Part shown: in pieces, positions 1-64,000 of the stretch | Layout of the letters: each line of letters starts with the position of its first letter | How positions within the stretch are numbered: position 1 is the stretch's first letter | From: Candidatus Taylorbacteria bacterium RIFCSPHIGHO2_12_FULL_45_16 | GTDB lineage: Bacteria > Patescibacteriota > Minisyncoccia > Phycocordibacterales > PALSA-1337 | Assembly: GCA_001821055.1 (NCBI GenBank) | Contig: MHRT01000004.1 | Location: 5,548 to 69,547 of the forward strand | Direction: 5' to 3' | DNA length: 64,000 nt | Translations under genes and position numbers: made by a program | The notes under the pieces: model-generated | What the model was told of the DNA's origin: nothing | Seen by the model: only the letters and a program-made list of their open reading frames with translations | Database searches by the model: none

Positions 1-35
1 TAGTAATAAAAGAACCATGCCAGCCGGGTCAGACA

Positions 36-860
36 ATGTATGGAGATTATTCTGGTATACCTTATCAATGTGATTATGTACAATTAACCCCTGGAATCTA
101 TAAAGTTTCTACAGAAACGTGGGGGAATAAAAGTAATACATTACAGTTTACGGTCGTAGGCTCTAATTCCCAACCATCTGTTACAGTTCTTTACCCTAAT
201 ATGGGAGAAATGTTAAATAATGGCGGAAGAGATAATATAGCGACAGTTCGATGGACTACCTCAAACTTCGGTAGCATGAATGTTACAGTAGGATTGTTTA
301 ATAAGAATGGAGATTGGATAAAAACAATTGCATCTGATATTCTAAATACAGGAAGTTATAATTGGAAAATGGATCCAACGATAGCAAGTGGTGAGTATAA
401 AATTGCGGTAACCTCACCTCAATCAATGGCTAATGCCGCTACAGGACCAGTTGCTTCCGATTTATCTGACGGTACTTTTGTTATAAGTACACGTTCGATT
501 ACTCCGGGTAAAACATTTGTGACTCTCGTATCACCAAATGGTGGTGAATCTCTTGCAACTGGTAGCAAGATAATTATTAAATGGTCAAGTTTGGGTGAAA
601 AACCAACCTCTGCAACTATAAGTTTAAGAAGTAATGCTCGATGCCCATACGGTTATAGTTGTACTCCGTTACCAAATTCCTTCAGTAACATTGCCGAAAT
701 TAGCGGAAGTAATCTTGATAAGGGAGAATATGAATGGACTGTCGACAAGTTAAATGTTGACGATCATGGCAATGGTTATCTAATTGGAGTACTTATCTCT
801 AAGGATAGTTTAGGTAACGCCAGTTACGATGATAGTGATTCTAGTTTCATTATTAACTAG
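36..860 (+). CDS. Kre9/KNH-like Ser/Thr-rich repeat surface protein. The frame is open back to nt 3, so the 5' end may lie outside the window.
   Basis: Tandem ~90-aa units carry the motif 'V(L/S)YPN(M/G)GE...W' (VTVLYPNMGEML..., VTLVSPNGGESL...), which is typical of the Kre9_KNH-like domain common in CPR surface proteins. The protein is Ser/Thr-rich. Confidence 0.5.
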   Translation: MYGDYSGIPYQCDYVQLTPGIYKVSTETWGNKSNTLQFTVVGSNSQPSVTVLYPNMGEMLNNGGRDNIATVRWTTSNFGSMNVTVGLFNKNGDWIKTIASDILNTGSYNWKMDPTIASGEYKIAVTSPQSMANAATGPVASDLSDGTFVISTRSITPGKTFVTLVSPNGGESLATGSKIIIKWSSLGEKPTSATISLRSNARCPYGYSCTPLPNSFSNIAEISGSNLDKGEYEWTVDKLNVDDHGNGYLIGVLISKDSLGNASYDDSDSSFIIN

Positions 861-922
861 TCAGTTCCATTCTAATATCGTCCCACAGCGCGCACAATTG
901 ATCTGTAACATATTCTATTTCA

Positions 923-1510
923 ATGATCACTCATTTTCCAAAGACACATGCCCCAGGATTGTTCTTTAGAGAAGGCATAAAGAAATTCATAAAAAACGGC
1001 TCACTTGTGCCGAGCTCAAAATATTTGGGAAAGATGATGTTGAAGTCGGTCGAAATGAAACAGGGTGTATTCATTGTTGAACTTGGTGCCGGTACGGGCA
1101 CCTTTACCAAAATGATTCTCTCTGAGATGCCAAAAAGTGGTCGATTAGTAGTCTTTGAGATAAATCCAATTTTAGCAGAGTATCTCCGTTGGCAGATTGT
1201 TGATCCGCGTATTATGATCATTGAAGCTGACGCGGTGGATATGGTCAGTCATTTGAGCAATTTGAATACCAATAAACCAAATTACATCATTTCTGGAATA
1301 CCGATCGGTAATATGAGGCCGTCGTTGAGGAAGTCTTTGCTATCGGCAGTACATGAAACCCTAGCTGAAGATGGTTTGTTCATCCAGTTTCAATATTTTC
1401 TGGCGAGTTTGGTTGCAATCAGAAAATTTTTCCATACGAAAATTATCGGCTATGAATACAGGAACATTCCGCCAGCATTCGTCTATAGTTGTAGTAAGAA
1501 GATTTTATGA
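923..1510 (+). CDS. Class I SAM-dependent methyltransferase
   Basis: SAM-binding motif I 'VELGAGTGTFT' followed by an acidic 'VVFEIN' motif II. Length 195 aa. Confidence 0.6.
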   Translation: MITHFPKTHAPGLFFREGIKKFIKNGSLVPSSKYLGKMMLKSVEMKQGVFIVELGAGTGTFTKMILSEMPKSGRLVVFEINPILAEYLRWQIVDPRIMIIEADAVDMVSHLSNLNTNKPNYIISGIPIGNMRPSLRKSLLSAVHETLAEDGLFIQFQYFLASLVAIRKFFHTKIIGYEYRNIPPAFVYSCSKKIL

Positions 1511-1543
1511 TGATCGCGCGCTTAGAATCTGAATAATAATCAT

Positions 1544-2608
1544 TTGTCGCCAGACGGCATATGGTACCTGGAGTTGTCTGTATGTTATAATATGTCCATG
1601 AATACCAAAACAACCCCGAAGGATTTTTTCCTTCACCTTGGCGCCACCGTGGCTCTATATGTAGCCGCTGGTGCTCTTATCAATCTCTCGTTCAGTGTTA
1701 TCAATTATTTTCTACCAGACGCTTTGGCCGGATATTTCTACGCCAATTCCGTTGCTTGGCCAATCTCCATGCTGATTGTGCTTATTCCGGTACTTTATAT
1801 TCTGGAATGGCTGATCAATCGTGATATTGCCAGGATGCCCGAAAAGGCTGATTTGTGGATCCGTAAATGGAGGATTTATTTGACCATCTTTCTGGCCGTA
1901 GTCCTTTTTGGAGGAGATTTAATCGCGCTTATAAATACATACTTGAATGGAGAAATAACCGCCCGTCTCGTCTACAAGGTGATCTTGATACTTCTGGTCG
2001 CCGGCTCGGTGGGAAAATATTATTCCTTCAGCATATACACCTCGCATCGTTGGTCAAGAATGATTCGTCGTGCCAATGCCTGGTTTGGCATTATCCTAGT
2101 CATTGTTGCCATCATTCTCGGTTTTGTGGCGGTTGGTTCTCCGGCAAAACAGCGTGCTTTGCGGTTTGACAGCCAGCGTATAAATGACCTTTCCAATATT
2201 CAGTGGCGAATCATCAACTATTGGCAGCAAAAAGAGAAATTGCCGGTGGCGCTCACGGATATCAATGACACTATTTCGGGATTTATCGTACCGACTGATC
2301 CAGAGACCGAGGTGTCCTATGAGTATTCAATAAAGGGAACTTCCAACCAGAAGTCTGTTTCCGGAGATCTTTCATTTGAGCTTTGCGCGACATTCGGTGA
2401 AAAATCACAGGATTTGGAAGGCAAAGGAGAGTTTGGTCGCGGTGGTGGGATGATGTATCCGACGGTCGGGTACGATTCTTCAATCTCGTATCCATATCCT
2501 GGTGGATCCAATGATGTTTGGACTCATGAAGAGGGTAGGACTTGTTTTGACAGAACCATTGATCCGGATATCTACAAGCCCAACAATCCAATTCCGAAGG
2601 GGATATAA
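1544..2608 (+). CDS. Hypothetical polytopic membrane protein with a C-terminal soluble domain. The start may be the Met at ~1598.
   Basis: Several hydrophobic segments in the N-terminal ~200 aa. The C-terminal half is Gly/Pro/Tyr-rich and hydrophilic. Confidence 0.4.
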   Translation: MSPDGIWYLELSVCYNMSMNTKTTPKDFFLHLGATVALYVAAGALINLSFSVINYFLPDALAGYFYANSVAWPISMLIVLIPVLYILEWLINRDIARMPEKADLWIRKWRIYLTIFLAVVLFGGDLIALINTYLNGEITARLVYKVILILLVAGSVGKYYSFSIYTSHRWSRMIRRANAWFGIILVIVAIILGFVAVGSPAKQRALRFDSQRINDLSNIQWRIINYWQQKEKLPVALTDINDTISGFIVPTDPETEVSYEYSIKGTSNQKSVSGDLSFELCATFGEKSQDLEGKGEFGRGGGMMYPTVGYDSSISYPYPGGSNDVWTHEEGRTCFDRTIDPDIYKPNNPIPKGI

Positions 2609-2687
2609 TCCATGCTACAGTAGGTTGTAATTTCGTGCTTTTTATTCACAATTACCAATTCCTCTAATTCATAATTCACCCCTCTCC

Positions 2688-4103
2688 ATGAACCTCGGCA
2701 AGAAAACCAAGATAGTTTGTACTATCGGACCCGTAACCGAAAACCTGGAAAAAATCACCGAACTCATCGACGCCGGAATGAATGTCGCACGTCTTAATTT
2801 TTCGCATGGTGATTTTGCTGAGCACCAGAAGCGCGTTGATAATATCCGTGAAGCCATGAGAAAGACCGGTAAGACCCTGTCCATTCTCCAAGACTTGTGT
2901 GGACCGAAAATCCGCATTGGGACATTCAAGGACAAAATGATCACTCTCCATCAAGGCCAGACCTTCACTTTGACGACCGACGAAGTTGAAGGCGATGAAA
3001 ATAAAGTTCACATCAATTATCCGCAACTGCCTCAGGAAGTTAAAAAGGGAAGTATTATCATGCTTCAGGACGGTAGCAAGCGTTTGGAAGTCTTGGAAAT
3101 TAAAAGCCACGACATTATCACCAAAGTCATGATTGGAGGAAGTCTTTCCGGCCGCAAAGGTGTCAATGTGCCCGGCGCCAACTTGTCACTTTCCGCCTTG
3201 ACCGACAAAGATCGAGCCGATGTCGCGTTTGGCGTCAGAAATAGCGTTGATTTCGTAACCCTTTCTTTTGTCCGTCGCGCCTCCGACATTACTGATTTAC
3301 GCAAAATTCTTGATGACGCAAAGTCTGATGCCCACATTATCGCGAAGATAGAAACACCAGAAGCTCTAGATTGTATAGATGAAATTATTTCCGCTGCCGA
3401 CGGTATCATGATTGCCCGAGGCGATTTGGCTATTGAGATTCCAGCCGAAGAAGTTCCGTTGGTGCAGAAGCTCATCATTTCAAAATGTAACGCGGTCGGT
3501 AAACCGGTGATTACCGCCACGCAGATGCTGGAGTCAATGGTCAAGAATCCAGTCCCGACCCGAGCCGAAGTCTCCGATATTGCCAACGCCATCATCGACG
3601 GTACCGATGCCATCATGCTTTCGGAAGAGACGACACTTGGGGACTTTCCGATTGAAGCGGTCAAAGTCATGACCAAAGTCGCGGCCCGTGTGGAAAAAGA
3701 AATATACACTCGGGATACAATTGCCGGATATAGACCACCGCACGGCGTAACGGATGTAGTCTCGCAATCTGCCGTGCGTTGTGCTCACAATGTCGAAGCT
3801 GCTCTAATTGTCGCCTTGACTCGTTCAGGTCGTTCCGCCCGGATGATCGCTCGGTATCGTCCGGCGGAGCCAGTGTTGGCCCTTTCTGACAACCAAGCTC
3901 ATGCCAACAAATTGATGCTGACATTCGGTTGCTATCCGATGGTTGCGCCGACATTCAAAACGGTTGATGAGATTATGGAAATTGTGCGCAAAGTCACTCT
4001 GGATACTGGACTCGTCAAAAAAGGGGATAAAGTGGTGATAGTCGCCGGAATGCCATTTGGTACCGCGGCGGAGACGAATATGATTTTAGTGGAGACACTT
4101 TAA
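2688..4103 (+). CDS. pyk: Pyruvate kinase
   Basis: Full-length match to the PK family: 'KTKIVCTIGP', 'ARLNFSHGD', 'MIARGDLAIEIP', and a C-terminal alpha/beta domain. Length 471 aa. Confidence 0.9.
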   Translation: MNLGKKTKIVCTIGPVTENLEKITELIDAGMNVARLNFSHGDFAEHQKRVDNIREAMRKTGKTLSILQDLCGPKIRIGTFKDKMITLHQGQTFTLTTDEVEGDENKVHINYPQLPQEVKKGSIIMLQDGSKRLEVLEIKSHDIITKVMIGGSLSGRKGVNVPGANLSLSALTDKDRADVAFGVRNSVDFVTLSFVRRASDITDLRKILDDAKSDAHIIAKIETPEALDCIDEIISAADGIMIARGDLAIEIPAEEVPLVQKLIISKCNAVGKPVITATQMLESMVKNPVPTRAEVSDIANAIIDGTDAIMLSEETTLGDFPIEAVKVMTKVAARVEKEIYTRDTIAGYRPPHGVTDVVSQSAVRCAHNVEAALIVALTRSGRSARMIARYRPAEPVLALSDNQAHANKLMLTFGCYPMVAPTFKTVDEIMEIVRKVTLDTGLVKKGDKVVIVAGMPFGTAAETNMILVETL

Positions 4104-4222
4104 AACGCAAAGCAAGGAAGCAAAATGGAAAGAAGGGAAGATTAAATTTTTACATAAGCATTCATTGTCGTCCCCAATTTCCCCTTTGCATTTTCCCCGA
4201 ATCTTCATGCTATAATTCCAGC

Positions 4223-4957
4223 ATGCAGAAGAGCATGTACATTATTCCCGATACTACGCTTATTCTCGATCGCCGCCCTCGTGAGTACCCACTCATCTTC
4301 AGGGACCTGCCGGCCAACGAGAAGCCACGCGAAAAGCTTCTGGCTTACGGCCCGGAGGCTCTTTCTATCGCCGAATTGACGGCCCTTCTGCTTGTGACAG
4401 GGACTACCAGAGAGGATGTCCTGGAAATGTCCACACGCCTTGTTCGTGAATATGGAGAGAAAAGTGTTTTTGCTGGGCGAGACCCGGAGAAATTATCCAA
4501 AGAGTTAGATGTGCCAATAGTCAAGGCTTGCGCCATTGTCGCCGTGGGAGAATTGGGTAGACGATTGTATGAACATTCCGAGTCGGGTTTCAAGACCATT
4601 AGAAATGCCAAAGACGCCTACGAATATCTCGTGGACATGCGCAATCTACCTAAGGAACATTTGCGTGGACTATACCTCAATAGCCATAACCGGATTATAG
4701 CCGATGAAGTGATTTCGATCGGCACCGTGAATGCCAATGTCATCCACGCCCGCGAGGTATTCCGTCCGGCTATCGAACGCAATGCCGTGGCCGTTATCTT
4801 GGCACACAATCATCCGTCCGGCGAGTCCACGCCCAGCCTTGAAGATATCACCATTACCAAACAGCTTGTCCAAGCGGGGAAGATATTGGGCATCCGTGTT
4901 TTAGATCATGTCATCATCACCAAGGACGCATTTATGAGTGTGAGTGCGGACTACTAA
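4223..4957 (+). CDS. radC: RadC-like JAB/MPN-domain protein
   Basis: N-terminal 'EKPREKLL' helix-hairpin-helix-like region and the C-terminal JAMM motif 'ILAHNHPSGESTPSLEDI'. Confidence 0.8.
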   Translation: MQKSMYIIPDTTLILDRRPREYPLIFRDLPANEKPREKLLAYGPEALSIAELTALLLVTGTTREDVLEMSTRLVREYGEKSVFAGRDPEKLSKELDVPIVKACAIVAVGELGRRLYEHSESGFKTIRNAKDAYEYLVDMRNLPKEHLRGLYLNSHNRIIADEVISIGTVNANVIHAREVFRPAIERNAVAVILAHNHPSGESTPSLEDITITKQLVQAGKILGIRVLDHVIITKDAFMSVSADY

Positions 4958-4995
4958 TCACAAAGCAAAGATTTAAGCAACACGATCTTTCCTTT

Positions 4996-5346
4996 TTGCT
5001 TCTTTGCTCTTCTATCTCCATGCGAGATTATCAGCTTACTTCACCTTCTTTGGAGGGTATACTCCATCATGACTCAATCATGTATGAAGGCATTCGTCGA
5101 CCGTTCGAGTTACTGAGAGTCATGGATGGGCCCTTATCGCGAGGCGCTAACAAGCACACCCACATAGCCGAGGTTGTATATACAGAAACCGAGCGGAAAA
5201 TCATTCAAAATTACCTGCAAGATCTCAATCGTTTGTTCATGAAAAAACTTTCACACTTTATGGTAGAATCGGAGTCAAAGCCTGATGAAGGCGTCAAGCT
5301 CCAAGCAATGTTGCAGGAGATGATAAAAATCAAAAAATTGCTATAA
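4996..5346 (+). CDS. Hypothetical small protein. It abuts the murD-like gene (its stop at 5344-5346 is immediately followed by the 5348 start) and is possibly cotranscribed.
   Basis: Open frame only. No recognisable motif. The C-terminus is Lys-rich. Confidence 0.25.
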   Translation: MLLCSSISMRDYQLTSPSLEGILHHDSIMYEGIRRPFELLRVMDGPLSRGANKHTHIAEVVYTETERKIIQNYLQDLNRLFMKKLSHFMVESESKPDEGVKLQAMLQEMIKIKKLL

Positions 5347-5347
5347 T

Positions 5348-6691
5348 GTGTGCATGATTTTACGCGATTATTTCAAAGGCAAGCGGATTGCCGTTATTGG
5401 GCTGGGCTTGCATGGTGAGATGATCGAAGATGTGAAATATCTTATCAAAGCCGGCGCTTGGGTGTCCATATATGACCTAAAAAGCGAAGCGCGCCTCAAA
5501 AACCATTTGGTTTTTTTGAGGTCCGTTGGTTTGGCCAATTATGTTTGTGGTTCCATTCCGGCGGATGATTTGTTGGACATGGATCTTATTATCTTGTCGC
5601 GAGAATATCCCAAAGACTCGTCTTTTTTGAAAAGCGTCTATGCCCAAAATATCCCCGTTGAATATCAAGAAACTCTTTTCTTCAAGCTGGCTCCTCCGAT
5701 TACATTGGTTGGTGTGATGGGCATTTGCGGCAAATCAACGGTTATTTCTATCCTTACCCCTTTATTGGAAAAAGTTTGTGAAGCGTATGATACACAAGGC
5801 TTATTCGTCGTTGATTCGGAATCCGCCAACGGTGTTTTGACCCATCTCAGGAAGATCAAGAATGGGGATATCGTGATAATGCGTGTTATAGATGAAATGA
5901 TTCCCGAATTGTATGATATGCGTATTAGTCCGCATGTGGCAATATTCACGACGGTGCCGACGACGCGCGGTTCCCTAGCCTCGCCGTTCGATGTGCTTTC
6001 GTACCAGACATATAACAATTTTATCGTGGCGTCCGATGAGGTCATTGATGTGGCTCGTTCCATGCAAATCCAGCCACGCGCGAAAATGTTGCGTACCAAA
6101 GCCACTTTGATCCCCAATGAATGGGGTTTTGAAGGTCGAGGATCGCATGATCGCATGAATGCCTCCTTGGCGCTGGAGGCGGCGCGGTTATTTAAGGTTG
6201 ATGATGATGTAGCCCACCACATTTTCATTGGATGGAAGGCGCTCAAAGGTCGTTTGGAGTTGATAAAAAAGATAAAAGGCGTTGAATTTTTCAATGATAC
6301 CATGTCAATGACGCCGGATTCGACTCTGGCAGGCATTATCTCATTGTCGCAAGATCGCAATGTTATTCTCATTTTGGGCGGGGCTGATGGGGGATATGAA
6401 TATTGCGCGTTGTATAGTCAGTTGCCTCGTCATGTGCATACGATAGTCAATATTCCAGGTAGTGGTACTCTGCGTCAACGCGCGCATATGCAAGATATTG
6501 AGGGTGTTGTAGTGAAGTCAGTTCCGTCAATTGGCGAAGCGGTCAGGACGGCCTTCGAGTGCGCCAAAAAGGGGGATCGGGTCTTGTTTAGTCCCGGCTT
6601 TGACGCTGGTGGCGTTGAAGGCTCCAAAATAGATCGCGGGGAGAGATTCGTGAGAGTAGTAAGGGGGTTGTTGAGTGAGATTATCAGATAA
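5348..6691 (+). CDS. murD: Mur ligase family, MurD-like (UDP-N-acetylmuramoylalanine--D-glutamate ligase)
   Basis: N-terminal Rossmann 'KRIAVIGLGLHG' and the Mur-ligase P-loop 'GVMGICGKST'. Middle and C-terminal Mur domains are present. The start codon is GTG at 5348, with an ATG at 5354. Confidence 0.6.
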   Translation: MCMILRDYFKGKRIAVIGLGLHGEMIEDVKYLIKAGAWVSIYDLKSEARLKNHLVFLRSVGLANYVCGSIPADDLLDMDLIILSREYPKDSSFLKSVYAQNIPVEYQETLFFKLAPPITLVGVMGICGKSTVISILTPLLEKVCEAYDTQGLFVVDSESANGVLTHLRKIKNGDIVIMRVIDEMIPELYDMRISPHVAIFTTVPTTRGSLASPFDVLSYQTYNNFIVASDEVIDVARSMQIQPRAKMLRTKATLIPNEWGFEGRGSHDRMNASLALEAARLFKVDDDVAHHIFIGWKALKGRLELIKKIKGVEFFNDTMSMTPDSTLAGIISLSQDRNVILILGGADGGYEYCALYSQLPRHVHTIVNIPGSGTLRQRAHMQDIEGVVVKSVPSIGEAVRTAFECAKKGDRVLFSPGFDAGGVEGSKIDRGERFVRVVRGLLSEIIR

Positions 6692-6732
6692 AATTTCACA
6701 GTCGGCGTCGTATTTGTAGTCGGATTATGTCA

Positions 6733-6758
6733 AATCCACAACGCCTGTAAAGAGGGTT
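6733..6758. repeat. 26-nt direct repeat, copy A (aatccacaacgcctgTAaagagggtt)
   Basis: Copy B at 8064-8089 matches at 24 of 26 positions. Both copies sit between convergent gene ends. Confidence 0.9.
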
Positions 6759-6793
6759 TGGTGACAGAAGTTCTCCCTTTGCTAACTGTGAAA

Positions 6794-7753
6794 TTACTCC
6801 CCGCAGATCATACACACCACCGCACCATCAATCTCATGACTGGTATAAGCGGCCTTCATAGCCCCAACCACCGAAAGGGCACTATTAGTGGAAATAGAGA
6901 GACCGGCATGTTCCTGTACCAATTCCTGTGCAGCTTTGATGTCATCATTTGTCGCCACCCAACCTTTTCCACCGGTTTTTTCGATGAGGGGGATTAGGAT
7001 AGATTTTCGGTAACCGGTGATATCGGTGATAGCGTCGGCTGTTGATCTTTCATCGGACCCGTCGTAGGTTTCGAAGGCATCAGAGAGCGGGTGGCAGGAA
7101 GAGGTTTGGACGATGTGGACTTGAATAGGCAGTTTATTTTTTAGAAAATAGGTGGCCAGAGCCTGGGCAGTGGTGCCGGAAGAGGTTCCGATGAAAATGG
7201 CGCCGATGCTTTGCGTAGGTCTACCCTCCGTCAACTCTTTTGCCAATGATTCGTACCCAGCAAGCGCCTGATCGTCGGTTGATTGACGGAGACTGCGCTT
7301 GCCTTCCTGACTTGCTTGGATAAGCGCTTGTAAAGGCCGTTCTTTTATAAGGACACGGATCCTGCCACTACTTTTTTGAGCGATAGCGCGGATTTTATAA
7401 AGTTTTTTAGGCGAAACATGATTGCCGATAAAGATGTCGAGAGTGGTTATTGGTGTCTGGTTATTGGTGTCTGAAAACTCATTCAATTTCTGTACATGTA
7501 TAGCCGCCGCCAGCGCCGCATTACCGGAAGAAGAAATAGCGAATGCTTGGTCGCCGGTGGCTAGATAATGCTCAATCATTATAGGAATGGAACGACCCTT
7601 GTGCGAGCCATATGGGTGCAGGTCCTCGCGCTTGAAATAGAGGTCGGTAAAACCGATGGCAGAGGCCAATTTTTGATATTGTTCGAGAGGGGTTAGCATA
7701 AGATAAATAATCAATGATGCGATGTTCAATGATCGAACATCATTCGATTTCAT
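6794..7753 (-). CDS. PLP-dependent enzyme, fold type II (threonine synthase / cysteine synthase / TrpB superfamily)
   Basis: 'YFKREDLHPYGSHKGRS' (PLP-lysine region) and a Gly-rich 'GTSSGTTAQAL' phosphate-binding loop. Confidence 0.55.
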   Translation of the reverse strand: MKSNDVRSLNIASLIIYLMLTPLEQYQKLASAIGFTDLYFKREDLHPYGSHKGRSIPIMIEHYLATGDQAFAISSSGNAALAAAIHVQKLNEFSDTNNQTPITTLDIFIGNHVSPKKLYKIRAIAQKSSGRIRVLIKERPLQALIQASQEGKRSLRQSTDDQALAGYESLAKELTEGRPTQSIGAIFIGTSSGTTAQALATYFLKNKLPIQVHIVQTSSCHPLSDAFETYDGSDERSTADAITDITGYRKSILIPLIEKTGGKGWVATNDDIKAAQELVQEHAGLSISTNSALSVVGAMKAAYTSHEIDGAVVCMICGE

Positions 7754-7855
7754 TGGTTATTGGTCATTGGAAACTTGATCATTTGCCTTGTCATACTACC
7801 TTTTTTCCGCTACTATGTGAATATCAGCTCACGACAGCTGTCTTTTATCTGATTA

Positions 7856-8053
7856 ATGTTTCATCAAAACCTAAAAACCATGAATATGCTCTGCGTATGT
7901 CCGGAATGTAAAAATACCCTAGATTTATCGCGTTATCCCAACCTTGCCGCCGGCATGGTTATCGAGTGCAATCATTGCGGCATGACTCTATTGGTCAAGG
8001 AGATTGCCACTGATGGCAATGTCAAAACGGAGATTGTTGACGAGGGGAAGTAG
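7856..8053 (+). CDS. LysW-like zinc-ribbon mini-protein (the start may be the Met at 7880)
   Basis: 'CPECKNTLDL...AGMVIECNHCGMTLLV' matches the LysW/ArgW amino-group-carrier zinc-ribbon pattern (CPxC...ExVxCxxCGxxLxV) and is followed by an acidic C-terminal tail. Confidence 0.4.
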   Translation: MFHQNLKTMNMLCVCPECKNTLDLSRYPNLAAGMVIECNHCGMTLLVKEIATDGNVKTEIVDEGK

Positions 8054-8063
8054 GGTAGAAGGT

Positions 8064-8089
8064 AATCCACAACGCCTGCGAAGAGGGTT
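8064..8089. repeat. 26-nt direct repeat, copy B (aatccacaacgcctgCGaagagggtt)
   Basis: Matches 6733-6758. Confidence 0.9.
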
Positions 8090-8113
8090 CAGAATACCTA
8101 TTTCGCTACCTTC

Positions 8114-9529
8114 TTAGGAAGTTAGTCTTTTAACTGTTTCCTCAATCATCCCTCTAAACCCGTGCGACCCGAGAAACACAACCACATCACCCGCATGTGT
8201 TTCTGACGTAACAAACTCGACCAATTTTTGGTCACTTTCAATGTAGGTGACAGACTTATGTGTTTTACCAATAATCGCCGTCAGTTTCTCACCCTCCAAT
8301 GGTTTTTCGACCGCATTTTCATCAACTTTGAGCTTGGTAAGATGCGGAATTATTACAAGATCAGCATCCTTGAACGCCTCATCATACATCGCTACTGAAG
8401 CGCGCTGGCGGCCGCCGATATTCGGCTCGTAGACGACAATAATTTTTTTGTCATAGACCTCGCGAATGCTTTCTAGCACCGAAGCCGCTTTTTCCGGCGT
8501 CGGGGCATGGCAATCGAGAACAGTGACTTCACCTTCAAATCTTTTTTCAAAGCGGCGCTTGATGCCTTTGAAATCGGCGATGGCCTGGATAATTTTCTCC
8601 GGATCAATTTCTACACTATGCGCCATAGCGAAACAGCCCGTAATATTTTCGGCATTGAAGCGGCCAAGCATGGGAGAATGGATTTTCCAGGAAGTTCCGG
8701 CGTGGTTTATAGTGAAATCAAGACCGTTTCTGGTATGCGAGATGGAATGGTAATGATAGGCGGTGCTGGTAGACTTTCCATAGGTTACAATCGGCACTCC
8801 TTTCACCGCACTTTTGTTTCCCAATACTTTATTGACCCCATCATTATCTTTGCAGGCGATAATAATCCCAGTTGGCGGAATTTTTTTAACTAGATTTCTA
8901 AACTCATCGAGGTATGCTTTTTCTGTAGGATAAAGATCGGCATGATCCCAAGAAACAGAGGTAAGCAATAAATGCGTTGGTGCATAATAAACAAATTTCG
9001 GCCTTTTATCAGAAATAGAAACCTGATACTCATCGCCCTCCACGATGCTCCAATCAGAATCGGCGATGGCGCCAGTGCTGTGCGACAAGGAAAGTCCGCC
9101 GGTAAAATAGCTTGGGTCAAGCCCGGCTTGGATGAGGATGAATGACAGCAGGGAAGAAGTGGTAGTTTTGCCCCAGGTGCCCACGGTGACCACGGAATTC
9201 TGCTTGATGAAATATTTGGCTAGGACTTCGGGGTAGGTGTAGACGGGGATGTCGTGTTCGCGGGCATACATGATCTCCGGGTTGGAAGGACTGGTACCTC
9301 CACCGCCAATCATGACAAAGTCGGGTCGGCCAGCCTGCTCGATATTTTCCGGATGCCAGCCGGCGTAAAAAGACACGCCACTCTTCTCGAGTTCAGTGGA
9401 AACCGGCGGATAAAAACCCTTGTCACTGCCCGTAACAGCGACCCCCTTGTTCTTGAAGGCGATGGCAATGGCGCTCGTGGCGACACCACAGATGCCGGTG
9501 ATGTGGACCCTTTTGGGCAAATTGGACAT
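8114..9529 (-). CDS. mpl: MurC/Mpl-family Mur ligase (Mpl-like N-terminus)
   Basis: 'VHITGICG...TGSDKGFYPPVSTELEK' closely follows the Mpl N-terminal consensus. The Mur middle domain ('GTWGKTTTSSLL') and C-terminal domain are present. Confidence 0.75.
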   Translation of the reverse strand: MSNLPKRVHITGICGVATSAIAIAFKNKGVAVTGSDKGFYPPVSTELEKSGVSFYAGWHPENIEQAGRPDFVMIGGGGTSPSNPEIMYAREHDIPVYTYPEVLAKYFIKQNSVVTVGTWGKTTTSSLLSFILIQAGLDPSYFTGGLSLSHSTGAIADSDWSIVEGDEYQVSISDKRPKFVYYAPTHLLLTSVSWDHADLYPTEKAYLDEFRNLVKKIPPTGIIIACKDNDGVNKVLGNKSAVKGVPIVTYGKSTSTAYHYHSISHTRNGLDFTINHAGTSWKIHSPMLGRFNAENITGCFAMAHSVEIDPEKIIQAIADFKGIKRRFEKRFEGEVTVLDCHAPTPEKAASVLESIREVYDKKIIVVYEPNIGGRQRASVAMYDEAFKDADLVIIPHLTKLKVDENAVEKPLEGEKLTAIIGKTHKSVTYIESDQKLVEFVTSETHAGDVVVFLGSHGFRGMIEETVKRLTS

Positions 9530-9598
9530 GGGAATATCATACAGGAGAATGCATGCGATTTCTATGTTGTCTGAGAGTTATAATTTCACCCAGCGTTA

Positions 9599-9982
9599 TC
9601 ACCTATTTTTTCTTGGAACCGAGATGCGTCTTGATAGATGGTTTTTCAACATTATTTTTTCGCGCAGACGGCGGAATTTGGCCGTGTCCGCGTAATTTTT
9701 GAAGGCTCGGACCTTGAACCTAATAAAATCAAAGCGCTCCCCGTCTATAAGCTTGCCATTTTTGGCGACTTGAAAGCCGAGAAGCGGTGAAGCAGACGAA
9801 AGGTCGACAAGATCAATCTTGTCTTCATTCAATTTTAGTTTCTTTGAAATATGTTCGGAGATGGCAACTCTGTCGGCCAGCGAGAGCGGATTTTTCTCGA
9901 GCACGCCAAAGTCAAAATCAGACGCGGGCGTGGCTATGCCTGAAACTTGAGAACCAAAGGCGATAATAAGCGGCTTTTTCAT
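9599..9982 (-). CDS. Minimal nucleotidyltransferase (MntA-like, Pol-beta superfamily)
   Basis: 'GSQVSGIATPASDFDFGVL' is the GS-X-D-x-D nucleotidyltransferase signature. No adjacent HEPN partner was seen. Confidence 0.5.
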   Translation of the reverse strand: MKKPLIIAFGSQVSGIATPASDFDFGVLEKNPLSLADRVAISEHISKKLKLNEDKIDLVDLSSASPLLGFQVAKNGKLIDGERFDFIRFKVRAFKNYADTAKFRRLREKIMLKNHLSRRISVPRKNR

Positions 9983-10043
9983 GTATATACCATACCACAA
10001 TCATGGGCACATTTCTACATCAGCATCATAATTTTACCCCGCG

Positions 10044-10703
10044 TTATTCAGCCTTCGCCAAAATTTCCCTCACCTCCTTCTCATCAGTAGACCACTTTTC
10101 ACCATCAAACCACTCCAGTCCGGTGAATTGCATTTTGTAGGTGTCGTTGGGACGCTGGAGCGAGCCGAGGTAGATATACTTCAACCCTTTTCCTTTGGCA
10201 TACAAAATTGTCTTCGTCATCATGCCGAGACCCATGTCTCTGGAGGATTTTTCCATATCATAAAAGGGATACGAGTAATGCATGATTTCGGAATTCAAAT
10301 AGCAGATGGTGTAGCCGATGAGGCCGTGGGCGTCGGAAAAAATAAGTAGGGAATTGTAGTTGCTTTTTTCTGGACTGGTAATCATTTCCTTTATTTTGAA
10401 GGCGCTCATGACCCCAGGGCCAAATTTTTTTTCATAGAAATATTGAGCGAGCCTGCCCAGAGACCAATGGTATTCGTCGTAGGGCAAGACTATTTCCTGA
10501 AGGGCAACGTTATCAACCTTCCTCAAGATGCGGCGGTTTTCGCTGGATAGTTCGAATTTGGCCAGGTCGATGCGGACGGATCGCGTCTGGTGCATCACAC
10601 CTTTGCCGGTACGAGTAAAGACGAAGCCGTTGCTATAAAGCTCTGAAATGTTTTTTTCAGAAAAGTCAGTAATGGTTTTTTCTTGCCAGTGGAGGTAATT
10701 CAT
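10044..10703 (-). CDS. Arginyl/leucyl-tRNA--protein transferase-like protein (ATE/Bpt family, GNAT fold)
   Basis: ATE_N-like 'RSVRIDLAKFELSSENRRILRK'. ATE_C-like 'HGLIGYTICYLNSEIMHYSYPFYD...LGMMTKTILYAKGKGLKYIYLGS...KMQF'. The ATG at 10703 is the preferred start. The 10739 TTG start would lie inside the 24-bp palindrome. Confidence 0.45.
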   Translation of the reverse strand: MNYLHWQEKTITDFSEKNISELYSNGFVFTRTGKGVMHQTRSVRIDLAKFELSSENRRILRKVDNVALQEIVLPYDEYHWSLGRLAQYFYEKKFGPGVMSAFKIKEMITSPEKSNYNSLLIFSDAHGLIGYTICYLNSEIMHYSYPFYDMEKSSRDMGLGMMTKTILYAKGKGLKYIYLGSLQRPNDTYKMQFTGLEWFDGEKWSTDEKEVREILAKAE

Positions 10704-10715
10704 GAAGAAATAGTA

Positions 10716-10775
10716 AATGATCAATAATGCAATGATCAACTCAGTTTTGTATTGATCATTGCATTATTGATCATT
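10716..10775. promoter_or_regulatory. Perfect 24-bp inverted repeat with a 12-nt spacer (aatgatcaataatgcaatgatcaa ... ttgatcattgcattattgatcatt)
   Basis: The arms are exact reverse complements. The element lies between the mraY stop and the ATE-like start, and contains four TGATCA cores. Confidence 0.85.
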
Positions 10776-10778
10776 TTT

Positions 10779-11945
10779 TTAATGCAATGCCAACCAAAAA
10801 CCGAAGACCACGAAGATAAAGTGTACTACCCAAAATCTCATGACCGTCTTTTCCTCGGTCCAGCCTTTGAGTTCAAAGTGATGATGAATGGGCGCCATTT
10901 TGAAGACTTTGCGGCCGAGGATATAGCGGGAAGCTACCTGAATGATGACGGAGAGGGCTTCGACGTAGAACATGAAGCCGAGAAAAATTAGAGGGATAAG
11001 TTCGCCGATGGCCAGGGCATTTACAGCTAGAAGCGCACCTAAACCCAGACTTCCCACGTCGCCCATCATGAAGCGGGCCGGTTTTATATTGAAATAGGTA
11101 TAGGCCACGAGTGCTCCAGCTACCGTGGCGTTCAGGATGGCCAGTTCACCGAAGCCGTTGATCCAAGAGAGGATACTTAGAGCCATAAAAGTGGTCAAGG
11201 CCATGCCACCAGCCAAACCATCCATGCCATCGGCGATATTGACGGCGTTGGCCGTGAACATGACGATGAAAATAATCACTGGAATAATAATCCAACCGAG
11301 ATCAAAACCGTTGGTCAGAAAAGGGATATAAATATAGTGCCAAGCCGGTCCGAGTTTGGTAAAAATCCACCAGGCGGCGACGGCTCCGGCGATGAATTGC
11401 AGGATTAATTTTTCATGGACGAATACGCCTTTGCTGGTGCGTGAACCAAACCAGACTGACATGCGCTTGAAGGCGCTCCAAGGCAGAGTGATGGCGTACC
11501 AAAGGCGCATAGTCCAATCCTTGTGGATGCGGATGAGGTTCATGATATGGCCTAGTTTTCGCGAACGACGCTCACTGCCGTAGATATTCATGAGATCGTC
11601 GATGGCGCCCAAGGCGGCTGAAATGATCATGACGCCGATGGGAACATAGGTGAATGAACGATTCCAGTTGAAGAAGTAGGTAATGAGGGCGACGGTTATA
11701 ACGACGATGAGTCCGCCCATGACTGGAGTGGTGGATTTGTAGGCGTGTGAGCCGAGTCTGGAGAGTTCGGTTTTGGGACCTTTGATGATGTGGAAATAAT
11801 AAAGAAATCGTATTAGAAATGGGGCAAAAACATAGGCGACAATAGCGCCGGCGAGGGCGAAACTGATGATGTAGGAAAGGTCGGCGGTGCCTTCGAGGAT
11901 GCTTATCATAGTAGTAAAAATAGCACAAAATAACATCTTCAGCAA
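10779..11945 (-). CDS. mraY: Phospho-N-acetylmuramoyl-pentapeptide transferase
   Basis: GT4-family polyprenyl-phosphate sugar transferase motifs 'NAVNIADGMDGLAGG' and 'MGDVGSLGLGALLA'. About 10 TM segments. Confidence 0.75.
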   Translation of the reverse strand: MLKMLFCAIFTTMISILEGTADLSYIISFALAGAIVAYVFAPFLIRFLYYFHIIKGPKTELSRLGSHAYKSTTPVMGGLIVVITVALITYFFNWNRSFTYVPIGVMIISAALGAIDDLMNIYGSERRSRKLGHIMNLIRIHKDWTMRLWYAITLPWSAFKRMSVWFGSRTSKGVFVHEKLILQFIAGAVAAWWIFTKLGPAWHYIYIPFLTNGFDLGWIIIPVIIFIVMFTANAVNIADGMDGLAGGMALTTFMALSILSWINGFGELAILNATVAGALVAYTYFNIKPARFMMGDVGSLGLGALLAVNALAIGELIPLIFLGFMFYVEALSVIIQVASRYILGRKVFKMAPIHHHFELKGWTEEKTVMRFWVVHFIFVVFGFWLALH

Positions 11946-12017
11946 AACTTTATCACTTCTTCAGTGAATCTTTATTACTATTTGATATAGTTTCTAAACG
12001 GAAGATTTTCTTCCGAT

Positions 12018-12088
12018 GGCCCCGTGAAATGGTTTTCAGTCCTCACCTCATCAATGAGGGTTTGTGGGTTCGATTCCCGCCGGGGCTA
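12018..12088 (+). tRNA. tRNA-like element (possible degenerate tRNA-Met-like gene or pseudogene)
   Basis: Canonical T-arm (gtggg-TTCGATT-cccgc) and a 7-bp acceptor stem (ggccccg/cggggct). The D-arm is not formable. The anticodon hairpin has a 9-nt loop, 'cctCATcaa'. No CCA is encoded. Confidence 0.3.
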
Positions 12089-12120
12089 TAAGTGATTAAG
12101 TATTTCAAAAAAGGGGGAGG

Positions 12121-12148
12121 TTGACAATGAATTGATTTTTGCTATACT
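12121..12148 (+). promoter_or_regulatory. Near-consensus sigma70-type promoter (TTGACA-N16-TGcTATACT)
   Basis: -35 TTGACA at 12121-12126 and extended -10 TGcTATACT at 12140-12148. Confidence 0.45.
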
Positions 12149-12154
12149 TGTCGT

Positions 12155-12230
12155 ATTGATGAGGTGGGGGAGAATTAAGACCAGATTAAATACCCTACAA
12201 AAATCCGCTGTTATAGCGGATTTTTGTTTT
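12155..12230 (+). ncRNA. Candidate ~75-nt small RNA, defined by promoter plus intrinsic terminator
   Basis: Strong promoter at 12121-12148 and terminator hairpin at 12199-12225 with a T-run. No ribosome-binding site or credible ORF lies between them. Confidence 0.3.
12199..12230. terminator. Bidirectional rho-independent terminator (aaaaatccgct-gttat-agcggattttt-gtttt)
   Basis: Perfect 11-bp stem with a 5-nt loop, flanked by an A-run and a T-run. It lies immediately 3' of the minus-strand gene's stop (12229-12231). Confidence 0.6.
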
Positions 12231-13020
12231 ATTTCAGCCATCTTAGCCGTCGAATCTCGGTTTTCGACTTTTGTGCACGCCCAAAAATTCTATTTGCGTT
12301 GCCTTGTCTACCGTTCTCGGTCCACAACTGTTCGGTGATTTGTTTGCTCACGTCGGTTATCTCGATGATGCCTTGTTTGATGCCAGTGCCGTAGATGCCG
12401 TCTTCGGGATAGGCGACGGCGTGGGAGTAATGGAGTCTGTAAGGGATGAAGTTCTGGTATTCGACTTGGTGAATGACGAGGATGTGGTCTCGGTCATTTG
12501 GGAGAATTTGGATGTCGCCATCTCCAAGCATGGTAATAATGTCGCCAGGCGTGATTTCCTTTATTGATATGACGCGACTATTCTTGTCATGTGCCAAGGT
12601 CGAGACATCGCAATTCTCGATAGGACGCAGAGAGCAACGGAGCTTGCCGATGAGTCCATGGCAATTGACGAATATGGTGTGTTTGTCGAGACTGCCCTTG
12701 CCGAGCTCTTGACTTTCGGCATTGAGGACATAATAGGCGAAGGCGGAACAATCAATCCCAAGGTTGTTATCAGTCAGTAGTTTCTGCAACGATTCGGACG
12801 TAACTGAATCAATAGTCGCATGTACTTTTACGAGTAGTGCTTCCGTTTCCTCGAATATTTCTTTCGGACCGCCTTTGCCACCATTTACCGCCAGCGCGGC
12901 GCGGATTTTGACGGTCTTGTTATTGAAATAGGGGACCGAGCAGACAGCGGTACCCACTTTGAAATTGAGGTACTGGTCGACGACTGATATGGCGCGGTTT
13001 GTGAGAGTTTTGGTGTTCAT
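12229..13020 (-). CDS. Hypothetical protein, possibly an NlpC/P60-like Cys-His peptidase. The start is taken at the internal ATG (MNTKTL...).
   Basis: Candidate catalytic Cys in 'GIDCSAFAYYV', then 'PGDIITML' and 'HILVIHQV' (Cys..His order), resembling papain-like amidases. The listed ORF extends upstream through a low-complexity stretch. Confidence 0.3.
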   Translation of the reverse strand: MNTKTLTNRAISVVDQYLNFKVGTAVCSVPYFNNKTVKIRAALAVNGGKGGPKEIFEETEALLVKVHATIDSVTSESLQKLLTDNNLGIDCSAFAYYVLNAESQELGKGSLDKHTIFVNCHGLIGKLRCSLRPIENCDVSTLAHDKNSRVISIKEITPGDIITMLGDGDIQILPNDRDHILVIHQVEYQNFIPYRLHYSHAVAYPEDGIYGTGIKQGIIEITDVSKQITEQLWTENGRQGNANRIFGRAQKSKTEIRRLRWLK

Positions 13021-13329
13021 GGATGAGGAATTGATTGTGAATTTAGAATGGGAAGGAATATAATCAGACTTGCCAAGTTGAATAAATGAATATGCCCTTA
13101 AATATAGCTCAAAATATGGAGTTTGATGAGAGTTGACAGGATAGTGTTTTGGGTGTATAACTGTGGGCAGAAAATTAGGGTCAAGAACCTTGATATGTTG
13201 TTGGTTTCGGGACCGCATCCGTGGATATTCCGTGGCTGTGTTTCCGTGACCAATGACCAATCGATAAGGCGTATCAGGCTCTTTGATAGAGGTGATATTG
13301 CTACGACCAATCTTGACACGGAATCAACT

Positions 13330-14010
13330 ATGAGAAATCCAACATTAGCACAGACGGGCGGTTTGGCCGGAAGTATTGGCGACGATCTTCGTCAGATTCA
13401 AGACCAGCTTGACGGCGAAAGAATCCAGCTGGCACTGAATAATCCGGATCACCCGTTTCGGCAAGGAGTCGTAACACTTGCACTTGCACAGTTTTTCGCC
13501 GTCACATGGACCGAGAAAGGTAGTATCATCCACGTCACCTTCATCTCCAATGGTTGGAGTGGTCCCGAGTGGAAAGAGCACTTCAAAAAGAAAGGCGTCC
13601 AGTTGTCGCCTAACGCGTTGGAAATCTTGGACTCCACGGAGTTCAAAGCTTCAAAGGCAGGAACTGTCCGGCAAGTTGCTCTCCTCAAGGGTGAACTGTT
13701 CAACGAGTCGGATCGTATTACCAGCAAAATTCGCGCCAAGGCTGCCGAACTCAAGTTGAAGACTTTGGACATGGAAGTTATTTGCCTCATCCGTGACACA
13801 TTCTCCAACGCGGAGATCAACAAAATGGGGTTTTTGTGGATCGTCGGCATGCATGACTCTGTCGAAATTGGCGGCGATTTGAGCCTTCTCACGGCGGTTG
13901 CCTACGGCGTTGTTCCGGGGCTCGAGGCGCTCTACGACCGTCCCGACTTCAGGTGGTATCGTGAGGGTGGCTTTGCCTTCGCTGTCCAGCAAGTAGAACT
14001 CAAGGCTTAG
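13330..14010 (+). CDS. DGR target (variable) protein with a C-terminal VR. An alternative in-frame start at 13123 is possible.
   Basis: The C-terminal 42 codons form the VR. The template-encoded version (..NANDDVPRLETNYDNPDNRWNRENGFAFAV..) carries the Asn (AAC)-rich signature seen in C-type-lectin-fold DGR variable regions. Confidence 0.7.
   Translation: MRNPTLAQTGGLAGSIGDDLRQIQDQLDGERIQLALNNPDHPFRQGVVTLALAQFFAVTWTEKGSIIHVTFISNGWSGPEWKEHFKKKGVQLSPNALEILDSTEFKASKAGTVRQVALLKGELFNESDRITSKIRAKAAELKLKTLDMEVICLIRDTFSNAEINKMGFLWIVGMHDSVEIGGDLSLLTAVAYGVVPGLEALYDRPDFRWYREGGFAFAVQQVELKA
13868..13994 (+). repeat. DGR variable repeat (VR)
   Basis: A 127-bp match to 14985-15111 with 19 mismatches. At every mismatch the other copy has A and this copy has G, T or C. 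Confidence 0.85.
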
Positions 14011-14050
14011 TGTCTAGGCACTCTCAAGCCCTAAACACTTTGCCCTTTCG

Positions 14051-14076
14051 CCCCTCACCTGCACGCAGGTGAGGGG
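14051..14076. promoter_or_regulatory. GC-rich perfect hairpin (11-bp stem, CACG loop), 57 nt downstream of the VR
   Basis: cccctcacctg-cacg-caggtgagggg. This is either the DGR homing-enhancing hairpin or the left-end hairpin of the IS200-like element. Confidence 0.5.
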
Positions 14077-14187
14077 CTGATTATTATCCGTAAAAACCCC
14101 CACCTTTAGGTGGGGTGTACGTCTGAAGGCGAAGCCGTATGCTAAAGCCGTCCGGCAGGACGGCTCTTAGCAATTAATCATACGCCT

Positions 14188-14646
14188 ATGTCACAACACA
14201 AACGTACGATACGCACATTATCACATTGTTTCTACGATATTAAGTACCACCTAGTCTGGACTCCCAAATACCGTGGCAAGGTATTGGGAGCCGACAAGGT
14301 AAAGAGTGAACTGCGACGGATCTTCGAAACCATCACCAAGTGGAAGCACTGGGAGATCATCGAACTCAACATCCAGGAAGACCACATACACCTGTGCCTC
14401 CTTGCGACACCGAGAGATTCAGTCTCTTACATCATGCAAATTCTGAAAGGGAAATCCTCCGCCTGGATGAAGAAGAAGATTAAGCGTACCCACGGACTCT
14501 ATGAAAAAGAAAGTCTCTGGGCACGAGGATATTTCGTCTCGACAATCGGCCTAGATGAGCACCTCATCCGCCGGTATGTTAAGCACCAATCCCACCACAA
14601 TGAAGTAGACCAACCATCACTGTTTGCCAAGCTGTTACCTAAGTAA
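14188..14646 (+). CDS. tnpA: IS200/IS605-family Y1 transposase TnpA
   Basis: 'YHLVWTPKYR', the HUH motif 'HIHLCLLATP', 'ILKGKSSAWM', and the catalytic-Tyr region 'WARGYFVSTIG'. Length 152 aa. Confidence 0.85.
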   Translation: MSQHKRTIRTLSHCFYDIKYHLVWTPKYRGKVLGADKVKSELRRIFETITKWKHWEIIELNIQEDHIHLCLLATPRDSVSYIMQILKGKSSAWMKKKIKRTHGLYEKESLWARGYFVSTIGLDEHLIRRYVKHQSHHNEVDQPSLFAKLLPK

Positions 14647-14984
14647 ACCACAGTCGCCCTGCCGGCACAGCCGGCAAACACAAAGCCACCAGACCTAAGT
14701 CTGGTGGTTGGTTACTGCATGAAAATGGTACAATTGTGTCGGTAGTAGGTGAATATGTACGTGACCACAGGTCACGTACCACCGAATCCAGTATCCATGC
14801 ATCGAGAATGTTCTGGATCATGATCTAGGGCAGAGTGGTGCGTGAACTCTAAAAAATGGAGATACTTGGTATAGGGTGTTAGAGCATTAGTTTGGCAGGT
14901 TATCCTACCGAATGATATGACGAAAACAAAGGTGAGCCCCGAGAGTATTCAAGGGGTAGTCGCATGGATGACATTCTATACACA

Positions 14985-15111
14985 TTGACGGCGATTTGAA
15001 CCTTCTCACGGCGAATGCCAACGACGATGTTCCGAGGCTCGAGACGAACTACGACAATCCCGACAACAGGTGGAATCGTGAGAATGGCTTTGCCTTCGCT
15101 GTCCAGCAAAT
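14985..15111 (+). repeat. DGR template repeat (TR), non-coding
   Basis: Adenine-rich copy of the VR, lying immediately 3' of avd and 427 nt upstream of the RT ATG. Confidence 0.85.
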
Positions 15112-15115
15112 CCTT

Positions 15116-15460
15116 TCATTTCTCCCCGACTTTAGTAGTCGGGGAGTTTTGTTTCTCCTGAAGATATTTTTCATTTTGACCATACCATCCACCGAGCATT
15201 TTTCCGATGTCATTTGACGGTTCAGATATCATCAGATATTTTTTGTTATCTATCGAACCTATTTCCCAGGCGACTTGCATGAGAATTTTCATCGTCTCGA
15301 GTTTGCTGATGGCCTGTCTAATCCACGGACTCTTCTTGTCTTTTGGCAGAAATGCCGCCGTAGAGACTGACTCGATGGTGTCTATAAATAGCAGATCTAT
15401 CCTAACACCCAAAGAATATTTAGATGTTTTCGGGAATAATTTTATAACATCCTGCCACAA
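15116..15460 (-). CDS. avd: Avd-like accessory variability determinant (four-helix-bundle family, TIGR02436-like). The apparent start codon is TTG.
   Basis: 'FPKTSKYSLGVRIDLLFIDTIESV' and 'SKLETMKILMQVAWEIGSIDNKKYLMISEPSNDIGKMLGG' match the conserved helices of Avd and the 23S-IVS four-helix-bundle proteins. Confidence 0.6.
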   Translation of the reverse strand: MWQDVIKLFPKTSKYSLGVRIDLLFIDTIESVSTAAFLPKDKKSPWIRQAISKLETMKILMQVAWEIGSIDNKKYLMISEPSNDIGKMLGGWYGQNEKYLQEKQNSPTTKVGEK

Positions 15461-15520
15461 TTTGTAGGCACCAATGGCCTTTGATAGAGCGGGAATTACT
15501 TTCGGTTGTTGAAATCCGTT

Positions 15521-15530
15521 GGGGGGGGGG
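15521..15530. repeat. G10 homopolymeric tract, 8 nt upstream of the RT ATG
   Basis: gggggggggg. Candidate slipped-strand phase-variation site and Shine-Dalgarno-like element. Confidence 0.9.
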
Positions 15531-15537
15531 TAGACTT

Positions 15538-16551
15538 ATGAGTATGCGACGAATCCAATGTAATCACACCTACGAGGATATCATATCTATGGAAAATCTG
15601 CTTGAAGCGTGGAAGGAGTTTGTATGCGGAAAAAGAAAGCGGAGTGACATGCAGGAATTTCAACTTAAACTTTTTGAGAATATCCACAGACTTCACTCTG
15701 ACTTAAAGGACAAGTCTTACAAACACGGCTGTTATACGCCTTTCAAAATCAACGACCCAAAGCCTCGTGATATTCACAAAGCCCTCGTGCGAGATCGGCT
15801 TCTTCATCATGCACTGTATCGGAAGTTGTATCCATTTTTTGACCGAACATTTATTTCGGATTCATATTCATGTCGGAATGACAAGGGGACGCATAGAGCC
15901 TTGGACAGGTTTGGCGATTTCGCCTATCGAGCTTCGTGGGGACATACAAAAACGGTCTGGGTTTTGAAATGCGACGTCAAGAAATTTTTCGCTTCCGTAG
16001 ATTATGAAGTTTTGTTTGGAATTCTCGAGAAATATATTCCGGATAAAGATGTTATGTGGTTGATCCGGGAAATCGTCGGTAGTTTTCATTCGACGAAAGA
16101 AGGTGTCGGATTGCCTCTGGGGAATCTAACCTCGCAATTATTTGTGAACATCTACATGAATGAGTTTGATCAGTTTGTGAAGCATAGATTAAAAGAGAAG
16201 TGGTATATTCGATATGCTGATGATTTTGTGATTCTTAACCAAGATAGAAAATGGCTTGGACATGCCCTTGCGGAAACCCATCGTTTTTTGGAGCAGAAAT
16301 TACATCTTACTCTTCATCCAAATAAAATAAGCATTAGAACTTTCGCTGGAGGAGTTGATTTTTTGGGTTGGGTTCATTTTCCTACACACCGTGTGCTACG
16401 GACGGCGACTAAAAGGAGGATGTGGAGGAATGTTGAGGTGAAGAAGATGTTGAATAACGCGGACACATTACAGTCGTCAATTCAGTCGTATATGGGGATG
16501 TTGAGTCACGGAGATGCGTATAAATTGCAGGCTGTGATAAGAATGGATTGA
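15538..16551 (+). CDS. Diversity-generating retroelement reverse transcriptase
   Basis: RT motifs 'KCDVKKFFASVD', 'GLPLGNLTSQLFVNIYMNEFD' (with the DGR-specific xGxxxSQ in place of the QG of group II and retron RTs) and 'YIRYADDFVIL'. The N-terminal 'DSYSCRNDKGTHRAL' is DGR-type. There is no maturase or endonuclease domain. Confidence 0.85.
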   Translation: MSMRRIQCNHTYEDIISMENLLEAWKEFVCGKRKRSDMQEFQLKLFENIHRLHSDLKDKSYKHGCYTPFKINDPKPRDIHKALVRDRLLHHALYRKLYPFFDRTFISDSYSCRNDKGTHRALDRFGDFAYRASWGHTKTVWVLKCDVKKFFASVDYEVLFGILEKYIPDKDVMWLIREIVGSFHSTKEGVGLPLGNLTSQLFVNIYMNEFDQFVKHRLKEKWYIRYADDFVILNQDRKWLGHALAETHRFLEQKLHLTLHPNKISIRTFAGGVDFLGWVHFPTHRVLRTATKRRMWRNVEVKKMLNNADTLQSSIQSYMGMLSHGDAYKLQAVIRMD

Positions 16552-16586
16552 ACGATCTAAGACACTGTGCTAGGATAAAATCATCT

Positions 16587-16889
16587 ATGAATACCACTCA
16601 CAAAGGTTCAATTCGATGCATTATTTTCAAGGATGGCGCTACTTGGTATGGTGTTGCGCTTGAGTTTAATATTGTGGAATCAGCCGACGATGCCGACGTA
16701 GTAAGATTTAATCTAGATGAAGCCATTCAGGGCTATGTGGAATCCCAGAAAAAACTCAAAGGTACGCGTGTCTCACCTCTCAATCAAAAACCAATGAAAG
16801 AGTATGCTGATTTGTGGAATAATCTGGTGACGGATAAAGCTATTCCGAGCCCATATAAAGTCAAATCTTTCGGTTTTACTAAAGTCTAA
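16587..16889 (+). CDS. hicB: HicB-like antitoxin (UPF0150 / RNase-H-like fold)
   Basis: 'WYGVALEFNIVESADDADVVRFNLDEAIQGYVE' matches the HicB N-domain pattern. It is followed 10 nt downstream by hicA. Confidence 0.5.
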   Translation: MNTTHKGSIRCIIFKDGATWYGVALEFNIVESADDADVVRFNLDEAIQGYVESQKKLKGTRVSPLNQKPMKEYADLWNNLVTDKAIPSPYKVKSFGFTKV

Positions 16890-16899
16890 GTTAAAAGCT

Positions 16900-17130
16900 A
16901 TGCCGAAAGGAGCATTCAACTGGACGTTCAATGATGTCGTGGCCGTGCTCAAAGAAAATGGTTTTCATTTGAATCATATCAAAGGAAGTCACTATTTTTA
17001 TGTTGGTTACATTGACGGCAAGGCTCGACAGGTCTGTGTCGCCAAACATGGCAAAATCTCATTCAAACCAAGAACTTTCAAGGGAATGATGGAGCAATCT
17101 GGGCTTTCCAGAGATAAGTGGGGATTATAA
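16900..17130 (+). CDS. hicA: HicA-like mRNA interferase toxin
   Basis: 'VLKENGFHLNHIKGSHYFY' matches the HicA/YcfA dsRBD-like 'GSH' motif. Length 76 aa. Confidence 0.6.
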   Translation: MPKGAFNWTFNDVVAVLKENGFHLNHIKGSHYFYVGYIDGKARQVCVAKHGKISFKPRTFKGMMEQSGLSRDKWGL

Positions 17131-17136
17131 AAATAT

Positions 17137-18378
17137 TTAGGCGACCTTCTCCACAATCTCTTTTCCTCTCTCATTAAAAACTCCATACGTTTCGATGATT
17201 CCACGCGCGCTCTGAATTCTGACCAGATCTTCATTGAGGTCGGTATTCGGATAAATAGCTAGATTATAACCAAGCGATTCGAGCGCTGTAATCTTTTCCG
17301 CTGGAACAACCTTTGATGTTTTCGTTACCCGCTGAACAATCTGCGCACCATCATTTATGGGGATGAGTGGCTGATCGATTTTTTCACCTAACAGGGCTTT
17401 TAGGTGTGCCTCAAAAGTGGTAATACCACATAACCTAGTGGCGACTCTGCTAATTTGACCTTGAATTCTATTTTCATTTTGCAAATGTGATTCAAAACTG
17501 GCTGAAGCCGGCTGGCGGGCGTTTATTTCTATGAGATAAATCGTGCCGGTTTTGTCGTCTTGGATAACATCAACGCCATACAAACCGCGCCAGCCGGCGA
17601 TGTTTAGTTTCTTGCCTATGTCGCTGGTCATGGTTTCGATAAATTCAACCTCGGTCTCATTGAGGAGATTGTGCGTGACTCCCCAGTCGTTGCCCACGGT
17701 ACTAAATGGATTGTCGGTAAACGGAGCGACGCCAGTTATTTGGTAACTTATATTTCCCACGAGAATTTTATCCGCGGCGACAATAGCGTTTACGGTGAAC
17801 GAAGGCCCGTGGATATGAATAGTGCGGCGAGTTACCCGATAGGGAAATTTTTCTTGAATGGTTTTGAGCTCGGTTTCGGAACTGATGAGGAATGTGCCGC
17901 CACCCGTATGGCCGTGGGCCCACTGGATGATAAATGGTTCACCGGTCCAAGTCAGATTTTTGGCAGGCATGATGATATGGTGTGGCAGATATTTCCGACC
18001 CAATTCACCCAACCATTCTATCTGGCTCATTTTGTTTTCAACCGTTTCGGATAATTGCGCTTTCGGATTTAGAAGTCGTAGGCCACTTTTGGCGGCTGCT
18101 TCCTCAACGCGGGCGGTATTTTTGAAGACCAGAACATCACTCTTTTGGGCGGCTAGCTTCTCTTTGACCACGGGATGATCCATGAGCTCACTGGTGCCAA
18201 GGACACCGTCTTCGGGAGTGCCATTGACCAAAATTACGCTGTCTTCTGGGCATCGCGAGGCATATTTTTCCGAATAAGGCGTCTTGTTGGCCACGACGAC
18301 ATATTCGCCCGAAGGTTCCATGCCAATAGCGCGCTCAAGGTCGCGAGTTATGTAAGTGATTGGTCGGGGGAGTTTCAT
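17137..18378 (-). CDS. ATP-grasp domain enzyme (carboxylate-amine ligase superfamily)
   Basis: 'GLYGVDVIQDDKTGTIYLIEINARQ' is the ATP-grasp catalytic E-x-N motif. A Gly-rich 'HGHTGGGTF' loop is also present. Confidence 0.55.
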   Translation of the reverse strand: MKLPRPITYITRDLERAIGMEPSGEYVVVANKTPYSEKYASRCPEDSVILVNGTPEDGVLGTSELMDHPVVKEKLAAQKSDVLVFKNTARVEEAAAKSGLRLLNPKAQLSETVENKMSQIEWLGELGRKYLPHHIIMPAKNLTWTGEPFIIQWAHGHTGGGTFLISSETELKTIQEKFPYRVTRRTIHIHGPSFTVNAIVAADKILVGNISYQITGVAPFTDNPFSTVGNDWGVTHNLLNETEVEFIETMTSDIGKKLNIAGWRGLYGVDVIQDDKTGTIYLIEINARQPASASFESHLQNENRIQGQISRVATRLCGITTFEAHLKALLGEKIDQPLIPINDGAQIVQRVTKTSKVVPAEKITALESLGYNLAIYPNTDLNEDLVRIQSARGIIETYGVFNERGKEIVEKVA

Positions 18379-18522
18379 TGTTTCAATCTAGCAGAAAAGT
18401 AAAGATTGTTCTAATTGACCGAAGGATAAAAAGATGATCAAGTTTTCAATGACCAACGACAGACTTAATTTATTTGAGATTTGATCATTGGAAACTTGCA
18501 CCATCTGTGTTATGGTGCTCGC

Positions 18523-19236
18523 ATGTCTACTCTCTCCATTATCGCCACCCCTATCGGTAATCTCGAAGACATCACTCTTCGCGCTCTCAAAGCCTTGGCC
18601 ACGGCTGATATTATTCTTTGTGAAGACACGCGAGTGACGAAAAAGTTGCTTGACCGGCATGGCATCAAAAAACAGACTTTGTCATATCACGCCCATAGCA
18701 AACTTTCACGTGTCTGGGAAATCGTTGATTATCTGAAGAAAGGGAGAAATCTAGCGCTGGTGTCTGACGCTGGTACGCCGGGCATCTCCGATCCAGGTTC
18801 GGAGTTGGTCAAGAAAATTCGTCAGGAATTGGAAAATGAAATCAGGACGGGCAAAGTAAAAATTGAAACAATTCCCGGACCCTCTGCTTTGACTTCGGCG
18901 CTTTCTGTCGCCGGCGTGCCCTGCGCCGACTTTACTTTTTTGGGATTTTTGCCACACAAGAAAGGCCGAGAAACATTGTTCAAAGAAATTTCCCAATCGG
19001 TCCGAACCGTGGTTTTCTACGAATCGCCGCATCGAATCGTGAAAACCTTGGAAAGTCTGGAGGAACATTTGAATGGTAATACGGATGATGCCTCGCCACA
19101 GATAGTTACCATTTGCCGCGAATTGACCAAAATTTTTGAAGAAGTGGTCCAGGGAACCGCCAAGGAAGTAAAGAATTATTTTGAGGAACATCCGGATAAA
19201 GTCAGGGGAGAATTTGTGGTGATAGTTTCGGGGTAA
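18523..19236 (+). CDS. rsmI: 16S rRNA (cytidine1402-2'-O)-methyltransferase RsmI
   Basis: Tetrapyrrole-methylase-fold signature 'IIATPIGNLEDITLRALKAL...ILCEDTRVTKKLL...SDAGTPGISDPG'. Confidence 0.8.
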   Translation: MSTLSIIATPIGNLEDITLRALKALATADIILCEDTRVTKKLLDRHGIKKQTLSYHAHSKLSRVWEIVDYLKKGRNLALVSDAGTPGISDPGSELVKKIRQELENEIRTGKVKIETIPGPSALTSALSVAGVPCADFTFLGFLPHKKGRETLFKEISQSVRTVVFYESPHRIVKTLESLEEHLNGNTDDASPQIVTICRELTKIFEEVVQGTAKEVKNYFEEHPDKVRGEFVVIVSG

Positions 19237-19346
19237 AAATGTTTATTAACCTAGATTAATCTGAATAATTTGAGTTGGGATAGATTTTAAGGAAAATAAA
19301 TGTAATAAAAAAAGACCGCACAGCGTTTGGAAGACTGGCGGCTGCA

Positions 19347-19766
19347 CTATTTGATTCCAAGGATTTTCTCTACAGCTTTGACATCTTGTGGTCTCTTAGA
19401 AATCACGGCGATTTCTTCGATCCGATCGTTGGCGACGATAACCAGGACCTGCTCCTCGTTTTTCAAGAGTTTGGGTTCTTTGATCTGAAACGGCAATTCG
19501 TCGGTTCTCAACGGGCTCTCGATTTGATCGGCGGACACAAGAATAACTTGTCCCGGATCTTCTGGTCTGGACCGACAAGTCAGACTGGTCTTGACCAACC
19601 TTTGAAATGGGTCAATCCTCAAGAGACATTTACCGCTTTCGATTTTCGCCGTTTTCAATAGTCCAACATACCAACCAGTGTTCTGGTGGTAAAGTCTCAC
19701 GGCTCCACCGAAAAGAAAACCACGAAAATTTTCCGAAGAAAGATCTACTAGATTGACAGTATCCAC
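19347..19766 (-). CDS. Hypothetical protein
   Basis: Open frame of 139 aa. No recognisable motif. Confidence 0.3.
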   Translation of the reverse strand: MDTVNLVDLSSENFRGFLFGGAVRLYHQNTGWYVGLLKTAKIESGKCLLRIDPFQRLVKTSLTCRSRPEDPGQVILVSADQIESPLRTDELPFQIKEPKLLKNEEQVLVIVANDRIEEIAVISKRPQDVKAVEKILGIK

Positions 19767-19831
19767 GGGGACACCCCCCCTTTCTCAATTATCTGTTCAT
19801 AAAACAGATATTCTAGCTTTATCATACCATT

Positions 19832-20164
19832 TTGCGCTATAATGGCCACATGTCAAAAAGACAATTTCTGATAATCTTGGGAGTTTGGGTCATGGTATTT
19901 CTGTTTCTCGGCTTTCCGACAACATGGGATAAAGTGTTGTCGTTAGTGACGGGAGTGTTGATTATCGTCGTCGCGTCAAAATTTAAGCCAGCTACGCGTG
20001 AAATTTTGCCCGAACACTTGTCGTATATTGAACACAAATCCGTGAAGCCAATCGAATCCGTCGCAAAGCCAATCGATTCTTCAAAACAACAGACCACAAT
20101 AACTTCGCCGACGCTGGCAAATCCAACCGGAACCATTACCAGTACTGACGCCATGGCTTCATGA
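19832..20164 (+). CDS. Small membrane protein. Its 3' end overlaps the next gene's start by 4 nt.
   Basis: Two hydrophobic helices, then a Thr/Ser-rich tail. Confidence 0.3.
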   Translation: MRYNGHMSKRQFLIILGVWVMVFLFLGFPTTWDKVLSLVTGVLIIVVASKFKPATREILPEHLSYIEHKSVKPIESVAKPIDSSKQQTTITSPTLANPTGTITSTDAMAS

Positions 20165-21453
20165 GGGATTTTTGGCGCGAGTCTGGAGCCACCAGCACGA
20201 TGACGATAATCATCGGCGCGTTTTTAATCGTTGTTGCGGTTTTTTTGATTATCTGGTTTTTGCCGATGGGTTCTATTTCCTATTCAATGATTGAATTGGA
20301 AAATACGGCTTCTGCCATGGATGGGACGACGACCGCCGTAAATGCTTCAACCACACTTGTCACTATCGCGTCTTCCACGTCACCAGCGTTTGTCATCACG
20401 CATATTCCCACGCCAGCGCCGCTCAAAGGTCTATACATGACCAGCTGGGCGGCCGGCAACGACAAATTTCGCGCGCATTTATTTGATCTTGTTGATACCA
20501 CGGAAATCAACGCGGTAGTGATTGATGTCAAAGACTATACGGGTCGCATCAGTTTCATGGTTGAAGATCCGGAACTGGCGCGGATCGGCGCGGCGCAGAC
20601 GCGCATCCTCGATATCAAGGAATTTATCGGTAAGCTTCACGAAAAGGGCGTGTATGTGATTGCGCGCATTTCAGTCTTCCAAGATTCATATTTGATAAAT
20701 GTCTATCCCGAATGGGCGGTCAAGACCAGGGCGGGAGAAGTTTGGAAGGATTACAAAGGCGTCAAGTGGCTTGATCCGGCGGCCAAGCCAGTCTGGGAAT
20801 ATGTTGCTCGGATTGGACGTGAGGCCCACAAGGTCGGTTTTGACGAATTAAATTTTGATTACATTCGTTTTCCGTCTGACGGGAATCTAGAGGATATTTC
20901 ATATACTTGGGGAGAAGGTCGTGGGCGTGTGGAGATTGTCAAAGATTTTTATTCATTTATTCATGAACAGTTTTCAGGTTCAGGCATCCCGACTTCGGCG
21001 GACATATTCGGTTTGACGACGAGCGCGGAAGGCGATTTGGGCATCGGTCAGATACTGGAATTCGCCCTGGAATCTTTCGATTATGTGGCGCCGATGGTCT
21101 ACCCATCGCATTTTGGTGCGGGTTTTAGTGGCTATGCGAAACCAGCTCAATATCCATACGAGATTGTCCAATTGTCAATGAATAATGCTATTCGCAAAGC
21201 CGAAGCCACGACGACGAATTCATATATGCTTGGATTGGAAATGATCGCCTCGACAAGTCCGCAACTTTACACAAAAAAATCCTACAACATCCAGAAATTG
21301 CGTCCGTGGTTGCAAGCTTTTGATCTTGGGGCGATCTACACACCGGAAATGGTGCGTAAACAAATACAGGCGATTTATGATGTAGGTCTTTCAAGCTGGA
21401 TGTTATGGAATGCCGGTAGTGTGTATGACAGAGAGACGTTGCTGGAAAAATGA
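20161..21453 (+). CDS. Putative glycoside-hydrolase-like TIM-barrel protein (DUF4015 / GHL-type) with an N-terminal TM anchor
   Basis: 'LKGLYMTSWAAGNDKFRAHLFDLVDTTEINAVVIDVKDYTGRISF' and 'VIARISVFQD' match DUF4015-type proteins. Confidence 0.45.
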   Translation: MRDFWRESGATSTMTIIIGAFLIVVAVFLIIWFLPMGSISYSMIELENTASAMDGTTTAVNASTTLVTIASSTSPAFVITHIPTPAPLKGLYMTSWAAGNDKFRAHLFDLVDTTEINAVVIDVKDYTGRISFMVEDPELARIGAAQTRILDIKEFIGKLHEKGVYVIARISVFQDSYLINVYPEWAVKTRAGEVWKDYKGVKWLDPAAKPVWEYVARIGREAHKVGFDELNFDYIRFPSDGNLEDISYTWGEGRGRVEIVKDFYSFIHEQFSGSGIPTSADIFGLTTSAEGDLGIGQILEFALESFDYVAPMVYPSHFGAGFSGYAKPAQYPYEIVQLSMNNAIRKAEATTTNSYMLGLEMIASTSPQLYTKKSYNIQKLRPWLQAFDLGAIYTPEMVRKQIQAIYDVGLSSWMLWNAGSVYDRETLLEK

Positions 21454-21518
21454 TTGATTGAACTCCTGACATTTTGGCACTGGGATGTGATTTCCCTTAT
21501 GTTATACTATAGTCATAT

Positions 21519-23267
21519 ATGACTCCTGTTCCTACCGACGAAAATCGCATAATCTACTTTGCCGAGACTGATGCTCGCAACAAACGGGTCAAATTTGGCA
21601 TCAAAGCCAAGGACCGCACGAAGCATATCTATGTGATTGGCAAGACCGGCATGGGCAAATCAACTTTGCTGGAAAATATGGCTGTGCAGGATATCCAAAA
21701 TGGTGAAGGTATGGCTTTCATTGATCCGCACGGCAAAACGGCAGATTTACTCCTTGAATATGTCCCAAAAGAAAGGATTCGTGACGTTATTCACATCGCT
21801 CCGTTTGATGTTGACTTTCCCATTTCATTCAATGTGCTTGAAAGCGTTGATCCCACAAAACGACATCTGGTCGTTTCCGGACTGATGAGCACTTTCAAAA
21901 AAATATGGGTTGACGCTTGGTCGGCCCGCATGGAATATATTTTGATTAATACATTACTGGCGCTTCTAGAGGCTCCCAATAGCACATTGCTCGGCGTCAA
22001 CAGGATGCTGTCGGACAAGGAATATCGCAAAGAAATTATCTCGCATGTTCAAGATCCATCAGTCAAGGCATTCTGGACAAAGGAGTTCGCCGGCTATACC
22101 GAACGCCAAGCCGCCGAAGCTGTGCCGGCCATCCAAAACAAAGTCGGTCAATTTACCGCTAACCCGCTTATCCGCAACATGATCGGCCAGCCCATCTCAA
22201 CCTTTGATTTTCGTCAGGCCATGGACAACCGAAAGATCATCATCATCAATCTATCAAAAGGAAGAATCGGCGATGAGAACATGAAACTACTCGGCGGCTT
22301 ATTGGTGACCAAAATATATTTGGCGGCCATGTCGCGTGCCGATGTGCCCGACCGCGTGATGAAGATGTTGCCGAATTTTTATCTTTTCGTGGATGAATTC
22401 CAAAACTTCGCCAACGCCTCATTTGCCGACATTCTTTCCGAGGCCCGAAAATATAAATTAAATCTTACGATCGCGCATCAATATATAGAACAAATGGACG
22501 AGATCGTGAAGCCGGCGGTTTTTGGCAACGTCGGGACGATGATCACTTTCCGCGTCGGAGCGACTGACGCCGAAGCCTTGGAGCAAGAATTCGCCCCTGT
22601 ATTTACGATAGAAGATCTGGTGAATATGGGAGCCTATCAAATCTATTTGAAATTGATGATAGACGGCCTAAGCTCGGCGCCATTTTCTGCCAGGACTCTT
22701 GACGCTATTCCTCATCCGGATACATCGTATGTCCAAGAAATCATCGCGTCATCGCGTGCGCAATTTTCCCATCCGCGCGCGGAAGTCGAGCAGATCATCC
22801 TCAAATTCCATGAGCCGACGGTGCCGGTAAAGAAGGCTATGACGTCTTCGTCGGAGAGCCGTCCACCTGCTTCGTTACCGGTTCAACAAAAGAAAAGTCA
22901 GACCATTCCCGCGCCGGTCCCGCCGGTCGTCAAAGAGCAGATTTCTGTACCAGTCTCCGCACCGATGACAAAACCATCGCCGGTAATGCCCGCACGACCG
23001 ATTCCGATTCCGATTCCAACTCCAACCCAACAGATGAAGCCAGTTTCATTGTCATCGCTGGCACCGAAAACTTCTACGCAAAAACAAGATCCGAAAATTC
23101 CGTCGGCGAGAAATATTAATGATTTGAAAAACGCTTTGGCAGCGGCGTTGAGTAAATCGAAGGTCGAAAATGCAAAAGAACAGACTCAAAAACCGATTGC
23201 GGATATCTCCACGAAACCACCCGAAGTCCCGGAAGAAGTGCTCGAGAAGGTGTTGAAAGTTGACTAA
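21519..23267 (+). CDS. TraD/VirD4/TrwB-like P-loop ATPase (type IV coupling-protein family) with a Pro-rich C-terminal tail
   Basis: Walker A 'IGKTGMGKSTLL', 'FIDPHG', Walker B 'LFVDEFQNF', 'SEARKYKLNLTIAHQYIEQMD'. A low-complexity PAPVPPV tail follows. Confidence 0.5.
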   Translation: MTPVPTDENRIIYFAETDARNKRVKFGIKAKDRTKHIYVIGKTGMGKSTLLENMAVQDIQNGEGMAFIDPHGKTADLLLEYVPKERIRDVIHIAPFDVDFPISFNVLESVDPTKRHLVVSGLMSTFKKIWVDAWSARMEYILINTLLALLEAPNSTLLGVNRMLSDKEYRKEIISHVQDPSVKAFWTKEFAGYTERQAAEAVPAIQNKVGQFTANPLIRNMIGQPISTFDFRQAMDNRKIIIINLSKGRIGDENMKLLGGLLVTKIYLAAMSRADVPDRVMKMLPNFYLFVDEFQNFANASFADILSEARKYKLNLTIAHQYIEQMDEIVKPAVFGNVGTMITFRVGATDAEALEQEFAPVFTIEDLVNMGAYQIYLKLMIDGLSSAPFSARTLDAIPHPDTSYVQEIIASSRAQFSHPRAEVEQIILKFHEPTVPVKKAMTSSSESRPPASLPVQQKKSQTIPAPVPPVVKEQISVPVSAPMTKPSPVMPARPIPIPIPTPTQQMKPVSLSSLAPKTSTQKQDPKIPSARNINDLKNALAAALSKSKVENAKEQTQKPIADISTKPPEVPEEVLEKVLKVD

Positions 23268-23332
23268 AGATAAGCTGATAACTAGTATACTGGTAACTGG
23301 CTGACTGGTTTCCGGTTGTCGGTTTATGAATT

Positions 23333-24571
23333 ATGACTACATTACCACAGACAAATATGAACACTCCCCGCCGTGTTTTGATATTCTCGTTGGTATATTA
23401 TCCGGATTTTGTTGGCGGAGCGGAAGTGGCTGTCAAAGAAGTAACCGATCGGACGTCTCCGGAAGAGATTGAATTTGACATGATAACTCTGCGTTTTGAC
23501 TCACATCTGCCCAAATTTGAGCGAGTTGGTAATGTGAATGTGCATCGAATCGGTTGGACCGCGAATCAAAAAGTCTATTCCGATTCGTTGCCGTGGCATT
23601 TGCACCTCAACAAATACGCGTACTTGCTGATTGGTTTTTGTAAAGCCGTGTCGCTGTATCGAACGCGAAAATATGACACGATTTGGTCGTTAATGGCCAC
23701 CTATAATTCCTTTGCCGCACTTTTCTTTAAACTGGTTTATCCAAAGATTCCGTTTATCCTCACTCTCCAAGACGGAGATCCTATCGCCTACCTCAAACGC
23801 CGGGCTTTGCCCTTGTATCCGATTTTCAAGATGATATTTACCCGTGCCGATCGTATCCAGGTGATTTCAAAATATCTGGCCGATTGGGCTAAAGAAATGG
23901 GAGCGAAATGTCCGATTATCGTCGTGCCGAACGCCGTTGATTATGGGCTTTTTTCTGGAAGCCTTTCCATAGGAGAAACTTCTGAGCTCAAGCGCAAGTT
24001 GGACAAAAAAGATGGGGATATTTTTCTGATTACCACTTCGCGCTTGGTTACCAAAAACGCGGTCGGGGACATCATTTCCGCCATGATATATTTGCCCAAC
24101 AATGTAAAATTACTTGTTCTTGGCCAAGGATATCAAGAGGCTGATCTCAAGGACCAAAGCGCGCGGCTAAAACTCGCCAATCAGGCGGAGGCTGAAGATA
24201 GAGTAAAGTTTCTGGGATATATTTCGCACAAAGACATGCCACCGTATCTCCACATTTCCGACATTTTTGTCAGACCGTCTCTGTCCGAAGGTTTGGGGAA
24301 TTCATTTCTGGAAGCCATGGCTGCGGGCATTCCGGTCATTGCCACGCCTGTTGGAGGAATCCCGGATTTCCTAGTGGATGGGGAGACTGGACTTTTCTGC
24401 GAAGTCAACAATCCGCATAGCATCGCCCAGAAAGTCGAGAAGCTGATCAAGGACAGGGAATCACGAGATTACATCATCAAGAATGCCCGGGAGATGGTTC
24501 TGCAAAAATATAGCTGGGAGCGAGTGGCTGGGGAGATGAGGGAGGTGCTTACAGGTCTTCAAAAGGGTTAA
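23333..24571 (+). CDS. Glycosyltransferase family 4 (GT-B, glycos_transf_1)
   Basis: 'RPSLSEGLGNSFLEAMAAGIPVIATPVGGIPDFL' is the EX7E region. Confidence 0.75.
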   Translation: MTTLPQTNMNTPRRVLIFSLVYYPDFVGGAEVAVKEVTDRTSPEEIEFDMITLRFDSHLPKFERVGNVNVHRIGWTANQKVYSDSLPWHLHLNKYAYLLIGFCKAVSLYRTRKYDTIWSLMATYNSFAALFFKLVYPKIPFILTLQDGDPIAYLKRRALPLYPIFKMIFTRADRIQVISKYLADWAKEMGAKCPIIVVPNAVDYGLFSGSLSIGETSELKRKLDKKDGDIFLITTSRLVTKNAVGDIISAMIYLPNNVKLLVLGQGYQEADLKDQSARLKLANQAEAEDRVKFLGYISHKDMPPYLHISDIFVRPSLSEGLGNSFLEAMAAGIPVIATPVGGIPDFLVDGETGLFCEVNNPHSIAQKVEKLIKDRESRDYIIKNAREMVLQKYSWERVAGEMREVLTGLQKG

Positions 24572-24622
24572 ATTTTTGGTATTTTGACTTATTCAATTTA
24601 TACGTTATGATTTTTTAAGACT

Positions 24623-25414
24623 ATGAAAGACAATTATTACAACTTCATCCTTCCGCTTGTTCGTGATTCCGGCGGCATCCTCTTGGAGTATTTTGGCACG
24701 AACATTAAAACTTCACACAAAGGTGAAGATTTAAGGGACATTGTCACTGACGCAGATATCAAAGTCAGTCGTTTCATTGAGCGGACAATCAGGGCATCAT
24801 ATCCTGATGATCAGATCTACTCGGAGGAACGGGTTGCAGGCACTAAACCAATTGACACCACTCGGGCATATTGGACCATTGATCCGATAGATGGCACGTC
24901 CAATTTTTCGAGGAACATTTCTCATTTCGCGGTTTGCATCGGATATGTCGAATCAAACCATCCATCAGTCGGCGCCATATACAATCCGATCACCAGAGAG
25001 CTTTTTAGTTTTGAACGGGGAAAGGGAGCTTTTCTGAATAGGGCAAAAATTTCGGTTCTGCCGACCAGAACACTTGCCGATGCCAATGTACTTTTGCATA
25101 TCGGCCGGCGTCCCGAGCTTGCCGAATGGGGTCTTGCCTTGCAACGCCTGCTCCTTACCTCCGCCAAGAAGAATCTTAACCTTGGTTCGTCAGCTTTGGA
25201 TATTTGTTTCGTTGCCGCCGGCCGTGCCGATGCTTCCATATATGGCACGCTGACTACGAGGGATATATCTCCGGCACTAGGAATATTGAGAGAGGCCGGA
25301 GGAGAGATTTATACCGCTGAAGGTAAGCCTGCTGAATTGAGCGACTCACCGCAGAAAGTTTTTTCGTGCGCTACATCGGAATTGTATCGAGATATAGTTG
25401 CCAAATCGAAATGA
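24623..25414 (+). CDS. Inositol monophosphatase family protein (SuhB/CysQ-like)
   Basis: 'EERVAG', 'WTIDPIDGTSNF' and 'WDICFVAAG'-like motifs. Confidence 0.75.
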   Translation: MKDNYYNFILPLVRDSGGILLEYFGTNIKTSHKGEDLRDIVTDADIKVSRFIERTIRASYPDDQIYSEERVAGTKPIDTTRAYWTIDPIDGTSNFSRNISHFAVCIGYVESNHPSVGAIYNPITRELFSFERGKGAFLNRAKISVLPTRTLADANVLLHIGRRPELAEWGLALQRLLLTSAKKNLNLGSSALDICFVAAGRADASIYGTLTTRDISPALGILREAGGEIYTAEGKPAELSDSPQKVFSCATSELYRDIVAKSK

Positions 25415-25431
25415 CGTAATACAAAAGGTGA

Positions 25432-26535
25432 TCAGGCGGCGGCAAACTCTTGCTGTCGCTCTTTTTCTTCAGGTGATCGCAAACGATTGCGTCCGGCGAG
25501 ATATTCTGGGAGGATTTTTGGGTCTGGCTGAATGTCATTGAGGATTGCCATGAGCATGTCGTGCCAGAATGACAGCCGCAGTTTCGTCAGTTCACGCAGA
25601 TCTCCGTCGGTTTTTTCCAGGGCGGCGGCGTAGTAGTTGAGCAGATACCCGATCTTGTATGCGCGCATGAGGCGCAGGTCGAGGTATTCTTCGGCGCCGC
25701 GATTTTTGCGAATGTAGGCGAGAAGCATGGCTTCGAGCTTCGGATTGTGGATGAACATATAGTTGAGAAAGCGTGCCCACCCTTCATATTTATTGCCGAA
25801 ATGAACCGCCGAGCAGTCAAGCATATATATCGCGTGGTCGCGTACGCGGAAGTTATGGGGTACGAAGTCGGTGTGTGTCAGATAATTCGAGTAGCGCCCG
25901 AGCACCGCGACATTGGACTGGAGCATCTTGAGTGCGTCGACGAGAAACCGAGGATCGGATTTGATTTTAGCGAATGCGGTGCGTGTCTTTTCTGGGAATG
26001 TTTTGAATGATTCCAGATACTTATCAGGGCCGAATATAACGAAATTCTTCTGTATTGTCTTCAGATGCTCGAGAGTGGTGGCATGAAATGATTCTTGTGC
26101 TTCGAAGGCACGGAGAATAAGGAAAAACTGATCTTCAATCGTATGTGCCACAAAAACTTTATCTTGGGGTATATACTCGGTAATCCAGATCATGTATCCG
26201 CCCTTGGTTCCGTGGTATATCTCCACCGGGAAAAGGATGTATTCCGACGCAAACTCGATTGACATGAGCGTGTCGCGGGCGGTCTTCTCGGTGATGATTT
26301 CTTTCTGGCCATCCGGATGATTGCTGGTTTTGACGATGACTTTCATGCCGTCCTTCATTCGAGTGGCGGCTAGAACGAGCTTGTTGCGAGTCATCAGGTA
26401 TCTCTCGCCACTCAAGTGAGGCTGGTGCTCGCTGAGCTCATATCCGATTGGTTTGAGAAGGGCGGATATGGCGGAGAGTTGTGTAGCGACATATTCCTTC
26501 CATCTTTCTTCAGGTAGCGTTGATTTCATCGTCAT
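25432..26535 (-). CDS. Protein-kinase-like fold phosphotransferase (APH / choline-kinase-like)
   Basis: Catalytic-loop-like 'LTHTDFVPHNFRVRD' followed by 'MLDCS' (an H-x-D-x4-N...D arrangement). Confidence 0.45.
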   Translation of the reverse strand: MTMKSTLPEERWKEYVATQLSAISALLKPIGYELSEHQPHLSGERYLMTRNKLVLAATRMKDGMKVIVKTSNHPDGQKEIITEKTARDTLMSIEFASEYILFPVEIYHGTKGGYMIWITEYIPQDKVFVAHTIEDQFFLILRAFEAQESFHATTLEHLKTIQKNFVIFGPDKYLESFKTFPEKTRTAFAKIKSDPRFLVDALKMLQSNVAVLGRYSNYLTHTDFVPHNFRVRDHAIYMLDCSAVHFGNKYEGWARFLNYMFIHNPKLEAMLLAYIRKNRGAEEYLDLRLMRAYKIGYLLNYYAAALEKTDGDLRELTKLRLSFWHDMLMAILNDIQPDPKILPEYLAGRNRLRSPEEKERQQEFAAA

Positions 26536-26570
26536 TTTATCCTATAGTAGATGATGTCTTTTCGCAATCC

Positions 26571-27530
26571 ATGGAAACCGTACTCATAACCGGTGGTGCA
26601 GGATTCATCGGGTCTCATGTGGTCCGCAGGCTTATCGACGGCGGGTATCGTGTAGTATGTGTCGATAATTTTAACACTATATATAATCCCGCTTTCAAAG
26701 AGCAGAATGTCGCACCTTTCTTGTCTTTGAAGTCATTCCGACTTGAACGTGCCGATATTCGCGATAAAGCCGCGCTCAAGATGACCTTCGAGAAGGAGAA
26801 TCCTGCATACATTGTTCATCTCGCTGCTCTTGGCGATACGCGAAATGCTGTCGATAATCCTGGTGAGTACGTTGATGTGAATATCAACGGTACGCTCAAT
26901 TTGCTCGAACTCACGCGTGAGTACAAGGTCAAGAATATAGTCATGGCCTCGTCCTCTTCTGTCTATGGGAATACTCCTCGTTTCCCGTGGGTCGAGTCTG
27001 AAACTGCCGACACGCCCCTTTCACCGTACGGCGCGACCAAACGAGCCGCGGAATTATTCGCTTACACATACCATCACAATTTTGGCCTGAATATAACCTG
27101 CCTCCGTTTTTTCAACGCCTATGGCGAGAACAATCGACCGGGAATGGTTCCATATGTTTGGACCGAGGCTTTGCTCAAGGGTAAGGAGATTGAGATATCA
27201 GGCGATGGATCCCGCAAGCGCGACTATACATATGTTGGAGATGTGGCTGATGCGACTATTCTGGCCATGAATAAACCACTGGGCTATGAAGTATTAAATA
27301 TCGGCAATAACAAGCCGGTGTCATTGCTTGAATTGCTCGCGGTCCTCGAAAAGGCGACTGGTAAAAGTTCGACACGCCGGATGCGTCCGAGCCACTCGGC
27401 GAGCGTGGAGATAACATGCGCGGATATTTCAAAGGCGAAAAGATTGCTCGGCTGGGAGCCGAAGGTTCCCATCGAAGAAGGCATACGCCGCCTAATTGCG
27501 TGGTTTCGCGAGAACAGACTCGAAGATTGA
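26571..27530 (+). CDS. NAD-dependent sugar epimerase/dehydratase (extended SDR)
   Basis: 'VLITGGAGFIGSHVVRRL' and the catalytic 'YGATK'. About 320 aa. Confidence 0.8.
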   Translation: METVLITGGAGFIGSHVVRRLIDGGYRVVCVDNFNTIYNPAFKEQNVAPFLSLKSFRLERADIRDKAALKMTFEKENPAYIVHLAALGDTRNAVDNPGEYVDVNINGTLNLLELTREYKVKNIVMASSSSVYGNTPRFPWVESETADTPLSPYGATKRAAELFAYTYHHNFGLNITCLRFFNAYGENNRPGMVPYVWTEALLKGKEIEISGDGSRKRDYTYVGDVADATILAMNKPLGYEVLNIGNNKPVSLLELLAVLEKATGKSSTRRMRPSHSASVEITCADISKAKRLLGWEPKVPIEEGIRRLIAWFRENRLED

Positions 27531-28646
27531 GGTTAGACCTGCGAGGTGGCCTTCCCAGGAGAATTTTTCTTTCAATAACTTCGTTCCACCGTCGGTGAGT
27601 TTCTTGCAAAGCGCGGCATCGGTGAACAGACGCTCTATGGCATTTGCCAATTCAGCGTCATTCCCCGGCCGGACGAGCAGTCCGGTTTTTTCATGGTACA
27701 CGGCTTCATTTGTTCCCGATATATCAGTGGCTATGACGGGGATTTGAGCGGCGAAACTAGTCAGAACTGTGTGAGGCAGGCCTTCGTAAGTTGAATTGAG
27801 AACGTACACTGAAGATTTTTTACGGATATGCCACGTTTCGGCGCGAGAAACTTTTCCCAGAAATGACACGGAATTGTCCATGCCAAGGTTGCGGGACAGT
27901 TTTTTCAAGCTGTCAGTTTCAGGACCATCTCCAGCAATGATTGTCCGAACGTCGGGGAACTTTTTGCGAACGATAGATGTCGCTCTGATGATGCCAGCAA
28001 CGCCTTTCCAGGCGACCAGACGAGCCGTGACGGCGATCTGATGGGGGATCGGAGGGGTCGGCTCGAACGGCAGGACTTCGGTTACCTCGGCGGCATTGTA
28101 GTTCACTGTTGTACGCTCCGGCCGCACGCCGTAGGTCTTGATGAGTTCTTGGCTTAGATATGCCGATGGAGTGGTCACGCAGGCGGCCCGGCGGAGCACC
28201 CAGCCCTGGACACGCATCATCATCCGGATCTTCCAATCGCCGTCCGGGCTTATTAAAAATTCTTCCAAACGCTTTTTTGTCAGACGTCTCTGGGTGGCTC
28301 GCTCCCAAGCTTCATCGCCGACAAACTTGAGGACTAATGGCTTGCGCCGGATCATGCAGGCGAGCGCGGCCGGCAATCCGGCGGCCATGGCATTCTGAAC
28401 ATATACGAGGTCAGCCCCGTGAGACGCTTTGAGTAAGGCAAAAAAATAAAGGACAAGACGAACGAGTAGCGGCTTCTGCTTGCTCACCTGAATCAACTGT
28501 GTGCCAGGCATGGCCATGCCTACATCTGTATACGCCACGACGATTATGGAATGGCTGTCACGTAGCCGCTCACAGAGCTCTTTCGTGTATGTCGCCGGTC
28601 CGCCGATCTCCGGAAGATAGATCGGAGTTGCGATGATGACTTTCAT
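27492..28646 (-). CDS. Glycosyltransferase family 4
   Basis: 'STYEGLPHTVLTSFAAQIPVIATDISGTNEAV'. The N-terminus 'MKVIIATPIYLPEIGG' is typical GT4. Confidence 0.7.
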   Translation of the reverse strand: MKVIIATPIYLPEIGGPATYTKELCERLRDSHSIIVVAYTDVGMAMPGTQLIQVSKQKPLLVRLVLYFFALLKASHGADLVYVQNAMAAGLPAALACMIRRKPLVLKFVGDEAWERATQRRLTKKRLEEFLISPDGDWKIRMMMRVQGWVLRRAACVTTPSAYLSQELIKTYGVRPERTTVNYNAAEVTEVLPFEPTPPIPHQIAVTARLVAWKGVAGIIRATSIVRKKFPDVRTIIAGDGPETDSLKKLSRNLGMDNSVSFLGKVSRAETWHIRKKSSVYVLNSTYEGLPHTVLTSFAAQIPVIATDISGTNEAVYHEKTGLLVRPGNDAELANAIERLFTDAALCKKLTDGGTKLLKEKFSWEGHLAGLTSIFESVLAKPRN

Positions 28647-28693
28647 GCAAACAAAGTAACACAAAAAGATAAAATAGTGTACTATAAGATAGT

Positions 28694-29767
28694 ATGAAAA
28701 TCCTCATTGCTTCAGGGATATATCCACCAGATATCGGCGGTCCCGCCCAGTACGCCCGCAATCTCTATGAGACGTGGAAGAATGCAAAAGACGCGAACTC
28801 CCGGTCTCTCCACGAAGTCAAAGTCGCGGCCTATCGCTGGGAGCGAGCATTTCCGCCATTGGTCCGGCACCTGCTTTATTTTTTGAAAATAATCCGCAAG
28901 GGTTGGGATGCTGACTTAGTCTTGGTTTTGGATACTTGGTCGGCGGCTGTTCCGGCGATGTATGCTTGCAAGCTGATGCGCAAAAAATACATTGTTCGAA
29001 CAGGCGGCGATTTTCTCTGGGAGTCGTATGTCGAACGGACAGGGGATATGGTCTTGTTCAAAGATTTTTATGGAAACGATTCGGGCCCAAATAGTGCTGG
29101 GCAAAATTTCATGGGCAAATTATCCCGCAAAGAGCGTTCGGTCTTCAAATTGGGTGGCGCTTCATTGCGTAATGCGGCTGCTGTTGTATTCAGCACTGAT
29201 TGGCAACGCGGGATTTTCGAAAAAGCCTATAATTTGGACTCTGGGAAAAACGTCATTATCGAGAATTACTGCGGACCTCGCGAACCATTTATCGAACCGG
29301 AAAATCGCACTTTCGTAGCCGGCACCAGGCCGCTCAAGTGGAAGAATATCGATCTTCTCAAAGAGGCCTTCCTAGAGGCCCAGAATGAGGTTAAACGGCT
29401 CAATTTGCCCCCTGTAGAGCTTGATTGCGGCAAGGCCGTCTATGACAGCTTTGTGGAAAAAATCCACCGTTCTTACGCCGTTATCCTAGCTTCGCTCGGC
29501 GATATCAGTCCGAACATGATTTTCGATGCCATCCGTGCCGGCACTCCTTTCGTAGTCACAAAAGAGAATGGAGTCATGAACCGAATCAAAGATGCCGCAG
29601 TGCTTGTCGATCCAAAGAACAAGAAGGATATAGTCGACAAGATCGTCTGGTTGGCTGATCCGAAGAACCGCGCGGAGCAGGCCAGGAAAGTTCAGGCGGT
29701 CCGATTCACGCATTCATGGGAGCAGATTGCGGAGGAGATTGTCAGAGTAGCCACGAAAAATAAATAA
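28694..29767 (+). CDS. Glycosyltransferase, GT4-like
   Basis: 'MKILIASGIYPPDIGGPAQYARNL' N-terminus. C-terminal 'FDAIRAGTPFVVTKENG'. Confidence 0.6.
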   Translation: MKILIASGIYPPDIGGPAQYARNLYETWKNAKDANSRSLHEVKVAAYRWERAFPPLVRHLLYFLKIIRKGWDADLVLVLDTWSAAVPAMYACKLMRKKYIVRTGGDFLWESYVERTGDMVLFKDFYGNDSGPNSAGQNFMGKLSRKERSVFKLGGASLRNAAAVVFSTDWQRGIFEKAYNLDSGKNVIIENYCGPREPFIEPENRTFVAGTRPLKWKNIDLLKEAFLEAQNEVKRLNLPPVELDCGKAVYDSFVEKIHRSYAVILASLGDISPNMIFDAIRAGTPFVVTKENGVMNRIKDAAVLVDPKNKKDIVDKIVWLADPKNRAEQARKVQAVRFTHSWEQIAEEIVRVATKNK

Positions 29768-29768
29768 C

Positions 29769-30788
29769 ATGAAGCTGTTGATGATTTCCACAGACCGCAA
29801 GATCTTCGAAGAGGGAAGCGCGGTGCGTGTCCGACAAATCGAGTATGCCAAAGAGTATGAGGAAGTTCATATCATTGTTTTCGCCAAAAAGTCCAAAGTT
29901 CAAAGCCTAAAGTCAGAAACAGTCATCGCCTCGAATTGCTGGGCGTACTCGACGAATTCGCCGTCTAAGTTTTTTTATTCGTTTAATGCAACTAGTCTAG
30001 GGCGATTCATCATCTCCAAAAGAGGAATCACGAGCATCACTTGCCAAGATCCATTCCTGACGGCGATGTCCGGAGTGGCGCTCAAAAGGGAGTTCAGTTT
30101 GCCGCTTGAAATTCAATTGCATACTGACATTGGCAGTCCGAATTTTGGTTATACCACTTCCAACAAAATCCGGAAAATTTTGGCCCTCTCATATCTTCTC
30201 AAGGCCGATACAATTAGGGTTGTTTCAAACAAGATCAAGGATTATTTGACGAGCTCGCTTGGAATCGATGCGGCGAAAATTACTGTCAGACCGATCGCGG
30301 TTGACATCGAAAAGATCAAAAACGCGCAGATAATCGAAGGTGCCGATCTGCGTAAAAAATATTCGCGGTTTGAGAAGATCGTTCTGATGGCTTCGCGATT
30401 GGAAAAGGAAAAGAATGTGGGACTTGCGATCCGTGCGTGGGCCGGGGTGATTGAAACGATGCCGAAAGCCGGGCTGGTAATAGTTGGATCGGGTAGCGAG
30501 GATGGACGGCTCAAAAAAATGGTTGCAAAATTGAATCTCGCTAATTCAATAGCATTTGAAGATTGGACTGACAGAGATAGGCTAATTTCCTATTACAAAA
30601 CAGCTGATATTTTTCTGAACACTTCTTTGTTCGAGGGCTACGGGATGACGCTGATCGAGGCCCAAGCGGCTGGATGTAAGATGGTTTCGACCGATGTTGG
30701 AGTGGCTAGGGAAGTCGGGGCGGCTATCATACCTTGGTATGATTCGAATAGAGCTTCGGAAATAATCGCATTGCATTTATCCTCATAA
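29769..30788 (+). CDS. Glycosyltransferase family 4
   Basis: 'TSLFEGYGMTLIEAQAAGCKMVSTDVGVAREV'. Confidence 0.7.
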   Translation: MKLLMISTDRKIFEEGSAVRVRQIEYAKEYEEVHIIVFAKKSKVQSLKSETVIASNCWAYSTNSPSKFFYSFNATSLGRFIISKRGITSITCQDPFLTAMSGVALKREFSLPLEIQLHTDIGSPNFGYTTSNKIRKILALSYLLKADTIRVVSNKIKDYLTSSLGIDAAKITVRPIAVDIEKIKNAQIIEGADLRKKYSRFEKIVLMASRLEKEKNVGLAIRAWAGVIETMPKAGLVIVGSGSEDGRLKKMVAKLNLANSIAFEDWTDRDRLISYYKTADIFLNTSLFEGYGMTLIEAQAAGCKMVSTDVGVAREVGAAIIPWYDSNRASEIIALHLSS

Positions 30789-30806
30789 ACTGTAAACTCA
30801 TATCCT

Positions 30807-31868
30807 ATGAGACTTCTCATCTGCACACAGGTCATCGACAAGACTGATTCATCCCTAGGTTTCTTCCAGAAATGGGTTTCGTCGATGTCTCCAAAGTTCG
30901 AGAGCATAACTGTCATAGCTCTCAAGGTAGGAGTTTATACACTGCCAGGAAATGTGCAGGTGCATTCACTCGGGAAGGAGTCCTCCACCGGGAAGGGGCG
31001 GATAGCGAATAGGGCACGCTACGTCCTACGCTTCTATCGCTTTGCCTGGGGTATGCGCAAGGAATATGATGCAGTCTTCGTCCATATGAACCAGGAATAT
31101 GTTCTGCTCGGGGGGTTGATGTGGAAACTGCTCAGGAAGAAGATATACATGTGGAGGAACCACTACAAGGGCAACGTTGTCACGGATATTGCTGCTACTT
31201 TCTGCTACAAGGTGTTCTGTACCTCCATGTTCTCGTATACAGCGAAATATAAAAAGACAGTTCTCATGCCAGTAGGTGTGGATGAGGATTCGCGAAGGAT
31301 GGAGGAGCCAGTTGAGCGCACTCCGCGCTCAATCCTGTTCTTGGGGAGGTTGGATGCCTCGAAGCGTCCCGATGTTCTAATTGATGCCCTCGGAATCCTG
31401 GCCGGCAAAGGAATCGCCTTCAGCGCCTCGTTCGTGGGTGGTGCGTCGAAGACGGACTCCTCATACCCCGATCAGCTACGCACCCAAGTTAACCGGTTGG
31501 GTATAGATGATAAGGTCAAATTCATCGGTGCAGTACCGAACACAGAAACATTTCGCTATTACCGTTCGCATGTTATCTTCGTAAATTGCAGTAAGAGTGG
31601 CATGTTCGACAAGACTATATTCAAGGCGGTCGCGTGCGGATGTCTGGTGCTGGTCACGAGCCGAGACTTTGCCAATCTCGTCGGACCAGACTTTATTTTT
31701 CCCGATGGGGACTCAAACGCGCTCGCGGAGCTTCTCACATATTTTCTGGCAATCGATCTTGCTGAGCGGTCACGTCTTATCAATAGGCTCATGGATTGCA
31801 TGAAATGTCATAGTTTACCAGTGCTCGTAAATCGACTCGCTGAAGAAATCATTATGCCACACCGATGA
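30807..31868 (+). CDS. Glycosyltransferase family 4-like
   Basis: 'FLGRLDASKRPDVLIDAL...FVGGA' and 'KAVACGCLVLVTS'. Confidence 0.6.
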   Translation: MRLLICTQVIDKTDSSLGFFQKWVSSMSPKFESITVIALKVGVYTLPGNVQVHSLGKESSTGKGRIANRARYVLRFYRFAWGMRKEYDAVFVHMNQEYVLLGGLMWKLLRKKIYMWRNHYKGNVVTDIAATFCYKVFCTSMFSYTAKYKKTVLMPVGVDEDSRRMEEPVERTPRSILFLGRLDASKRPDVLIDALGILAGKGIAFSASFVGGASKTDSSYPDQLRTQVNRLGIDDKVKFIGAVPNTETFRYYRSHVIFVNCSKSGMFDKTIFKAVACGCLVLVTSRDFANLVGPDFIFPDGDSNALAELLTYFLAIDLAERSRLINRLMDCMKCHSLPVLVNRLAEEIIMPHR

Positions 31869-32317
31869 TTCAAACTTTTTCAACAACAAGCAGAAAGGCG
31901 TTTGAAGTCGTTAACAGGTATCTGATAGTCAGATACGCGATTTCTGGCAGCCTGTCTTCTGCTATAGATATTCTGGTCTTTTCCTTCATGATGGAGATAT
32001 CCCATCTGCATTATGCGATCGCGGCCGTAATCTCCGTCACGATATCTTTCTTTGCAAGATTCTATCTGCAAAAAACATTTGCGTTCAAGAATAGAACTTT
32101 GGATGTACATAGGCAGATCATGATGTACGGGGTCCTATATATATTTAGCATCATCATGACGATATTTTTTCTCTATATATTTATTGATATGCTCCATCTG
32201 TGGTATATGTTTGCGCAGATATTGACGATTGGTATAGTTGCTACCTTTTGTTTCTTTATTTATAGGCATGTCATTTTCAGACCAAGATTGTCGAATGACA
32301 TTGGGATGTCTAGATAA
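31865..32317 (+). CDS. GtrA-family membrane protein (polyprenyl-linked sugar translocation)
   Basis: 'RYLIVRYAISGSLSSAIDILVFSF'. Four TM helices in 150 aa. Confidence 0.65.
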   Translation: MIQTFSTTSRKAFEVVNRYLIVRYAISGSLSSAIDILVFSFMMEISHLHYAIAAVISVTISFFARFYLQKTFAFKNRTLDVHRQIMMYGVLYIFSIIMTIFFLYIFIDMLHLWYMFAQILTIGIVATFCFFIYRHVIFRPRLSNDIGMSR

Positions 32318-32325
32318 CAAAAAAT

Positions 32326-32955
32326 ATGTACATAAAAGTTGCTAAAAAAATGATAAAAGGCCAGACTATCCTTAGAATCATGATGAATTATGGTTTAGTG
32401 AGATATAATATTCACGGCAAAGTGGTTGATATTGGGGGCGGAAGATCCCCTGATTATTTTAGTTACATGAAAGTTGCGCCGGAAACGGTCATAGTCACAA
32501 TCGATGGGTCTATAAATGGTATTGATTTAGAAAAAGATTTCTTGCCAGAAGCTGATAGTCAAACTGATTTTGCAGTCTGTTGCAATGTGTTGGAGCATAT
32601 TTACAATTACATGTTTCTTATTGGAGAGATTAAAAGAATTTTGAAGCCAGGCGGACAACTCATTGGTTTCGTGCCTTTTTTTATAAATTATCATCCTGAT
32701 CCGCATGATTATTTCAGATATACCAATGAGGCCCTCAAAAAAATTCTCGAAGGTTTCAAGGGAATTGAGATTAGGGAAGTGGGAGTTGGTCCAATGTGTG
32801 TTGGTCTCAACAATATCATTCTTTATTTTCCTGTTTTTTTAAGACCAGTCCCGTTTTTTTTCTGCTACTTTATCGATAAGCTTTGGCTAAAATTGAGACC
32901 GGATATAACCTCCAGATATCCGTTGGGGTATGTATTTTCCGCTTTTAAGAGTTGA
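32326..32955 (+). CDS. Class I SAM-dependent methyltransferase (Methyltransf_11-like)
   Basis: 'VVDIGGGRSPDY', 'CCNVLEHIYN' and 'LKPGGQLIGFVP'. Confidence 0.6.
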   Translation: MYIKVAKKMIKGQTILRIMMNYGLVRYNIHGKVVDIGGGRSPDYFSYMKVAPETVIVTIDGSINGIDLEKDFLPEADSQTDFAVCCNVLEHIYNYMFLIGEIKRILKPGGQLIGFVPFFINYHPDPHDYFRYTNEALKKILEGFKGIEIREVGVGPMCVGLNNIILYFPVFLRPVPFFFCYFIDKLWLKLRPDITSRYPLGYVFSAFKS

Positions 32956-34793
32956 TCCATATGAAACTTATCTATCTGAATGCCAAAAAATATCCTGGAA
33001 ATACGGCGGACCATCATTATGTTCGCAATCTTGCCTATGCTTTTCAGAAAAGATTAGGAGAAAATTTTACTTTTGTTTCATTAAATACAGAAAAAGACGC
33101 CTTACCGAACATTTCCCTTGCGAGTGTTTTTATTCCATTTTTTTTAAAAAAGACATTAGTCTTTTTCTTTTGGTTACCGTGGTTTTATATGAGAAAAGTT
33201 GGACCACATAAACTACCAAATGAACTGGTGGTATTTTTCAGTAATGACCTCAATCTTCTCACCCTTGTTATTTTTTGGAAGACTGTCCTTTCTCTCCATA
33301 TAAAAATTGTTGCTGATTGGCATCATCTCACACATTCTTGGAAAGATCGTTTTGTCTCAGCTCATGTTGATTATTCGATTACCACCTCACATAAGCTTGC
33401 GAATATCCTTCAGACTATTTCACCCCTAACTCCAGCGCATACTGTCTATGGCGGTGTTGATCTTGATAATTATGATGGACAAGGTGACGTTGTAGGTTTG
33501 CGCAGAGATCTCGAGCTTCCAGAGCAGTCTTTTCTCATCGGCTATGTAGGTTTGTTTACTACCATGGGCATGGAAAAGGGTATATCCATGATGATTGGTG
33601 CGCTTGCCAAACTCACCCCAAACTTTTCAATGGTATTCGTTGGAGGGAATCCAACAGAAATCGAATTCTACAAGAAGGAAGCTCTTGCACTCAATGTCTC
33701 CGAGAGGTGTATTTTCCTTCCCATTCAACCATTTTCGAATGTAGTGAAGTACGAAAAAGCCATGGATGTACTGGTGATTCCGTACCCAGATAAGCCACAT
33801 TTTAGAAATTATGGTTTTCCCATGAAGATATACGAATATATGGCAAGTGGTGTTCCTGTGGTCTACACCAAGCTTGATCTTATAGAGGAAGTTGTGAGTG
33901 ATTGTGCTTATGGCATCCCGCCTGACTCATCGGATGAGCTCGCGCAGGTACTTCTAAATATACGTAAAGATTCCAAAACGGCAGGAAAACTCGCGAAAAA
34001 ATCTCTCGAAAAAGTCAAAAGCCTCGGTTGGGATGATAAAGCCAGAAATATTCTCGGTGTATTTGATATAATTCCAGGCATGCTCACTATTCCGCGTGCC
34101 GCTCTCAAGTACATCCTTTTTCAGAGAACAGATTTTTCCATATACACCCGCTTGCGATGGTCTCTGCGTATAGTGATGAATAAACGTATTCCAATTTATA
34201 ACTTGGCAGTCAAACTAGAAGCACTCTTTCTTCCTCGAAGGACCAGGAAACTTTTCTCTCTTGATATGGGACGCGAATACTCCCTTGTAAAAAAATACTT
34301 ACCTGCCAATCCAAGTAATATTTTAGACATCGGTTGCGGAGTAGCCGGAATAGATGTCATGTTTCATAAGCACTACATTGCTTTGAATAGTGATCCACAC
34401 TTTTATCTTCTGGATAAGAGCATAATAAACTCCAAAGTTTATTATGGTATTGAAAAAGAAGCGGCTTACTATAATTCTCTGGACATTGCCAAGCGACTCC
34501 TTATGGCAAATGGAGTAAAAGAATCACACATCCACACCCAGGAAGTTACGGAAGCCCCTCTGTTTCCCGGTATGAAGTTTGATCTTGTTATTTCCCTTAT
34601 TTCATGGGGTTTCCATTATCCCATAAGTGCTTATCTCGATTACACATATGGGGCACTCACTTCAGGTGGGACTCTTATTGTAGATGTGCGCAAGGGAACG
34701 GAAGGTGAAGCTTTGCTTGAGAAAAAGTTTGGCTCGCTGAAGATTATTTCTGAAGCGCAGAAATATCGTCGGATTTTGGTTTCTAAAATGTAA
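32952..34793 (+). CDS. Fusion protein: GT4 glycosyltransferase plus a C-terminal class I methyltransferase-like domain
   Basis: GT4 region 'FPMKIYEYMASGVPVVYTKLDLIEEVV'. C-terminal 'NILDIGCGVAGIDVMF...GGTLIVDV'. Confidence 0.6.
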   Translation: MIHMKLIYLNAKKYPGNTADHHYVRNLAYAFQKRLGENFTFVSLNTEKDALPNISLASVFIPFFLKKTLVFFFWLPWFYMRKVGPHKLPNELVVFFSNDLNLLTLVIFWKTVLSLHIKIVADWHHLTHSWKDRFVSAHVDYSITTSHKLANILQTISPLTPAHTVYGGVDLDNYDGQGDVVGLRRDLELPEQSFLIGYVGLFTTMGMEKGISMMIGALAKLTPNFSMVFVGGNPTEIEFYKKEALALNVSERCIFLPIQPFSNVVKYEKAMDVLVIPYPDKPHFRNYGFPMKIYEYMASGVPVVYTKLDLIEEVVSDCAYGIPPDSSDELAQVLLNIRKDSKTAGKLAKKSLEKVKSLGWDDKARNILGVFDIIPGMLTIPRAALKYILFQRTDFSIYTRLRWSLRIVMNKRIPIYNLAVKLEALFLPRRTRKLFSLDMGREYSLVKKYLPANPSNILDIGCGVAGIDVMFHKHYIALNSDPHFYLLDKSIINSKVYYGIEKEAAYYNSLDIAKRLLMANGVKESHIHTQEVTEAPLFPGMKFDLVISLISWGFHYPISAYLDYTYGALTSGGTLIVDVRKGTEGEALLEKKFGSLKIISEAQKYRRILVSKM

Positions 34794-34814
34794 ATTATAT
34801 AGGAGAGATAGATC

Positions 34815-35975
34815 ATGCAAAGAAAAATTATTTACATAAGTCACTGGCGTTTTCCTTCAGAGAAGACCATGACTCCTCTTATCATGAAAACCTGCGAGGG
34901 TTTTATACGGGAAGGATTTTCAGTTGAGCTTTGGATTCCCAAAAGACCCTCAGGATTTGCCGGGGTTGATCCTTTTATTAAACACGGTATTCAAAAAAGA
35001 TTTCCAATTTACGCTTTGTCTTCGATTGGTTCGATAAATAAGTTTGGGAAGTTGGGGTTTATTTTGATGGCATTCACCTTTAATTTGTCAGTGTCTGCTC
35101 GTCTTCTTAGAGAACGAAAAAATAATACCTCTTTGATACTTTATGGACATGACATCCGTGATTTTATCGTGCCCTCATTTCTCAAATTGCCGCTTTTCAT
35201 TGAAATTCATGATTTCTATGAAAGCAGTTTTAATTTTATAAATAGATTAGTACTTAAAAAAACTTCCGGTCTAATCGTTACTAATACATTCAAACAAAAA
35301 GCCATTGAGAGTCGGTACGGATTTCCGCTGGATAGAATGATTTGTCAGCCAAACGCGGTTTCATTCGAGATGTTTGACATTCCCGTCTCTAGGCAGCAAG
35401 CCCGCGAGAAATTGAGTTTTCCATCTGGTATTAAGATAGTTCTTTACACTGGACATCTTTTCTCGTGGAAAGGAGTATATACACTTGCGGAATCGGCTTC
35501 TTACTTGTCTTCAGACACATACATTTATTTCGTCGGAGGAACAAAAGAAGACCGGAAAGCGCTTGAGGGATTTGTCACAGCCAAAAAACTTCCACGGATA
35601 GTTTTTTTGGAACATCAGGAACACGTCAATATCCCGTTTTTTCAAAAAGCAGCCGATATTCTAGTTCTGCCGAATACGGCCAAAGAAGTCGCCTCAAAAT
35701 ATGAAACCTCACCCGTAAAACTTTTTGAGTATATGGCTAGCGGTGTTCCAATTGTCGCTTCGGATGTCCCTTCAATTCGTGAGATTGTCTCTGATAAAGA
35801 GGTGTTCTTCTTTATCCCTGATGACCCTCAAAATCTGGCCAAAGTGATTCGGAATGCGATGAACGATGAAAGAGCAGTAGAAAACCGTTCCCGTGCGTCC
35901 AAGGTCTTGGCACGAACACATAGCTGGCCATCTCGCGCGCAAGCCATAACGGCCCTAATAAAAAAATGTACATAA
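34815..35975 (+). CDS. Glycosyltransferase family 4
   Basis: 'SPVKLFEYMASGVPIVASDVPSIREIV'. Confidence 0.65.
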   Translation: MQRKIIYISHWRFPSEKTMTPLIMKTCEGFIREGFSVELWIPKRPSGFAGVDPFIKHGIQKRFPIYALSSIGSINKFGKLGFILMAFTFNLSVSARLLRERKNNTSLILYGHDIRDFIVPSFLKLPLFIEIHDFYESSFNFINRLVLKKTSGLIVTNTFKQKAIESRYGFPLDRMICQPNAVSFEMFDIPVSRQQAREKLSFPSGIKIVLYTGHLFSWKGVYTLAESASYLSSDTYIYFVGGTKEDRKALEGFVTAKKLPRIVFLEHQEHVNIPFFQKAADILVLPNTAKEVASKYETSPVKLFEYMASGVPIVASDVPSIREIVSDKEVFFFIPDDPQNLAKVIRNAMNDERAVENRSRASKVLARTHSWPSRAQAITALIKKCT

Positions 35976-37372
35976 CTTTTACTGGTAATAAAATAAAAGA
36001 GTTTTGGAAGAAATATAAAATATTTATACTTATTTTTTTTATTGCCCTCTGCGCTCGGGTTTTTCTTTTTTCCGTCAACCTTAATCATACTGGCTATGAC
36101 CTTGTAGGGGCTATCCATGCCGATGACGGCTATTATGAGATCAGCCAAGGTCTTATACAAGGTCACGGTTTTAGCGGTTCGACAGCCTTGCCTTTTAAGC
36201 CTGATTCACTCAGGCCCCCAGTATGGATATTTATCATTGCTTTTTTAGCCAAAATTTTCGGGAGTTACTGGTCAGTGTTCGTACTCGAGCTTCTCATAGG
36301 AAGCTCCATCCCAATTCTAGGTATGCTTATTGCACGAAAGATTACTTCAAAAAAAGCCGTCTGGATTGGAACAGGCATACTCTTATCAGTTGAGCCTTAT
36401 GGAGTTCTCCTATCTTCTCTTTTGTATTCGGAGACCATGTTCACATTTCTTTTTCTAATCTTCTTTATTTTTCTCATAAGATACTTTGAAAATAAAAGTT
36501 TAAGAAATCTAGTTTGGATGACAGTTTTTTTGGGTTTAGCGACTTTAGTGAAACCAACTGTTCAATATATACCTATTATCTTAGTTCTCGTAATGCTTTT
36601 TGAAGCTCGAAATAATCTTACGAAACAGGTTGTGGGTCACGCGATAATCTCTCTCGGACTTTTTTGTCTTGTCATCGCGCCATGGATATACAGAAATCAC
36701 AGAGAATTTGGTGTATTCGGCATGAGTGCCCAACCAGCTTTCAATTTGTACGTTTATCTCGTACCGACTGTACTTTCATATGACAATCACACAAGTTTCA
36801 AAACAGAAGTGGATATTCTGCTTAAAAAGGACAATTTAGACGTCAATAGTATTACTCTCTCTAATGGCGACTATTACCAAGCTCAAGCTCTGGCCGTCCT
36901 TAAAAACCACAAAGTGGCGCTTATTAAATCAATTGGGACGACTCTCGTTACCTTCTTTACTCATGATGGGATGCTGACGGTTTTTCAAAATGCTGGGGTA
37001 GTGATTCCCGTTACAATCAGCAAACCAGCTTTGGTGCTTTTGCTTTCAGATCCGACCTCATTTATGAAGACCATCGAGTTATATGTCCAAGGGCCGGGGT
37101 CAGTGATCTTACTGGTCAGGTGTTTATGGATACTTATTACTGTTCTATTTTTTATAGGAGTAGTTTTATATCTTAAAAAAGAAAAAATCAATACGCTGAT
37201 TCTAATGGCTTTATTTTTAGTGGTCTATTTTGCTTTGACGACTTCTATTAATGGTTTAGGAGTTAATGCTAGATTTAGAGTGCCGGTCAACACCTTTATT
37301 TTCACTTTTGCTCTCTATGGACTTTTCTCTCTAAAAAAGGATAAGATGCTGTCATTACCTGAAAAAAGATAG
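35966..37372 (+). CDS. GT-C fold membrane glycosyltransferase (ArnT/PMT-like, GT39/GT83-type)
   Basis: About 12 TM helices. The first-loop acidic motif 'HADDGYYEISQGLIQGHGFS' resembles the DE/DD motif of ArnT/PMT enzymes. Confidence 0.55.
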   Translation: MYITFTGNKIKEFWKKYKIFILIFFIALCARVFLFSVNLNHTGYDLVGAIHADDGYYEISQGLIQGHGFSGSTALPFKPDSLRPPVWIFIIAFLAKIFGSYWSVFVLELLIGSSIPILGMLIARKITSKKAVWIGTGILLSVEPYGVLLSSLLYSETMFTFLFLIFFIFLIRYFENKSLRNLVWMTVFLGLATLVKPTVQYIPIILVLVMLFEARNNLTKQVVGHAIISLGLFCLVIAPWIYRNHREFGVFGMSAQPAFNLYVYLVPTVLSYDNHTSFKTEVDILLKKDNLDVNSITLSNGDYYQAQALAVLKNHKVALIKSIGTTLVTFFTHDGMLTVFQNAGVVIPVTISKPALVLLLSDPTSFMKTIELYVQGPGSVILLVRCLWILITVLFFIGVVLYLKKEKINTLILMALFLVVYFALTTSINGLGVNARFRVPVNTFIFTFALYGLFSLKKDKMLSLPEKR

Positions 37373-37374
37373 TT

Positions 37375-38928
37375 ATGAAGTTGTCTATCATTATCCCTTG
37401 TTATAACGAATCACAGACTCTGCCAGAGCTCATAAAGAGAGTTCTGGGTGTTAATATCGCACCTTGGGACAAAGAGGTGGTAGTGGTTGATGATGCTTCT
37501 ATAGATGAGACTCAGGCCATTTTAAGGCAGTTTGGAGGCAAGATTAAAGTCTTTAGGTTGGATAAAAATGGCGGAAAGGGTACCGCCGTTCATCTTGGTT
37601 TGAAAGAAGCTACCGGGGATTATCTGATTATTCAAGATGCCGATCTGGAATATGATCCCCAGGAAATTCCTTTATTTTTAAGAGAAATAGAGAAAGGATC
37701 TCAAGTGGTTTATGGTTCCAGAAATCTTCACCACGTCAGACGAAAAGGTTTTATCCACCAGAGACTTGGTGTGTGGTTCATCACCAAGATGATGAATAGT
37801 TTTTATAATCTAAATCTGACTGATGTTTGGACTTGTTACAAACTTTTTCCGGAGTCAGCGAAGAAACATTTTGTCTCCGGACGCTTTGAGGCCGAGCTAC
37901 TTTTTACGACGGCCATCACGCGTGACAATTTTACCATTACGGAAATTCCCATTACCCATATTCCCAGAGATGCCAAGCATGGTAAAAAAATACGGATGAC
38001 AGATGGTTTTAAAGCCATTAAGCTTATTTTGGCAGATAAGCTTCTTCACCTAAAGAAACCGGAAACTAGGATAACTAAAGATCACTCAGACATTATTTGC
38101 TGTCAATTTTGTAAGGCTGATTTTGCCAAGTTGGAAGATAAATATCAATGTCAGGAACACGGAACTTTTGATATTGATGATTGTGGTCGTCCGATCTTGA
38201 TTGAGAAAAATATCTACGCGGAAAACAGTGAAGAACACAAATCGGGGATAAATTGGCTCAAATCTTTTTTTAAACAGTTTCCCAAACTATACTATTCTAT
38301 TTGGCATGTCTTTTGTCCGGTTATGATGCTTGTAAACGGTCCGCGTATGGTTATTCCTCTGGTGAAAAAAGAGGCGACAATTATAGACGTTGGCTCTGGC
38401 CCGGAACGTCTCGGTAAAGAATTCATCAATGTGGATATTTTCCCTTTTCCTGAAGTTGATATTGTCTCTGACGCCACACGTCTGCCATTCAAAGATAATT
38501 CTATAGATGCGGCTGTTTCGGAATCATTGTTTGAACATGTTCCAGACGCTTCTCTGGTTGCTAACGAAATGGTACGTATTGTAAAGCCGGAAGGATATAT
38601 CTATGTCAGTGCCCCTTTTATTCATCCATATCATGCGTCTCCGGATGATTTTAACCGCTGGACTATCAGTGGTTTGAGGCATCTGTTTTCAGAGCTTGAA
38701 ATAATCAAAGCTGGCGTCCGTTCAGGTCCTTGGTCGGCACTCCTCATGTTCATGGCTTACTGGCTGGGAGTGATTTTCTCCTTTGGATCTGTGAAAGTTG
38801 CTCCGTTTCTGGCGCATGTTTTTATGCTGGTACTAGGTCCGCTCAAGTATCTTGATTATTTCTTTATGAAAATACCTGGTTCAGAAGCAGTCGCGACGCA
38901 TCTTTATATATTGGGAAGGAAGAAGTAA
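37375..38928 (+). CDS. Fusion protein: GT2 glycosyltransferase (DPM1-like), Cys-rich linker and a C-terminal class I SAM methyltransferase
   Basis: 'LSIIIPCYNESQTL', 'VVVVDDASIDET' and 'DADLEYDP' (GT2 DxD). Linker 'CCQFCKADF...CQEHG'. MTase 'IIDVGSGPERLG...DNSIDAAVSESLFEHV'. Confidence 0.65.
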   Translation: MKLSIIIPCYNESQTLPELIKRVLGVNIAPWDKEVVVVDDASIDETQAILRQFGGKIKVFRLDKNGGKGTAVHLGLKEATGDYLIIQDADLEYDPQEIPLFLREIEKGSQVVYGSRNLHHVRRKGFIHQRLGVWFITKMMNSFYNLNLTDVWTCYKLFPESAKKHFVSGRFEAELLFTTAITRDNFTITEIPITHIPRDAKHGKKIRMTDGFKAIKLILADKLLHLKKPETRITKDHSDIICCQFCKADFAKLEDKYQCQEHGTFDIDDCGRPILIEKNIYAENSEEHKSGINWLKSFFKQFPKLYYSIWHVFCPVMMLVNGPRMVIPLVKKEATIIDVGSGPERLGKEFINVDIFPFPEVDIVSDATRLPFKDNSIDAAVSESLFEHVPDASLVANEMVRIVKPEGYIYVSAPFIHPYHASPDDFNRWTISGLRHLFSELEIIKAGVRSGPWSALLMFMAYWLGVIFSFGSVKVAPFLAHVFMLVLGPLKYLDYFFMKIPGSEAVATHLYILGRKK

Positions 38929-38955
38929 ATATGTGATAATCATTGTGATATATTT

Positions 38956-39735
38956 ATGAAATACACACTTACTCCTGAAGGCAGAGAATATTCTCCAGCA
39001 TTCAAGAAAAATATTCGCAGATACATAAAATACTACAACCTTTTTATCAAGAAGATTTTCTTTTGGAAGTTTCCAAATAATCAGATTTTACCAAAATCTT
39101 CGTTGCCGGAATTAGACGAAATAAGGTCGCACGCTCTCGAGGATACCGATATTAGTGATCATCTGGAAACCCTTTTCATCGAGTCTATGATAGTCAAGCC
39201 GAAACTTATTGTGGAGCTTGGGGTGCGAACCGGACAGAGCACTTTTGTCTTCGAGCGCGTCGCTAAACTTTGCAATGCTTTTCTCTTGAGTGTGGATATT
39301 GCCCCTCAACAGAGAAAAACTAAATGGCCTAAATCGGCGTTTATTCAAAAGGATGATATTCTCGTAGCCGATGATTTCAAGAATGTATGCGCGAAAAATA
39401 ATCTTGATCCATATGTAGACGTCTTGTTCATAGACACAAGTCATGAGTATCATCACACAAAAAAAGAAATTGCCAAATGGTTTCCATTTTTGTCTGAAAG
39501 ATCCGTAGTATTTTTCCATGATGCTAACGTCAGACTTTTGTACAAACGTCGCAACGGTACAATCGGCAAGGCTTACAACGATGATAGAGATGTGATGAGG
39601 GCGATTGAGGAATACTTGGAAACCTCTTTAAATGAAAAACAGAACTTCAAAAAAGTCTGCGGATCATGGCTCATAGAACATCACGCTATATGCAATGGCA
39701 TGACTGTCCTCAAGCCGGTCCAGTTTGGAATCTAG
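38956..39735 (+). CDS. Class I SAM-dependent O-methyltransferase (Methyltransf_24 / TylF-like)
   Basis: 'IVELGVRTGQST', 'LFIDTSHEYHHTKKEI' and 'VVFFHDA'. Confidence 0.55.
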   Translation: MKYTLTPEGREYSPAFKKNIRRYIKYYNLFIKKIFFWKFPNNQILPKSSLPELDEIRSHALEDTDISDHLETLFIESMIVKPKLIVELGVRTGQSTFVFERVAKLCNAFLLSVDIAPQQRKTKWPKSAFIQKDDILVADDFKNVCAKNNLDPYVDVLFIDTSHEYHHTKKEIAKWFPFLSERSVVFFHDANVRLLYKRRNGTIGKAYNDDRDVMRAIEEYLETSLNEKQNFKKVCGSWLIEHHAICNGMTVLKPVQFGI

Positions 39736-40652
39736 TAATGCACCATATTTGAGTATTGATTCTCAAAATACTCTTTTTTACCTGCATAGTAGCTCCAATC
39801 AATCGGATTTTTGGTCATGACAATGTGCGGGACATTTCCATACCAGGCCGCGAATGCTCCAAAACTTGAATCTGACCCTATGACAGTATCTGTACTTGAA
39901 AGAAGAAAAAGATCTGTGATCGCGTTTTCTTTGGAAATATAAGTGTTTATATCACGAAAGATCTTCTCATCTATACGTCCGTCAGAAGTAATCAGAAAGA
40001 GTATCTTATCCTTGTCAATAGAATCATTGACCATAAACTCACCTATGATTTCTTTGACTCTGTTTTGACTTATAAAATAGGCGCCACCTTTGAATGTGCT
40101 GTAGTCACTTTGACGTACATGAACTCCTACAATTTTCTCATACTTTTGTCGGAGAGGCCGGACAATACCATTTACTTTCCTTTCCATTGCTTCATTGGGA
40201 GTGAAAGCAGAGATGATTTCTGCCCTAAATTTTTTCAGACCGACAGGATTTCTAAAAAGCCAACCAATGAAATAGATCTTTTCTTTGTTTTCTAAAAACA
40301 AGAGAGGTGAAGTTGGCGGTAGATAGACGACTTGGCTCTCTTTATTTTCTGAAGAAATGATGTTTTTACCGACAAAAAGTTTGATGATACCTGTGTAGAT
40401 AATGTAGGTATTTCTCCAGAATCGATTTCGTAAACTACTCCGCCGGCTGACGGCGCTTTTGAACCAACAGGAGAAAAATTTTGTAGTAATACCTTCCTTG
40501 TTTATAAATTTAAAATAATAGTGATATTCAAAAAAAGAAGCGTTTGTAATTTTGGCACCACACTCCAGACTATAGGCGTATATACTCACGTAATTCCATA
40601 GTTGATTTGCAAGTTCTCCTCCGCCGTGTTTTAAAATGACTATTTTTTTCAT
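39732..40652 (-). CDS. GT11-like glycosyltransferase (alpha-1,2-fucosyltransferase family)
   Basis: N-terminal 'GGGELANQLWNYVSIYAY' (compare GGLGNQMFQYA) and 'VGVHVRQSDY' (compare HVRRGDY). Confidence 0.5.
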   Translation of the reverse strand: MKKIVILKHGGGELANQLWNYVSIYAYSLECGAKITNASFFEYHYYFKFINKEGITTKFFSCWFKSAVSRRSSLRNRFWRNTYIIYTGIIKLFVGKNIISSENKESQVVYLPPTSPLLFLENKEKIYFIGWLFRNPVGLKKFRAEIISAFTPNEAMERKVNGIVRPLRQKYEKIVGVHVRQSDYSTFKGGAYFISQNRVKEIIGEFMVNDSIDKDKILFLITSDGRIDEKIFRDINTYISKENAITDLFLLSSTDTVIGSDSSFGAFAAWYGNVPHIVMTKNPIDWSYYAGKKEYFENQYSNMVHY

Positions 40653-40700
40653 TTGAAAATTTTATTTTTTATTCTTGCAAGTGAGATGTCTTTAGATTTT

Positions 40701-41570
40701 TCACATATTGTCATGTCTCATCATGTATTTGTCAAAAGAGTATCCGAGACTATTTTCTTGATCTACTCTCCATAGATAGAGTGGAAGCTTGAAGGAAACA
40801 CTGCTATCGAATGTTTCTGCTATCTGAAAATTGAAGTCACGATCAACTCCACGACCAGTAAAAGAAGGCCAGACACGTTCATCAACGGGACGAAATTTGA
40901 CCTTCTCAATGATTTCTCTTTTTAAAAGGGGACTATTACCAGAACCCGGATATGAGTCAAGTGAGCCAAAAAAAAGTTTATTAATAGCCCAACCTCTTTT
41001 TATCTCAAAAGGAACATATTTCCTCAAAAGTCCCAATAGGCTCATTAAGATTCCTTTTGATTTCTGTCCGAGCTGTCGTATTTCTTTATTTTCGATGATA
41101 AGCCCAGGATTTTCCTGAAGGGCTTTTTCAAAATCAAAGGTGGCTCCTATCTTCTCCGGAGAAAGTTTTTGCCATTGGAGACAGACATGCTTACTTTCGA
41201 AGCGGATTGCAAGGATGTATTCCGCTTCGATTCTATTTTGAAGGGAAGCGTCATCAGCATCTTGAAATGTTATCCATTCTCCTGTGACTTTTTCGAGACC
41301 ATAGTTACGGGCCATATATCCAGCGTTTACATTTCGCCCACGTTTATTTACGCGATTTGGATCATCATATGGCAATGGGTAAAATTTCACTTTTTTATGA
41401 AGTTTTTCATATTGTTTTGCAATATTTGGAGTGTTGTCAGTGCTGTTGTCATCTATTATGATGATTTCAGTATTTGAATAGGTTTGAGAAAGCATCGAGT
41501 CGATGGCCACACCAATCGTTGTTTCATTATTATGGGCAGGAATGATAATGGAAATAAGTGGAGTATTCAT
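40701..41570 (-). CDS. Glycosyltransferase family 2
   Basis: 'ISIIIPAHNNETTIGVAIDSMLSQTYSNTEIIIIDDNSTDNT' and 'QDADD'. Confidence 0.7.
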   Translation of the reverse strand: MNTPLISIIIPAHNNETTIGVAIDSMLSQTYSNTEIIIIDDNSTDNTPNIAKQYEKLHKKVKFYPLPYDDPNRVNKRGRNVNAGYMARNYGLEKVTGEWITFQDADDASLQNRIEAEYILAIRFESKHVCLQWQKLSPEKIGATFDFEKALQENPGLIIENKEIRQLGQKSKGILMSLLGLLRKYVPFEIKRGWAINKLFFGSLDSYPGSGNSPLLKREIIEKVKFRPVDERVWPSFTGRGVDRDFNFQIAETFDSSVSFKLPLYLWRVDQENSLGYSFDKYMMRHDNM

Positions 41571-42745
41571 AGGTGTTTTTTTTTGATTATGTCATCGACA
41601 AATGCTGTGTATTTTTCTTTGAAAACTTCTCGAGTGTGGTTTTCTTGAGCATAATCCCAGGCAGAGACTGATCGAGCTCGGAGTTCGTCTATTGATAAAC
41701 CGCTTATTTGTTTTATTTGGGCAGTTATTTCTGAAACTGAAAAGCTCTTAAGGATAATGCCAAATGGATAGACATCCACTCCTGATTGGTAGGTGACTAT
41801 TGGGATAAGTCCAGCATGAAGGGCTGTTATAACGCTTCCAGACTGACCCTCGGAACAGGATGGGTATACTAAACCTATTGTGTTGTTCATAATATCTTTA
41901 AATTGTTCACCGCGTATATTGATACGTCCTACGAATTTTATATTAGGAGTTTCGCATAGTTCTTTTTTGTAAAAATCATAAAAATCCTCCTCTCTTTCCA
42001 CTGGTCCGCATACAGTAAGGTTGTAATCGGGAAGATTCAGGAACGTCTCGAGGACGAGGTCTAGACCTTTGTGAACGGCGCCACCGCCGCCGATCCAGAC
42101 AAAGTTCTTCTTTATCAGTTCAAAATTTTTGTTTTGGGGAGAAGGTAAGGATATGGTGGACAAAAGAGGAATCTGGGTTATTTCTTTATGAGCGTAAGCA
42201 TAGGTATTTTTCGCGAAGGAGTTTCCCAGAGACGTCACGTAGTCCGCGTATTCGATGTTTTTGGAAGGGGTTATTTGTCGTCGTGGAAGTAAGGTAACAC
42301 CTCTGCGATTTCTAAACTCGGCTATCCTTTGGAGCTCGGCTTTGTTGTGATATTTCCAATGCGATCCAGTAATATAATATATTTTTATACAGTTTGATGG
42401 AAGATAGTGGGTGAAACGCTCAAGATTTTGATGCACATCTATTACCATCGTATATTTTTTCTTTGGAATAAATGATTGGTTTGTTAAATCTATCACATCA
42501 ACATTATACCCATGTTCAAGCAAAATTTTAGCTAATTCAATGCATTCCCATGGAGTAGTATGAGGACTTTTCAGTAATTCGTTTTTTGTAATGGCAAAAG
42601 GATGTGTGACGAATGAAAGTAGGATCCATTTTTTGTTATCAACTCCGCAATTTTTCGACTTGAGCGAAATCATGCCAAAGAGTCTTCTCGATAATTTACG
42701 CGCATACACGCTGAAGATATTAAAAAATGAATCTGGGAAATACAT
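41567..42745 (-). CDS. Glycosyltransferase family 4 (the start may be the internal Met at ~42673)
   Basis: 'YPSCSEGQSGSVITALHAGLIPIVT' is the EX7E-like region. Confidence 0.6.
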   Translation of the reverse strand: MYFPDSFFNIFSVYARKLSRRLFGMISLKSKNCGVDNKKWILLSFVTHPFAITKNELLKSPHTTPWECIELAKILLEHGYNVDVIDLTNQSFIPKKKYTMVIDVHQNLERFTHYLPSNCIKIYYITGSHWKYHNKAELQRIAEFRNRRGVTLLPRRQITPSKNIEYADYVTSLGNSFAKNTYAYAHKEITQIPLLSTISLPSPQNKNFELIKKNFVWIGGGGAVHKGLDLVLETFLNLPDYNLTVCGPVEREEDFYDFYKKELCETPNIKFVGRINIRGEQFKDIMNNTIGLVYPSCSEGQSGSVITALHAGLIPIVTYQSGVDVYPFGIILKSFSVSEITAQIKQISGLSIDELRARSVSAWDYAQENHTREVFKEKYTAFVDDIIKKKHL

Positions 42746-42754
42746 GATTGTACT

Positions 42755-43660
42755 TTATCTTTTCCAGATAAATTCTGGTCTTTTTTCTTTATTTTTTATT
42801 TCGAGCCATTTTTCGCCAATTTGTGCGATTTTTGGCCATTGTTCAGTGAAAATCTCCGCGGATTGTGTTTTTTTTGGCGAAAAAATTTGTCGTACTCGCG
42901 AACTTAAAACCTTTAATGCACGAATGATGAGTAAATCAGGATTTTTATCTAGATAAAATTTATTCAATCTATTTATTTCCCCCCACACTTTTTTTCTATG
43001 TACCCAAGTTACGCTCTGTACATTTTTTATATTTATGAACGAATAACCTGTGTACCAAGCAAGGTTAGCCTTTCCTGCACTTGCCCGGAAAGTAAATTCG
43101 GTATCAGCCGAATAGAACGAAAGATTAAAAAGGCCCAAGATTGGAAGCGCGGAACGACGCCACATCATACCTAAGCCACAAAAACTGAAAGGTGTATGAT
43201 CATTCTGCCACTTTTGATAGTATTTTACATAATTTAGAGCTCTGACAAGCTGGAGCGGATCATTTCCTTCTAATTGCTCGAATGATCTATTGAAAGACCC
43301 GCCCTCTGTCCCTAGAAAATCGATTTCCGGGTATTCAAGCATAAAAGTCTTGCAAGCACAAATCGCATCAAAATCATATACATCATCATCAGTAATTGCT
43401 GTTATGAGAACACCACGACACTCAAAAAGCAATTTATTTAAGGCGTGCGATTCTCCATAATCGGGTTCAGTAATAAAGTAGTCAATTTGCCCACTATTCT
43501 TAAGCTTCTGTAGGTATTCTATTGTACCATCTGTACTACCACCGTCAGCAATGAGAATCTCTTCATTATTTTGTCTTTTTGTAAGCAATACGCCCAGTCT
43601 GTTTTTCAAGTAAGGAAGTTTGTTTTTTGTCACAAATATGTAGGAAAGTTGGGGATTCAT
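42755..43660 (-). CDS. Glycosyltransferase family 2 (paralog of 46640..47545)
   Basis: 'ILIADGGSTDGTIEYL' and 'EPDYGESHALNKLLF'. Confidence 0.65.
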   Translation of the reverse strand: MNPQLSYIFVTKNKLPYLKNRLGVLLTKRQNNEEILIADGGSTDGTIEYLQKLKNSGQIDYFITEPDYGESHALNKLLFECRGVLITAITDDDVYDFDAICACKTFMLEYPEIDFLGTEGGSFNRSFEQLEGNDPLQLVRALNYVKYYQKWQNDHTPFSFCGLGMMWRRSALPILGLFNLSFYSADTEFTFRASAGKANLAWYTGYSFINIKNVQSVTWVHRKKVWGEINRLNKFYLDKNPDLLIIRALKVLSSRVRQIFSPKKTQSAEIFTEQWPKIAQIGEKWLEIKNKEKRPEFIWKR

Positions 43661-43889
43661 GATGCGTCATTGTACCACAAAAATTGAAATAATAAAGGTT
43701 TTGAAAAACTTGGTTTGGACCAACTTCTCAAAAATGGCCTGAAAACCATGTCATCTCTCCAGGTTTTATAGGGAATGAGCACACATCCACACAGTCCTCG
43801 TCGCAATCACTTTGCACGAGGCTGTCTTTTTGAATATGATAAGTATATACTGTGCTGTATGTTAATAGAAAATAATACACAAAAGAGCA

Positions 43890-44660
43890 ATGAAGAAGGA
43901 CATATTTGAACAATATCCAAGACTTACAAGCCTGCTTTCTTTAGTGTCGGAAACTTTAATTAATGAGGAAATAGGGTCAAGAGTTGAAGAATTTGAATCT
44001 TGGCTTAAAAAAGCTCAAACTCTTATTCCTACGGTAAGCCTAAATAAAATTTTTCCGAAAGAATTGGAGCGTGGCTCGATAGTTATGGAAAATTTTCTCG
44101 GGCATTGGGGAAACGTGTCAGTCGAGGAATTGGCAAAGATTTGCCTCATCGTAAAATGGTTGCAACCGAAGCGCATTTTAGAACTTGGTACCTACAATGG
44201 CATGACTACTCTCCAGATGGCCTTGAACGCTCCTTCCGAATGTGTGACATACACTCTTGATTTACTGCCCGCACAGGAGGCAAGCATCAAGTTGGACAAG
44301 ATTGATGAGTTGGTGGCCAAACAATTTAAAAATAAATTTGATACCAAGACCGGAAGTTATTTTGCCGGGCGCACCGATGTGAAGATTACCCAACTTTTTG
44401 GGGATACCGCCACATTTGATTATTCCGTTTTGGACGGATTAGTCGATCTGATTTTTATCGACGCTGCCCATGATTATGAAAACAAAAAGCGTGATACGGA
44501 AAATGCGTTCCGCTTGCTTGCTCCTGGTGGAGTGATTCTTTGGCATGACTATGGGCAGGTGGTAAACCCCGAGGTTACAAAATGTCTAGCTGAATATGCT
44601 TTAAATCGCCACATCTTTCATCTTCGCAATACCGATCTGGCTGTATATTACGACAACTAA
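43890..44660 (+). CDS. Class I SAM-dependent O-methyltransferase (family-3 / Methyltransf_24-like)
   Basis: 'ILELGTYNGMTTLQMA', 'IFIDAAHDYENKKRD' and 'GGVILWHDY'. Confidence 0.55.
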   Translation: MKKDIFEQYPRLTSLLSLVSETLINEEIGSRVEEFESWLKKAQTLIPTVSLNKIFPKELERGSIVMENFLGHWGNVSVEELAKICLIVKWLQPKRILELGTYNGMTTLQMALNAPSECVTYTLDLLPAQEASIKLDKIDELVAKQFKNKFDTKTGSYFAGRTDVKITQLFGDTATFDYSVLDGLVDLIFIDAAHDYENKKRDTENAFRLLAPGGVILWHDYGQVVNPEVTKCLAEYALNRHIFHLRNTDLAVYYDN

Positions 44661-44668
44661 TAATTCAG

Positions 44669-45613
44669 ATGAAAACTATTCGTATTTTGTTCATGGCTGC
44701 TTCAACAAGGATTTGTTTACTAGAGCGTTTTTATTCAGCCGCCAAGGATTTGGGTATACGGTTGGAAGTTTTTGATTTTGAAAATAACATTCCCTGGCAC
44801 ACGTCAGGTCTTTCCGGTCTGGCCAAACTGGTTCCGGCACCGGTTTTTAGTGATTTGGATTTTACTGAGTTTATCTCAAATTTTGTCAAAGAAAACCAAA
44901 TTGATATAGTCATTCCCATAATTGACAAAGCCATGATTGCTTTGGCCAGAGCAGCTCCAAAATTGAAAGCACAGGGAGCGATGCCAGTCGTCTCGGGCTT
45001 AGAAGAATGTGAAATTATGACCGATAAGGTGCGTTCGGATACTTTTTTTAGAAAAGCAGGGTTAAATGTCCCTTCAACCAACAAATTTCCTCTCTTGGCC
45101 AAACCCCGTCTTGGTGCTTCTTCAAAAGGTATAATTAATTTGAAAGATCAAAAAGAGTTTGATTTTTGGCGCAAAAGAAATAAAGCAGAAGACTTTATGA
45201 TTCAATCCTTTATAACCGGAAAAGAATATAGCGTTGATGCGTATATTGACTCCAAAAGTACGATTTTAGGTATTGTCTCTAGAACTCGAATAGCAGTTTC
45301 TGGTGGGGAGGTAATGGTTACCATAACTGAACACAATGATGATATAATATTTGAGGCGGAAAAGTTGTTGAAGATTGCCAAATGGTATGGACCTATGACG
45401 ATACAATACATACATGACGGTAAAAAAGCATGGCTGATTGAATGCAACCCTCGTTTTGGTGGTGGAGTGACTTGTTCAATTGAAGCCGGTCTTTCGATTC
45501 CGGAATGGATTCTTCGCGAACGCTTAGGTCTTACAATGCCAAAAGATATTATTAGTTGGCGTAATGGTCTCTGCATGACCAGAGCCCGTAAAGATTATTT
45601 TTTATGGTTATAA
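44669..45613 (+). CDS. ATP-grasp domain protein
   Basis: 'FPLLAKPRLGASSKGIINLKDQKEF' and 'LIECNPRFGGG'. Confidence 0.55.
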   Translation: MKTIRILFMAASTRICLLERFYSAAKDLGIRLEVFDFENNIPWHTSGLSGLAKLVPAPVFSDLDFTEFISNFVKENQIDIVIPIIDKAMIALARAAPKLKAQGAMPVVSGLEECEIMTDKVRSDTFFRKAGLNVPSTNKFPLLAKPRLGASSKGIINLKDQKEFDFWRKRNKAEDFMIQSFITGKEYSVDAYIDSKSTILGIVSRTRIAVSGGEVMVTITEHNDDIIFEAEKLLKIAKWYGPMTIQYIHDGKKAWLIECNPRFGGGVTCSIEAGLSIPEWILRERLGLTMPKDIISWRNGLCMTRARKDYFLWL

Positions 45614-45924
45614 TGATTGATTTAGATGGAACTTTATGTGTAGAAGGGAACAAGTTGGATCGCCCGCTTGCCAAACCCTTTCCTGGAGCCGTGGAGGCTC
45701 TAAATAAAATACTGATTGACGGGCATATCGTGGTTATTTGGACAGGTCGGGGCTGGGATGAGTACAAAATGACGGAAAAATGGCTGAAAGACAATGGTTT
45801 CAAATACACTCAGTTACTTATGGGAAAACCAGTTGCAAACTTGATCATTGATGACCGATCCAGACATTTTGAAGGTTGGGATAAGGATTATCTGGCAACC
45901 ATACATGATCGTCATCGCCGCTGA
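45604..45924 (+). CDS. Compact HAD-superfamily phosphatase
   Basis: Motif I 'IDLDGTL', motif II 'VIWTGR', motif III 'MGKP', motif IV 'LIIDD'. Length 106 aa. Confidence 0.45.
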   Translation: MVIMIDLDGTLCVEGNKLDRPLAKPFPGAVEALNKILIDGHIVVIWTGRGWDEYKMTEKWLKDNGFKYTQLLMGKPVANLIIDDRSRHFEGWDKDYLATIHDRHRR

Positions 45925-46004
45925 TTTTGGGATTTTAAAAATTGCCTCAGAAACCAACTGATGGTTTTCTGAGACAATTCACTGAAAGGCGGTTTTCACC
46001 GTTC

Positions 46005-46565
46005 TTAGTCTCTCTGACGAAGTTCATCCACAAAGCGGAGCATTCTTTCTTTTGGGCGTTTTTTGACCGCTTTTACCGGAATCCCCATGTAAATCGTCCA
46101 TTGGTCCGTGACGAAATTCTTGGGTACGAAAGAACAAGCACCGATGACCGTTCCTTCACTCAATGTGACGCCTTGGGAGATGACGACATTGGCGCCAACG
46201 TTGGCGCAGAGTTCGAAGATTACCGGCTTGATGATAACCCTGTCGCACATTTCCACTGGAACCCCAGGAGCATTGATGAGTCCCTCGCCCATATACTCGT
46301 CGGAGCCACAGATGACGCGACCGCCGAGGGCAATGTTAGTGTGGTCGCCCATCACAAGCTTCCCCTGGCTTGTGCCGATCACTATTACTCCCGGACCGAT
46401 ATGGATATAGTTTCCAAGCTCTGCCTGTGTGGTGATATGGAACTGTCCGTCAATACGAACATGATTTCCGATGGTTACCCCTTTGGGGTTGCGGATGAAT
46501 GCATCCGGACTGATAGTCACGTCTTCGCCCACTCGGAGAAGGTTACTTGTGTTGTAGTTATTCAT
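46005..46565 (-). CDS. Left-handed beta-helix (hexapeptide-repeat) sugar N-acetyltransferase
   Basis: Repeated [LIV]-G-x4 hexapeptides, 'IGNHVRIDGQFHITT...IGPGVIVIG...'. Confidence 0.7.
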   Translation of the reverse strand: MNNYNTSNLLRVGEDVTISPDAFIRNPKGVTIGNHVRIDGQFHITTQAELGNYIHIGPGVIVIGTSQGKLVMGDHTNIALGGRVICGSDEYMGEGLINAPGVPVEMCDRVIIKPVIFELCANVGANVVISQGVTLSEGTVIGACSFVPKNFVTDQWTIYMGIPVKAVKKRPKERMLRFVDELRQRD

Positions 46566-46639
46566 AGGTCAAGTCCAACAAAACACTATCATATTATCAA
46601 TAAAAAGTCAAAATGATGAACATAGTACATATTTAGGAT

Positions 46640-47545
46640 TTAAAAAAGAAACTCGGGTTTCTCTTCCAGACTCCTTTCCTCAAGCCATTCTTCAGAAAGA
46701 GAGACCATTAGAGACCACTCGACGGGAAAATCAGAAGATTTCTGTCCTTTAATACGACTTATAAGTATAAGTACACTTTTCTTAAGTTCTTTTAGTTTTC
46801 TTATAATGTAAGACGGAGGATTTTCATCAAGATAAAATTTCCGAAGGCGGGCAATTTCATTTGCGACTCTATTTTTTCTCACCCATGTCACGCCATCCTG
46901 ATTTTTTATGTAGACATAGGCCGAACCAGTGTACCAGGCGATTTTTGCTTTGCCGGCCGTGACGCGAAATGTGTATTCAGTGTCAGCCATAGTGAAAGAA
47001 GAATTCCAAAAACCCAAGATGGGGAGGGAAGATCGTCGGAGCATGAGACCAAGCACAGATGAGTCAAAAGGAGTGTGATCTTTTTTCCATTTTTTCCAGC
47101 CATCTTTGTATCCAGCAACTTGGCAGATGTAGAGTTCAGTAGGGCTCTTATGTTTGACCGATCCTCCCTCCATGCCGAGGATGTCTATATCTGGATGTTC
47201 AAGCATGAATTTCTTGCAGGTCTCGATAGCAGGAAAATAATATGCATCGTCATCGTTTATTATTTTTATTAAAATTCCTTGAGCAACCAAAAAGAGCTTA
47301 TTCAAAGCATGGGACTCCCCGAAGTCTGGTTCCGAAATGAAATAATCTATTTTTCCTTTGGTTTTAAGTTCGCCAAGATACTCTTTTGTACCATCAGTTG
47401 AACCCCCGTCTGCGATAAGGATTTCTTCCCCTGGTTTTTTTTGAGCGATAACTTTTTCGAGTCCTAACTTCAAATACGGTAGTTTATTCTTTGTGGCTGT
47501 TATGTAAGAGAGTTGTATGGGATTTAAGGGTGTCATAATTGACAT
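46640..47545 (-). CDS. Glycosyltransferase family 2 (paralog of 42755..43660)
   Basis: 'ILIADGGSTDGTKEYL' and 'EPDFGESHALNKLFL'. The two paralogs are roughly half identical over their first ~80 residues. Confidence 0.65.
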   Translation of the reverse strand: MSIMTPLNPIQLSYITATKNKLPYLKLGLEKVIAQKKPGEEILIADGGSTDGTKEYLGELKTKGKIDYFISEPDFGESHALNKLFLVAQGILIKIINDDDAYYFPAIETCKKFMLEHPDIDILGMEGGSVKHKSPTELYICQVAGYKDGWKKWKKDHTPFDSSVLGLMLRRSSLPILGFWNSSFTMADTEYTFRVTAGKAKIAWYTGSAYVYIKNQDGVTWVRKNRVANEIARLRKFYLDENPPSYIIRKLKELKKSVLILISRIKGQKSSDFPVEWSLMVSLSEEWLEERSLEEKPEFLF

Positions 47546-48819
47546 ATATTATCACATTGGCTAGAATTAAAACAATGAAAAAAAATACTTTCGGACCAGT
47601 TTTAGGATGTCAGATTTGTGGTGCCAAAGATCTTCAACCGGTACTTTCCCTTGGTCATCAGCCAATAGTTCAAGAGTATCTTACTGAAGAAGCGCTCCAT
47701 GAACCCGAAGTTACCTATCCTTTAAACTTGGTACGTTGTCCAATTTGTAACCTACTCCAAATAGACTATATTCCAGAACCCGCAAAAGTATTTCCTCCGA
47801 ATTATCCCTATCGTACCGGTCTCACAAATATGCTTGTCCGCAATTTCCGAGAATTATCAGATGTTCTTTTTCGCGATTATCATTTTGAGAAAGGAGATCT
47901 TATTATCGATATAGGCTCAAACGATGGTACGCTTCTCCAAGGATTCAAAGACAAAGGGATGAAGGTTCTTGGTGTCGAGCCTACTGGAGCGGCGAAGGTT
48001 GCTAATAGGAATAAAATTTCTACTATCGAGGATTTTTTCAGCGACGCAATTGTCTCAAAGATTCTCAAGAAATATGGTAAAGCACACATTATCACCTGTA
48101 CGAATGCTTTTGCTCATATAAACGACGCCAAGGGACTGGCGAAAAATGTGGCAAAACTTATGGATAAAAATAGCGTTTTTGTCTCCGAGTCTCAATACCT
48201 TTTGGATATTATCAAAAAGCTCGAATTCGACACTATTTATCATGAACATTTAAGGTTCTACGCCCTCAAACCACTGATTCGTCTTCTCGGAGATGCAGGA
48301 CTCTCTGTCGTTGATGCCGAGAGGATAAGTGCCGCGGGTGGTTCTATACGTGTGTATGCTAGAAAAGGAAAACTTCCTTCAAGTAAGCGTGTCAAAGATC
48401 TTATCGCAGAAGAGGAGAAGGTTGGACTCTATGATACAAAGACCCTTATTGCTTTTGCAAAGAAAATCTATACCGCAAAAAATGATCTTCTTACTATTCT
48501 CCTGAAATGCAAAAAAGAGGGAGCTCGTATCGCGGGACTCACAAGTTCCGCTCGCTCCAATACTCTTCTGGGTTTCTCAAAAATAAATGAGACTATTCTT
48601 GACTATGCTTGCGAGAAAAACGGGTCTCCAAAGATAGGATTGTATACTCCAGGTACGCATATTCCAGTAGTTGACGAAGCGAGACTTCTAGAAGACCAAC
48701 CGGAATACGCTCTCGTTCTTTCATGGCACATTGGTGAAGAACTTATGAAAAAGACAAAGGCCGCCGGATACATAGGCAAATTTATCATGCCACTTCCTAT
48801 TCCTCGCATCGTTAATTAA
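47539..48819 (+). CDS. Sugar C-methyltransferase-like enzyme with an N-terminal Cys4 zinc ribbon (TcaB9/TylCIII family)
   Basis: 'CQICGAKDL...CPICNLLQ' zinc ribbon, SAM motif 'IIDIGSNDGTLL', and a C-terminal C-methyltransferase domain. Confidence 0.6.
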   Translation: MTYIITLARIKTMKKNTFGPVLGCQICGAKDLQPVLSLGHQPIVQEYLTEEALHEPEVTYPLNLVRCPICNLLQIDYIPEPAKVFPPNYPYRTGLTNMLVRNFRELSDVLFRDYHFEKGDLIIDIGSNDGTLLQGFKDKGMKVLGVEPTGAAKVANRNKISTIEDFFSDAIVSKILKKYGKAHIITCTNAFAHINDAKGLAKNVAKLMDKNSVFVSESQYLLDIIKKLEFDTIYHEHLRFYALKPLIRLLGDAGLSVVDAERISAAGGSIRVYARKGKLPSSKRVKDLIAEEEKVGLYDTKTLIAFAKKIYTAKNDLLTILLKCKKEGARIAGLTSSARSNTLLGFSKINETILDYACEKNGSPKIGLYTPGTHIPVVDEARLLEDQPEYALVLSWHIGEELMKKTKAAGYIGKFIMPLPIPRIVN

Positions 48820-48825
48820 AATCGT

Positions 48826-49932
48826 ATGAATTACAAAAGGATTCCTTGGTGGGAACCACAGATAGGTAGCGCTTCCGAGCGTGAATATATTGAAAAAGTT
48901 TTTACGGATAATTATGCCAATGAAGGCAAGCTTACTACGCAATTTGAAGAAAAAATAGCCAAGGCGCTGGGGATCAAACACGCCGTTGCAACTACAAGCG
49001 GGACGAACGCAATTTTTCTGGCACTCAAGGCCATGGGCGTAGGTCATGGAGATGAAGTCATAGTACCCGATGCTACTTTTATCGCTACGGCAAATGCGGT
49101 TACCCTTACTGGAGCGACGCCAATTCTTGTGGATATTGATCCTAAAGATCTCAATATAAATATTGCAGCGGCAAAAACAGCCATAACAAAAAAAACAAAA
49201 GCTATTGTTCCCGTGCATGTGACCGGTCGTGGAGCCGACATGGAAAGTATTCTTATCTTTGCCCGAGAACATAATCTAATCATTGTCGAAGATGCGGCAG
49301 AGGCATTTTTCTCCAAGCACAAAGGGAAGTATCTCGGCACTTGGGGAGATGCAGGCTGTTTTTCTTTTTCGGCGGCAAAGACCATTACGACAGGGCAGGG
49401 CGGCATGATTGTGACCAACAACATTGAGCTCTATGAAAAGTTAAAACCCTTGAAGGATCAAGGTAGACCAATACGTGGAACGGGTGGCGATGATGCGCAT
49501 AATACTATTGGCTTTAATTTTAAGTACACAGATCTTCAAGCGGCATTAGGACTCGGTCAATTCAAGCTCGTGGGGAAGAGAACTACTCGAATGAAAAGAA
49601 ACTATGTAATGTACAGGGAGTCTCTCAAAAATATTCCCGGGTTTAAAATATTCGATATTGATCTAAAGCAGGGCGGAGTGCCACAGTGGGTGGACGCGCT
49701 CGTGGATCGACGCGATGAGCTTGATAAGTATCTCAATAGCTTCAATATCGATTGTCGTCGATACTGGAAGCCCATTCATCAGCAGAAGGCGTATCCTATG
49801 TCTGACGAAACATTCCCTAACAGTACGAAATACTTGCCAAAGGCTTTGTGGTTACCTTCAGCTTTTACACTCACCGATGAGGATGTGAATACGGTGATCG
49901 GATATATTAAAGATTTTTATAAGAAGAAATAA
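48826..49932 (+). CDS. DegT/DnrJ/EryC1/StrS-family PLP-dependent sugar aminotransferase
   Basis: 'TSGTNAIFLALKAMGVGHGDEVIVPDATFIATANAV' and 'SFSAAKTITTGQGG'. Confidence 0.85.
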   Translation: MNYKRIPWWEPQIGSASEREYIEKVFTDNYANEGKLTTQFEEKIAKALGIKHAVATTSGTNAIFLALKAMGVGHGDEVIVPDATFIATANAVTLTGATPILVDIDPKDLNINIAAAKTAITKKTKAIVPVHVTGRGADMESILIFAREHNLIIVEDAAEAFFSKHKGKYLGTWGDAGCFSFSAAKTITTGQGGMIVTNNIELYEKLKPLKDQGRPIRGTGGDDAHNTIGFNFKYTDLQAALGLGQFKLVGKRTTRMKRNYVMYRESLKNIPGFKIFDIDLKQGGVPQWVDALVDRRDELDKYLNSFNIDCRRYWKPIHQQKAYPMSDETFPNSTKYLPKALWLPSAFTLTDEDVNTVIGYIKDFYKKK

Positions 49933-49955
49933 TCTGAAATATCACAGTATAAAAA

Positions 49956-49983
49956 ACAGGGTCGCCTTGTGAGGCAACCCTGT
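49956..49983 (-). terminator. Rho-independent terminator hairpin serving the minus-strand gene 50001..50774
   Basis: acagggt-cgccttgtgaggca-accctgt, a 7-bp stem with a 3-bp inner stem (g49964-g49966 with c49973-c49975; loop ttgtga; c49963/a49976 mismatched). The A-run at 49951-49956 gives a U-tract on the minus-strand transcript. Confidence 0.5.
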
Positions 49984-50000
49984 CGCGAATTGTTCAGATC

Positions 50001-50774
50001 TCAAAGTCCGAGAGCTAGTATGAGCGTCGCTACTCCGGCTGGATTGAAGCTGTCTTTCGAGTCGAGCGAGAGCATCGCATGTACAGTGTCAATCGGGAAT
50101 GTGTGAATTTTTCCCTCCCAGCTGTCTCTGGCAGTTTTTGACCGCTCCAAGAGCTCGTGTGAATCGAGTTCAATTTTTGCACACATGCAGACTTCGATGG
50201 AAGGGCTCTCTCCGTAGAGATGGTCACAGAGGCCTAGTTGCTTGACCGTAACAATATCACAAGGGAGAACCCCTAATTCTTCATGGAGTTCCTGGAAGAA
50301 TTGAAAGATGACACCCCTGCTATCGGTGACGGTCGACAGTTCGACGGAGCCAGCTGCCGATACATGCCACACGTCCTTGTGTGTCGCCACATTCTTTGAA
50401 CGGAGCGAAAGGGCATAATGCCTATCCGTAGTTTCCACAACCCCGCAGACTGCGAGGAAGCGGAACTGTTCTTGAGGCGGAAGAGCTTCTCTCGCCGACT
50501 TGTCTCGCATAATGGTGTATTCAGCCCACGATGCAGGAAAGTAGGTGATACAGTTATCTTCCTCACGGAAGTCACCAAAAGCGGCCTTATGATATTCCAT
50601 GTCTCGGGCTGGGAAAGGTTCCCGCGCCCCGTCCCTCCACGCCCTAACGCGTTTTTGCAGTTCCGGGGTGTGTGGGATCGTAGCTCTTCTTAGGCTGTAA
50701 GGGTCATTGGAAGCATCAATGAGTCCAATGTGGTGCTTAGTTGCAATGGGGTGGTTTTCCCACAGATTTTTCAT
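50001..50774 (-). CDS. Hypothetical protein, possibly NUDIX-like, with higher local GC
   Basis: 'FFQELHEELGV' weakly resembles a Nudix box. There is no other support. Confidence 0.3.
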   Translation of the reverse strand: MKNLWENHPIATKHHIGLIDASNDPYSLRRATIPHTPELQKRVRAWRDGAREPFPARDMEYHKAAFGDFREEDNCITYFPASWAEYTIMRDKSAREALPPQEQFRFLAVCGVVETTDRHYALSLRSKNVATHKDVWHVSAAGSVELSTVTDSRGVIFQFFQELHEELGVLPCDIVTVKQLGLCDHLYGESPSIEVCMCAKIELDSHELLERSKTARDSWEGKIHTFPIDTVHAMLSLDSKDSFNPAGVATLILALGL

Positions 50775-50897
50775 ACTATCCCTTCTTTATTTGGTTCAAA
50801 TGTTCATTCGTGACTGATGGCAATAGACTAACATAATTCTTATATAAAGTCAATAGTGCAATAACCTCTCATCTTAGCTAGAATCACCACGTTCATC

Positions 50898-51410
50898 ATG
50901 ACTACCGACCATAAAATAGTTACCTATGCTGGGCTCCACAGGAAGCTTTCTCGAATACGGAAAGGGAAGACTGTTGTTGTTGTCACCGGTACTTTCGACC
51001 TTCTCCACGCTGGCCATCTCATGTTTTTTAATCAGGCAAAAAAACAGGGTGATATTCTTATTGTGGGTATAGGATCAGACCGGACAATACGGATGCATGC
51101 CAAAGGAAAGGGTCGCCCGATTCTTCCGCATACGCTTCGCGCTCGACTCGTTGCAGGCTTTGAAGTTGTGGATTTTGTAGTTATTCTTGACGAAGATATT
51201 GTAGACAAAATGGGTGGCAGGGTTTTTTTAAAAAGCCTTAAAGCCGACAAGTGGGTAGTGCCTTTTAAAAATCACAATCCCGCTGGAGATATTAAATTTG
51301 CCAAAGAGATCGGTACAAAACTTGTCCAGCTTCCGCGTATAAAACCTAACAAGGTAGATTTTCCACTTTCAACTTCGTATATTATAGAAAAGATAAAAAA
51401 GACAACCTAG
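50898..51410 (+). CDS. Cytidylyltransferase-like nucleotidyltransferase (HIGH family; RfaE domain II / TagD-like)
   Basis: 'VVVTGTFDLLHAGHLMFFNQAKKQGDILIVGIGSD'. Confidence 0.65.
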   Translation: MTTDHKIVTYAGLHRKLSRIRKGKTVVVVTGTFDLLHAGHLMFFNQAKKQGDILIVGIGSDRTIRMHAKGKGRPILPHTLRARLVAGFEVVDFVVILDEDIVDKMGGRVFLKSLKADKWVVPFKNHNPAGDIKFAKEIGTKLVQLPRIKPNKVDFPLSTSYIIEKIKKTT

Positions 51411-51428
51411 ATCAATTCAGGAAGGATT

Positions 51429-52451
51429 CTAGGAATGTCTGAGATACCAATCAACAGTTTTCTCTATACCTTTCTGAAGCGAAGTGGCGGGTTTCCAACC
51501 GGTATCTTTTTCTATCTTCGAGATATCTGGTACGCTATTTCTCACTGCTTCGCGGGGAGAGTTTTCGAAAATGACCTTTTCAGGATGCCAACCTGCGACA
51601 TTGAAGATGAGCTCGGTAATTTCCCGGACACTGGTGAGGTGGTCATCTCCGATATTGTATGTTTGCCCATCTGTTTTTTGAGATTTTGTGACTTTAATAA
51701 GTGCATCTACAACATCTTCTACAAAACAAAACGTACGTTTATCTTCGGGCCCAAGGATAGTAAAATGATCTGCATGTTCTACTACCTGCTTGATTATCTT
51801 TGGAATCATTCCATCGTATCCAGCTCGAGGACCATAAATATTCACAGGACGAACTATAGACATGCGGAAGTTATAGGCTTTTGAATAATGGATGAATAGA
51901 AGTTCACCGATAAGCTTTTGTCCGGCGTAAGACCAGCGAGGATCATAAGTGTCAGGAATGACACAAGGAATATTTTCAGGTGTGGGATTTGTTATTTTTC
52001 CGTAGGCGATGACTCCGCCATTGTAGACTTCGTTCGAGGAAGTATAGAGAATTTTTGCCTGTGGTTTCCCATTTTTAAACTTAAACCAATCGATAACGTT
52101 GAGCGTCGATAGGATACCGACACGCAACACCTCGTGAGGAATCTCATTGAAATTTTTGAACCCTTTTATACTTACGAGATGATAGACGAAGTCGTAATCA
52201 CTTCCGACTTTTTTCCATGATAATTTGTTGGTCAAATCACCCTCAATTAATGTGATATTTGGAGACGAAAGTAGTTTTGCCAATTCCCCGTCATCTTCAT
52301 AATGAAGAGTTTTTGAAGCCAGAAATATTTTATTGTTTTTATCCTTGGAAAGTTCTACTGCTAGGTGGTAGCCCAAAAATCCCGTTCCGCCAGTGATGAG
52401 AATTTTAACCATTTTTTCTCTTTTTTCTTGGATTAGTCTCATACCACTCAA
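51429..52451 (-). CDS. NAD(P)-dependent sugar epimerase/reductase (extended SDR)
   Basis: 'KILITGGTGFLGYHLA', 'YTSSNEVYNG' and the catalytic 'YAGQK'. Confidence 0.75.
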   Translation of the reverse strand: MSGMRLIQEKREKMVKILITGGTGFLGYHLAVELSKDKNNKIFLASKTLHYEDDGELAKLLSSPNITLIEGDLTNKLSWKKVGSDYDFVYHLVSIKGFKNFNEIPHEVLRVGILSTLNVIDWFKFKNGKPQAKILYTSSNEVYNGGVIAYGKITNPTPENIPCVIPDTYDPRWSYAGQKLIGELLFIHYSKAYNFRMSIVRPVNIYGPRAGYDGMIPKIIKQVVEHADHFTILGPEDKRTFCFVEDVVDALIKVTKSQKTDGQTYNIGDDHLTSVREITELIFNVAGWHPEKVIFENSPREAVRNSVPDISKIEKDTGWKPATSLQKGIEKTVDWYLRHS

Positions 52452-53406
52452 TCATTTTCTTCAACCCTTCCTCGAGAGTAATTTTTGCTTCCCATCCGGT
52501 ATGTTCTTTTATTTTTAAAACATGGGGGAGTCGACGCTTGACACTTCCTTTAGGAGAATTTTTTATGTCAAGTTTTGATGGTTCCCACTTCATTATTTTG
52601 AATAGATGCTCAATCAAATGTTTAATTTTTGTTTCCTCCGTAGTCCCGATATGGTATGTCCCGCCATCAGTTTTTTCGGACTCCATAACAGCAATTATGG
52701 CTTCAACAGCATCATCAATATAACAAAAAGATCTTGTATCATCTGCGCCGTATATTGGAAATGGATCAACTCGTTTTTTTATTCTCTCAATTATTTCAGG
52801 GATGACATGCTCGTACCCTTCTCTAGGTCCATAGAAGTTATGGGGGCGTACAATAGACATACGGAAATTGTGAGCTTTTGAACCATGAATGAAGAGAAGT
52901 TCACCAATAAGCTTTTGTCCTGCATATGACCAACGAGGATTATATGGGTCAGAGATTACCAGAGGCACATCCTCTGGCGTTGGTAATGGAAGTTGCCCGA
53001 ATGCTTCTAGTGCACCCGCGTATGCTTCATTGGAAGAAGTGTAAAGAATCTTTGCATTTGGATTGTTGTTTGTTGTGCGGAACCACTTTATGGCATAAAA
53101 GGTGATTGTGATGCCTACGGACAAAACTTCAAAAGGGATTTCATAGAATAGACGGGTACCATTGATGCCTGCGAGATGATAAACATAGTCATACCCGCTT
53201 TCAAAACTATCCCATGCATCTCTATTTCCAAGATCAGCTTGTATGAGCTTTACATTCGGCCTTTCGAGAAGCTGCTTCATGTCTTCGTCAAGCTCACTGC
53301 GAAAAAAGTTGTCTACAAGCACTATTTCATTTTTTCCTTCCGCGAGTTTTTTTGCAAGGTGATATCCGACAAATCCAGTTCCGCCAGTAATGAGTATTTT
53401 TGACAT
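52405..53406 (-). CDS. NAD(P)-dependent sugar epimerase/reductase (extended SDR), tandem paralog of 51429..52451
   Basis: 'KILITGGTGFVGYHLAKKL', 'YTSSNEAYAG' and 'YAGQK'. Confidence 0.75.
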   Translation of the reverse strand: MSKILITGGTGFVGYHLAKKLAEGKNEIVLVDNFFRSELDEDMKQLLERPNVKLIQADLGNRDAWDSFESGYDYVYHLAGINGTRLFYEIPFEVLSVGITITFYAIKWFRTTNNNPNAKILYTSSNEAYAGALEAFGQLPLPTPEDVPLVISDPYNPRWSYAGQKLIGELLFIHGSKAHNFRMSIVRPHNFYGPREGYEHVIPEIIERIKKRVDPFPIYGADDTRSFCYIDDAVEAIIAVMESEKTDGGTYHIGTTEETKIKHLIEHLFKIMKWEPSKLDIKNSPKGSVKRRLPHVLKIKEHTGWEAKITLEEGLKKMIEWYETNPRKKRKNG

Positions 53407-53452
53407 TTTTAAAGTATATCCGAAATGCCTTCTAATGTAAAATCGTCCGGAA

Positions 53453-55237
53453 TCACACCACGTTTAACATCCGTGATGTCTCACTTGTACGACTTCTCAA
53501 CCAAAGTTCGAGGCAGAGAAGCGTCCATATTCGCAGACATTTTGAATCGTCTTTTTTCCCGTAGAAACATCCGAGTAAACTGTCCACTTCTTTTTTTTTC
53601 AAGAATTCGTAAATCAAGGCCTTTTCCCCCAGCTTATTTTTAGCGAAATTCTCCATTTTTTCCGTTCGGAGCCATTCTTTTACGGGTGCCCCGAAACCTT
53701 GTTTACGCCTGTACACGAAATCTCTCGGCATGATTTCCGCGAGAATGTCTTTCAAGATTATCTTGCCGTTTTTCCCGTCGGTTTTATATTGGAGAGGAAG
53801 ATTATACGCGTATTTCGCGAGTTTATGATCCAGAAAAGGGGAGCGAATTTCAAGCGAGTGCATCATGCTCGTCCTGTCCACTTTCGTGAGAAGCTGACCA
53901 GGAAGATATGTGGTGAGGTCAAAAAGATTTATTTTTCTCACGTCGTTTTTCCGTATTTTTTTCACGCTTTCCTCAATGACGTCGTCATTTACCGGAGTGG
54001 GGTTTTTCCACAGGTGTTTCCTTTCTTTGTCGGAAAAAATTTGCATCGTCTTCAAATGTTCCCTGAATGGATTCGAGAAAATAAAGTTTTTGAGCCGCAC
54101 TATCTTTGACGTATTCCGGTATTTCCAGTACCATCCGTACCCGAGAAAAATTTCGTCGGCACCATCTCCCGACAAAGCAACCTTCACTTGCGTGGATGCA
54201 AGTTCCGAGACTAGATGTTGGGGAAAGTTTGACGAGTCGGCATGAGGTTCGTCGAGGTAACTTATGACCTTCTCGAGTTCATGAGTGAGGTCACTAGTCG
54301 CCTGAAGAGTGTGATGATCGGTGCCGATCTTCTTTGACGCCGTCTCCGCGAAGGGAAGTTCGTTGATGTATCCCTCATAACCCACCGAAAATGTTTTTAG
54401 GGGATGCACAGCGTATTTTTGCGCATATGCTGTGACAAGAGTTGAATCAACTCCGCCTGAAAGAAGGGAACCAATCTCAACATCGGCAACCATCCTTTTT
54501 TTGACTGCCCCGTCAAAAAGTTTTTTGATCTCTGCCTTTGCTTCATCGTATGAAACCGTGAGAGGTTTGTCTTGAAGTTCCCAGTACCGGTCTGTTTCCA
54601 GTTTTCCATTTTTGTAAATTCCCCGATGAGCAGGTGGTAGAACATGAATGTTTTTATAGACGCTTTTCCAAGGCGGAATGTACATGAGGGTGAGGTAGTT
54701 GTCGATCGCTTCGGGATCAATTTCTCCTCTTATTCCCACAGCAAAAAGCGCTTTTATTTCAGAAGCGATATATATCATCTCTTTCTCGATTGTATAGTAG
54801 AGTGGTTTTTTGCCAAACCGGTCTCTCGCGATGAAAAGTTCTTTTTTCCCTTCATCCCAAAGTGCAAAGGCGAACATACCATCCAGATAGTCCACACATT
54901 TCTTACCGTACTCGGCATAGGTTTTCAAAATAACTTCGGTGTCGGAATGTGTGACAAAAACATGACCCTGGTTCTCGAGCGCCTCGCGTAACTCTTTGTA
55001 GCCATATATCTCGCCGTTAAATACGATGGTATATGGGTATGTATTATCCCTCATCGGTTGATGCCCACCTACCAGATCGACTATGGAGAGACGAGTTTGC
55101 CCGAAGATAGTTTCCGCGGTTCGCATGAAATCTTTTTCATCTGGCCCACGCAGAGAAAGACAAGAGAGCATTTTTTCAACGCCCTCATCTTTGATCACTG
55201 AAACATTTTTTCCTGCTATGGCGATTATTCCGCACAT
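53453..55237 (-). CDS. asnB: Asparagine synthase (glutamine-hydrolysing)-family amidotransferase
   Basis: N-terminal 'MCGIIAIAG' (Cys2 nucleophile), and the PP-loop 'SGGVDST' in the synthetase domain. Confidence 0.85.
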   Translation of the reverse strand: MCGIIAIAGKNVSVIKDEGVEKMLSCLSLRGPDEKDFMRTAETIFGQTRLSIVDLVGGHQPMRDNTYPYTIVFNGEIYGYKELREALENQGHVFVTHSDTEVILKTYAEYGKKCVDYLDGMFAFALWDEGKKELFIARDRFGKKPLYYTIEKEMIYIASEIKALFAVGIRGEIDPEAIDNYLTLMYIPPWKSVYKNIHVLPPAHRGIYKNGKLETDRYWELQDKPLTVSYDEAKAEIKKLFDGAVKKRMVADVEIGSLLSGGVDSTLVTAYAQKYAVHPLKTFSVGYEGYINELPFAETASKKIGTDHHTLQATSDLTHELEKVISYLDEPHADSSNFPQHLVSELASTQVKVALSGDGADEIFLGYGWYWKYRNTSKIVRLKNFIFSNPFREHLKTMQIFSDKERKHLWKNPTPVNDDVIEESVKKIRKNDVRKINLFDLTTYLPGQLLTKVDRTSMMHSLEIRSPFLDHKLAKYAYNLPLQYKTDGKNGKIILKDILAEIMPRDFVYRRKQGFGAPVKEWLRTEKMENFAKNKLGEKALIYEFLKKKEVDSLLGCFYGKKDDSKCLRIWTLLCLELWLRSRTSETSRMLNVV

Positions 55238-55238
55238 A

Positions 55239-56105
55239 TTATATTCTTATCCATGTTTCGGGAATGATGTCTTGGGTATTCATTTTTGGAGTATTGAACC
55301 ATTTCTTTGGCGCGATGACGATTTTATTTTTATTGGTATTGAGCCAGGCTCCCCACCAGGAGAAAGTACTGTTTGCGATAATATGATGCTTGCATTTGCT
55401 CATAAGGTAGAGATCCTCCTCGGGATGATCGGCGTTATAGGGCATATAGGTTGCGGGCAGAGGAGGCTTTATATTTTCTTTTGTCCATGTTGGATCATCA
55501 GAAAAAAGAAAGAAATGAGGATGTTTGACACGTTTGGCAATTTCCGCGATGGCCTGATTGTAATATTCAACAGAACATACCCCGTGCCAGTCATTGATAC
55601 GTTTGTTGGAAACCATCTCATCACGTCGCACATGGAGGGAGACAGCTTCCACTCCCCCTATTTGTTTTTCGAATATTTTAGATTGTTCACTCAGAGGATT
55701 TCTCAAGCTAAAATCCTTACGGATGACGTCTTCCACATCTTTGAAATACTTCTCGCTTTGCCAGTTTCCGTCTAGATAAACAGGATCTTTCAATGTCAAA
55801 ATCCATGATTCAAAATGGAACTGTCTTTCATCAGCGTATCTCTTACGATCGGCGATTGTACGGTTGTACCAGAACCAGAATTTTCCTTTTTTCCAATGGT
55901 ATTTTTTAAACCACCTTATCTCTTTTTGTTCTGCGGGATTAATGATGATGTTGAAACGATTAATGGTATAAGGCCAATAAGGAGGCTCTTTGAAAGAATA
56001 AAGATCAAGTTTGAATTCAGCATTATTTTTTATAGAAAGGGCACGACCAATGGCGTATTGAAACATTTGGTTCGCAAGTCTTCCTGTCAGTCTGGTGATT
56101 ATCAT
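55239..56105 (-). CDS. GT11 glycosyltransferase (alpha-1,2-fucosyltransferase-like)
   Basis: 'GRLANQMFQYAIGRAL' and 'SLHVRRDE' are the GT11 motifs. Confidence 0.6.
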   Translation of the reverse strand: MIITRLTGRLANQMFQYAIGRALSIKNNAEFKLDLYSFKEPPYWPYTINRFNIIINPAEQKEIRWFKKYHWKKGKFWFWYNRTIADRKRYADERQFHFESWILTLKDPVYLDGNWQSEKYFKDVEDVIRKDFSLRNPLSEQSKIFEKQIGGVEAVSLHVRRDEMVSNKRINDWHGVCSVEYYNQAIAEIAKRVKHPHFFLFSDDPTWTKENIKPPLPATYMPYNADHPEEDLYLMSKCKHHIIANSTFSWWGAWLNTNKNKIVIAPKKWFNTPKMNTQDIIPETWIRI

Positions 56106-56119
56106 AAGATGCTTGTATT

Positions 56120-56506
56120 CTATAGTTCTATTGAAATCTTGTCATCTTTATAGGGACCATTTTTCACTTCAACGACCTCACTGTCCTCGAGAAAATGGAC
56201 AGCCCAGATTCCATTGAGCAAAATAAAAAATTCTCCAGCATTGATGATTATATCTGTTACATGTTTCTTATCCTGTCCATAAAGTTCTATTTTTATTTTT
56301 CCTTTTTTTACGATAAGACATTCTTGCAGCGTAGTAGTCACCCTATTTTCCGGTCTATGCCCGTGAATTTTCACTTCTGTTCCCACTGGTTGCTTTAAGG
56401 TGATGATTTGAATAGACTCGCTACTGTTTGTTATAGGATGTGTGCCAGAAGAAAAACTGCTGACTTTTATACCTATTAGAATATCTTTGGAATAAAATTC
56501 TTCCAT
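56120..56506 (-). CDS. Cupin-fold protein, possibly an NDP-sugar ketoisomerase/epimerase (FdtA/WxcM-like)
   Basis: Length ~128 aa. 'KIHGHRPENRV...E' matches a cupin His/Glu arrangement. The gene lies between gmd and a GT11 gene. Confidence 0.35.
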   Translation of the reverse strand: MEEFYSKDILIGIKVSSFSSGTHPITNSSESIQIITLKQPVGTEVKIHGHRPENRVTTTLQECLIVKKGKIKIELYGQDKKHVTDIIINAGEFFILLNGIWAVHFLEDSEVVEVKNGPYKDDKISIEL

Positions 56507-57589
56507 CTAATTTATTTGAAACTTTTTTTGATTGACTACGATCGACCCGATTTTCTTTTCGATTTTCGCTTGCTCGAGATCCTTATCAGTCATGATTTGT
56601 GCCAGTTTTTTGAACGTAACCCTCGGTTTCCATCCGAGAATTTTTCGTGCTTTACTGGAATCGCCGAGAAGCAAATCTACTTCATTTGGTCTAAAGTAAT
56701 TCGAATCGATCTCTACTATTACCTTGCCGGTTTTTTTGTCCACGCCTTTTTCTTTGAGCCCTTTACCTTTCCAGACAAGATCTATCTCAAGATTTTTCGC
56801 CACTTCATTGACAAATTCCCGGACAGTGTGGGTTTCTCCAGTAGAAATCAGAAAGTCATCCGGAACATCATGTTGGAGTATTTTCCATATCGCCTCCACG
56901 TAATCTTTGGAATATCCCCAATCTCTTTTTGCTTCGATATTTCCAAGCCGAAGGACATCTTGTAAACCAAGTTTGACTCGAGCAAGACCGAGCGTGATCT
57001 TTCGAGTGACGAAGTTGAGGCCTCTCCTTGGAGATTCATGATTGAAAAGAATGCCATTTGAGGCGAAAAGACCATAACCAGTTCGATAAACTTTAGTCAT
57101 ATTGAAAGCAAAGACTTTGGAAATACCATATGGAGATTGTGGATTGAAGGGAGTTTTCTCGCTTTGGGGAGTTTCTAGAACCTTTCCGAACATTTCTGAA
57201 GAGCTCGCTTGATAGTATTTGACGGGAAAATCTAAATTTCGGATTGTCTCTAGAATACGAAGGGCTCCCAAAGCGTTTATATTTGTGGTATATTCAGGTT
57301 TATCAAAACTTATCCCCACATGGCTTTGAGCTCCGAGGTTATATATTTCGTCAGGTCTTATCTTGTTGATGATGCGGAAAAGATTTGAGCTATCGGCAAG
57401 ATCTCCGTACATCATGTAAAAATCAGGATGTTTGGATTCATTGTCGTAGAGATGATCTATGCGGTTAGTATTTGGCCAACTGGCCCTTCGTTGCACCCCG
57501 TAGACTATATAGCCTTTATTGAGCAGAAATTCAGCCAAATATGACCCGTCCTGCCCAGTTATTCCCGTGATCAGGGCCTTTTTCTTCAT
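56507..57589 (-). CDS. gmd: GDP-mannose 4,6-dehydratase
   Basis: '[35 protein letters not shown]' and the catalytic 'YGISK'. Length 360 aa. Confidence 0.9.
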
Positions 57590-57631
57590 AGTGCCCTATT
57601 CTAAGGTATTTTGGGGTTAAATTCAACTTTT

Positions 57632-58846
57632 TTAGAGGATTGTTGGTTTTGGAGCGGGTACGATGAATTTTCCCCCGTAGCCTTTTTCTTTAAGTTTTTT
57701 GATAAGAATCGGAGCAATAGTCCACGACAAGAGAAGGGCATACCCTGGCTGATCTTTAAAAAGATGAGATTCCTCTACGACCGGTATGTGCATTCCAGGA
57801 GTAAATTGGCCGATCTTGCGCTCACTCGTCTCGACGAGGTAACTTATAATCTGTGAGTCAATCTGACAGTAATTGAGAAGTGTGTTGCCTTTTGCGGGGG
57901 CGCCAATGCCGACAATCTTGTGACCTGCTATTTTTATATCAACGAGTATTTGTTGAAGGTTGAGTTTTGTCTTCTCTACTTCTTTTGCGAAATTGATATA
58001 TATTTTCTCATCATACAGTCCAGATCCTTTTTCTAATTCAAGGAGCTTCTCGACTGCAGATGAGATTGGATATTTTCCTCTCATGGCAGCATGGACTCGT
58101 ATGGAACCCCCATGAATAGGGATTCTTTCAGCATCAATGATCTCCATGCCAAACAATTCAAATAATGTGACGAGTGGTTTCAAAGTGTAATAACGTAAAT
58201 GTTCATGATAAATAAAATCATACTGTAGACCTTCTATCATATCGTAGGTGTAGCCAGATTCAGACACGAAAATTCCGTCGTCAGCCAGAAGTTCTTTTAC
58301 TCCATTCATAAATGAATGAAGATCGTCCACATGGGCAAATACATTTGTGGCAGTTATAATTTTTGCCTTACCATATTTTTTTGTAGCAATAATGGCAGTT
58401 TTTTCATTGAAGAAATCAACGATTGTAGATTGATTTTTTTTAATGGCGAGTCTTGTAACGCCCGAAGGATCAATACCAAGGATTTTTACATTATGAGAGA
58501 TATAGTTTTCGAGTAGGGAACCGTCATTTGATCCAATATCTACTACAAGATCTTTTTCTGTAAGTTTATACTTGGAAATTAGTTTTGAGGTAAAATCTTT
58601 GAAATGTTGTTTTAAGGTTTGGTTTGTGCCGCTATTGTAAGCATAATCTTCAGAAAAAAGAATCTTTGGATCCACTACAAAACCAAGCTGTACGAGATAG
58701 CAGTCTTTACAGAAAAAAAGATCAAGGGGATATGCAATTTCTTCTTTTTCCAATGCTTCTTTGCTCAAGAAAGCATCACTTGGTGGTTGATGACCTAGTG
58801 AAAGGAATTTGAACAGATTATTTTTTTTACAGATGAAACAAGACAT
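57632..58846 (-). CDS. Sugar C-methyltransferase-like enzyme with an N-terminal zinc ribbon (paralog of 47539..48819)
   Basis: 'CFICKKNNL...CKDCYLVQ', 'VVDIGSNDGSLL', and a C-terminal domain collinear with the paralog. Confidence 0.6.
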   Translation of the reverse strand: MSCFICKKNNLFKFLSLGHQPPSDAFLSKEALEKEEIAYPLDLFFCKDCYLVQLGFVVDPKILFSEDYAYNSGTNQTLKQHFKDFTSKLISKYKLTEKDLVVDIGSNDGSLLENYISHNVKILGIDPSGVTRLAIKKNQSTIVDFFNEKTAIIATKKYGKAKIITATNVFAHVDDLHSFMNGVKELLADDGIFVSESGYTYDMIEGLQYDFIYHEHLRYYTLKPLVTLFELFGMEIIDAERIPIHGGSIRVHAAMRGKYPISSAVEKLLELEKGSGLYDEKIYINFAKEVEKTKLNLQQILVDIKIAGHKIVGIGAPAKGNTLLNYCQIDSQIISYLVETSERKIGQFTPGMHIPVVEESHLFKDQPGYALLLSWTIAPILIKKLKEKGYGGKFIVPAPKPTIL

Positions 58847-58919
58847 AGATTTTTCAAGTTACTTTTGTGTCGCTATTTTGACTGAGAAATATCAAATTGA
58901 TAGTTATTGGTGAACATTT

Positions 58920-59945
58920 CTATTGTTTCAAATATTTTTCGACAAAACTCCTGGTCGTATACTCACGTTGTGCTCTATTGAAGGCGTTCTCGACCATTAT
59001 ACTGTATTTCGGCCAGTCATTTAGAATTGCTCTTATTTTTTCTTCAAGGTGCCCAGGTTCAAAATAAACAAACTCCTTGTCTTTCTCAAAATATCTCTCA
59101 ATTTCCCTGAATGGATCTTTTTGACACAAAAGTAGAGAGCGACAAAAAACAGCCTCAAAAATTCTGCCTTTTTGTTGTGGTACGGGATATTCTCTTTGAA
59201 AAATATAATTTCCAAATGAACTTAAAAAACTTTTTTTAGGGATATAGGCGAATGCCTTGTTACTTTCCCAGTCCTCCGTGTTTTGTATATTTGCGACATG
59301 TCGTGCGTTTGCATTTAAAAGTGTATGTACAACGGTTATTTTAGATTGCGAGGTTAATTTGAGTTTTTCCTTATAACTGATATTTTGGTCAGTAATATAT
59401 TTGTTTTTTGTCTTGGGAACATAGGACAATATTTTGCGGGCAATTTTTGTGTTTCTCCACAATTTATAGGTAAGTGTTTCTGATAAAGAGATGTACTTGT
59501 GGTTAAATTTCTTGATTGTTTTTATTGTATTTAATATATGACTCGAATGTATCCCGCCGATATAGATTACATCATAGATTTTCTCAGCTTTTGGTGGAGT
59601 ATAATCTTCATTAAAAGGGACAAAGACGTATGTACGTTTTTCATTACCCTGTTTCTTATTGAGCCATTCTGTCGTATATGGACACGCCGAGAGAATCTTA
59701 TAAAAATGCTCATCCCCATAGTCATCTCGACGAAATTTTGGATCTTTGGAGAAAAAACGATTAGGTTCCTCAAGTTCGTAATAAACAAGTTTTTTGTTTT
59801 TATATTCCTCTGCTTCCAGTGATTTGAAATTAATTCGAGCATCGATGAAAACAAAATCTTCTCCAATATTCTCAAATTTTTCGAAACCAAAAAAATTGAC
59901 AGTGTCTTCTTTTGGAAACTTTTTTGGAACCATACACATTTTCAT
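58920..59945 (-). CDS. Putative glycosyltransferase (CgeB / Glyco_trans_1_2-like C-terminal domain)
   Basis: 'QQKGRIFEAVFCRSLLLCQKD...VYFEPGHLEEKIRAIL' resembles the CgeB-family C-terminus. Confidence 0.4.
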   Translation of the reverse strand: MKMCMVPKKFPKEDTVNFFGFEKFENIGEDFVFIDARINFKSLEAEEYKNKKLVYYELEEPNRFFSKDPKFRRDDYGDEHFYKILSACPYTTEWLNKKQGNEKRTYVFVPFNEDYTPPKAEKIYDVIYIGGIHSSHILNTIKTIKKFNHKYISLSETLTYKLWRNTKIARKILSYVPKTKNKYITDQNISYKEKLKLTSQSKITVVHTLLNANARHVANIQNTEDWESNKAFAYIPKKSFLSSFGNYIFQREYPVPQQKGRIFEAVFCRSLLLCQKDPFREIERYFEKDKEFVYFEPGHLEEKIRAILNDWPKYSIMVENAFNRAQREYTTRSFVEKYLKQ

Positions 59946-60056
59946 GTAATATATAAATTTATGATTGATTTAATCCTCGATGTTTTATATCTTAGCAACT
60001 TAAACGAATTTTTGGTATTTATGGACAATTATTGTTTTTTAGTGTATAAATAACAT

Positions 60057-61859
60057 ATGTTTTCTTTTAACATTGCTCGCATTATTGAAGCATACAAATT
60101 GACGAAGCGAATGTTTGGTGGGTACAAAAAACAGATTATCCTTTTGACGATACTGGGTTTTTTTAGTGGCCTTCTAGAGGCTGTTGGGGTTAATGCGCTG
60201 ATTCCACTTTTTTCTTTTTTTGTAAAAAGTGAGGAGCGTCTTGGGGGAGATCTCATAGCTCAATTCATCAAAGATTTTTTCGCGTTTCTTCACATGCCGT
60301 TTACACTACCGACCCTACTTATTTTTATCTGTGCTCTTTTCACTGTTAAGGCTCTTCTGACACTTTATTTTAATTATATTCGTGCGGATATTCGTTTGGA
60401 ATACGAACGTACTACCATGACTTCTCTTTATAAAGAAACCCTCTATGCTAACTGGCCGTATCTTTCAAGACAGAAAATTGGTCATCTTGAGACAATAATT
60501 ATGACTAATGTCCGCCAAAGCGCGAGACTATTAGAGAGCATTGCGCGCCATGTGGGAGTCGTCACGGAACTTCTCATTTATCTGTTTGTCGCTCTTACCA
60601 TATCCAAGACTGTGACACTTCTCACTCTCGTACTTGGTGGGTTTATCTTCCTTGTTTTTAAGCCCCTATTGTATAAAGTTCGTAACATGTCCAAGGAAAC
60701 TGAAGGATTGAATAGAGAAGTGTCAAGACATATAAATGAAAGTATTGGTGGGATGAAAATAATTAAAGCGATGGGAAGTGAAGATGATTTTATACGAATC
60801 AGCAGTTTTCATTTTGATTTATACCGTAAGCTTCTTGTACGCATATCCATTATCAATAATTTCATGATTACATTCATACAACCCATAAGTGTAGTCTTCA
60901 TCTCACTCGTTGTGGCTTTTGCTTATTATAAAACATCTTACAATATCGGCGCACTTGCAGCCATCATCTATCTTATTCAGAAAATGTTCGCGCATATACA
61001 GAGTTTGCAGGCCTTTGCACAGATTGTGAGCAACGATGTGCCCTATGTGCAAGGAGTGCTGACGTATAAAGAACAAGCGGTTCGATATAATGAACGGCAG
61101 GAAAAAAATAGGAGTGACATACCATTTTCTTTTAAAGACAGTCTCTCTTTTGAGAATGTTTCATTTGCGTATGAGACAGGAGATACCATCTTAAAAGACA
61201 TTTCCTTTATTGTACCAAAAGGTGCTACGGTTGGATTGATTGGGAAATCTGGATCTGGAAAAACAACTTTTTTCGATCTCGTGCTTAGATTATTGAAACC
61301 GGATTCTGGGGTGATTAAGATAGACGGTACCAATATTCAAAGTATCGATATTTCACTTTGGAGAAGCAGAATAGCCTATGTTCCACAAGATGTCTTTCTT
61401 TTAAATGACACAATTTATAATAATATTATATTTTACGATCAAAACATAAAAAGGGAAGAGGTGGAGTATGCCACAAGACTTGCCCATCTCGAAGAGTTTG
61501 TCAGAGAATTAAAGGATGGGTATAACACTATTGTCGGTGAACGCGGGGTGCGTCTTTCTGGTGGTCAACGTCAAAGGATTGCCATTGCCCGTGCGCTTGC
61601 CCGCCGCCCTGAGATATTACTCCTTGACGAAGCCACCAGTGCTCTTGATGTAGAATCAGAAGCGTATGTTCAAGAAGCAATCAAAGAACTCAAAGGAAAA
61701 ATGACGATTTTGATTATTGCCCATCGTCTTGGGACAGTCTCGCATAGTGACACACTGGTAGTAATTGACGATGGTCACATTATTGAATCAGGAAAACCTT
61801 CGGAACTTCTTAAAGACAAAGAAACATATTATGGACGAGTCTATAATATTCAAAATTAA
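60057..61859 (+). CDS. ABC exporter, fused transmembrane and ATPase domains (MsbA/lipid- or glycan-flippase-like)
   Basis: Six TM helices. Walker A 'GKSGSGKTT', signature 'LSGGQRQRIAIARAL', Walker B 'ILLLDEATSALD'. Confidence 0.85.
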   Translation: MFSFNIARIIEAYKLTKRMFGGYKKQIILLTILGFFSGLLEAVGVNALIPLFSFFVKSEERLGGDLIAQFIKDFFAFLHMPFTLPTLLIFICALFTVKALLTLYFNYIRADIRLEYERTTMTSLYKETLYANWPYLSRQKIGHLETIIMTNVRQSARLLESIARHVGVVTELLIYLFVALTISKTVTLLTLVLGGFIFLVFKPLLYKVRNMSKETEGLNREVSRHINESIGGMKIIKAMGSEDDFIRISSFHFDLYRKLLVRISIINNFMITFIQPISVVFISLVVAFAYYKTSYNIGALAAIIYLIQKMFAHIQSLQAFAQIVSNDVPYVQGVLTYKEQAVRYNERQEKNRSDIPFSFKDSLSFENVSFAYETGDTILKDISFIVPKGATVGLIGKSGSGKTTFFDLVLRLLKPDSGVIKIDGTNIQSIDISLWRSRIAYVPQDVFLLNDTIYNNIIFYDQNIKREEVEYATRLAHLEEFVRELKDGYNTIVGERGVRLSGGQRQRIAIARALARRPEILLLDEATSALDVESEAYVQEAIKELKGKMTILIIAHRLGTVSHSDTLVVIDDGHIIESGKPSELLKDKETYYGRVYNIQN

Positions 61860-61969
61860 AATTCAGTGGTAACGATAGTGCTTTACCCACATCCGTGTTA
61901 TATTAGCGGGTACATTATTATTTTGATTGATTATAAATTATTGTTTCTGCAGGAATGATAAACCATAAT

Positions 61970-64000
61970 ATGAATCTCCAAAAAATTCTACGTTCTGTTA
62001 TCTTTACCGCGCTTTTTCTAATTCCGGTGTTTGTTCTTTTTCCGATGCCATTTTGGCCTTTCAATTTTACTAACTCGATGTTCTTCCCGTTCATTACCGG
62101 CAAGGCATTTTATTTCCGCGCCCTAGTCGAAACCGCTTTCTCGATCTGGGTCATCCTTGCTTTTCTTGATCCAAGATACCGACCGAAAATTTCACCATTG
62201 ACTATCGGCGTCACCTTATTCAGCGTGGTTGCGCTTCTCGCAGACCTGCTTGGCGTCAATCCGCTTCGTAGCATCTGGTCAAACTTTGAGCGTATGGAAG
62301 GTTGGTTGGTCGTGGTGCATCTGTGGATGTTTTATATTGTTGCCTCGCACACTTTTGGTGCCGGCGAAACCGGTCTTTCCACGCAAACGGGGAAGCGTTT
62401 ATGGCACCGCTGGTTCAATGTCTCATTGGTTGTTGCTTCGGTTGTGTCTATATACGCCCTAGCCCAGCTTTTCGGCTGGACCGCAATTCATCAAGGCAGT
62501 ACTCGTTTGGATGCCTCGCTTGGCAACGCGGCATATTTGGCAGTTTATATGTTGATGCATATAGGCATTGCTATGTATATGTTTTTTGTGGCACGAGCCG
62601 GAAAAATAGCTAATGCTGGTTTTTTGCAGTGGCTGTATCCGGTTGTGGCGATTATATTCAGTTTCATAATTCTTCAGACTCAAACCCGAGGTTCTATTAT
62701 CGGTCTTATTGGCGGAATTGTTTTGGCCTTGGCTTTGTATGCTATCTTTGGTAAAGAAGAATCCAAAAAGCGACGTTGGATTGTGACCGGCGTCATCGGG
62801 GCAATCATGATTATCAGCGTTGTATTTTGGCTGTGTCGTAACACTCAGTTTATCAAAAACATCCCGGTTTTGGATCGCATCGGCAGTATTTCACTCTCCG
62901 ACACCAAGACTCAAGCTCGTGCCTATGTCTGGCCGATGGCTCTCAAAGGCTTTGCGGAACGACCAATTCTCGGCTGGGGTCAGGAGAATTTCAATTATAT
63001 CTTTAACAAGGATTACAACCCGGAGATGTGGCGGCATGAACAATGGTTCGATCGCGCACACAATGTGTTCCTTGATTGGTTGGTGGCTTCGGGTTTTATC
63101 GGCTTGGTGGCGTACCTCGCGTTGTATGTTTTGTTGCTTATGGCGATCTGGAGGTCGGACCTCAAGATTAGGCAAAAAAGCGTCTTAGCTGGTCTGATTG
63201 CCGGATACGCTGTCCACAACATATTTGTATTTGACAACTTGGCGAGCTACGTATTCTTTTTTGCCTTGCTTGGCTTCGGCGGTTCGCTAAGACGAAATGA
63301 GGCAAGAGACAAAGGCCGAGAGAATCAATTGTCGCCAGTCTCCAAGATTGGTTGTTGGCTGGAAAACAAAACATTCAGCACGGACGCGGTGGAATATATC
63401 GTGGCCCCAATTGTCATAATTGTTCTCTTTGCTGGTATATATTTTCTGAATGTGCGTCCGATTCAGGCGAACACTCGTCTGATTTCTGCGTTGCAGTCAT
63501 GCTCTGGCAATGGGGGAACTCCGGACGCCACTCTATTCGCCAAGGCTTTGGATATAAATTCTTATATGGCCAATCAAGAGATTCACGAACAGATTCTCTC
63601 ATGTTCAGGCGGGGTGATAAACAGTCAGTTGCCAGGTTCGATAAAGCAGAATTTCTTTGAACTGGCGACACAAGCAATCGGCGCTCAAATATTGGCCACA
63701 CCGGATGATGCTCGCATATATGTTCTCGGCGGAACATTCTTGTCCGGCATCGGTCAAATAGAAGAAGCGGAAAAAATCTTGACCAAAGCGCACGAATTGA
63801 CGCCACGAAAGCCGTCAGTCACGATTCAGCTGGCCAATATTTACCTAAATAAAGGTGATTTTGAAAAAAGCTTGGGATTATTGAAAGAAGCCTACGAATT
63901 GGAGCCAAGTCATCCGGAATCTGGCAAGGCTTATTTGATCGGGCTTATCGCCTCTGGTGATGAAGCCACGGCCCGTAAGCTATTCGGTAGTGATCCTTCG
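61970..64000 (+). CDS. O-antigen ligase/polymerase-like (Wzy_C) membrane protein with C-terminal TPR repeats. It is 3'-truncated by the window end and absent from the supplied ORF track.
   Basis: Frame 2 was translated by hand from 61970 and stays open to 64000. It has 10 or more TM helices and the Wzy_C motif 'TQTRGSIIGLIGG'. The C-terminus has TPR-like 'AEKILTKAHEL...IYLNKGDFEKSLGLLKEAYELEP'. An alternative in-frame ATG lies at 61955. Confidence 0.6.
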   Translation, partial: MNLQKILRSVIFTALFLIPVFVLFPMPFWPFNFTNSMFFPFITGKAFYFRALVETAFSIWVILAFLDPRYRPKISPLTIGVTLFSVVALLADLLGVNPLRSIWSNFERMEGWLVVVHLWMFYIVASHTFGAGETGLSTQTGKRLWHRWFNVSLVVASVVSIYALAQLFGWTAIHQGSTRLDASLGNAAYLAVYMLMHIGIAMYMFFVARAGKIANAGFLQWLYPVVAIIFSFIILQTQTRGSIIGLIGGIVLALALYAIFGKEESKKRRWIVTGVIGAIMIISVVFWLCRNTQFIKNIPVLDRIGSISLSDTKTQARAYVWPMALKGFAERPILGWGQENFNYIFNKDYNPEMWRHEQWFDRAHNVFLDWLVASGFIGLVAYLALYVLLLMAIWRSDLKIRQKSVLAGLIAGYAVHNIFVFDNLASYVFFFALLGFGGSLRRNEARDKGRENQLSPVSKIGCWLENKTFSTDAVEYIVAPIVIIVLFAGIYFLNVRPIQANTRLISALQSCSGNGGTPDATLFAKALDINSYMANQEIHEQILSCSGGVINSQLPGSIKQNFFELATQAIGAQILATPDDARIYVLGGTFLSGIGQIEEAEKILTKAHELTPRKPSVTIQLANIYLNKGDFEKSLGLLKEAYELEPSHPESGKAYLIGLIASGDEATARKLFGSDPS

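Follow-up and report, generated by a model that had tools for sequence, protein, structure and literature searches.

A chromosomal diversity-generating retroelement of a Candidatus Taylorbacteria population, its structured template RNA and a possible phase-variable promoter of its reverse transcriptase

Does the segment at 13330-16551 of the 64,000-nt stretch of Candidatus Taylorbacteria DNA analysed here (the window) hold a working diversity-generating retroelement (DGR) and, if so, how might its template RNA and its reverse transcriptase (RT) be expressed? The initial annotation had proposed a complete element, comprising a target gene with a variable repeat (VR), a template repeat (TR), avd and a DGR-type RT. 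An ungapped comparison at an offset of 1117 aligned the VR (13868-13994, plus strand), which encodes residues ∼180-222 of the 226-residue target, with the invariant TR (14985-15111, plus strand). The adenine-only pattern reported for this 127-bp pair was reproduced: all 19 mismatches fall on TR adenines (10 A>G, 7 A>T and 2 A>C), for which the hypergeometric chance is 4.4 × 10−14, given 33 A in the 127-nt TR. The final mismatch (13993/15110) lies at the extreme edge of the repeat and may merely reflect the end of homology; leaving it out gives 18 of 18 in 125 bp (2 × 10−13). The proposed 5′ boundary at 13868 is right, non-A mismatches starting immediately upstream of it (13864 and 13866). Read in the VR frame, the TR contains four AAC and four AAT codons; its adenines occupy codon position 1 in 12 cases, position 2 in 19 and position 3 in one, and all 18 changed adenines are at positions 1 and 2.

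At their 3′ ends, the two repeats share a block (13968-13992 and, in the TR, 15085-15109, both plus strand) resembling an initiation of mutagenic homing (IMH) sequence. Its identity in both copies had been recognized correctly, but its length is 25 bp rather than 24 bp; the 24-mer first described occurs at just two places in the window, the ends of VR and TR. By analogy with the Bordetella IMH, this block is probably where mutagenesis stops on the 3′ side. IMH and IMH* do not differ, and the sequences diverge directly past the 25-bp terminal blocks, so that the feature separating donor from recipient is not visible. [quoted passage not shown] A GC-rich, terminator-like 12-bp hairpin (14050-14077, plus strand) is located 56 nt past the VR and could serve as the target gene's terminator or as a DGR target-site hairpin. 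In a syntenic relative (L004) it stands at the same place with another stem sequence (GCCCCGTACTTTC...GAAAGTACGGGGC) and with its pairing retained.

The RT gene lies on the plus strand and ends at 16551. Its start is more likely ATG 15544 (335 aa) or ATG 15538 (337 aa) than TTG 15481. Both motifs on which the DGR-type assignment had been based are present, LGNLTSQ at 16117-16137 and YADD at 16213-16224 (plus strand), the former aligning with IGSLTSQ of Bordetella bRT. The protein matches Pfam RVT_1, and its best PDB match is Bordetella bRT (8ub7, E = 1 × 10−45), over residues 12-330, that is, the full length. The clade comprises at least 581 relatives, and nearly all of the best 80 carry a CPR MAG label.

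A different identity has to be weighed here, namely a partial gene duplication, with a downstream copy of the target's 3′ end, beside an RT of group II intron or retron type that has no connection with it. It could appeal to the best NCBIfam match of the RT, a group II intron RT/maturase (E = 1.3 × 10−38), and to the target having no Pfam family. That match (TIGR04416), however, reaches 133 bits, far under its cut-off of 300, and NCBIfam has no DGR RT model. In the PDB, bRT is favoured over the next-best entry, the 'retron-type' RT 5hhj (4 × 10−19), and over group II intron RTs (1.7 × 10−18 and weaker). Neither group II intron RNA nor retron RNA was returned by Rfam searches at gathering and E-value thresholds. 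We assign this identity next to no probability: it is refuted by the adenine-only mismatches, by the PDB comparison and by 68 relatives with the same arrangement and spectrum. Across those 68 relatives 1206 of 1262 TR/VR mismatches are on TR adenines and the order VR-TR-(avd)-RT never changes; in L004 alone, the count is 26 of 26.

The avd homologue (15116-15460, minus strand, 114 aa) is convergent with the TR and divergent from the RT. Its proposed kinship with Avd was supported by Pfam bAvd (E = 3.7 × 10−9, 37.5 bits against a gathering score of 40) and NCBIfam DivGenRetAVD (E = 4.8 × 10−13, 49 bits against a cut-off of 80), matches that are significant by E-value and fall slightly under the curated cut-offs. 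Among its orthologues 45 of 46 match bAvd, the best at 2.6 × 10−15; a sequence search with the Avd profile did not find the Bordetella Avd in the PDB. The opposite-strand position of avd, initially considered unusual, is a known architecture. In the B3 type, TR-(avd)-RT, the TR is followed by a reverse-strand avd and a forward-strand RT, and this type accounts for 90% of CPR DGRs (PMC5758913). The window shares with the CPR B3 elements (Wu, Gingery, Zimmerly et al. 2018, PMC5758913) the gene order, the strands, a patescibacterial host and a small target lacking a recognizable domain. In our own set, the B3 arrangement is present in 80 of 80 relatives, with avd on the minus strand throughout. 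DGRs of CPR and DPANN organisms were reportedly treated by Paul et al. 2017 as well.

The target gene (13330-14010, plus strand) is read here from ATG 13330, while public gene callers choose upstream starts giving 271-294 aa. These limits, those of avd and the end of the RT gene agree with the open reading frames as first annotated. The protein has a conserved domain at residues ∼55-222 and a non-hydrophobic N-terminus. Neither the target nor 125 members of its family matched a Pfam or NCBIfam family, and the FGE-sulfatase/DUF1566-type family HMM was likewise without a match in all of them. No significant Foldseek match was obtained for the target. It thus stands outside the sequence families of the DGR variable proteins Mtd (1yu0), TvpA (2y3c) and the FGE-type folds, in an uncurated group of its own with at least 1,414 sequence clusters. 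A small target without signal peptide, which had seemed exceptional, is the norm in this family of more than 1,400 clusters. The structure model is C-type-lectin-like, as had been anticipated from the TR, and would place the VR residues at the C-terminus of the fold.

Mismatches, RT, Avd, fold and the polymorphism described below all back the original proposal of a complete DGR. We conclude with high confidence that this Rifle aquifer genome of Candidatus Taylorbacteria carries, at this locus, a functional chromosomal DGR of the CPR 'B3' type.

An insertion of the IS200/IS605 family (14086-14715, ±3 nt, plus strand, ∼630 bp) separates the target gene from the TR. This insertion between VR and TR had been overlooked in the initial annotation. 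It carries an intact IS200 transposase gene, tnpA (14188-14646, plus strand; Pfam Y1_Tnp, E = 3.8 × 10−33; NCBIfam transpos_IS200 NF033573, 125 bits against a cut-off of 55), and end hairpins at 14098-14115 and 14686-14707. It is present in a single copy in the window, and the corresponding site in L004 is empty. The insertion explains the long VR-TR offset of 1117 bp: the gap between the repeats is 990 nt in the window versus 250-430 nt in relatives. The IS leaves both the terminator-like hairpin of the target gene and the candidate promoter box of the TR intact, the latter lying 10 nt downstream of the IS end.

Whether the element has been at work recently was addressed with 14 near-identical Candidatus Taylorbacteria contigs from the Rifle aquifer (6-13 kb, assembled consensus sequences). 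Recurrent differences among them comprise six VR sites, a poly-G tract upstream of the RT gene and one SNP (10629), and the VR is the most polymorphic spot in ∼13 kb. The heterogeneity expected of a DGR, limited to TR-adenine positions over a constant TR, was found in these consensus sequences: the six sites (13871, 13877, 13882, 13883, 13957 and 13958) are all on TR-A positions, while TR, RT, avd and the RNA leader are invariant. Five VR protein haplotypes are represented. Because all six sites are TR adenines, recent retrohoming is indicated, and the DGR is apparently still active.

The same variants could have been left by a decayed or silent DGR, whose past activity wrote the VR and whose two ancestral haplotypes were then reshuffled when strains recombined or were assembled together. 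Population diversity is low: each of two VR blocks has just two alleles, which occur in all four pairings and combine with SNP 10629 in the same manner, and 13 of the 19 A-derived differences do not vary among the contigs. An IS has inserted within the cassette, and the G9 tract of most contigs leaves a 15-nt promoter spacer, poor for a sigma-70-type promoter. Against silence, RT, Avd, TR and the full RNA leader are intact and identical and yet the VR is the most variable part, with every variable site where DGR events predict it. Neither the terminator of the target nor the TR promoter box is disrupted by the IS, and the IS is present in all 14 contigs, hence with every VR haplotype, which means that at least some diversification postdates it. 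The insertion has not stopped diversification. We consider a silent element unlikely and favour an active one; since two old haplotypes, recombined or mixed in assembly, fit the data too, 'active now' is a weaker statement than 'active recently'.

Upstream of the TR lies what appears to be a dedicated RNA gene. An extended −10 box, TGGTACAAT (14726-14734, plus strand), follows a TG-n-TAnAnT pattern kept across relatives directly 5′ of the leader and, judged by this sequence pattern, is the candidate promoter of the TR RNA. The leader itself (14741-14984, plus strand, ∼245 nt) consists of hairpin domains P1 and P2 and of a helix, P3, that encloses two internal hairpins and ends exactly at the TR start. 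In an alignment of 42 loci, the RNAalifold structure shows compensatory changes in 41 of 46 pairs. Its helices have 91.8% of cells paired versus 42-52% in slid controls, and a covariation of 0.667 versus 0.13-0.17. No Rfam family matched the leader in the window or in 15 relatives; the Rfam RT-7 RNA (RF03028) scored 22.5 bits against a gathering threshold of 116.8, over 66 nt only.

A long-range helix joins the leader to sequence beyond the TR. Its 5′ strand (14854-14862) pairs with a 3′ strand (15113-15121) that lies just past the TR and overlaps the opposite-strand avd stop codon (both strands of the helix on the plus strand). Eight of its nine pairs are changed on both sides, pairing stands at 85.8%, and the helix is present in the MFE fold of L004. 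It closes leader domain II and the TR into one loop, and is the analogue of the 'cPRT Stop' upstream/downstream duplex of the Bordetella DGR RNA. Immediately downstream, a 10-bp GC-rich hairpin (15122-15146) followed by a U-tract (to 15156, plus strand) is located within the last avd codons of the opposite strand. One hairpin thus encodes RNA structure on one strand and the Avd C-terminus on the other. A hairpin plus U-tract is found at most 75 nt from the TR end in 65 of 68 relatives, with differing stems and conserved flanks (CAUUUCUC...GAGUUUUGUUU). Avd-binding stem-loops have been predicted just downstream of the TR (Handa et al., bioRxiv 10.1101/2023.10.23.563531), and the window hairpin is likely an intrinsic terminator of the TR RNA, an Avd-binding stem-loop, or both.

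The second regulatory region is found before the RT gene. A promoter-like site (15509-15536, plus strand) combines a −35 TTGAAA, a 16-nt spacer and a −10 TAGACT, and its spacer contains a G10 homopolymer (15521-15530, plus strand), a candidate slipped-strand switch. ATG 15544 sits 7 nt past the −10 box, which suggests a leaderless RT mRNA. The tract is G10 in the window and in two of the near-identical contigs (L093 and L095) and G9 in eight others, without linkage to VR haplotype. At the equivalent spot, 71 of ∼81 relatives have G7-G14, directly followed by TAnnnT in 36 of the 71, 19 of these with an ATG exactly 7 nt on. Six further loci (L024, L029, L040, L062, L069 and L070) have a repeat of a 2-, 4- or 7-nt unit instead, (GT)n, (TGGC)n/(CTGG)n, (TGGCGGC)n or (CTGATTG)n. 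For background, G/C runs of at least 8 nt number nine per 702 kb, and the tract at 15521-15530 is the sole such run in the window.

Phase variation by promoter-spacer repeats, poly-G/C or TA tracts, is established for the opc and porA promoters of Neisseria, hif of Haemophilus and fim of Bordetella. These resemble the window in having a length-polymorphic, hypermutable tract between −35-like and −10-like hexamers in a divergent promoter region. They differ in what is controlled, surface antigens there and, in the window, what would be the mutator itself, the DGR RT. The G10/G9 variation within one population suggests phase-variable DGR expression. We tentatively extend this to the whole of the present clade of CPR DGRs, a proposal to which we give somewhat less than an even chance: a slippage-prone repeat in the spacer of the RT promoter, within the region between avd and RT (usually G7-G14, other units at the six loci), would switch the RT on and off stochastically through changes in its length, alongside a dedicated ∼415-nt template RNA whose covarying leader is in no RNA family database. 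In the literature searched, no publication linking DGRs with such promoter repeats was found.

The tract might instead have a fixed function, for instance as a G-rich ribosome-binding or UP-like sequence or as a protein-binding site, the 9/10 difference being assembly noise. Homopolymer lengths are error-prone in short-read assemblies, 35 of the 71 tracts have no clean TAnnnT box directly after them, and the distance of 7 nt between the window tract and ATG 15538 would suit a Shine-Dalgarno sequence. Yet the relatives differ in tract length (7 to 14), and both G9 and G10 are seen with more than one VR haplotype and in independent assemblies. Moreover, other simple repeats replace poly-G at the same spot, which points to repetitiveness and not to G-richness as the conserved property. 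We regard a fixed element as a serious possibility, if not quite a probable one.

With the switch left as a proposal, the cassette could operate as follows. The extended −10 promoter would transcribe a discrete non-coding RNA of ∼415 nt, formed of leader, TR, the 3′ strand of the long-range helix and the hairpin/U-tract, an RNA whose structure is shown by covariation. The hairpin would end this transcript ahead of an antisense run into avd. A 77-bp divergent promoter region would express RT (15538/15544-16551) and Avd (15460-15116, minus strand). By homology with the Bordetella bRT-Avd-RNA complex, RT and Avd would bind the TR RNA and reverse-transcribe the TR into cDNA from a presumptive priming site, with misincorporation opposite adenines. 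The cDNA would then replace VR 13868-13992, the 25-bp identical block serving as the 3′ boundary, and so recode at least 13 residues on the C-type-lectin-like, putatively ligand-binding domain of a small protein without signal peptide, an outcome to which the adenine-only mismatches and the population polymorphism attest. The IS200, which landed between the target terminator hairpin and the TR promoter, has not halted the process.

The closest experimental reference is the DGR of Bordetella phage BPP-1 (mtd-avd-TR-brt; 8ub7; bioRxiv 10.1101/2023.10.23.563531). Common to both are full-length RT homology, the SQ motif, an Avd homologue, adenine-specific mutagenesis, a C-terminal VR on a protein with a C-type-lectin fold (modelled for the window) and an identical or near-identical 3′ IMH block. 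The window element is chromosomal and its target is not a tail fibre, whereas the BPP-1 DGR is phage-borne. As avd is inverted relative to BPP-1, the RNA upstream of the TR is a dedicated non-coding leader instead of avd coding sequence. Past the TR, the window has ∼45 nt with the terminator-like hairpin, in contrast to the 140-nt spacer of BPP-1 that runs into brt. With this layout, TR RNA, avd and RT need three separate promoters.

As a DGR, the locus adds little, since such cassettes are known to abound in CPR bacteria and the Rifle aquifer is much studied. Its value is that of a documented example, with 14 natural near-identical copies whose VR changes at template adenines only, and with a cassette that tolerates a 630-bp IS200 between target and template. 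Set beside its relatives, it also shows three features that touch on DGR control and on the recognition of the RNA by RT-Avd. In place of the avd-TR-spacer transcript of the Bordetella model there is a template RNA of its own with a strong structure; one hairpin doubles as RNA structure and, on the opposite strand, as the code for the Avd C-terminus; and a poly-G or other simple repeat is conserved at the RT promoter. If the repeat is a phase switch, it would offer a handle for engineering switchable DGRs and would account for the way in which very small genomes keep down the cost of a resident mutator.

An ungapped alignment of the variable repeat (VR, 13868-13994, in the target gene 13330-14010) with the template repeat (TR, 14985-15111), offset by a constant 1117 bp, shows 19 mismatches. 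The TR base is A at all 19 (10 A>G, 7 A>T and 2 A>C); because A accounts for 33 of the 127 nt of the TR, the chance of this outcome is 4.4 × 10−14. The final mismatch (13993) is at the border of the repeat, where homology may simply end, and without it 18 of 18 mismatches fall on A. The adenine-specific differences described in the initial annotation were confirmed on either count. VR and TR have an identical 3′ 25 bp (13968-13992 on the VR side), and the window contains no further copies of the IMH-like 24-mer, allowing up to three mismatches, beyond these two. By codon position, the TR adenines are distributed as 12 at the first, 19 at the second and one at the third, with four AAC and four AAT codons.

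The open reading frames that we found match the layout originally assigned to the target, avd and reverse transcriptase (RT) genes. Over its whole length the RT, ending at 16551, matches the Bordetella diversity-generating retroelement (DGR) RT in the PDB (8ub7, E=1e-45), with LGNLTSQ aligned to IGSLTSQ; the runner-up was a 'retron-type' RT (5hhj, 4e-19), followed by group II intron RTs (1.7e-18 and weaker). Pfam bAvd (E=3.7e-9) and NCBIfam DivGenRetAVD (E=4.8e-13) both hit the Avd ORF (15116-15460, minus strand) with scores slightly under the curated cut-offs, and 45 of 46 orthologues of this Avd have the bAvd match. The solved Bordetella Avd in the PDB was reached neither by the single Avd sequence nor by an Avd profile. 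With mismatches at A only, the match to the Bordetella RT and the Avd match, the interpretation as a complete DGR was correct.

Searching the RT against species-representative genomes yielded 581 relatives, the best 80 of which are nearly all labelled Patescibacteria (CPR) metagenome-assembled genomes (MAGs). In every one of these 80, a minus-strand Avd ORF immediately precedes the RT. The TR adjoining avd could be paired with a VR in 68 loci, with the VR 100-430 nt upstream of the TR in all but two, and 1206 of 1262 TR/VR mismatches among relatives are at TR adenines. The inverted avd had been singled out as unusual, a view that does not hold: the arrangement TR-(avd)-RT is architecture B3 of Wu et al. 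2018 (PMC5758913), which makes up 90% of their CPR set, and is therefore typical. The locus is a real, complete DGR of the known CPR B3 type, and may already be present in published catalogues. Two of the related loci, L007 and L016, have two VRs, and so two targets, for a single TR. Another, L028, has a second DGR (5009-5933) beside its B3 element; there the order is canonical, VR and TR being separated by an Avd-like ORF on the plus strand.

Between the target gene and the TR, an intact IS200/IS605 element, single-copy in the window, occupies ∼14086-14715. Its tnpA (14188-14646) is intact (Pfam Y1_Tnp, E=3.8e-33; NCBIfam equivalog, 125 bits against a cut-off of 55) and was missing from the initial annotation. 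The insertion site is flanked by the terminator-like hairpin of the target gene (14050-14077) and the putative TR promoter box (14726-14734). In the syntenic relative L004 the order is MraY, a 258-aa ORF, target, TR, (avd), RT, ..., ATP-grasp. Because L004 has the cassette without an IS, this comparison of gene order dates the IS200 as a later insertion into the cassette.

Several observations concern the surrounding genes. A conserved gene upstream of the target (12229-13260, minus strand; 263 aa in public contigs), with a weak NlpC/P60 match (E=0.0026), is syntenic in L004 and in another related locus, L005, irrespective of DGR presence. At the corresponding locus, L005 has the target gene and lacks TR, avd and RT; its target orthologue (7346-8020, SRR12487013) is 63% identical, its VR-like region still resembles a DGR product, and the next gene begins 93 nt on. 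In L005 the cassette has either been lost or acts from elsewhere. Immediately downstream of the RT (16548-17130) are a 113-aa ORF with no family match and a gene for a HicA toxin (PF07927, E=1.7e-9), which together probably form a toxin-antitoxin pair of the HicAB type; at the corresponding position L004 has another ORF, of 72 aa.

The heterogeneity of the VR, for which a population check had been proposed, was analysed in 14 assembled contigs near-identical to the window, 6-13 kb each, from different samples and assemblies. Recurrent VR differences occur at 13871, 13877, 13882 and 13883 (one block) and at 13957 and 13958 (a second block). All six of these VR sites are TR-adenine positions, and TR, avd and RT are invariant, as predicted for DGR activity. 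Diversity is low: each block has only two alleles, and all four combinations are present, so that part of the pattern could come from two older haplotypes that recombined, or from mixed assemblies. The other recurrent differences are a poly-G tract (15521-15530), which varies in length, and a G/A SNP at 10629. This SNP, the sole recurrent polymorphism outside the DGR, is found in every combination with the two VR blocks, a hint of recombination or of mixed strains in the assemblies. As for diversification by the DGR, all 14 contigs carry the IS200, and because every VR-variant contig does so, at least part of the diversification postdates the insertion. The locus is also contained in one JGI contig, L097, although an exact-pattern scan of metagenome contigs for the TR 3′ junction gave no match.

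The interval between target and TR is conserved RNA rather than spacer. In an alignment of 42 loci (260 nt upstream to 60 nt downstream of the TR), a strongly covarying leader of ∼245 nt starts just after a conserved TG-n-TAnAnT (14726-14734 in the window). RNAalifold predicted 46 pairs from these loci, 41 with compensatory changes. A long-range helix, added by hand, brackets the TR by pairing 14854-14862 with the nine bases right after it (15113-15121). In the full structure including this helix, 91.8% of cells are paired versus 42-52% with slid partners, both partners change in 49 of 55 pairs, and covariation is scored at 0.667 versus 0.13-0.17. Directly after the long-range helix comes a terminator-like hairpin with a U-tract (15122-15156), found in 65 of 68 relatives with differing stem sequences and conserved flanks. 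Read on the opposite strand, this hairpin and the helix's 3′ strand supply the last ∼13 avd codons, so that 15116-15156 is under both protein-coding and RNA-structural constraint, in nearly all relatives.

We infer that the TR RNA is an independent transcript of ∼415 nt, from ∼14741 to ∼15156, terminated by the hairpin at 15122-15156. The hairpin may also dock Avd. In the Bordetella ribonucleoprotein, which has a parallel layout, the RNA after the TR base-pairs both with the TR and with a segment upstream of it, and the TR is followed by a stem-loop that binds Avd. Handa et al. (bioRxiv 10.1101/2023.10.23.563531) predicted stem-loops of this kind in many DGRs, including those of CPR, from the 40 nt before and the 100 nt after the TR; the long structured leader described here falls outside their 40-nt upstream span. 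No Rfam family was found for the template RNA in the window or in 15 relatives; RT-7 (E=0.008) was far under its gathering threshold and was rejected.

The 77-bp avd-RT intergenic region contains the poly-G tract (G10) seen to vary in length. A consensus scan placed it within the 16-nt spacer of a putative promoter (TTGAAA and TAGACT), exactly 7 nt after whose -10 box lies the ATG at 15544. At the corresponding site, 71 of ∼81 CPR relatives have G7-G14, and in six loci other simple repeats, with units of 2, 4 or 7 nt, replace it: (GT)n in L024 and L069, (TGGC)n in L062, (CTGG)n in L040, (TGGCGGC)n in L070 and (CTGATTG)n in L029. Elsewhere, the relatives' loci contain nine G/C runs of at least 8 in 702 kb, and the window none besides this tract. 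TAnnnT directly follows the tract in 36 of the 71 loci, with the first ATG 7 nt further on in 19 of these 36, half of the 71 having no clean -10 box at the exact post-tract position; recognisable promoter spacers range from 14 to 20 nt. In the Taylorbacteria population, eight of 11 near-identical contigs covering the tract have G9 and three G10, on more than one VR haplotype, homopolymer lengths in assemblies being error-prone. Judged from sequence, the tract resembles the phase-variable spacer of a promoter, for the RT and perhaps for avd too, and may be a switch for the DGR. No papers linking DGRs with such simple repeats were found in the literature searched.

The target protein is identical to OHA29439.1 (NCBI), which comes from a Rifle-aquifer MAG of Candidatus Taylorbacteria; the 90% cluster of the target contains ten sequence variants. 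No Pfam or NCBIfam family was found for it. A word-indexed search returned only five homologues; an exhaustive profile search returned 1,414 cluster representatives, 975 of them at <1e-10. The family comprises proteins of 165-260 aa with a common domain of ∼165 residues (query residues ∼55-222), and a search of 125 members gave no relevant Pfam domain in any of them. The only PDB match of the family profile, an Ig-like protein, was a spurious repeat match and was rejected. An AF2 model from a 6-sequence alignment had a pLDDT of 56.9 (below 30 in the VR region), which a 125-sequence alignment remedied, and Foldseek searches against PDB and BFVD gave no significant match.

What raises this DGR above the routine is evidence from nature for recent diversification despite the IS200 insertion, together with a structured template RNA that is clade-wide and a simple-sequence repeat at the putative RT promoter that is common to the clade.

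Follow-up and report, generated by a model that had tools for sequence, protein, structure and literature searches.

In a lineage of Candidatus Taylorbacteria, an IS200-group insertion sequence (IS) very probably transposed into the noncoding linker of a DGR on the chromosome, leaving the DGR intact and seemingly active. As reconstructed here, the IS would have entered 3′ of a TTAT tetranucleotide, 6 to 9 nt past the terminator-like hairpin that closes the target gene. The insertion would have spared the target gene, the hairpin, the conserved spacer, the template repeat (TR), avd, and the RT gene, and adenine-specific diversification of the VR would have continued afterward. Because a related genome has the same gap without the IS and the DGR appears to be working, we regard the case as an ordinary secondary insertion and not as a new kind of system. 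Coordinates below are those of the window, i.e., the whole 64-kb stretch of DNA that was analyzed.

The DGR locus and its native spacer

The DGR target gene (13126 to 14010, + strand) is an ORF of 294 aa that carries the VR (13867 to 13992) at its C-terminal end; its product had no Pfam family and no NCBIfam match. The TR (14984 to 15109, + strand) is 94% identical to the TR of locus L010 from a related genome (GCA_964602725.1), and all of the internal VR/TR mismatches (20/20) are at TR adenines. The RT gene (about 15528 to 16551, + strand; ORF, 15481 to 16551) encodes YADD and LGNLTSQ motifs, and its product matches Pfam RVT_1 (E value, 2.3e-20) and is 74% identical to the L010 RT. On the strand opposite to the TR and RT lies avd (15116 to 15460, − strand; 114 aa), with matches to Pfam bAvd (E value, 3.7e-09) and NCBIfam DivGenRetAVD (4.8e-13) that were both below the curated cutoffs. 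The original prediction had described canonical DGRs as having avd and little else in the VR-TR interval. In this lineage, avd is instead downstream of the TR on the opposite strand, and the native interval never contained it.

Downstream of the VR, at a distance of 57 nt, is a host hairpin, H1 (14050 to 14077, + strand), with a 13-bp GC-rich stem (range, 12 to 13 bp), the loop CACG, and a T-rich linker behind it. Judged from its sequence, H1 is a terminator-like hairpin of the target gene; it may be the VR-downstream hairpin of the DGR as well, with a putative role in homing. Both L010 and L011 have kept H1 with compensatory stem changes (loops ACAG and GTAA, respectively), and H1 falls beyond the limits of homology with other IS copies. 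The idea that hairpins of the IS had replaced the DGR downstream hairpin does not hold, since H1 is intact, conserved in these two loci, and outside the IS.

The native noncoding spacer upstream of the TR (14716 to 14983, + strand) is likewise host sequence and contains hairpin H6 (14757 to 14779; 10 bp). It is collinear with positions 3488 to 3733 of L010, with an identity of 88% over 14716 to 14800 and, from the alignment, about 97% over the last ~60 nt; coding DNA of the two loci is 69 to 72% identical. A search of the locus against Rfam gave no match at the gathering score. A weak partial match to Rfam RT-7 was present in the spacer (14802 to 14867; 22.5 bits versus a gathering score of 116.8), and a terminator-like Rfam match followed the TR (20 bits).

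An orthologous locus without the IS

Searching all fetched loci by tblastn with the RT, Avd, and target proteins identified only L010 to L014, as loci with relatives of the target protein, and L032 (see below); L010 and L011 may be one sister clade. The orthologous DGR locus of L010 has no tnpA, and its junction is clean, with no target duplication. Its gene order (MraY, a 258-aa ORF, target, 452 bp, avd [− strand], RT [+ strand], ATP-grasp, and TP_methylase) is syntenic with the window, and in its gap the target gene, hairpin, spacer, and TR follow one another uninterrupted. With a slash marking the junction, the empty site reads …GGGGCTGAATTT/TGCAT…, i.e., GGGGCTGAATTT/TGCATAAAAATG, and the window reads GGGGCTGATTAT(TAT)-IS-TGCATGAAAATG at the same site. 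An empty junction of the window locus would read GGGGCTGATTAT(TAT)TGCATGAAAATGG. The comparison with relatives that had been proposed as a check thus yielded an uninterrupted target-spacer-TR-avd-RT order, and it bore out what the original prediction had offered as its alternative reading, namely, that the IS separated the VR from the TR secondarily.

Without the IS, the native VR-TR interval is noncoding, conserved, and about 345 nt long; with the IS, the VR-TR distance increases from about 490 to 1,117 bp. We infer that the event was a gain here and not a loss in L010. Gain here and loss there would cost one event each, because IS200/IS605 elements excise precisely.

Boundaries and anatomy of the IS

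The IS extends from 14088 (±3) to 14715 on the + strand (about 628 to 631 bp), with a left end that is uncertain by 3 nt (14085 to 14088). DNA homology to five other copies (L005 to L009) spans about 14083/14091 to 14717, and copies having different right flanks set the right end at ...GKTTAC. On the left, the IS lies 3′ of the flanking tetranucleotide TTAT (14084 to 14087, + strand; alternative, 14081 to 14084). An IS between VR and TR had been called correctly, but it does not fill 14011 to 14984: the other copies and L010 confine it to the bounds given above. The suggestion to define the ends by aligning copies succeeded with L005 to L009. Blastn and tblastn searches of the 64-kb window detected no further copy of the IS or of TnpA. 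The element has neither terminal inverted repeats nor a target-site duplication, it lacks tnpB, and tnpA is its single ORF.

At least six perfect hairpins had been described as flanking tnpA. Six exist in the VR-TR region; four (H2 to H5) belong to the IS, and the first and last (H1 and H6) are host/DGR sequence. The left-end subterminal hairpin H2 (14098 to 14115, + strand; 8 bp; CCCCACC TTTA GGTGGGG) is terminator-like on the − strand, shows compensatory changes over 28 family members, and is the presumed binding site of TnpA. It is followed by H3 (14140 to 14172, + strand), a stem-loop in the 5′ untranslated region (5′-UTR) with a core at 14146 to 14165 (8 bp; about 14 bp when extended). 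Beyond H3, an outer pairing of 14133 to 14146 with 14174 to 14187 abuts the tnpA ATG, ahead of which no Shine-Dalgarno sequence is evident. RNAalifold analysis of 28 IS left ends detected compensatory changes in 17 of 26 pairs, and because of this covariation, we describe the internal anatomy as IS200-like.

Downstream of the tnpA stop, H4 (14660 to 14676, + strand; 7 bp) is kept in relatives with altered stem bases. The right end (14682 to 14715, + strand) consists of AAAG, H5 (14686 to 14707; 9 bp), TTGG, and the terminal TTAC (14712 to 14715). Here, the base 5′ of the hairpin foot covaries with the last terminal base (AAAG/TTAC in 12 copies; AAAA/TTAT in 3 copies and L009), in a set of few and possibly related copies.

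The combination of a Y1 transposase with several perfect palindromes around it, together with a weak match to a RAYT model (E value, 2.3e-08), might also indicate a domesticated REP-associated tyrosine transposase (RAYT), the flanking hairpins being REP/BIME repeats. The RAYT model (NF047646) scored 34.1 bits against a cutoff of 80, however, whereas the IS200 equivalog model scored 125 against 55. Moreover, clade members form a discrete element of 613 to 654 bp that moves as a unit and includes the hairpins as conserved parts, and none of the six hairpin sequences was repeated elsewhere in the 64-kb window. With the model score under its cutoff and the palindromes not dispersed in the window, the RAYT/REP identity was rejected as extremely improbable.

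The TnpA protein

The tnpA gene (14188 to 14646, + strand) encodes an intact Y1/HUH transposase of 152 aa. The original prediction of a Y1 HUH transposase was confirmed by Pfam Y1_Tnp (PF01797; E value, 3.8e-33; 114.6 bits versus a cutoff of 23), by the NCBIfam IS200 equivalog (NF033573; 125.3 bits versus a cutoff of 55), and by the presence of HIH, with H66 and H68 forming the HUH motif. Relatives in the PDB include IS608 TnpA (E value, 1.5e-18), to which the HUH motif and a Y-x3-Q stretch were aligned. The catalytic tyrosine had been sought in RGYFVSTIG (Y115), which proved to be a misassignment: it is Y130 in RRYVKHQ that aligns with IS608, with Y130...Q134 lying opposite the ...VVKQYIENQ... 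stretch of IS608 TnpA. Y130 is therefore the predicted catalytic nucleophile, with Q134. In IS608, the reference system for the mechanism of single-strand transposition by Y1 enzymes, Y127 of TnpA is the nucleophile and Q131 is a metal ligand. The catalytically dead IS200 TnpA in use is a Y125F mutant (PMC4513863). By this assignment, the IS would transpose as single-stranded DNA ("peel and paste") via a circular single-stranded intermediate, in which the right-end-to-left-end junction would read ...GGTTAC/CCGTAAAAACC....

The IS and DGR activity within the species

The IS was present in every sampled genome of the species, including five NCBI MAGs, and tnpA had no sequence variation among these genomes. 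All of the contigs read after an exact-protein lookup of TnpA (24/24) carried the same locus; no second site was found for the exact protein, the nearest relatives being at most about 90% identical. The IS is thus single copy within the species.

Over 2.6 kb, five near-identical IS-bearing contigs differed at eight positions, i.e., six VR positions opposite TR adenines, one SNP, and one difference in the length of a G run. Ten target protein variants differed only at four VR codons, and the VR variation involves 6 of about 22 adenine sites, in all combinations. VR differences confined to positions of TR adenines suggest a DGR that is still functional; on these sequences, the IS-bearing DGR apparently still diversifies its VR in an adenine-specific manner. 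Part of the VR variation could be explained by recombination between two older haplotypes and not by ongoing homing.

A gapped pattern scan of metagenome contigs for an IS-free allele of the same species gave 0 hits. This null result is uninformative because the collection lacks these samples, as it holds not even the occupied allele. The right-end pattern, scanned against metagenome contigs, matched only three, which carried another IS (79% identical); the known JGI contig was not among them.

These population data also bear on whether the insertion, although secondary, changes the homing frequency, either by read-through into the spacer and TR or by uncoupling the TR from target-gene transcription. 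Read-through would be possible given that the IS, target, and TR share one orientation and that no terminator-like hairpin was called on the + strand at the IS right end, where the hairpins have no T run on that strand. In addition, H1, which lies upstream, resembles a terminator, and the population is fixed for the IS and shows modest VR diversity. However, no promoter-like site was found in the IS or reading out of it on the + strand, and TR expression would be independent of the IS because L010 keeps the same conserved spacer without it. We therefore consider an effect on homing improbable.

A stronger competitor takes the IS for an immobile relic of the kind that most IS200 copies in Salmonella represent: it would look intact, effectively never transpose, and be kept only because it is neutral past a terminator. 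Its single copy in the species, with the exact TnpA at one site only, a 5′-UTR structure in which the start region is predicted to be buried, and the very low transposition known for IS200 (PMC4513863) are all in keeping with such a relic. Nevertheless, the element retains an intact ORF with its HUH/Tyr motifs as well as two intact ends, and the clade is multicopy and breaks assemblies in other genomes. Immobility is thus a possibility to be reckoned with, though a somewhat doubtful one.

Relatives of the IS and their insertion sites

More than 900 close TnpA homologues were found, the majority on contigs about 1 kb in length. The left-end box of the IS recurs at 75 loci, which come from many Patescibacteria as well as from other phyla and include several copies in certain genomes. 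Some genomes hold at least 7 to 9 contig-end copies of the clade, the same IS occurs in different flanks, and relatives of tnpA sit between unrelated housekeeping genes. The window itself fits the left-end box pattern, yet a scan of genome contigs with that pattern yielded none from Taylorbacteria. A DGR was present within 8 kb of the IS at only 1 of the 75 other loci (L032), and there the IS lies about 1.7 kb past the RT, in the direction opposite to the TR and VR, with none between VR and TR.

This distribution bears on the case of a co-opted tnpA, i.e., a conserved component of this DGR type that might, for example, process single-stranded cDNA or nick the target beside the VR hairpin. Such a role would accord with a tnpA that adjoins the VR-proximal hairpin and is fixed and invariant in all sampled genomes of the species, as well as with the report that IS200/IS605 transposases are the family most often near cyanobacterial DGR variable proteins (PMC7517822). 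Yet the closest orthologous DGR (L010; RT, 74% identical) has a clean empty site without tnpA, the DGR of L032 has no tnpA between VR and TR, and the element itself has complete IS ends. Because about 75 related IS copies lie in unrelated contexts, tnpA is not a DGR component, and we give co-option next to no credence. The syntenic, conserved tnpA that would have argued for co-option is absent from the L010 cassette and from the L032 VR-TR interval. Nor does the association with an ssDNA/cDNA mechanism, which had been singled out as notable, appear to be specific, given the copies between housekeeping genes, the 1 in 75 loci near a DGR, and a hairpin preference that probably explains the site.

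IS200-like elements had been credited with little target specificity, which is wrong for this clade. Of 76 independent insertions, 68 had a host hairpin 0 to 12 nt upstream of the IS, with the IS 3′ of TTAH (hairpins counted at left flanks were those of ≥7 bp whose end was no more than 12 nt from the IS). Such hairpins were present at 7.3% of 2,202 random TTAH sites and at 11% of T-rich TTAH sites. None of 25 right flanks had one, so the association is limited to the left side. The left flank carried TTAH at 70 of the 76 sites (TTAA, 30; TTAT, 21; TTAC, 19), and inspection for covariation of the fourth TTAH base with the left-end "guide" base revealed no clear pattern. The host hairpins are outside the IS, differ in sequence at each site, and have a modal distance of 8 nt.

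From these sequences, the site rule of the clade would be a host hairpin, a short T-rich linker, and TTAH, an arrangement that resembles the IS right end (hairpin, 4 nt, TTAC); at the present locus, the corresponding target would be H1 plus TGATTATTAT. The hairpin preference may be a matter of mechanism or an outcome of selection. A mechanism in which the transpososome, acting on single-stranded DNA, uses sites that mimic the IS right end (stem-loop, linker of about 4 to 8 nt, TTAH) is a tentative proposal that we think rather unlikely. If true, it would provide a structural rule for target choice by Y1 transposons, would make strong extruded hairpins (i.e., intrinsic terminators and post-VR DGR hairpins) landing pads, and would account for the frequency with which IS200/IS605 elements, more than any other transposons, are seen beside DGR target genes.

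Implications

The locus suggests that a DGR can tolerate a foreign insert of about 630 bp, with a VR-TR distance more than doubled being compatible with continued adenine-specific variation. TR-derived cDNA is able to act at a distance; because this is already known, the case is unsurprising, and useful as a natural control. It also carries a warning for annotation, in that hairpins and ORFs between VR and TR should not be assigned to the DGR before comparison with relatives. Of greater value is the by-product, an IS200 clade that is widespread, occurs mainly in Patescibacteria, and has a host hairpin at about 90% of its sites, on the left side only. Its insertion-site set offers clean data for testing whether target choice by Y1 transposons involves reading DNA structure, and its pattern carries further a statistical trend that had been published earlier for the IS200/IS605 family.

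Comparison with known systems

Like IS200 of Salmonella and other Enterobacteriaceae, the IS has tnpA only, encoding a TnpA of 152 aa, and neither inverted terminal repeats nor a target duplication; at 628 to 631 bp versus 707 bp, it is about 80 bp shorter. Its first left-end hairpin, H2 (near nt 11 to 28), is terminator-like as in IS200 and matches the position of the left-end inverted repeat of Salmonella IS200 (nt 12 to 34; PMC4513863). In both elements, a long 5′-UTR inverted repeat abutting the start codon comes next, so that H3 is analogous to the Shine-Dalgarno-sequestering stem-loop of the IS200 5′-UTR (PMC4513863). Unlike IS200, the present IS has no Rfam match at the gathering threshold and no evident Shine-Dalgarno sequence, and its clade is hosted mainly by Patescibacteria and inserts very consistently beside host hairpins.

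With IS608 of Helicobacter pylori, the IS shares a homologous TnpA and insertion 3′ of a TTAC-like tetranucleotide. AAAG 5′ of the hairpin foot matches a terminal TTAC, and AAAA goes with TTAT, as expected for the pairing of guide and cleavage site that Barabas et al. reportedly described for IS608 in 2008. Unlike IS608, the IS has no tnpB, and TTAC, the left-flank target of IS608, is found here at the right end.

The DGR resembles that of Bordetella phage BPP-1 and other canonical DGRs in its adenine-only TR/VR mismatches, Avd, RT with YADD, and GC-rich inverted repeat past the VR. The target hairpins of phage DGRs have a GC-rich stem of 7 to 10 bp and a 4-nt GRNA loop and are located 4 to 34 bp after the VR (PMC3240598); H1, in contrast, is 57 nt after the VR and has a stem of 12 to 13 bp and a loop (CACG; ACAG and GTAA in relatives) that misfits GRNA. 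The locus further differs from canonical DGRs in its avd downstream of the TR on the opposite strand, its conserved noncoding VR-TR spacer of about 345 nt, and the IS in that interval.

Among elements that insert beside stem-loops, group IIC introns and REP-targeting ISs are comparison cases. Terminator-like sequences are overrepresented immediately ahead of ISs, the effect being strongest for IS200/IS605, a trend that was read as limiting transposase expression in a study in which host hairpins were not resolved from the IS left-end hairpin (PMC13548323). The present clade follows this trend with one-sided insertion, directly 3′ of a stem-loop that resembles an intrinsic terminator. Here, however, the host hairpins clearly lie beyond the IS, and their distance (mode, 8 nt) is like that at the IS right end. 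The work of Tobes and Pareja (2006) adds nothing on IS200 targeting.

Finally, IS200/IS605 transposases occur within ±10 kb of DGR variable proteins in cyanobacteria and have been discussed as a means of dispersal (Vallota-Eastman et al. 2020, PMC7517822). Unlike those cases, the IS described here is located exactly between VR and TR, and the empty site shows it to be a passenger.

Layout of the DGR

The region holds a complete diversity-generating retroelement (DGR). The target gene (13126 to 14010, + strand; 294 aa) belongs to no known family, and the part of its 3' end that encodes the C terminus is the variable repeat (VR; 13867 to 13992, + strand). The template repeat (TR; 14984 to 15109) lies on the same strand, 1,117 bp downstream, and a comparison of the two repeats placed 20 of 20 internal mismatches at TR adenines. 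Directly after the TR comes avd on the opposite strand (15116 to 15460, − strand), with Avd homologue scores (bAvd, E = 3.7e-09; NCBIfam Avd, E = 4.8e-13) that are both under the curated cutoffs, and then the reverse transcriptase (RT) gene (about 15528 to 16551, + strand; RVT_1, E = 2.3e-20). The layout differs from that of canonical DGRs in that avd is inverted and downstream of the TR. Likewise, the hairpin downstream of the VR departs from the phage-type pattern, in which a 4-nt GRNA loop lies 4 to 34 bp from the VR (PMC3240598).

Three further features of the neighborhood were recorded. A 10-bp hairpin (15122 to 15146), followed by TTTTGTTT on the + strand, begins 13 nt past the TR, overlapping the avd 3' end, and is conserved in L010, a syntenic relative (GCA_964602725.1); it could be a terminator or a structural part of the TR RNA, in which case the TR RNA would be made without cotranscription of the RT. 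The intergenic region between avd and the RT gene contains a G-run (15514 to 15521) of 8 G in the window and 7 G in the near-identical population contigs L001 to L004, a difference that could reflect a sequencing or assembly artifact or a phase-variable tract by divergent promoters. After the RT gene, a 113-aa ORF and a HicA toxin homologue (PF07927; E = 1.7e-09) occupy 16548 to 17130, where L010 has only a 72-aa ORF; the pair looks like a second lineage-specific addition.

Identity and boundaries of the inserted element

Between the VR and the TR, the ORF at 14188 to 14646 (+ strand; tnpA, 152 aa) unambiguously encodes a Y1/HUH transposase, with profile matches to Pfam Y1_Tnp (E = 3.8e-33) and the NCBIfam IS200 equivalog (125 bits; cutoff, 55). 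In an alignment to TnpA of IS608, the Helicobacter pylori model, the tyrosine of ...KQYIENQ... aligns with Y130 in RRYVKHQ. The segment RGYFVSTIG, originally taken as the catalytic Tyr region, is a conserved strand and not the nucleophile. A RAYT identity was rejected for the element (model score, 34 bits; cutoff, 80).

More than 900 close TnpA homologues (77 to 91% identity) were found, mostly on contigs of ~1 kb, as expected of a repeat that breaks assemblies. In five related copies (L005 to L009), DNA homology to the window extends only from about 14083/14091 to 14714-14717. Copies of one IS in different flanks (L006, L007, and L008, with a solo right end in L007; L090 to L092 for another variant) set the right end exactly at ...GKTTAC, i.e., at window position 14715. 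On the left side, the copies have in common a flanking TTAA, TTAT, or TTAC and a left-end hairpin 8 to 10 nt further on. The window IS thus starts at 14088 (TTAT|CCGTAAAAACC), although a start at 14085 would keep length parity with the empty site, and these ends give a length of 628 to 631 bp (family full copies, 613 to 654 bp). It contains neither terminal inverted repeats nor a second gene. All six perfect hairpins of the original prediction exist, but only H2 (14098 to 14115), H3 (14146 to 14165), H4 (14660 to 14676), and H5 (14686 to 14707) are inside the IS, while H1 (14050 to 14077) and H6 (14757 to 14779) are outside. In all its testable traits, the element belongs to the IS200 group (family IS200/IS605).

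Several variant copies were observed in the clade. L007 carries a solo right-end fragment (3 to 127) 3.7 kb from a full copy, and L054 has a left end partly duplicated in tandem (about 4600 to 4712; ...TTACATCTATAAACCCCCACCTTTAGGTGGGGTGTACGTTACATCTATAAACC...). L006 and L007 agree in the IS and right flank but not in the left flank, suggestive of a rearrangement at the IS. Seven loci (L023, L025, L033, L050, and L072 to L074) have the left-end hairpin and conserved box in common and diverge fully past about nt 55; they may be other subfamilies or nonautonomous derivatives with the same left end.

Empty site and native spacer

Two syntenic relatives, L010 and L011, were identified through homologues of the target protein. 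L010 (identity to the window: target, 64%; RT, 74%) has the gene order MraY, 258-aa ORF, target, 452 bp, avd (−), RT (+), ATP-grasp (−), and TP_methylase; tnpA is absent. Its junction reads ...GCCCCGTACTTTCACAGGAAAGTACGGGGCTGAATTT|TGCATAAAAATGCTAC..., compared with ...GCCCCTCACCTGCACGCAGGTGAGGGGCTGATTAT(TAT)[IS]TGCATGAAAATGGTAC... in the window. To the left and right of the IS, the flanks remain collinear, with no duplication. L010 therefore provides the empty site, and the alternative that the IS secondarily parted the VR from the TR proved correct: the finding is an ordinary secondary IS insertion into the DGR spacer. If L010 and L011 are sisters, a gain in the window lineage and a loss in theirs are equally parsimonious. 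The IS is present as a single copy in the species and may no longer be mobile.

L011 (SRR12487013; 6001 to 6800) keeps the target gene with its VR-like 3' end and hairpin. The TR, avd, RT, and HicA module are all missing and the ATP-grasp gene is directly next; the whole DGR cassette thus comes or goes as one unit in this lineage.

Across the three genomes, the H1 stem has diverged at several positions with pairing preserved, which marks H1 as a conserved host structure; it scored as terminator-like. Within the interval, the IS occupies the few nucleotides that are least conserved. On its other side, the spacer at 14716 to 14983 is 88% identical to L010 over 14716 to 14800 and about 97% identical over the last ~60 nt (read off the alignment). 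Since coding DNA is only 69 to 72% identical, this spacer is native to the DGR rather than part of the IS. Judged by this conservation, it is probably functional DGR sequence, perhaps the promoter of the TR RNA or a structured segment at the 5' end of that RNA. A weak, partial Rfam RT-7 match was seen at 14802 to 14867 (22.5 bits; gathering score, 116.8).

Diversification with the IS present

In the Candidatus Taylorbacteria population of the Rifle aquifer, the IS occupies the same site in every contig examined, including five NCBI MAGs. Five IS-bearing contigs differ at eight positions over 2.6 kb, six of which lie in the VR opposite TR adenines (13871, 13877, 13882, 13883, 13957, and 13958), the others being an ordinary SNP and the G-run length change. 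Ten target-protein variants (five haplotypes) differ only at residues 249, 251, 253, and 278, and the VR variation includes dinucleotide changes. Because every genome with this adenine-restricted variation carries the IS, the sequences indicate that VR diversification continued after the insertion. Variation is confined to 6 of about 22 adenine sites, and part of it may therefore stem from recombination of older haplotypes.

Distribution of the IS clade

IS200/IS605 transposases were earlier reported near DGR variable proteins (PMC7517822). On long contigs, TnpA relatives lie between unrelated genes (e.g., pyruvate kinase/topoisomerase I and pilin/DUF1003). A scan for the conserved left-end box (one genome per species) recovered 75 loci, mostly in many classes of Patescibacteria, with others in Kiritimatiellales (at least 7 copies), Bdellovibrionales, Omnitrophota, Alphaproteobacteria, and Gammaproteobacteria; this occurrence in distant phyla implies horizontal spread. 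Some genomes in the scan had 7 to 9 copies at contig ends. The same scan returned no Taylorbacteria contigs, though the window fits the pattern. A DGR was within 8 kb of just 1 of the 75 loci (L032), where the IS is 1.7 kb past the RT on the side opposite the TR/VR. The tnpA gene is not a DGR part.

Insertion site choice and comparison with known elements

An alignment of left flanks covered 76 independent insertions (L005 to L089 and the window). In 68 of them, the IS begins 0 to 12 nt 3' of a hairpin of at least 7 bp and also 3' of TTAA, TTAT, or TTAC, compared with hairpins at 7.3% of 2,202 random TTAH sites from the same loci and 11% of T-rich TTAH sites. These hairpins, usually GC-rich with T's after, differ in sequence throughout and are therefore host DNA; when only the best hairpin of each flank was counted, in a coarser tally, the commonest gap from hairpin foot to IS start was 8 nt. 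The window obeys the rule exactly (H1, TGATTAT, TTAT, IS). None of 25 right flanks had a neighboring hairpin. The IS right end itself mirrors the target geometry (hairpin, 4 nt, TTAC), and T is the first base past the terminal TTAC or TTAT in 23 of 25 distinct right flanks (L015 to L092); the preferred target may extend one base past the cleavage point. This near-universal, one-sided adjacency is the only part of the finding with some wider interest. A 2026 survey found terminator-like sequences over-represented directly upstream of ISs, most strongly for IS200/IS605, and read them as a limit on transposase expression (PMC13548323). In our clade, the cause may be target recognition or selection.

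The left-end anatomy matches that of Salmonella IS200 (PMC4513863), whose first inverted repeat (nt 12 to 34) acts as a transcription terminator and whose second, within the 5' UTR, masks the ribosome-binding site. In our clade, H2 and an extended H3 (14140 to 14172) were supported by RNAalifold over 28 left ends, where 17 of the 26 pairs showed compensatory changes. In the window, an outer pairing recognized as an inverted repeat (14133 to 14146 with 14174 to 14187) extends to the ATG. At the right end, covariation links the base 5' of the hairpin foot to the final base of the terminal tetranucleotide (AAAG/TTAC in 12 copies; AAAA/TTAT in 3, plus L009 from a separate alignment). The covariation is as predicted by the IS608 guide/cleavage-site model, but the A/T copies may represent a single lineage, and the base could just lengthen the stem.

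Follow-up and report, generated by a model that had tools for sequence, protein, structure and literature searches.

A guanine repeat at the avd/reverse transcriptase junction of a Candidatus Taylorbacteria DGR as a candidate switch of hypermutation

A question raised by diversity-generating retroelements (DGRs), which are systems of targeted mutation, is by what means a cell, having obtained a favorable variant, brings mutation of the target gene to a halt. A simple repeat found at the junction of two DGR genes supplies a testable answer. I use here the term ‘window’ to describe the whole of the DNA that was analyzed, that is, 64,000 nucleotides from the genome of a member of Candidatus Taylorbacteria (CPR). 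Within the window, the avd and reverse transcriptase (RT) genes meet head to head at a run of exactly ten G’s, positions 15521 to 15530 of the plus strand, which is followed by TAGACTT and then by an ATG at 15538, i.e., with seven bases intervening between the end of the tract and that ATG. A second, in-frame ATG is found at 15544. An earlier note on this DNA had counted ten G’s at these positions, as direct reading of the sequence bears out, and had placed them in a divergent avd/RT region, as is also the case, with avd on the minus strand and RT on the plus strand. Its remark that a mechanically called open reading frame would include the tract holds as well, since the frame at 15481 to 16551, which has a TTG start, crosses the tract as WGGGR.

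The tract is the sole G/C run of at least 8 in the window, where there are only three other G/C runs of 6 or 7, and under an independent-base model the number of G runs of at least 10 expected over the same stretch is 0.017. Its length is far above chance expectation. As a simple-sequence repeat it is a candidate hypermutable element, one which on the avd strand is instead a run of ten C’s, encoding Pro-Pro-Pro.

All three of the DGR features that were examined are present, these being a DGR-type RT, a template repeat/variable repeat (TR/VR) pair, and Avd. The RT gene (15544 to 16551, plus strand; Pfam RVT_1, E 2e-20) has an alternative in-frame start, the ATG at 15538. The likely start nevertheless is the ATG at 15544, 13 nt past the tract, with 13 nt past the run being also the modal start-codon position among related loci. 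The RT is 100% identical to an NCBI protein from Candidatus Taylorbacteria, and its homologues number in the thousands, mostly from Patescibacteria, with avd adjacent at every locus examined. The TR (14975 to 15109, plus strand) is 84% identical to the VR (13858 to 13992, plus strand), which is located C-terminally in the target gene (about 13195 to 14010) and lies 1.5 kb from the G tract. There are 22 mismatches between TR and VR, 20 of which fall at TR adenines (A-to-N). VR positions vary, moreover, among otherwise identical contigs, and going by that variation the DGR would appear to be active. As judged from sequence, this is a confirmed, real DGR. Directly after the TR is found a terminator-like hairpin plus T-run, of the intrinsic type (15122 to 15156, plus strand), which in antisense overlaps avd at its 3' end, and RT therefore should need a separate promoter. 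An Rfam search of 14600 to 15800 returned no match at gathering score.

Whether the tract is found also in orthologous DGRs, which the earlier note had treated as a means of telling a functional from an incidental run, can be answered in the affirmative. That is, among the matches listed (151 avd/RT loci, with roughly 600 or more further ones reported), 123 possess an uninterrupted G7 to G14 at the avd/RT junction, with a mode of 10, even as their RTs are 57 to 78% identical. In 14 other listed loci the same junction carries instead (GT)n, (GA)n, (CTGG)n, (TGCTGAT)n or (GGCGGCT)n. Repeat units at the junction thus are 1, 2, 4 or 7 nt in length, and never 3 or 6. As G-runs can be replaced by other types of repeat, it is repetitiveness which is conserved, rather than G-richness or prolines. 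Gene order is the same in 80 of 80 genome loci, i.e., an inverted avd which lies between TR and RT and is head to head with the latter. Over 600 kb surrounding 80 related loci, 69 G/C runs of at least 7 are found at the junction versus 7 elsewhere, and outside of the junction these genomes display a strong avoidance of G/C runs. Within a co-directional CPR DGR clade, no repeat was found upstream of avd in the three lineages examined. One locus (L022) displays two further units consisting of G10, a -10 box, 6 nt and then ATG, at two other genes; given those three co-directional lineages without a repeat, the G10 before the second avd of this locus is no trait of that clade.

It might be argued that such a repeat is an unselected mutational by-product, that is, of slippage or repair scars at a site of collision, or indeed something made by the RT itself. 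The junction is a very compact, head-to-head one, as might be expected to favor such a by-product, and the phase in which avd should be ‘ON’ occurs, as considered below, at chance frequency. This explanation nevertheless is improbable. Uninterrupted runs are present in more than 80% of lineages despite RT divergence to about 60% identity, and a neutral run would instead be broken by substitutions, so that persistence counts against the run being a by-product. Counting against it too are the strong avoidance of G/C runs elsewhere, that lineages which have lost the repeat all are fixed in the translatable avd phase, and that three co-directional CPR DGR lineages are without any such repeat.

Lengths were compared over 13 groups of near-identical contigs, as drawn from independent assemblies and with one consensus length per sample. 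Repeat length differs in nine of the 13. The comparison of tract length across strains which the earlier note had put forward thus does reveal differences, including within the window’s own lineage, where G9 is seen four times, G10 twice and G11 once, with the tract the only indel over 2.3 to 7 kb of contigs that are 99.9 to 100% identical. Other lineages vary similarly: G8 x5 and G9 x4 (lineage P0006); G9 x3, G10 x3 and G11 x2 (P0010); and G9, G10, G11 x3 (P0098). Among near-identical contigs there are also (GT)9 versus (GT)8, plus (CTGG)9, 10 and 11, and as these are changes in di- and tetranucleotide copy number, homopolymer read error cannot account for them. Length was invariant in one G12 lineage (5 contigs) and in one (GA)7 lineage (4 contigs). 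Slipped-strand mispairing alters the length of the tract, as seen in the form of polymorphism between assemblies.

A different form of slippage, occurring not in DNA but during expression, would involve no heritable switch. That is, RNA polymerase or ribosomes might undergo programmed slippage on the C/G run, with a fixed share of avd mRNA or protein brought into frame and the Avd:RT ratio set as a consequence. Runs of at least 9 are sites of transcriptional slippage, as in IS elements and endosymbiont genes, and a change of frame is needed for full-length Avd both in the window’s allele and in about one third of loci. Still, it is DNA tract length itself which differs between near-identical contigs, the 2-, 4- and 7-nt units found elsewhere are no substrate for single-base RNA slippage, and loci are found in each of the three phases, with no one phase fixed, so programmed slippage too is unlikely to be the explanation. 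Less probable yet is a fixed, sequence-specific role for the G-run, i.e., as an RBS, poly-proline linker or G-rich structure, with lengths then being neutral noise or assembly error, for although the run precedes the RT start by 7 to 13 nt and could pair with the anti-SD, always reads in the frame of avd as PP, PPP or PPPP, and like other long homopolymers is open to miscalls in Illumina assemblies, the 14 loci with (GT)n, (GA)n, (CTGG)n or heptamers at the same position, the absence of CCN synonymous interruptions that a proline linker would tolerate, the near absence of SD-like motifs from gene starts in this genome, the varying copy numbers of di- and tetranucleotides between near-identical contigs, and the lack of any further indel in as much as 7 kb that the contigs have in common all stand against it.

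What is preferred, then, is that the tract is a switch. Conservation by position together with variable length is what characterizes a contingency, or phase-variation, locus. It is quite likely that the tract serves as a functional expression switch, and likely that selection maintains the G10 as a hypermutable contingency locus, the length of which would switch the DGR. As proposed, slipped-strand mispairing would change tract length within an overlapping 5' control region of avd and RT, the change in length would alter the output of both of the proteins of mutagenic reverse transcription, and the DGR would as a result flip stochastically between active and silent. The idea that slipped strands might toggle a DGR was already that of the earlier note, and its core is supported, i.e., by the conserved junction repeat and by its length polymorphism, with the effect on expression being what we infer from these. 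Likewise, in the literature searched there was found, as that note had supposed, no DGR control by simple-repeat switching.

The specific mechanisms which the earlier note had suggested fare less well. One was that tract length would alter SD-to-ATG spacing. Among first start codons in the window, however, an SD-like motif is seen with 4% versus a TAnnnT box, 5 to 8 nt upstream, with 26%, so SD spacing is not favored; the genome would appear instead to bear a leaderless signature, with hardly any use of SD sequences. The other was that changes in length would frameshift an N-terminally extended RT. This too is disfavored, as RT homology is seen only from the ATGs past the tract onward, and these ATGs are usable at any tract length, leading to rejection of RT frameshifting as a general mechanism. 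In the case of one heptamer repeat (locus L023), an N-terminally extended RT is rejected as well because the repeat has a TGA in all three plus-strand frames. Lineage P0009 is exceptional in possessing an ATG which is just upstream of the tract and in frame with RT.

Tract length could act instead upon RT transcription, by setting the spacer of a sigma-70-like RT promoter with its -10 box 7 nt before the ATG at 15544. A -35-like hexamer, TTGAAA (15509 to 15514, plus strand), is found antisense within the N-terminal coding sequence of avd, and a -10-like hexamer, TAGACT (15531 to 15536, plus strand), abuts the tract. This promoter-like site, TTGAAA-16 nt-TAGACT, has 9 of 12 matches, and the tract provides 10 of the 16 bases of its spacer. 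The alleles G9, G10 and G11 consequently have spacers of 15, 16 and 17. The layout of TAGACT looks more like that of a leaderless-mRNA promoter than like an RBS, and the RT mRNA thus is predicted to be leaderless. Across related loci, the run is immediately succeeded by TAnnnT in 35 of 70 cases (50%) versus a background of 1.5%. In the 50 related loci with a run and then TAnnnT, there is a concentration of -35-like hexamers at spacers of 16 to 19, albeit with that enrichment confounded because the antisense of avd Leu-Pro-Val codons reads CTGGCA. Contrary to a strict spacer constraint, on the other hand, run length and flank length display no compensation (Spearman -0.2, p=0.18). The arrays of 40 to 60 nt, those of (CTGG)10 and of the heptamers, are too long, moreover, for a 17-nt spacer, and this argues against the spacer model. 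If the tract is a switch, then the chances of its acting via the RT promoter spacer would seem to be about even, and that would not exclude its acting upon Avd translation as well.

That the tract lies also within the avd reading frame, on the opposite strand, was missed by the earlier note. This frame (15116 to 15535, minus strand) runs open between a TAA at 15536-15538 and a stop at 15116-15118, with the C10 inside it. Its product matches Pfam bAvd with an E of 5e-9 and 37 bits, slightly below the 40-bit gathering score. The first canonical start in the phase as assembled is the TTG at 15460. Position 16 of the bAvd profile aligns, however, with residue 29 of the frame, meaning that about 15 profile positions fall upstream of that TTG. 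An AlphaFold single-sequence model of Avd is a helical bundle, the predicted helix 1 of which (VIPALSKAIGAYKLWQDVIKL; 15437 to 15499, minus strand) consists of residues 13 to 33, with a pLDDT of 65, and this helix is kept in relatives as (I/L)LP(V/L)LxKxKxxYxxW. By that model, helix 1 would be cut were Avd to begin at TTG 15460. In the window’s lineage there is no ATG, GTG or TTG between the tract and helix 1, and upstream avd-strand starts are found instead on the far side of the tract, at 15556 to 15567 on the minus strand, that is, a TTG at 15558-15556 and a GTG at 15567-15565, the latter being antisense of a conserved RT His codon. These two starts are in the avd frame only at G11, G8 or G14, and for the window’s G10 the prediction thus is of an Avd that is either OFF or truncated. 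As so envisaged, the tract would be read as Pro-Pro-Pro directly upstream of helix 1, and would gate production of full-length Avd.

As evidence of coding, the openness of the antisense frame upstream of the tract proved uninformative, since the conserved RT His codon automatically gives rise to both frame and ATG. As a universal avd start, a TTG at the ‘LP’ Leu was rejected, being enriched (56% versus a background of 16%) but not universal, and with that enrichment confounded because the -35-like CTGGCA occupies the other strand. It is nonetheless present in about half of loci, the P0009 lineage included, where it could start Avd downstream of the tract.

For 41 of 128 repeat-bearing loci, the phase as assembled offers no canonical codon at which full-length Avd could start. 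In all five lineages with an absent or decayed tract, avd is in frame with an upstream ATG, and such an in-frame ATG is seen with 7 of 12 short- or no-repeat loci versus 30 of 128 repeat loci (Fisher p=0.015). Within lineage P0006, the avd calls are of 149 aa from the equivalent ATG given G8, versus 96 aa given G9. The avd-ON phase is not itself enriched, with 24 of 70 loci in frame with a canonical upstream start, i.e., about the one third which is the level of chance. Were the tract a switch, then action through the Avd translation frame would be roughly a coin-toss proposition, again not to the exclusion of action through the RT promoter spacer. That both apply, with one repeat setting the leaderless RT promoter’s spacer as well as the Avd frame, and hypermutation as a consequence phase variable across a CPR-specific DGR clade, is put forward only tentatively, as somewhat short of an even prospect. 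On such terms the G10 allele would possess an RT promoter that is sub-optimal yet usable, and G11 is predicted to be ON for RT and Avd alike.

Various known systems bear resemblance to this arrangement. In the hifA/hifB fimbrial switch of Haemophilus influenzae, (TA)n is found in overlapping divergent promoters, within the spacer between -35 and -10. There, as here, a single repeat lies between divergent genes, here in a predicted spacer, so that slippage would affect both. Unlike with hifA/hifB, the repeat here consists in most cases of a G homopolymer, what is encoded is RT plus an accessory protein rather than surface structures, and so little separates the two 5' ends that one of the genes has the repeat within its frame as well. 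With porA and opc of Neisseria meningitidis, poly-G or poly-C of about 9 to 14 nt is found in promoter spacers, and single-base slippage results in graded or ON/OFF transcription. The window’s promoter-like TTGAAA-(6 nt+G10)-TAGACT is similar, but differs in that the RT transcript is predicted to be leaderless, the -35 is inside of the coding sequence of the opposite gene, and the host is an uncultivated member of the CPR.

As seen with the poly-G loci of Campylobacter jejuni and the tetranucleotide loci of Haemophilus and Neisseria, the repeat is near the 5' end of an open reading frame and has a unit which is not a multiple of three, its length is polymorphic in close relatives, and that length would set frame versus start codon. 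Unlike in those intragenic loci, the putative upstream avd starts overlap RT in antisense, and there is an alternative TTG downstream in approximately half of loci. The element itself resembles the DGRs of Bordetella phage BPP-1, Legionella and Treponema in possessing RT, Avd and an adenine-specific TR/VR at the C-terminus of the target, but differs from them in that avd is inverted between TR and RT, with a simple repeat at the junction. Phasevarions, i.e., as based on phase-variable mod methyltransferases, along with repeat-mediated mutL and mutS, provide precedent for a repeat switch acting upon a diversity-generating enzyme, which is a form of second-order bet-hedging. Here, though, what would be switched is the targeted retro-mutagenesis of a single gene rather than genome-wide methylation or mismatch repair.

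Calls of avd and RT starts vary with tract length, and tract phase therefore should be considered both in CPR annotations and in surveys of DGR activity. If the proposed switch is real, then cells would alternate stochastically, at some times diversifying the target protein and at others keeping its current variant locked in. The tract in that case would be a heritable and reversible device of second-order bet-hedging, and would represent a previously unrecognized layer of DGR regulation, with a scope extending over a large, Patescibacteria-specific DGR clade, that is, within a group where DGRs are especially common. It would be, in other words, a contingency locus of ultra-small, uncultivated bacteria, one governing not a surface antigen but instead a generator of diversity.

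The ten-G tract at 15521-15530 is a simple repeat that is conserved in position, interchangeable in sequence, and polymorphic in length, located at the common 5' end of avd (accessory variability determinant; minus strand) and RT (reverse transcriptase; plus strand). The surrounding locus is a genuine diversity-generating retroelement (DGR), in which three components were tested for and found, namely RT (15538/15544-16551; RVT_1, E 2e-20), avd (ORF ending at 15116; bAvd, E 5e-9), and an A-biased pairing of template repeat (TR, 14975-15109) with variable repeat (VR, 13858-13992), which mismatch at 22 positions, with a TR adenine at 20. The element is one of the Patescibacteria (CPR) DGRs, clade 2 of Roux et al. 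2021 (PMC8144416), and its RT is 100% identical to a Candidatus Taylorbacteria protein from the Rifle aquifer. The avd gene is inverted, that is, head to head with RT. The junction between them reads ...GAAATCCGTT-GGGGGGGGGG-TAGACTT-ATG-AGT-ATG..., with in-frame ATGs at 15538 and 15544, and an exact G10 upstream of the RT ATG, as described in the earlier note, is confirmed. A mechanically called ORF with a TTG start at 15481 passes through the tract. No other G/C run of at least 8 is present in the 64-kb window, and only three others of 6-7, with 0.017 G runs of at least 10 expected assuming independent bases.

Is such a tract incidental, or instead typical of related DGRs? A total of 151 related loci were compared, consisting of 80 from species-representative genomes (RT 58-78% identical) along with the 71 usable of 80 from metagenomes. 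Each of the 80 genome loci has avd adjacent to the RT start and on the other strand. Between the RT start and the conserved Avd helix-1 motif, (I/L)LP(V/L)LxKxKxxYxxW, an uninterrupted G7-G14 (mode 10) is found in 123 of the 151, and a different simple repeat in a further 14: (GT)7-12, (GA)9-12, (CTGG)9-11, (TGCTGAT)n, or (GGCGGCT)n. One lineage, P0052, carries (GA)7. Only 14 loci have a repeat that is short (G5-G6), decayed (GGGAGGG), or missing. Repeat units are 1, 2, 4, or 7 nt in size, never 3 or 6. In the 600 kb of sequence surrounding the genome loci, 69 G/C runs of at least 7 are found at the avd/RT junction versus 7 elsewhere. The repeat characterizes the divergent avd/RT clade, and is absent from three lineages belonging to a co-directional CPR DGR clade. 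It is repetitiveness, not sequence, that is conserved. This interchangeability of repeat types argues against a sequence-specific role, whether as ribosome-binding site, proline linker, or G-structure, and argues for selection on mutability. Beside the G11 of one locus (L080; about 3960-3997) there is, as a second low-complexity element at the junction, an imperfect GCT-rich trinucleotide stretch, gctgctactgctgct, which in the avd frame encodes a stretch of Ser (PPPSSSSSTSLP).

Tract length is also not uniform across close relatives. Six contigs from independent assemblies encode the identical RT, and over 2.3-7 kb their identity to the window is 99.9-100%. Among these and the window the tract is the only indel, being G9 in four, G10 in one plus the window, and G11 in one. 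The remaining differences are substitutions, i.e., in VR (clustering at 13871-13883 and 13957-13958), one at 14096 (in L082), and one in TR (an A-to-C at 15063 in L086). VR differences between contigs that are nearly identical imply that this DGR has been active in this population, and recently so. Comparing assembled contigs, repeat length is polymorphic in 9 of 13 lineage groups. Besides the window lineage, these are P0006 (G8 in five, G9 in four), P0010/L002 (G9 in three, G10 in three, G11 in two), P0098 (G9, G10, and, three times, G11), and the groupings of related loci L044/L138 (G13, G11), L061/L154 (G11, G8), L151/L152 (G9, G10), L018/L119 ((GT)9, (GT)8), and L137/L034/L160 ((CTGG)9, 10, 11). 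Invariant groups have (GA)7 four times, G12 five times, G10 twice, and G8 twice. For the di- and tetranucleotide repeats, changes in copy number rule out homopolymer read error.

The earlier note had envisaged that tract length would alter SD-to-ATG spacing. This is a misfit with the organism: across 54 long ORFs in the window, an SD-like motif is seen at 4% of first start codons (internal control, 10%), versus TAnnnT, 5-8 nt upstream, at 26% (internal control codons, 2.7%). TAnnnT so placed is the signature of leaderless transcripts, pointing to frequent use of such mRNAs in this Taylorbacteria genome. The note's other mechanism, frameshifting of an N-terminally extended RT, fails in that RT homology begins past the tract, with downstream ATGs available at every length. 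An extended RT as target was rejected as well on the basis of the heptamer repeat of locus L023, which has TGA in all plus-strand frames. The RT call of lineage P0009 begins at an ATG upstream of its G12, and reads MSGGGG.

A promoter effect on RT is a candidate alternative. TAGACT lies directly 3' of the tract, followed by 7 nt and then the ATG at 15544, and a consensus promoter scan returns TTGAAA(15509)-16 nt-TAGACT(15536), with the tract making up most of the spacer; the spacer is 15, 16, or 17 nt with G9, G10, or G11, respectively. In 35 of 70 related loci TAnnnT immediately follows the run (background 1.5%), and the RT start codon most often is 13 nt past the run. For the 50 loci in which the run leads directly into TAnnnT, hexamers with at least 4 of 6 matches to TTGACA concentrate at spacers of 16-19 (25 loci; over the range of 10 to 26, there are 4 at spacing 25 and 0-2 at most others), a -35-like signal that is confounded by coinciding with the antisense of conserved avd codons. 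Among related loci there is no compensation between run length and flank length, and repeat arrays of 40-60 nt, as found in some, are too long for a promoter spacer. Directly 3' of TR, and antisense within the avd 3' end, is a strong plus-strand, terminator-like hairpin plus T-run (15122-15156; hairpin 15122-15146, 10 pairs, 7 of them G-C), which makes it probable that RT depends on a separate promoter. The hairpin could terminate the TR RNA, or instead could be a structured element downstream of TR as required by DGR RNAs. The related contig L022 possesses two further G10 tracts (3404-3413 and 5253-5262) that likewise abut a -10-like hexamer, in the arrangements G10-TATAAT-6 nt-ATG and G10-TGATAT-6 nt-ATG. 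The gene after one of them encodes a secreted (signal-peptide) repeat protein, and that after the other is the avd of a second DGR, which is co-directional and has a target carrying an Lcl_C-type VR. The genome of L022 may thus contain several contingency loci of promoter type.

On the minus strand, the open avd frame extends from a TAA at 15536-15538 through C10 (read PPP) and into the conserved body. About 15 positions of the Pfam profile precede the first canonical start, TTG 15460, and in a structure model of moderate confidence (pLDDT 65) helix 1 consists of residues 13-33 of the avd frame (15437-15499), most of which a start at TTG 15460 would delete. As the helix-1 segment (QQPKVIPALSKAIGAYKLW) is conserved in relatives, it is translated. 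There is no ATG, GTG, or TTG between tract and helix 1 in the window lineage. The closest such codons, TTG 15558 and GTG 15567 (antisense of the conserved RT His codon), sit beyond the tract, and only G11, G8, or G14 would place them in frame. In the P0006 lineage the called avd is 149 aa with G8, starting at the equivalent ATG, and 96 aa with G9.

More broadly, in 41 of 128 repeat-bearing loci the phase as assembled offers no canonical start from which full-length Avd could be made. In all five lineages with a missing or decayed tract, avd is in frame with an upstream ATG, which in three is the antisense-His ATG, read across the former repeat site. An in-frame ATG is present in 7 of 12 loci with short or no repeats versus 30 of 128 with repeats (Fisher p=0.015). 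Every repeat type seen is stop-free in all minus-strand frames, with a unit length that is never a multiple of three. An upstream start is in frame in only 24 of 70 loci, no more than expected by chance, and about half of loci have, downstream of the tract, a possible avd start in the form of TTG coding for the Leu of 'LP'. Automatic avd calls (149 vs. 96 aa; 114 vs. 98 aa), as well as RT calls, shift with tract length or between pipelines (contigs L091-L099, L206-L210, and L081-L085), so public annotations of avd and RT 5' ends are unreliable.

Other features adjoin this DGR. An IS200/IS605-type Y1 transposase gene (14188-14646, plus strand; Y1_Tnp, E 4e-33) lies between the target gene/VR and TR in every near-identical contig spanning that region. 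Just upstream of TR, there is a weak similarity to the Rfam motif RT-7 RNA (14802-14867, plus strand; 22.5 bits, E 0.006, vs. a gathering score of 116.8), which probably is due to chance, though its position is that expected for the 5' part of a DGR RNA. Immediately downstream of RT (16548-17130), and kept in all near-identical contigs, a 113-aa ORF lacking a Pfam match precedes a HicA-toxin gene (16900-17130, plus strand; Pfam E 2e-9), which together may be a toxin-antitoxin pair.

Tract length would set RT transcription, that is, as the promoter spacer of a leaderless gene, or Avd translation, via reading frame, or both, and a DGR with expression set in this way would be phase variable. The G10 allele of the window is predicted to be without full-length Avd and to have a 16-nt spacer, while with G11 both genes are predicted to be ON. 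At the level of sequence the tract has the attributes of a contingency locus, with reversible expression switching putative. Among its nearest mechanistic analogues are the (TA)n divergent-promoter switch of hifA/hifB, the promoter homopolymers of porA and opc, and intragenic poly-G loci of Campylobacter, with a conceptual likeness as well between phasevarions or reversible mutators and a tract-controlled DGR. In the literature that was searched in full text, no description of simple-repeat control of a DGR was found. What would be new here is phase variation as applied to a diversity-generating retroelement, phase variation itself being known, and the tract makes on/off regulation of a DGR directly testable.
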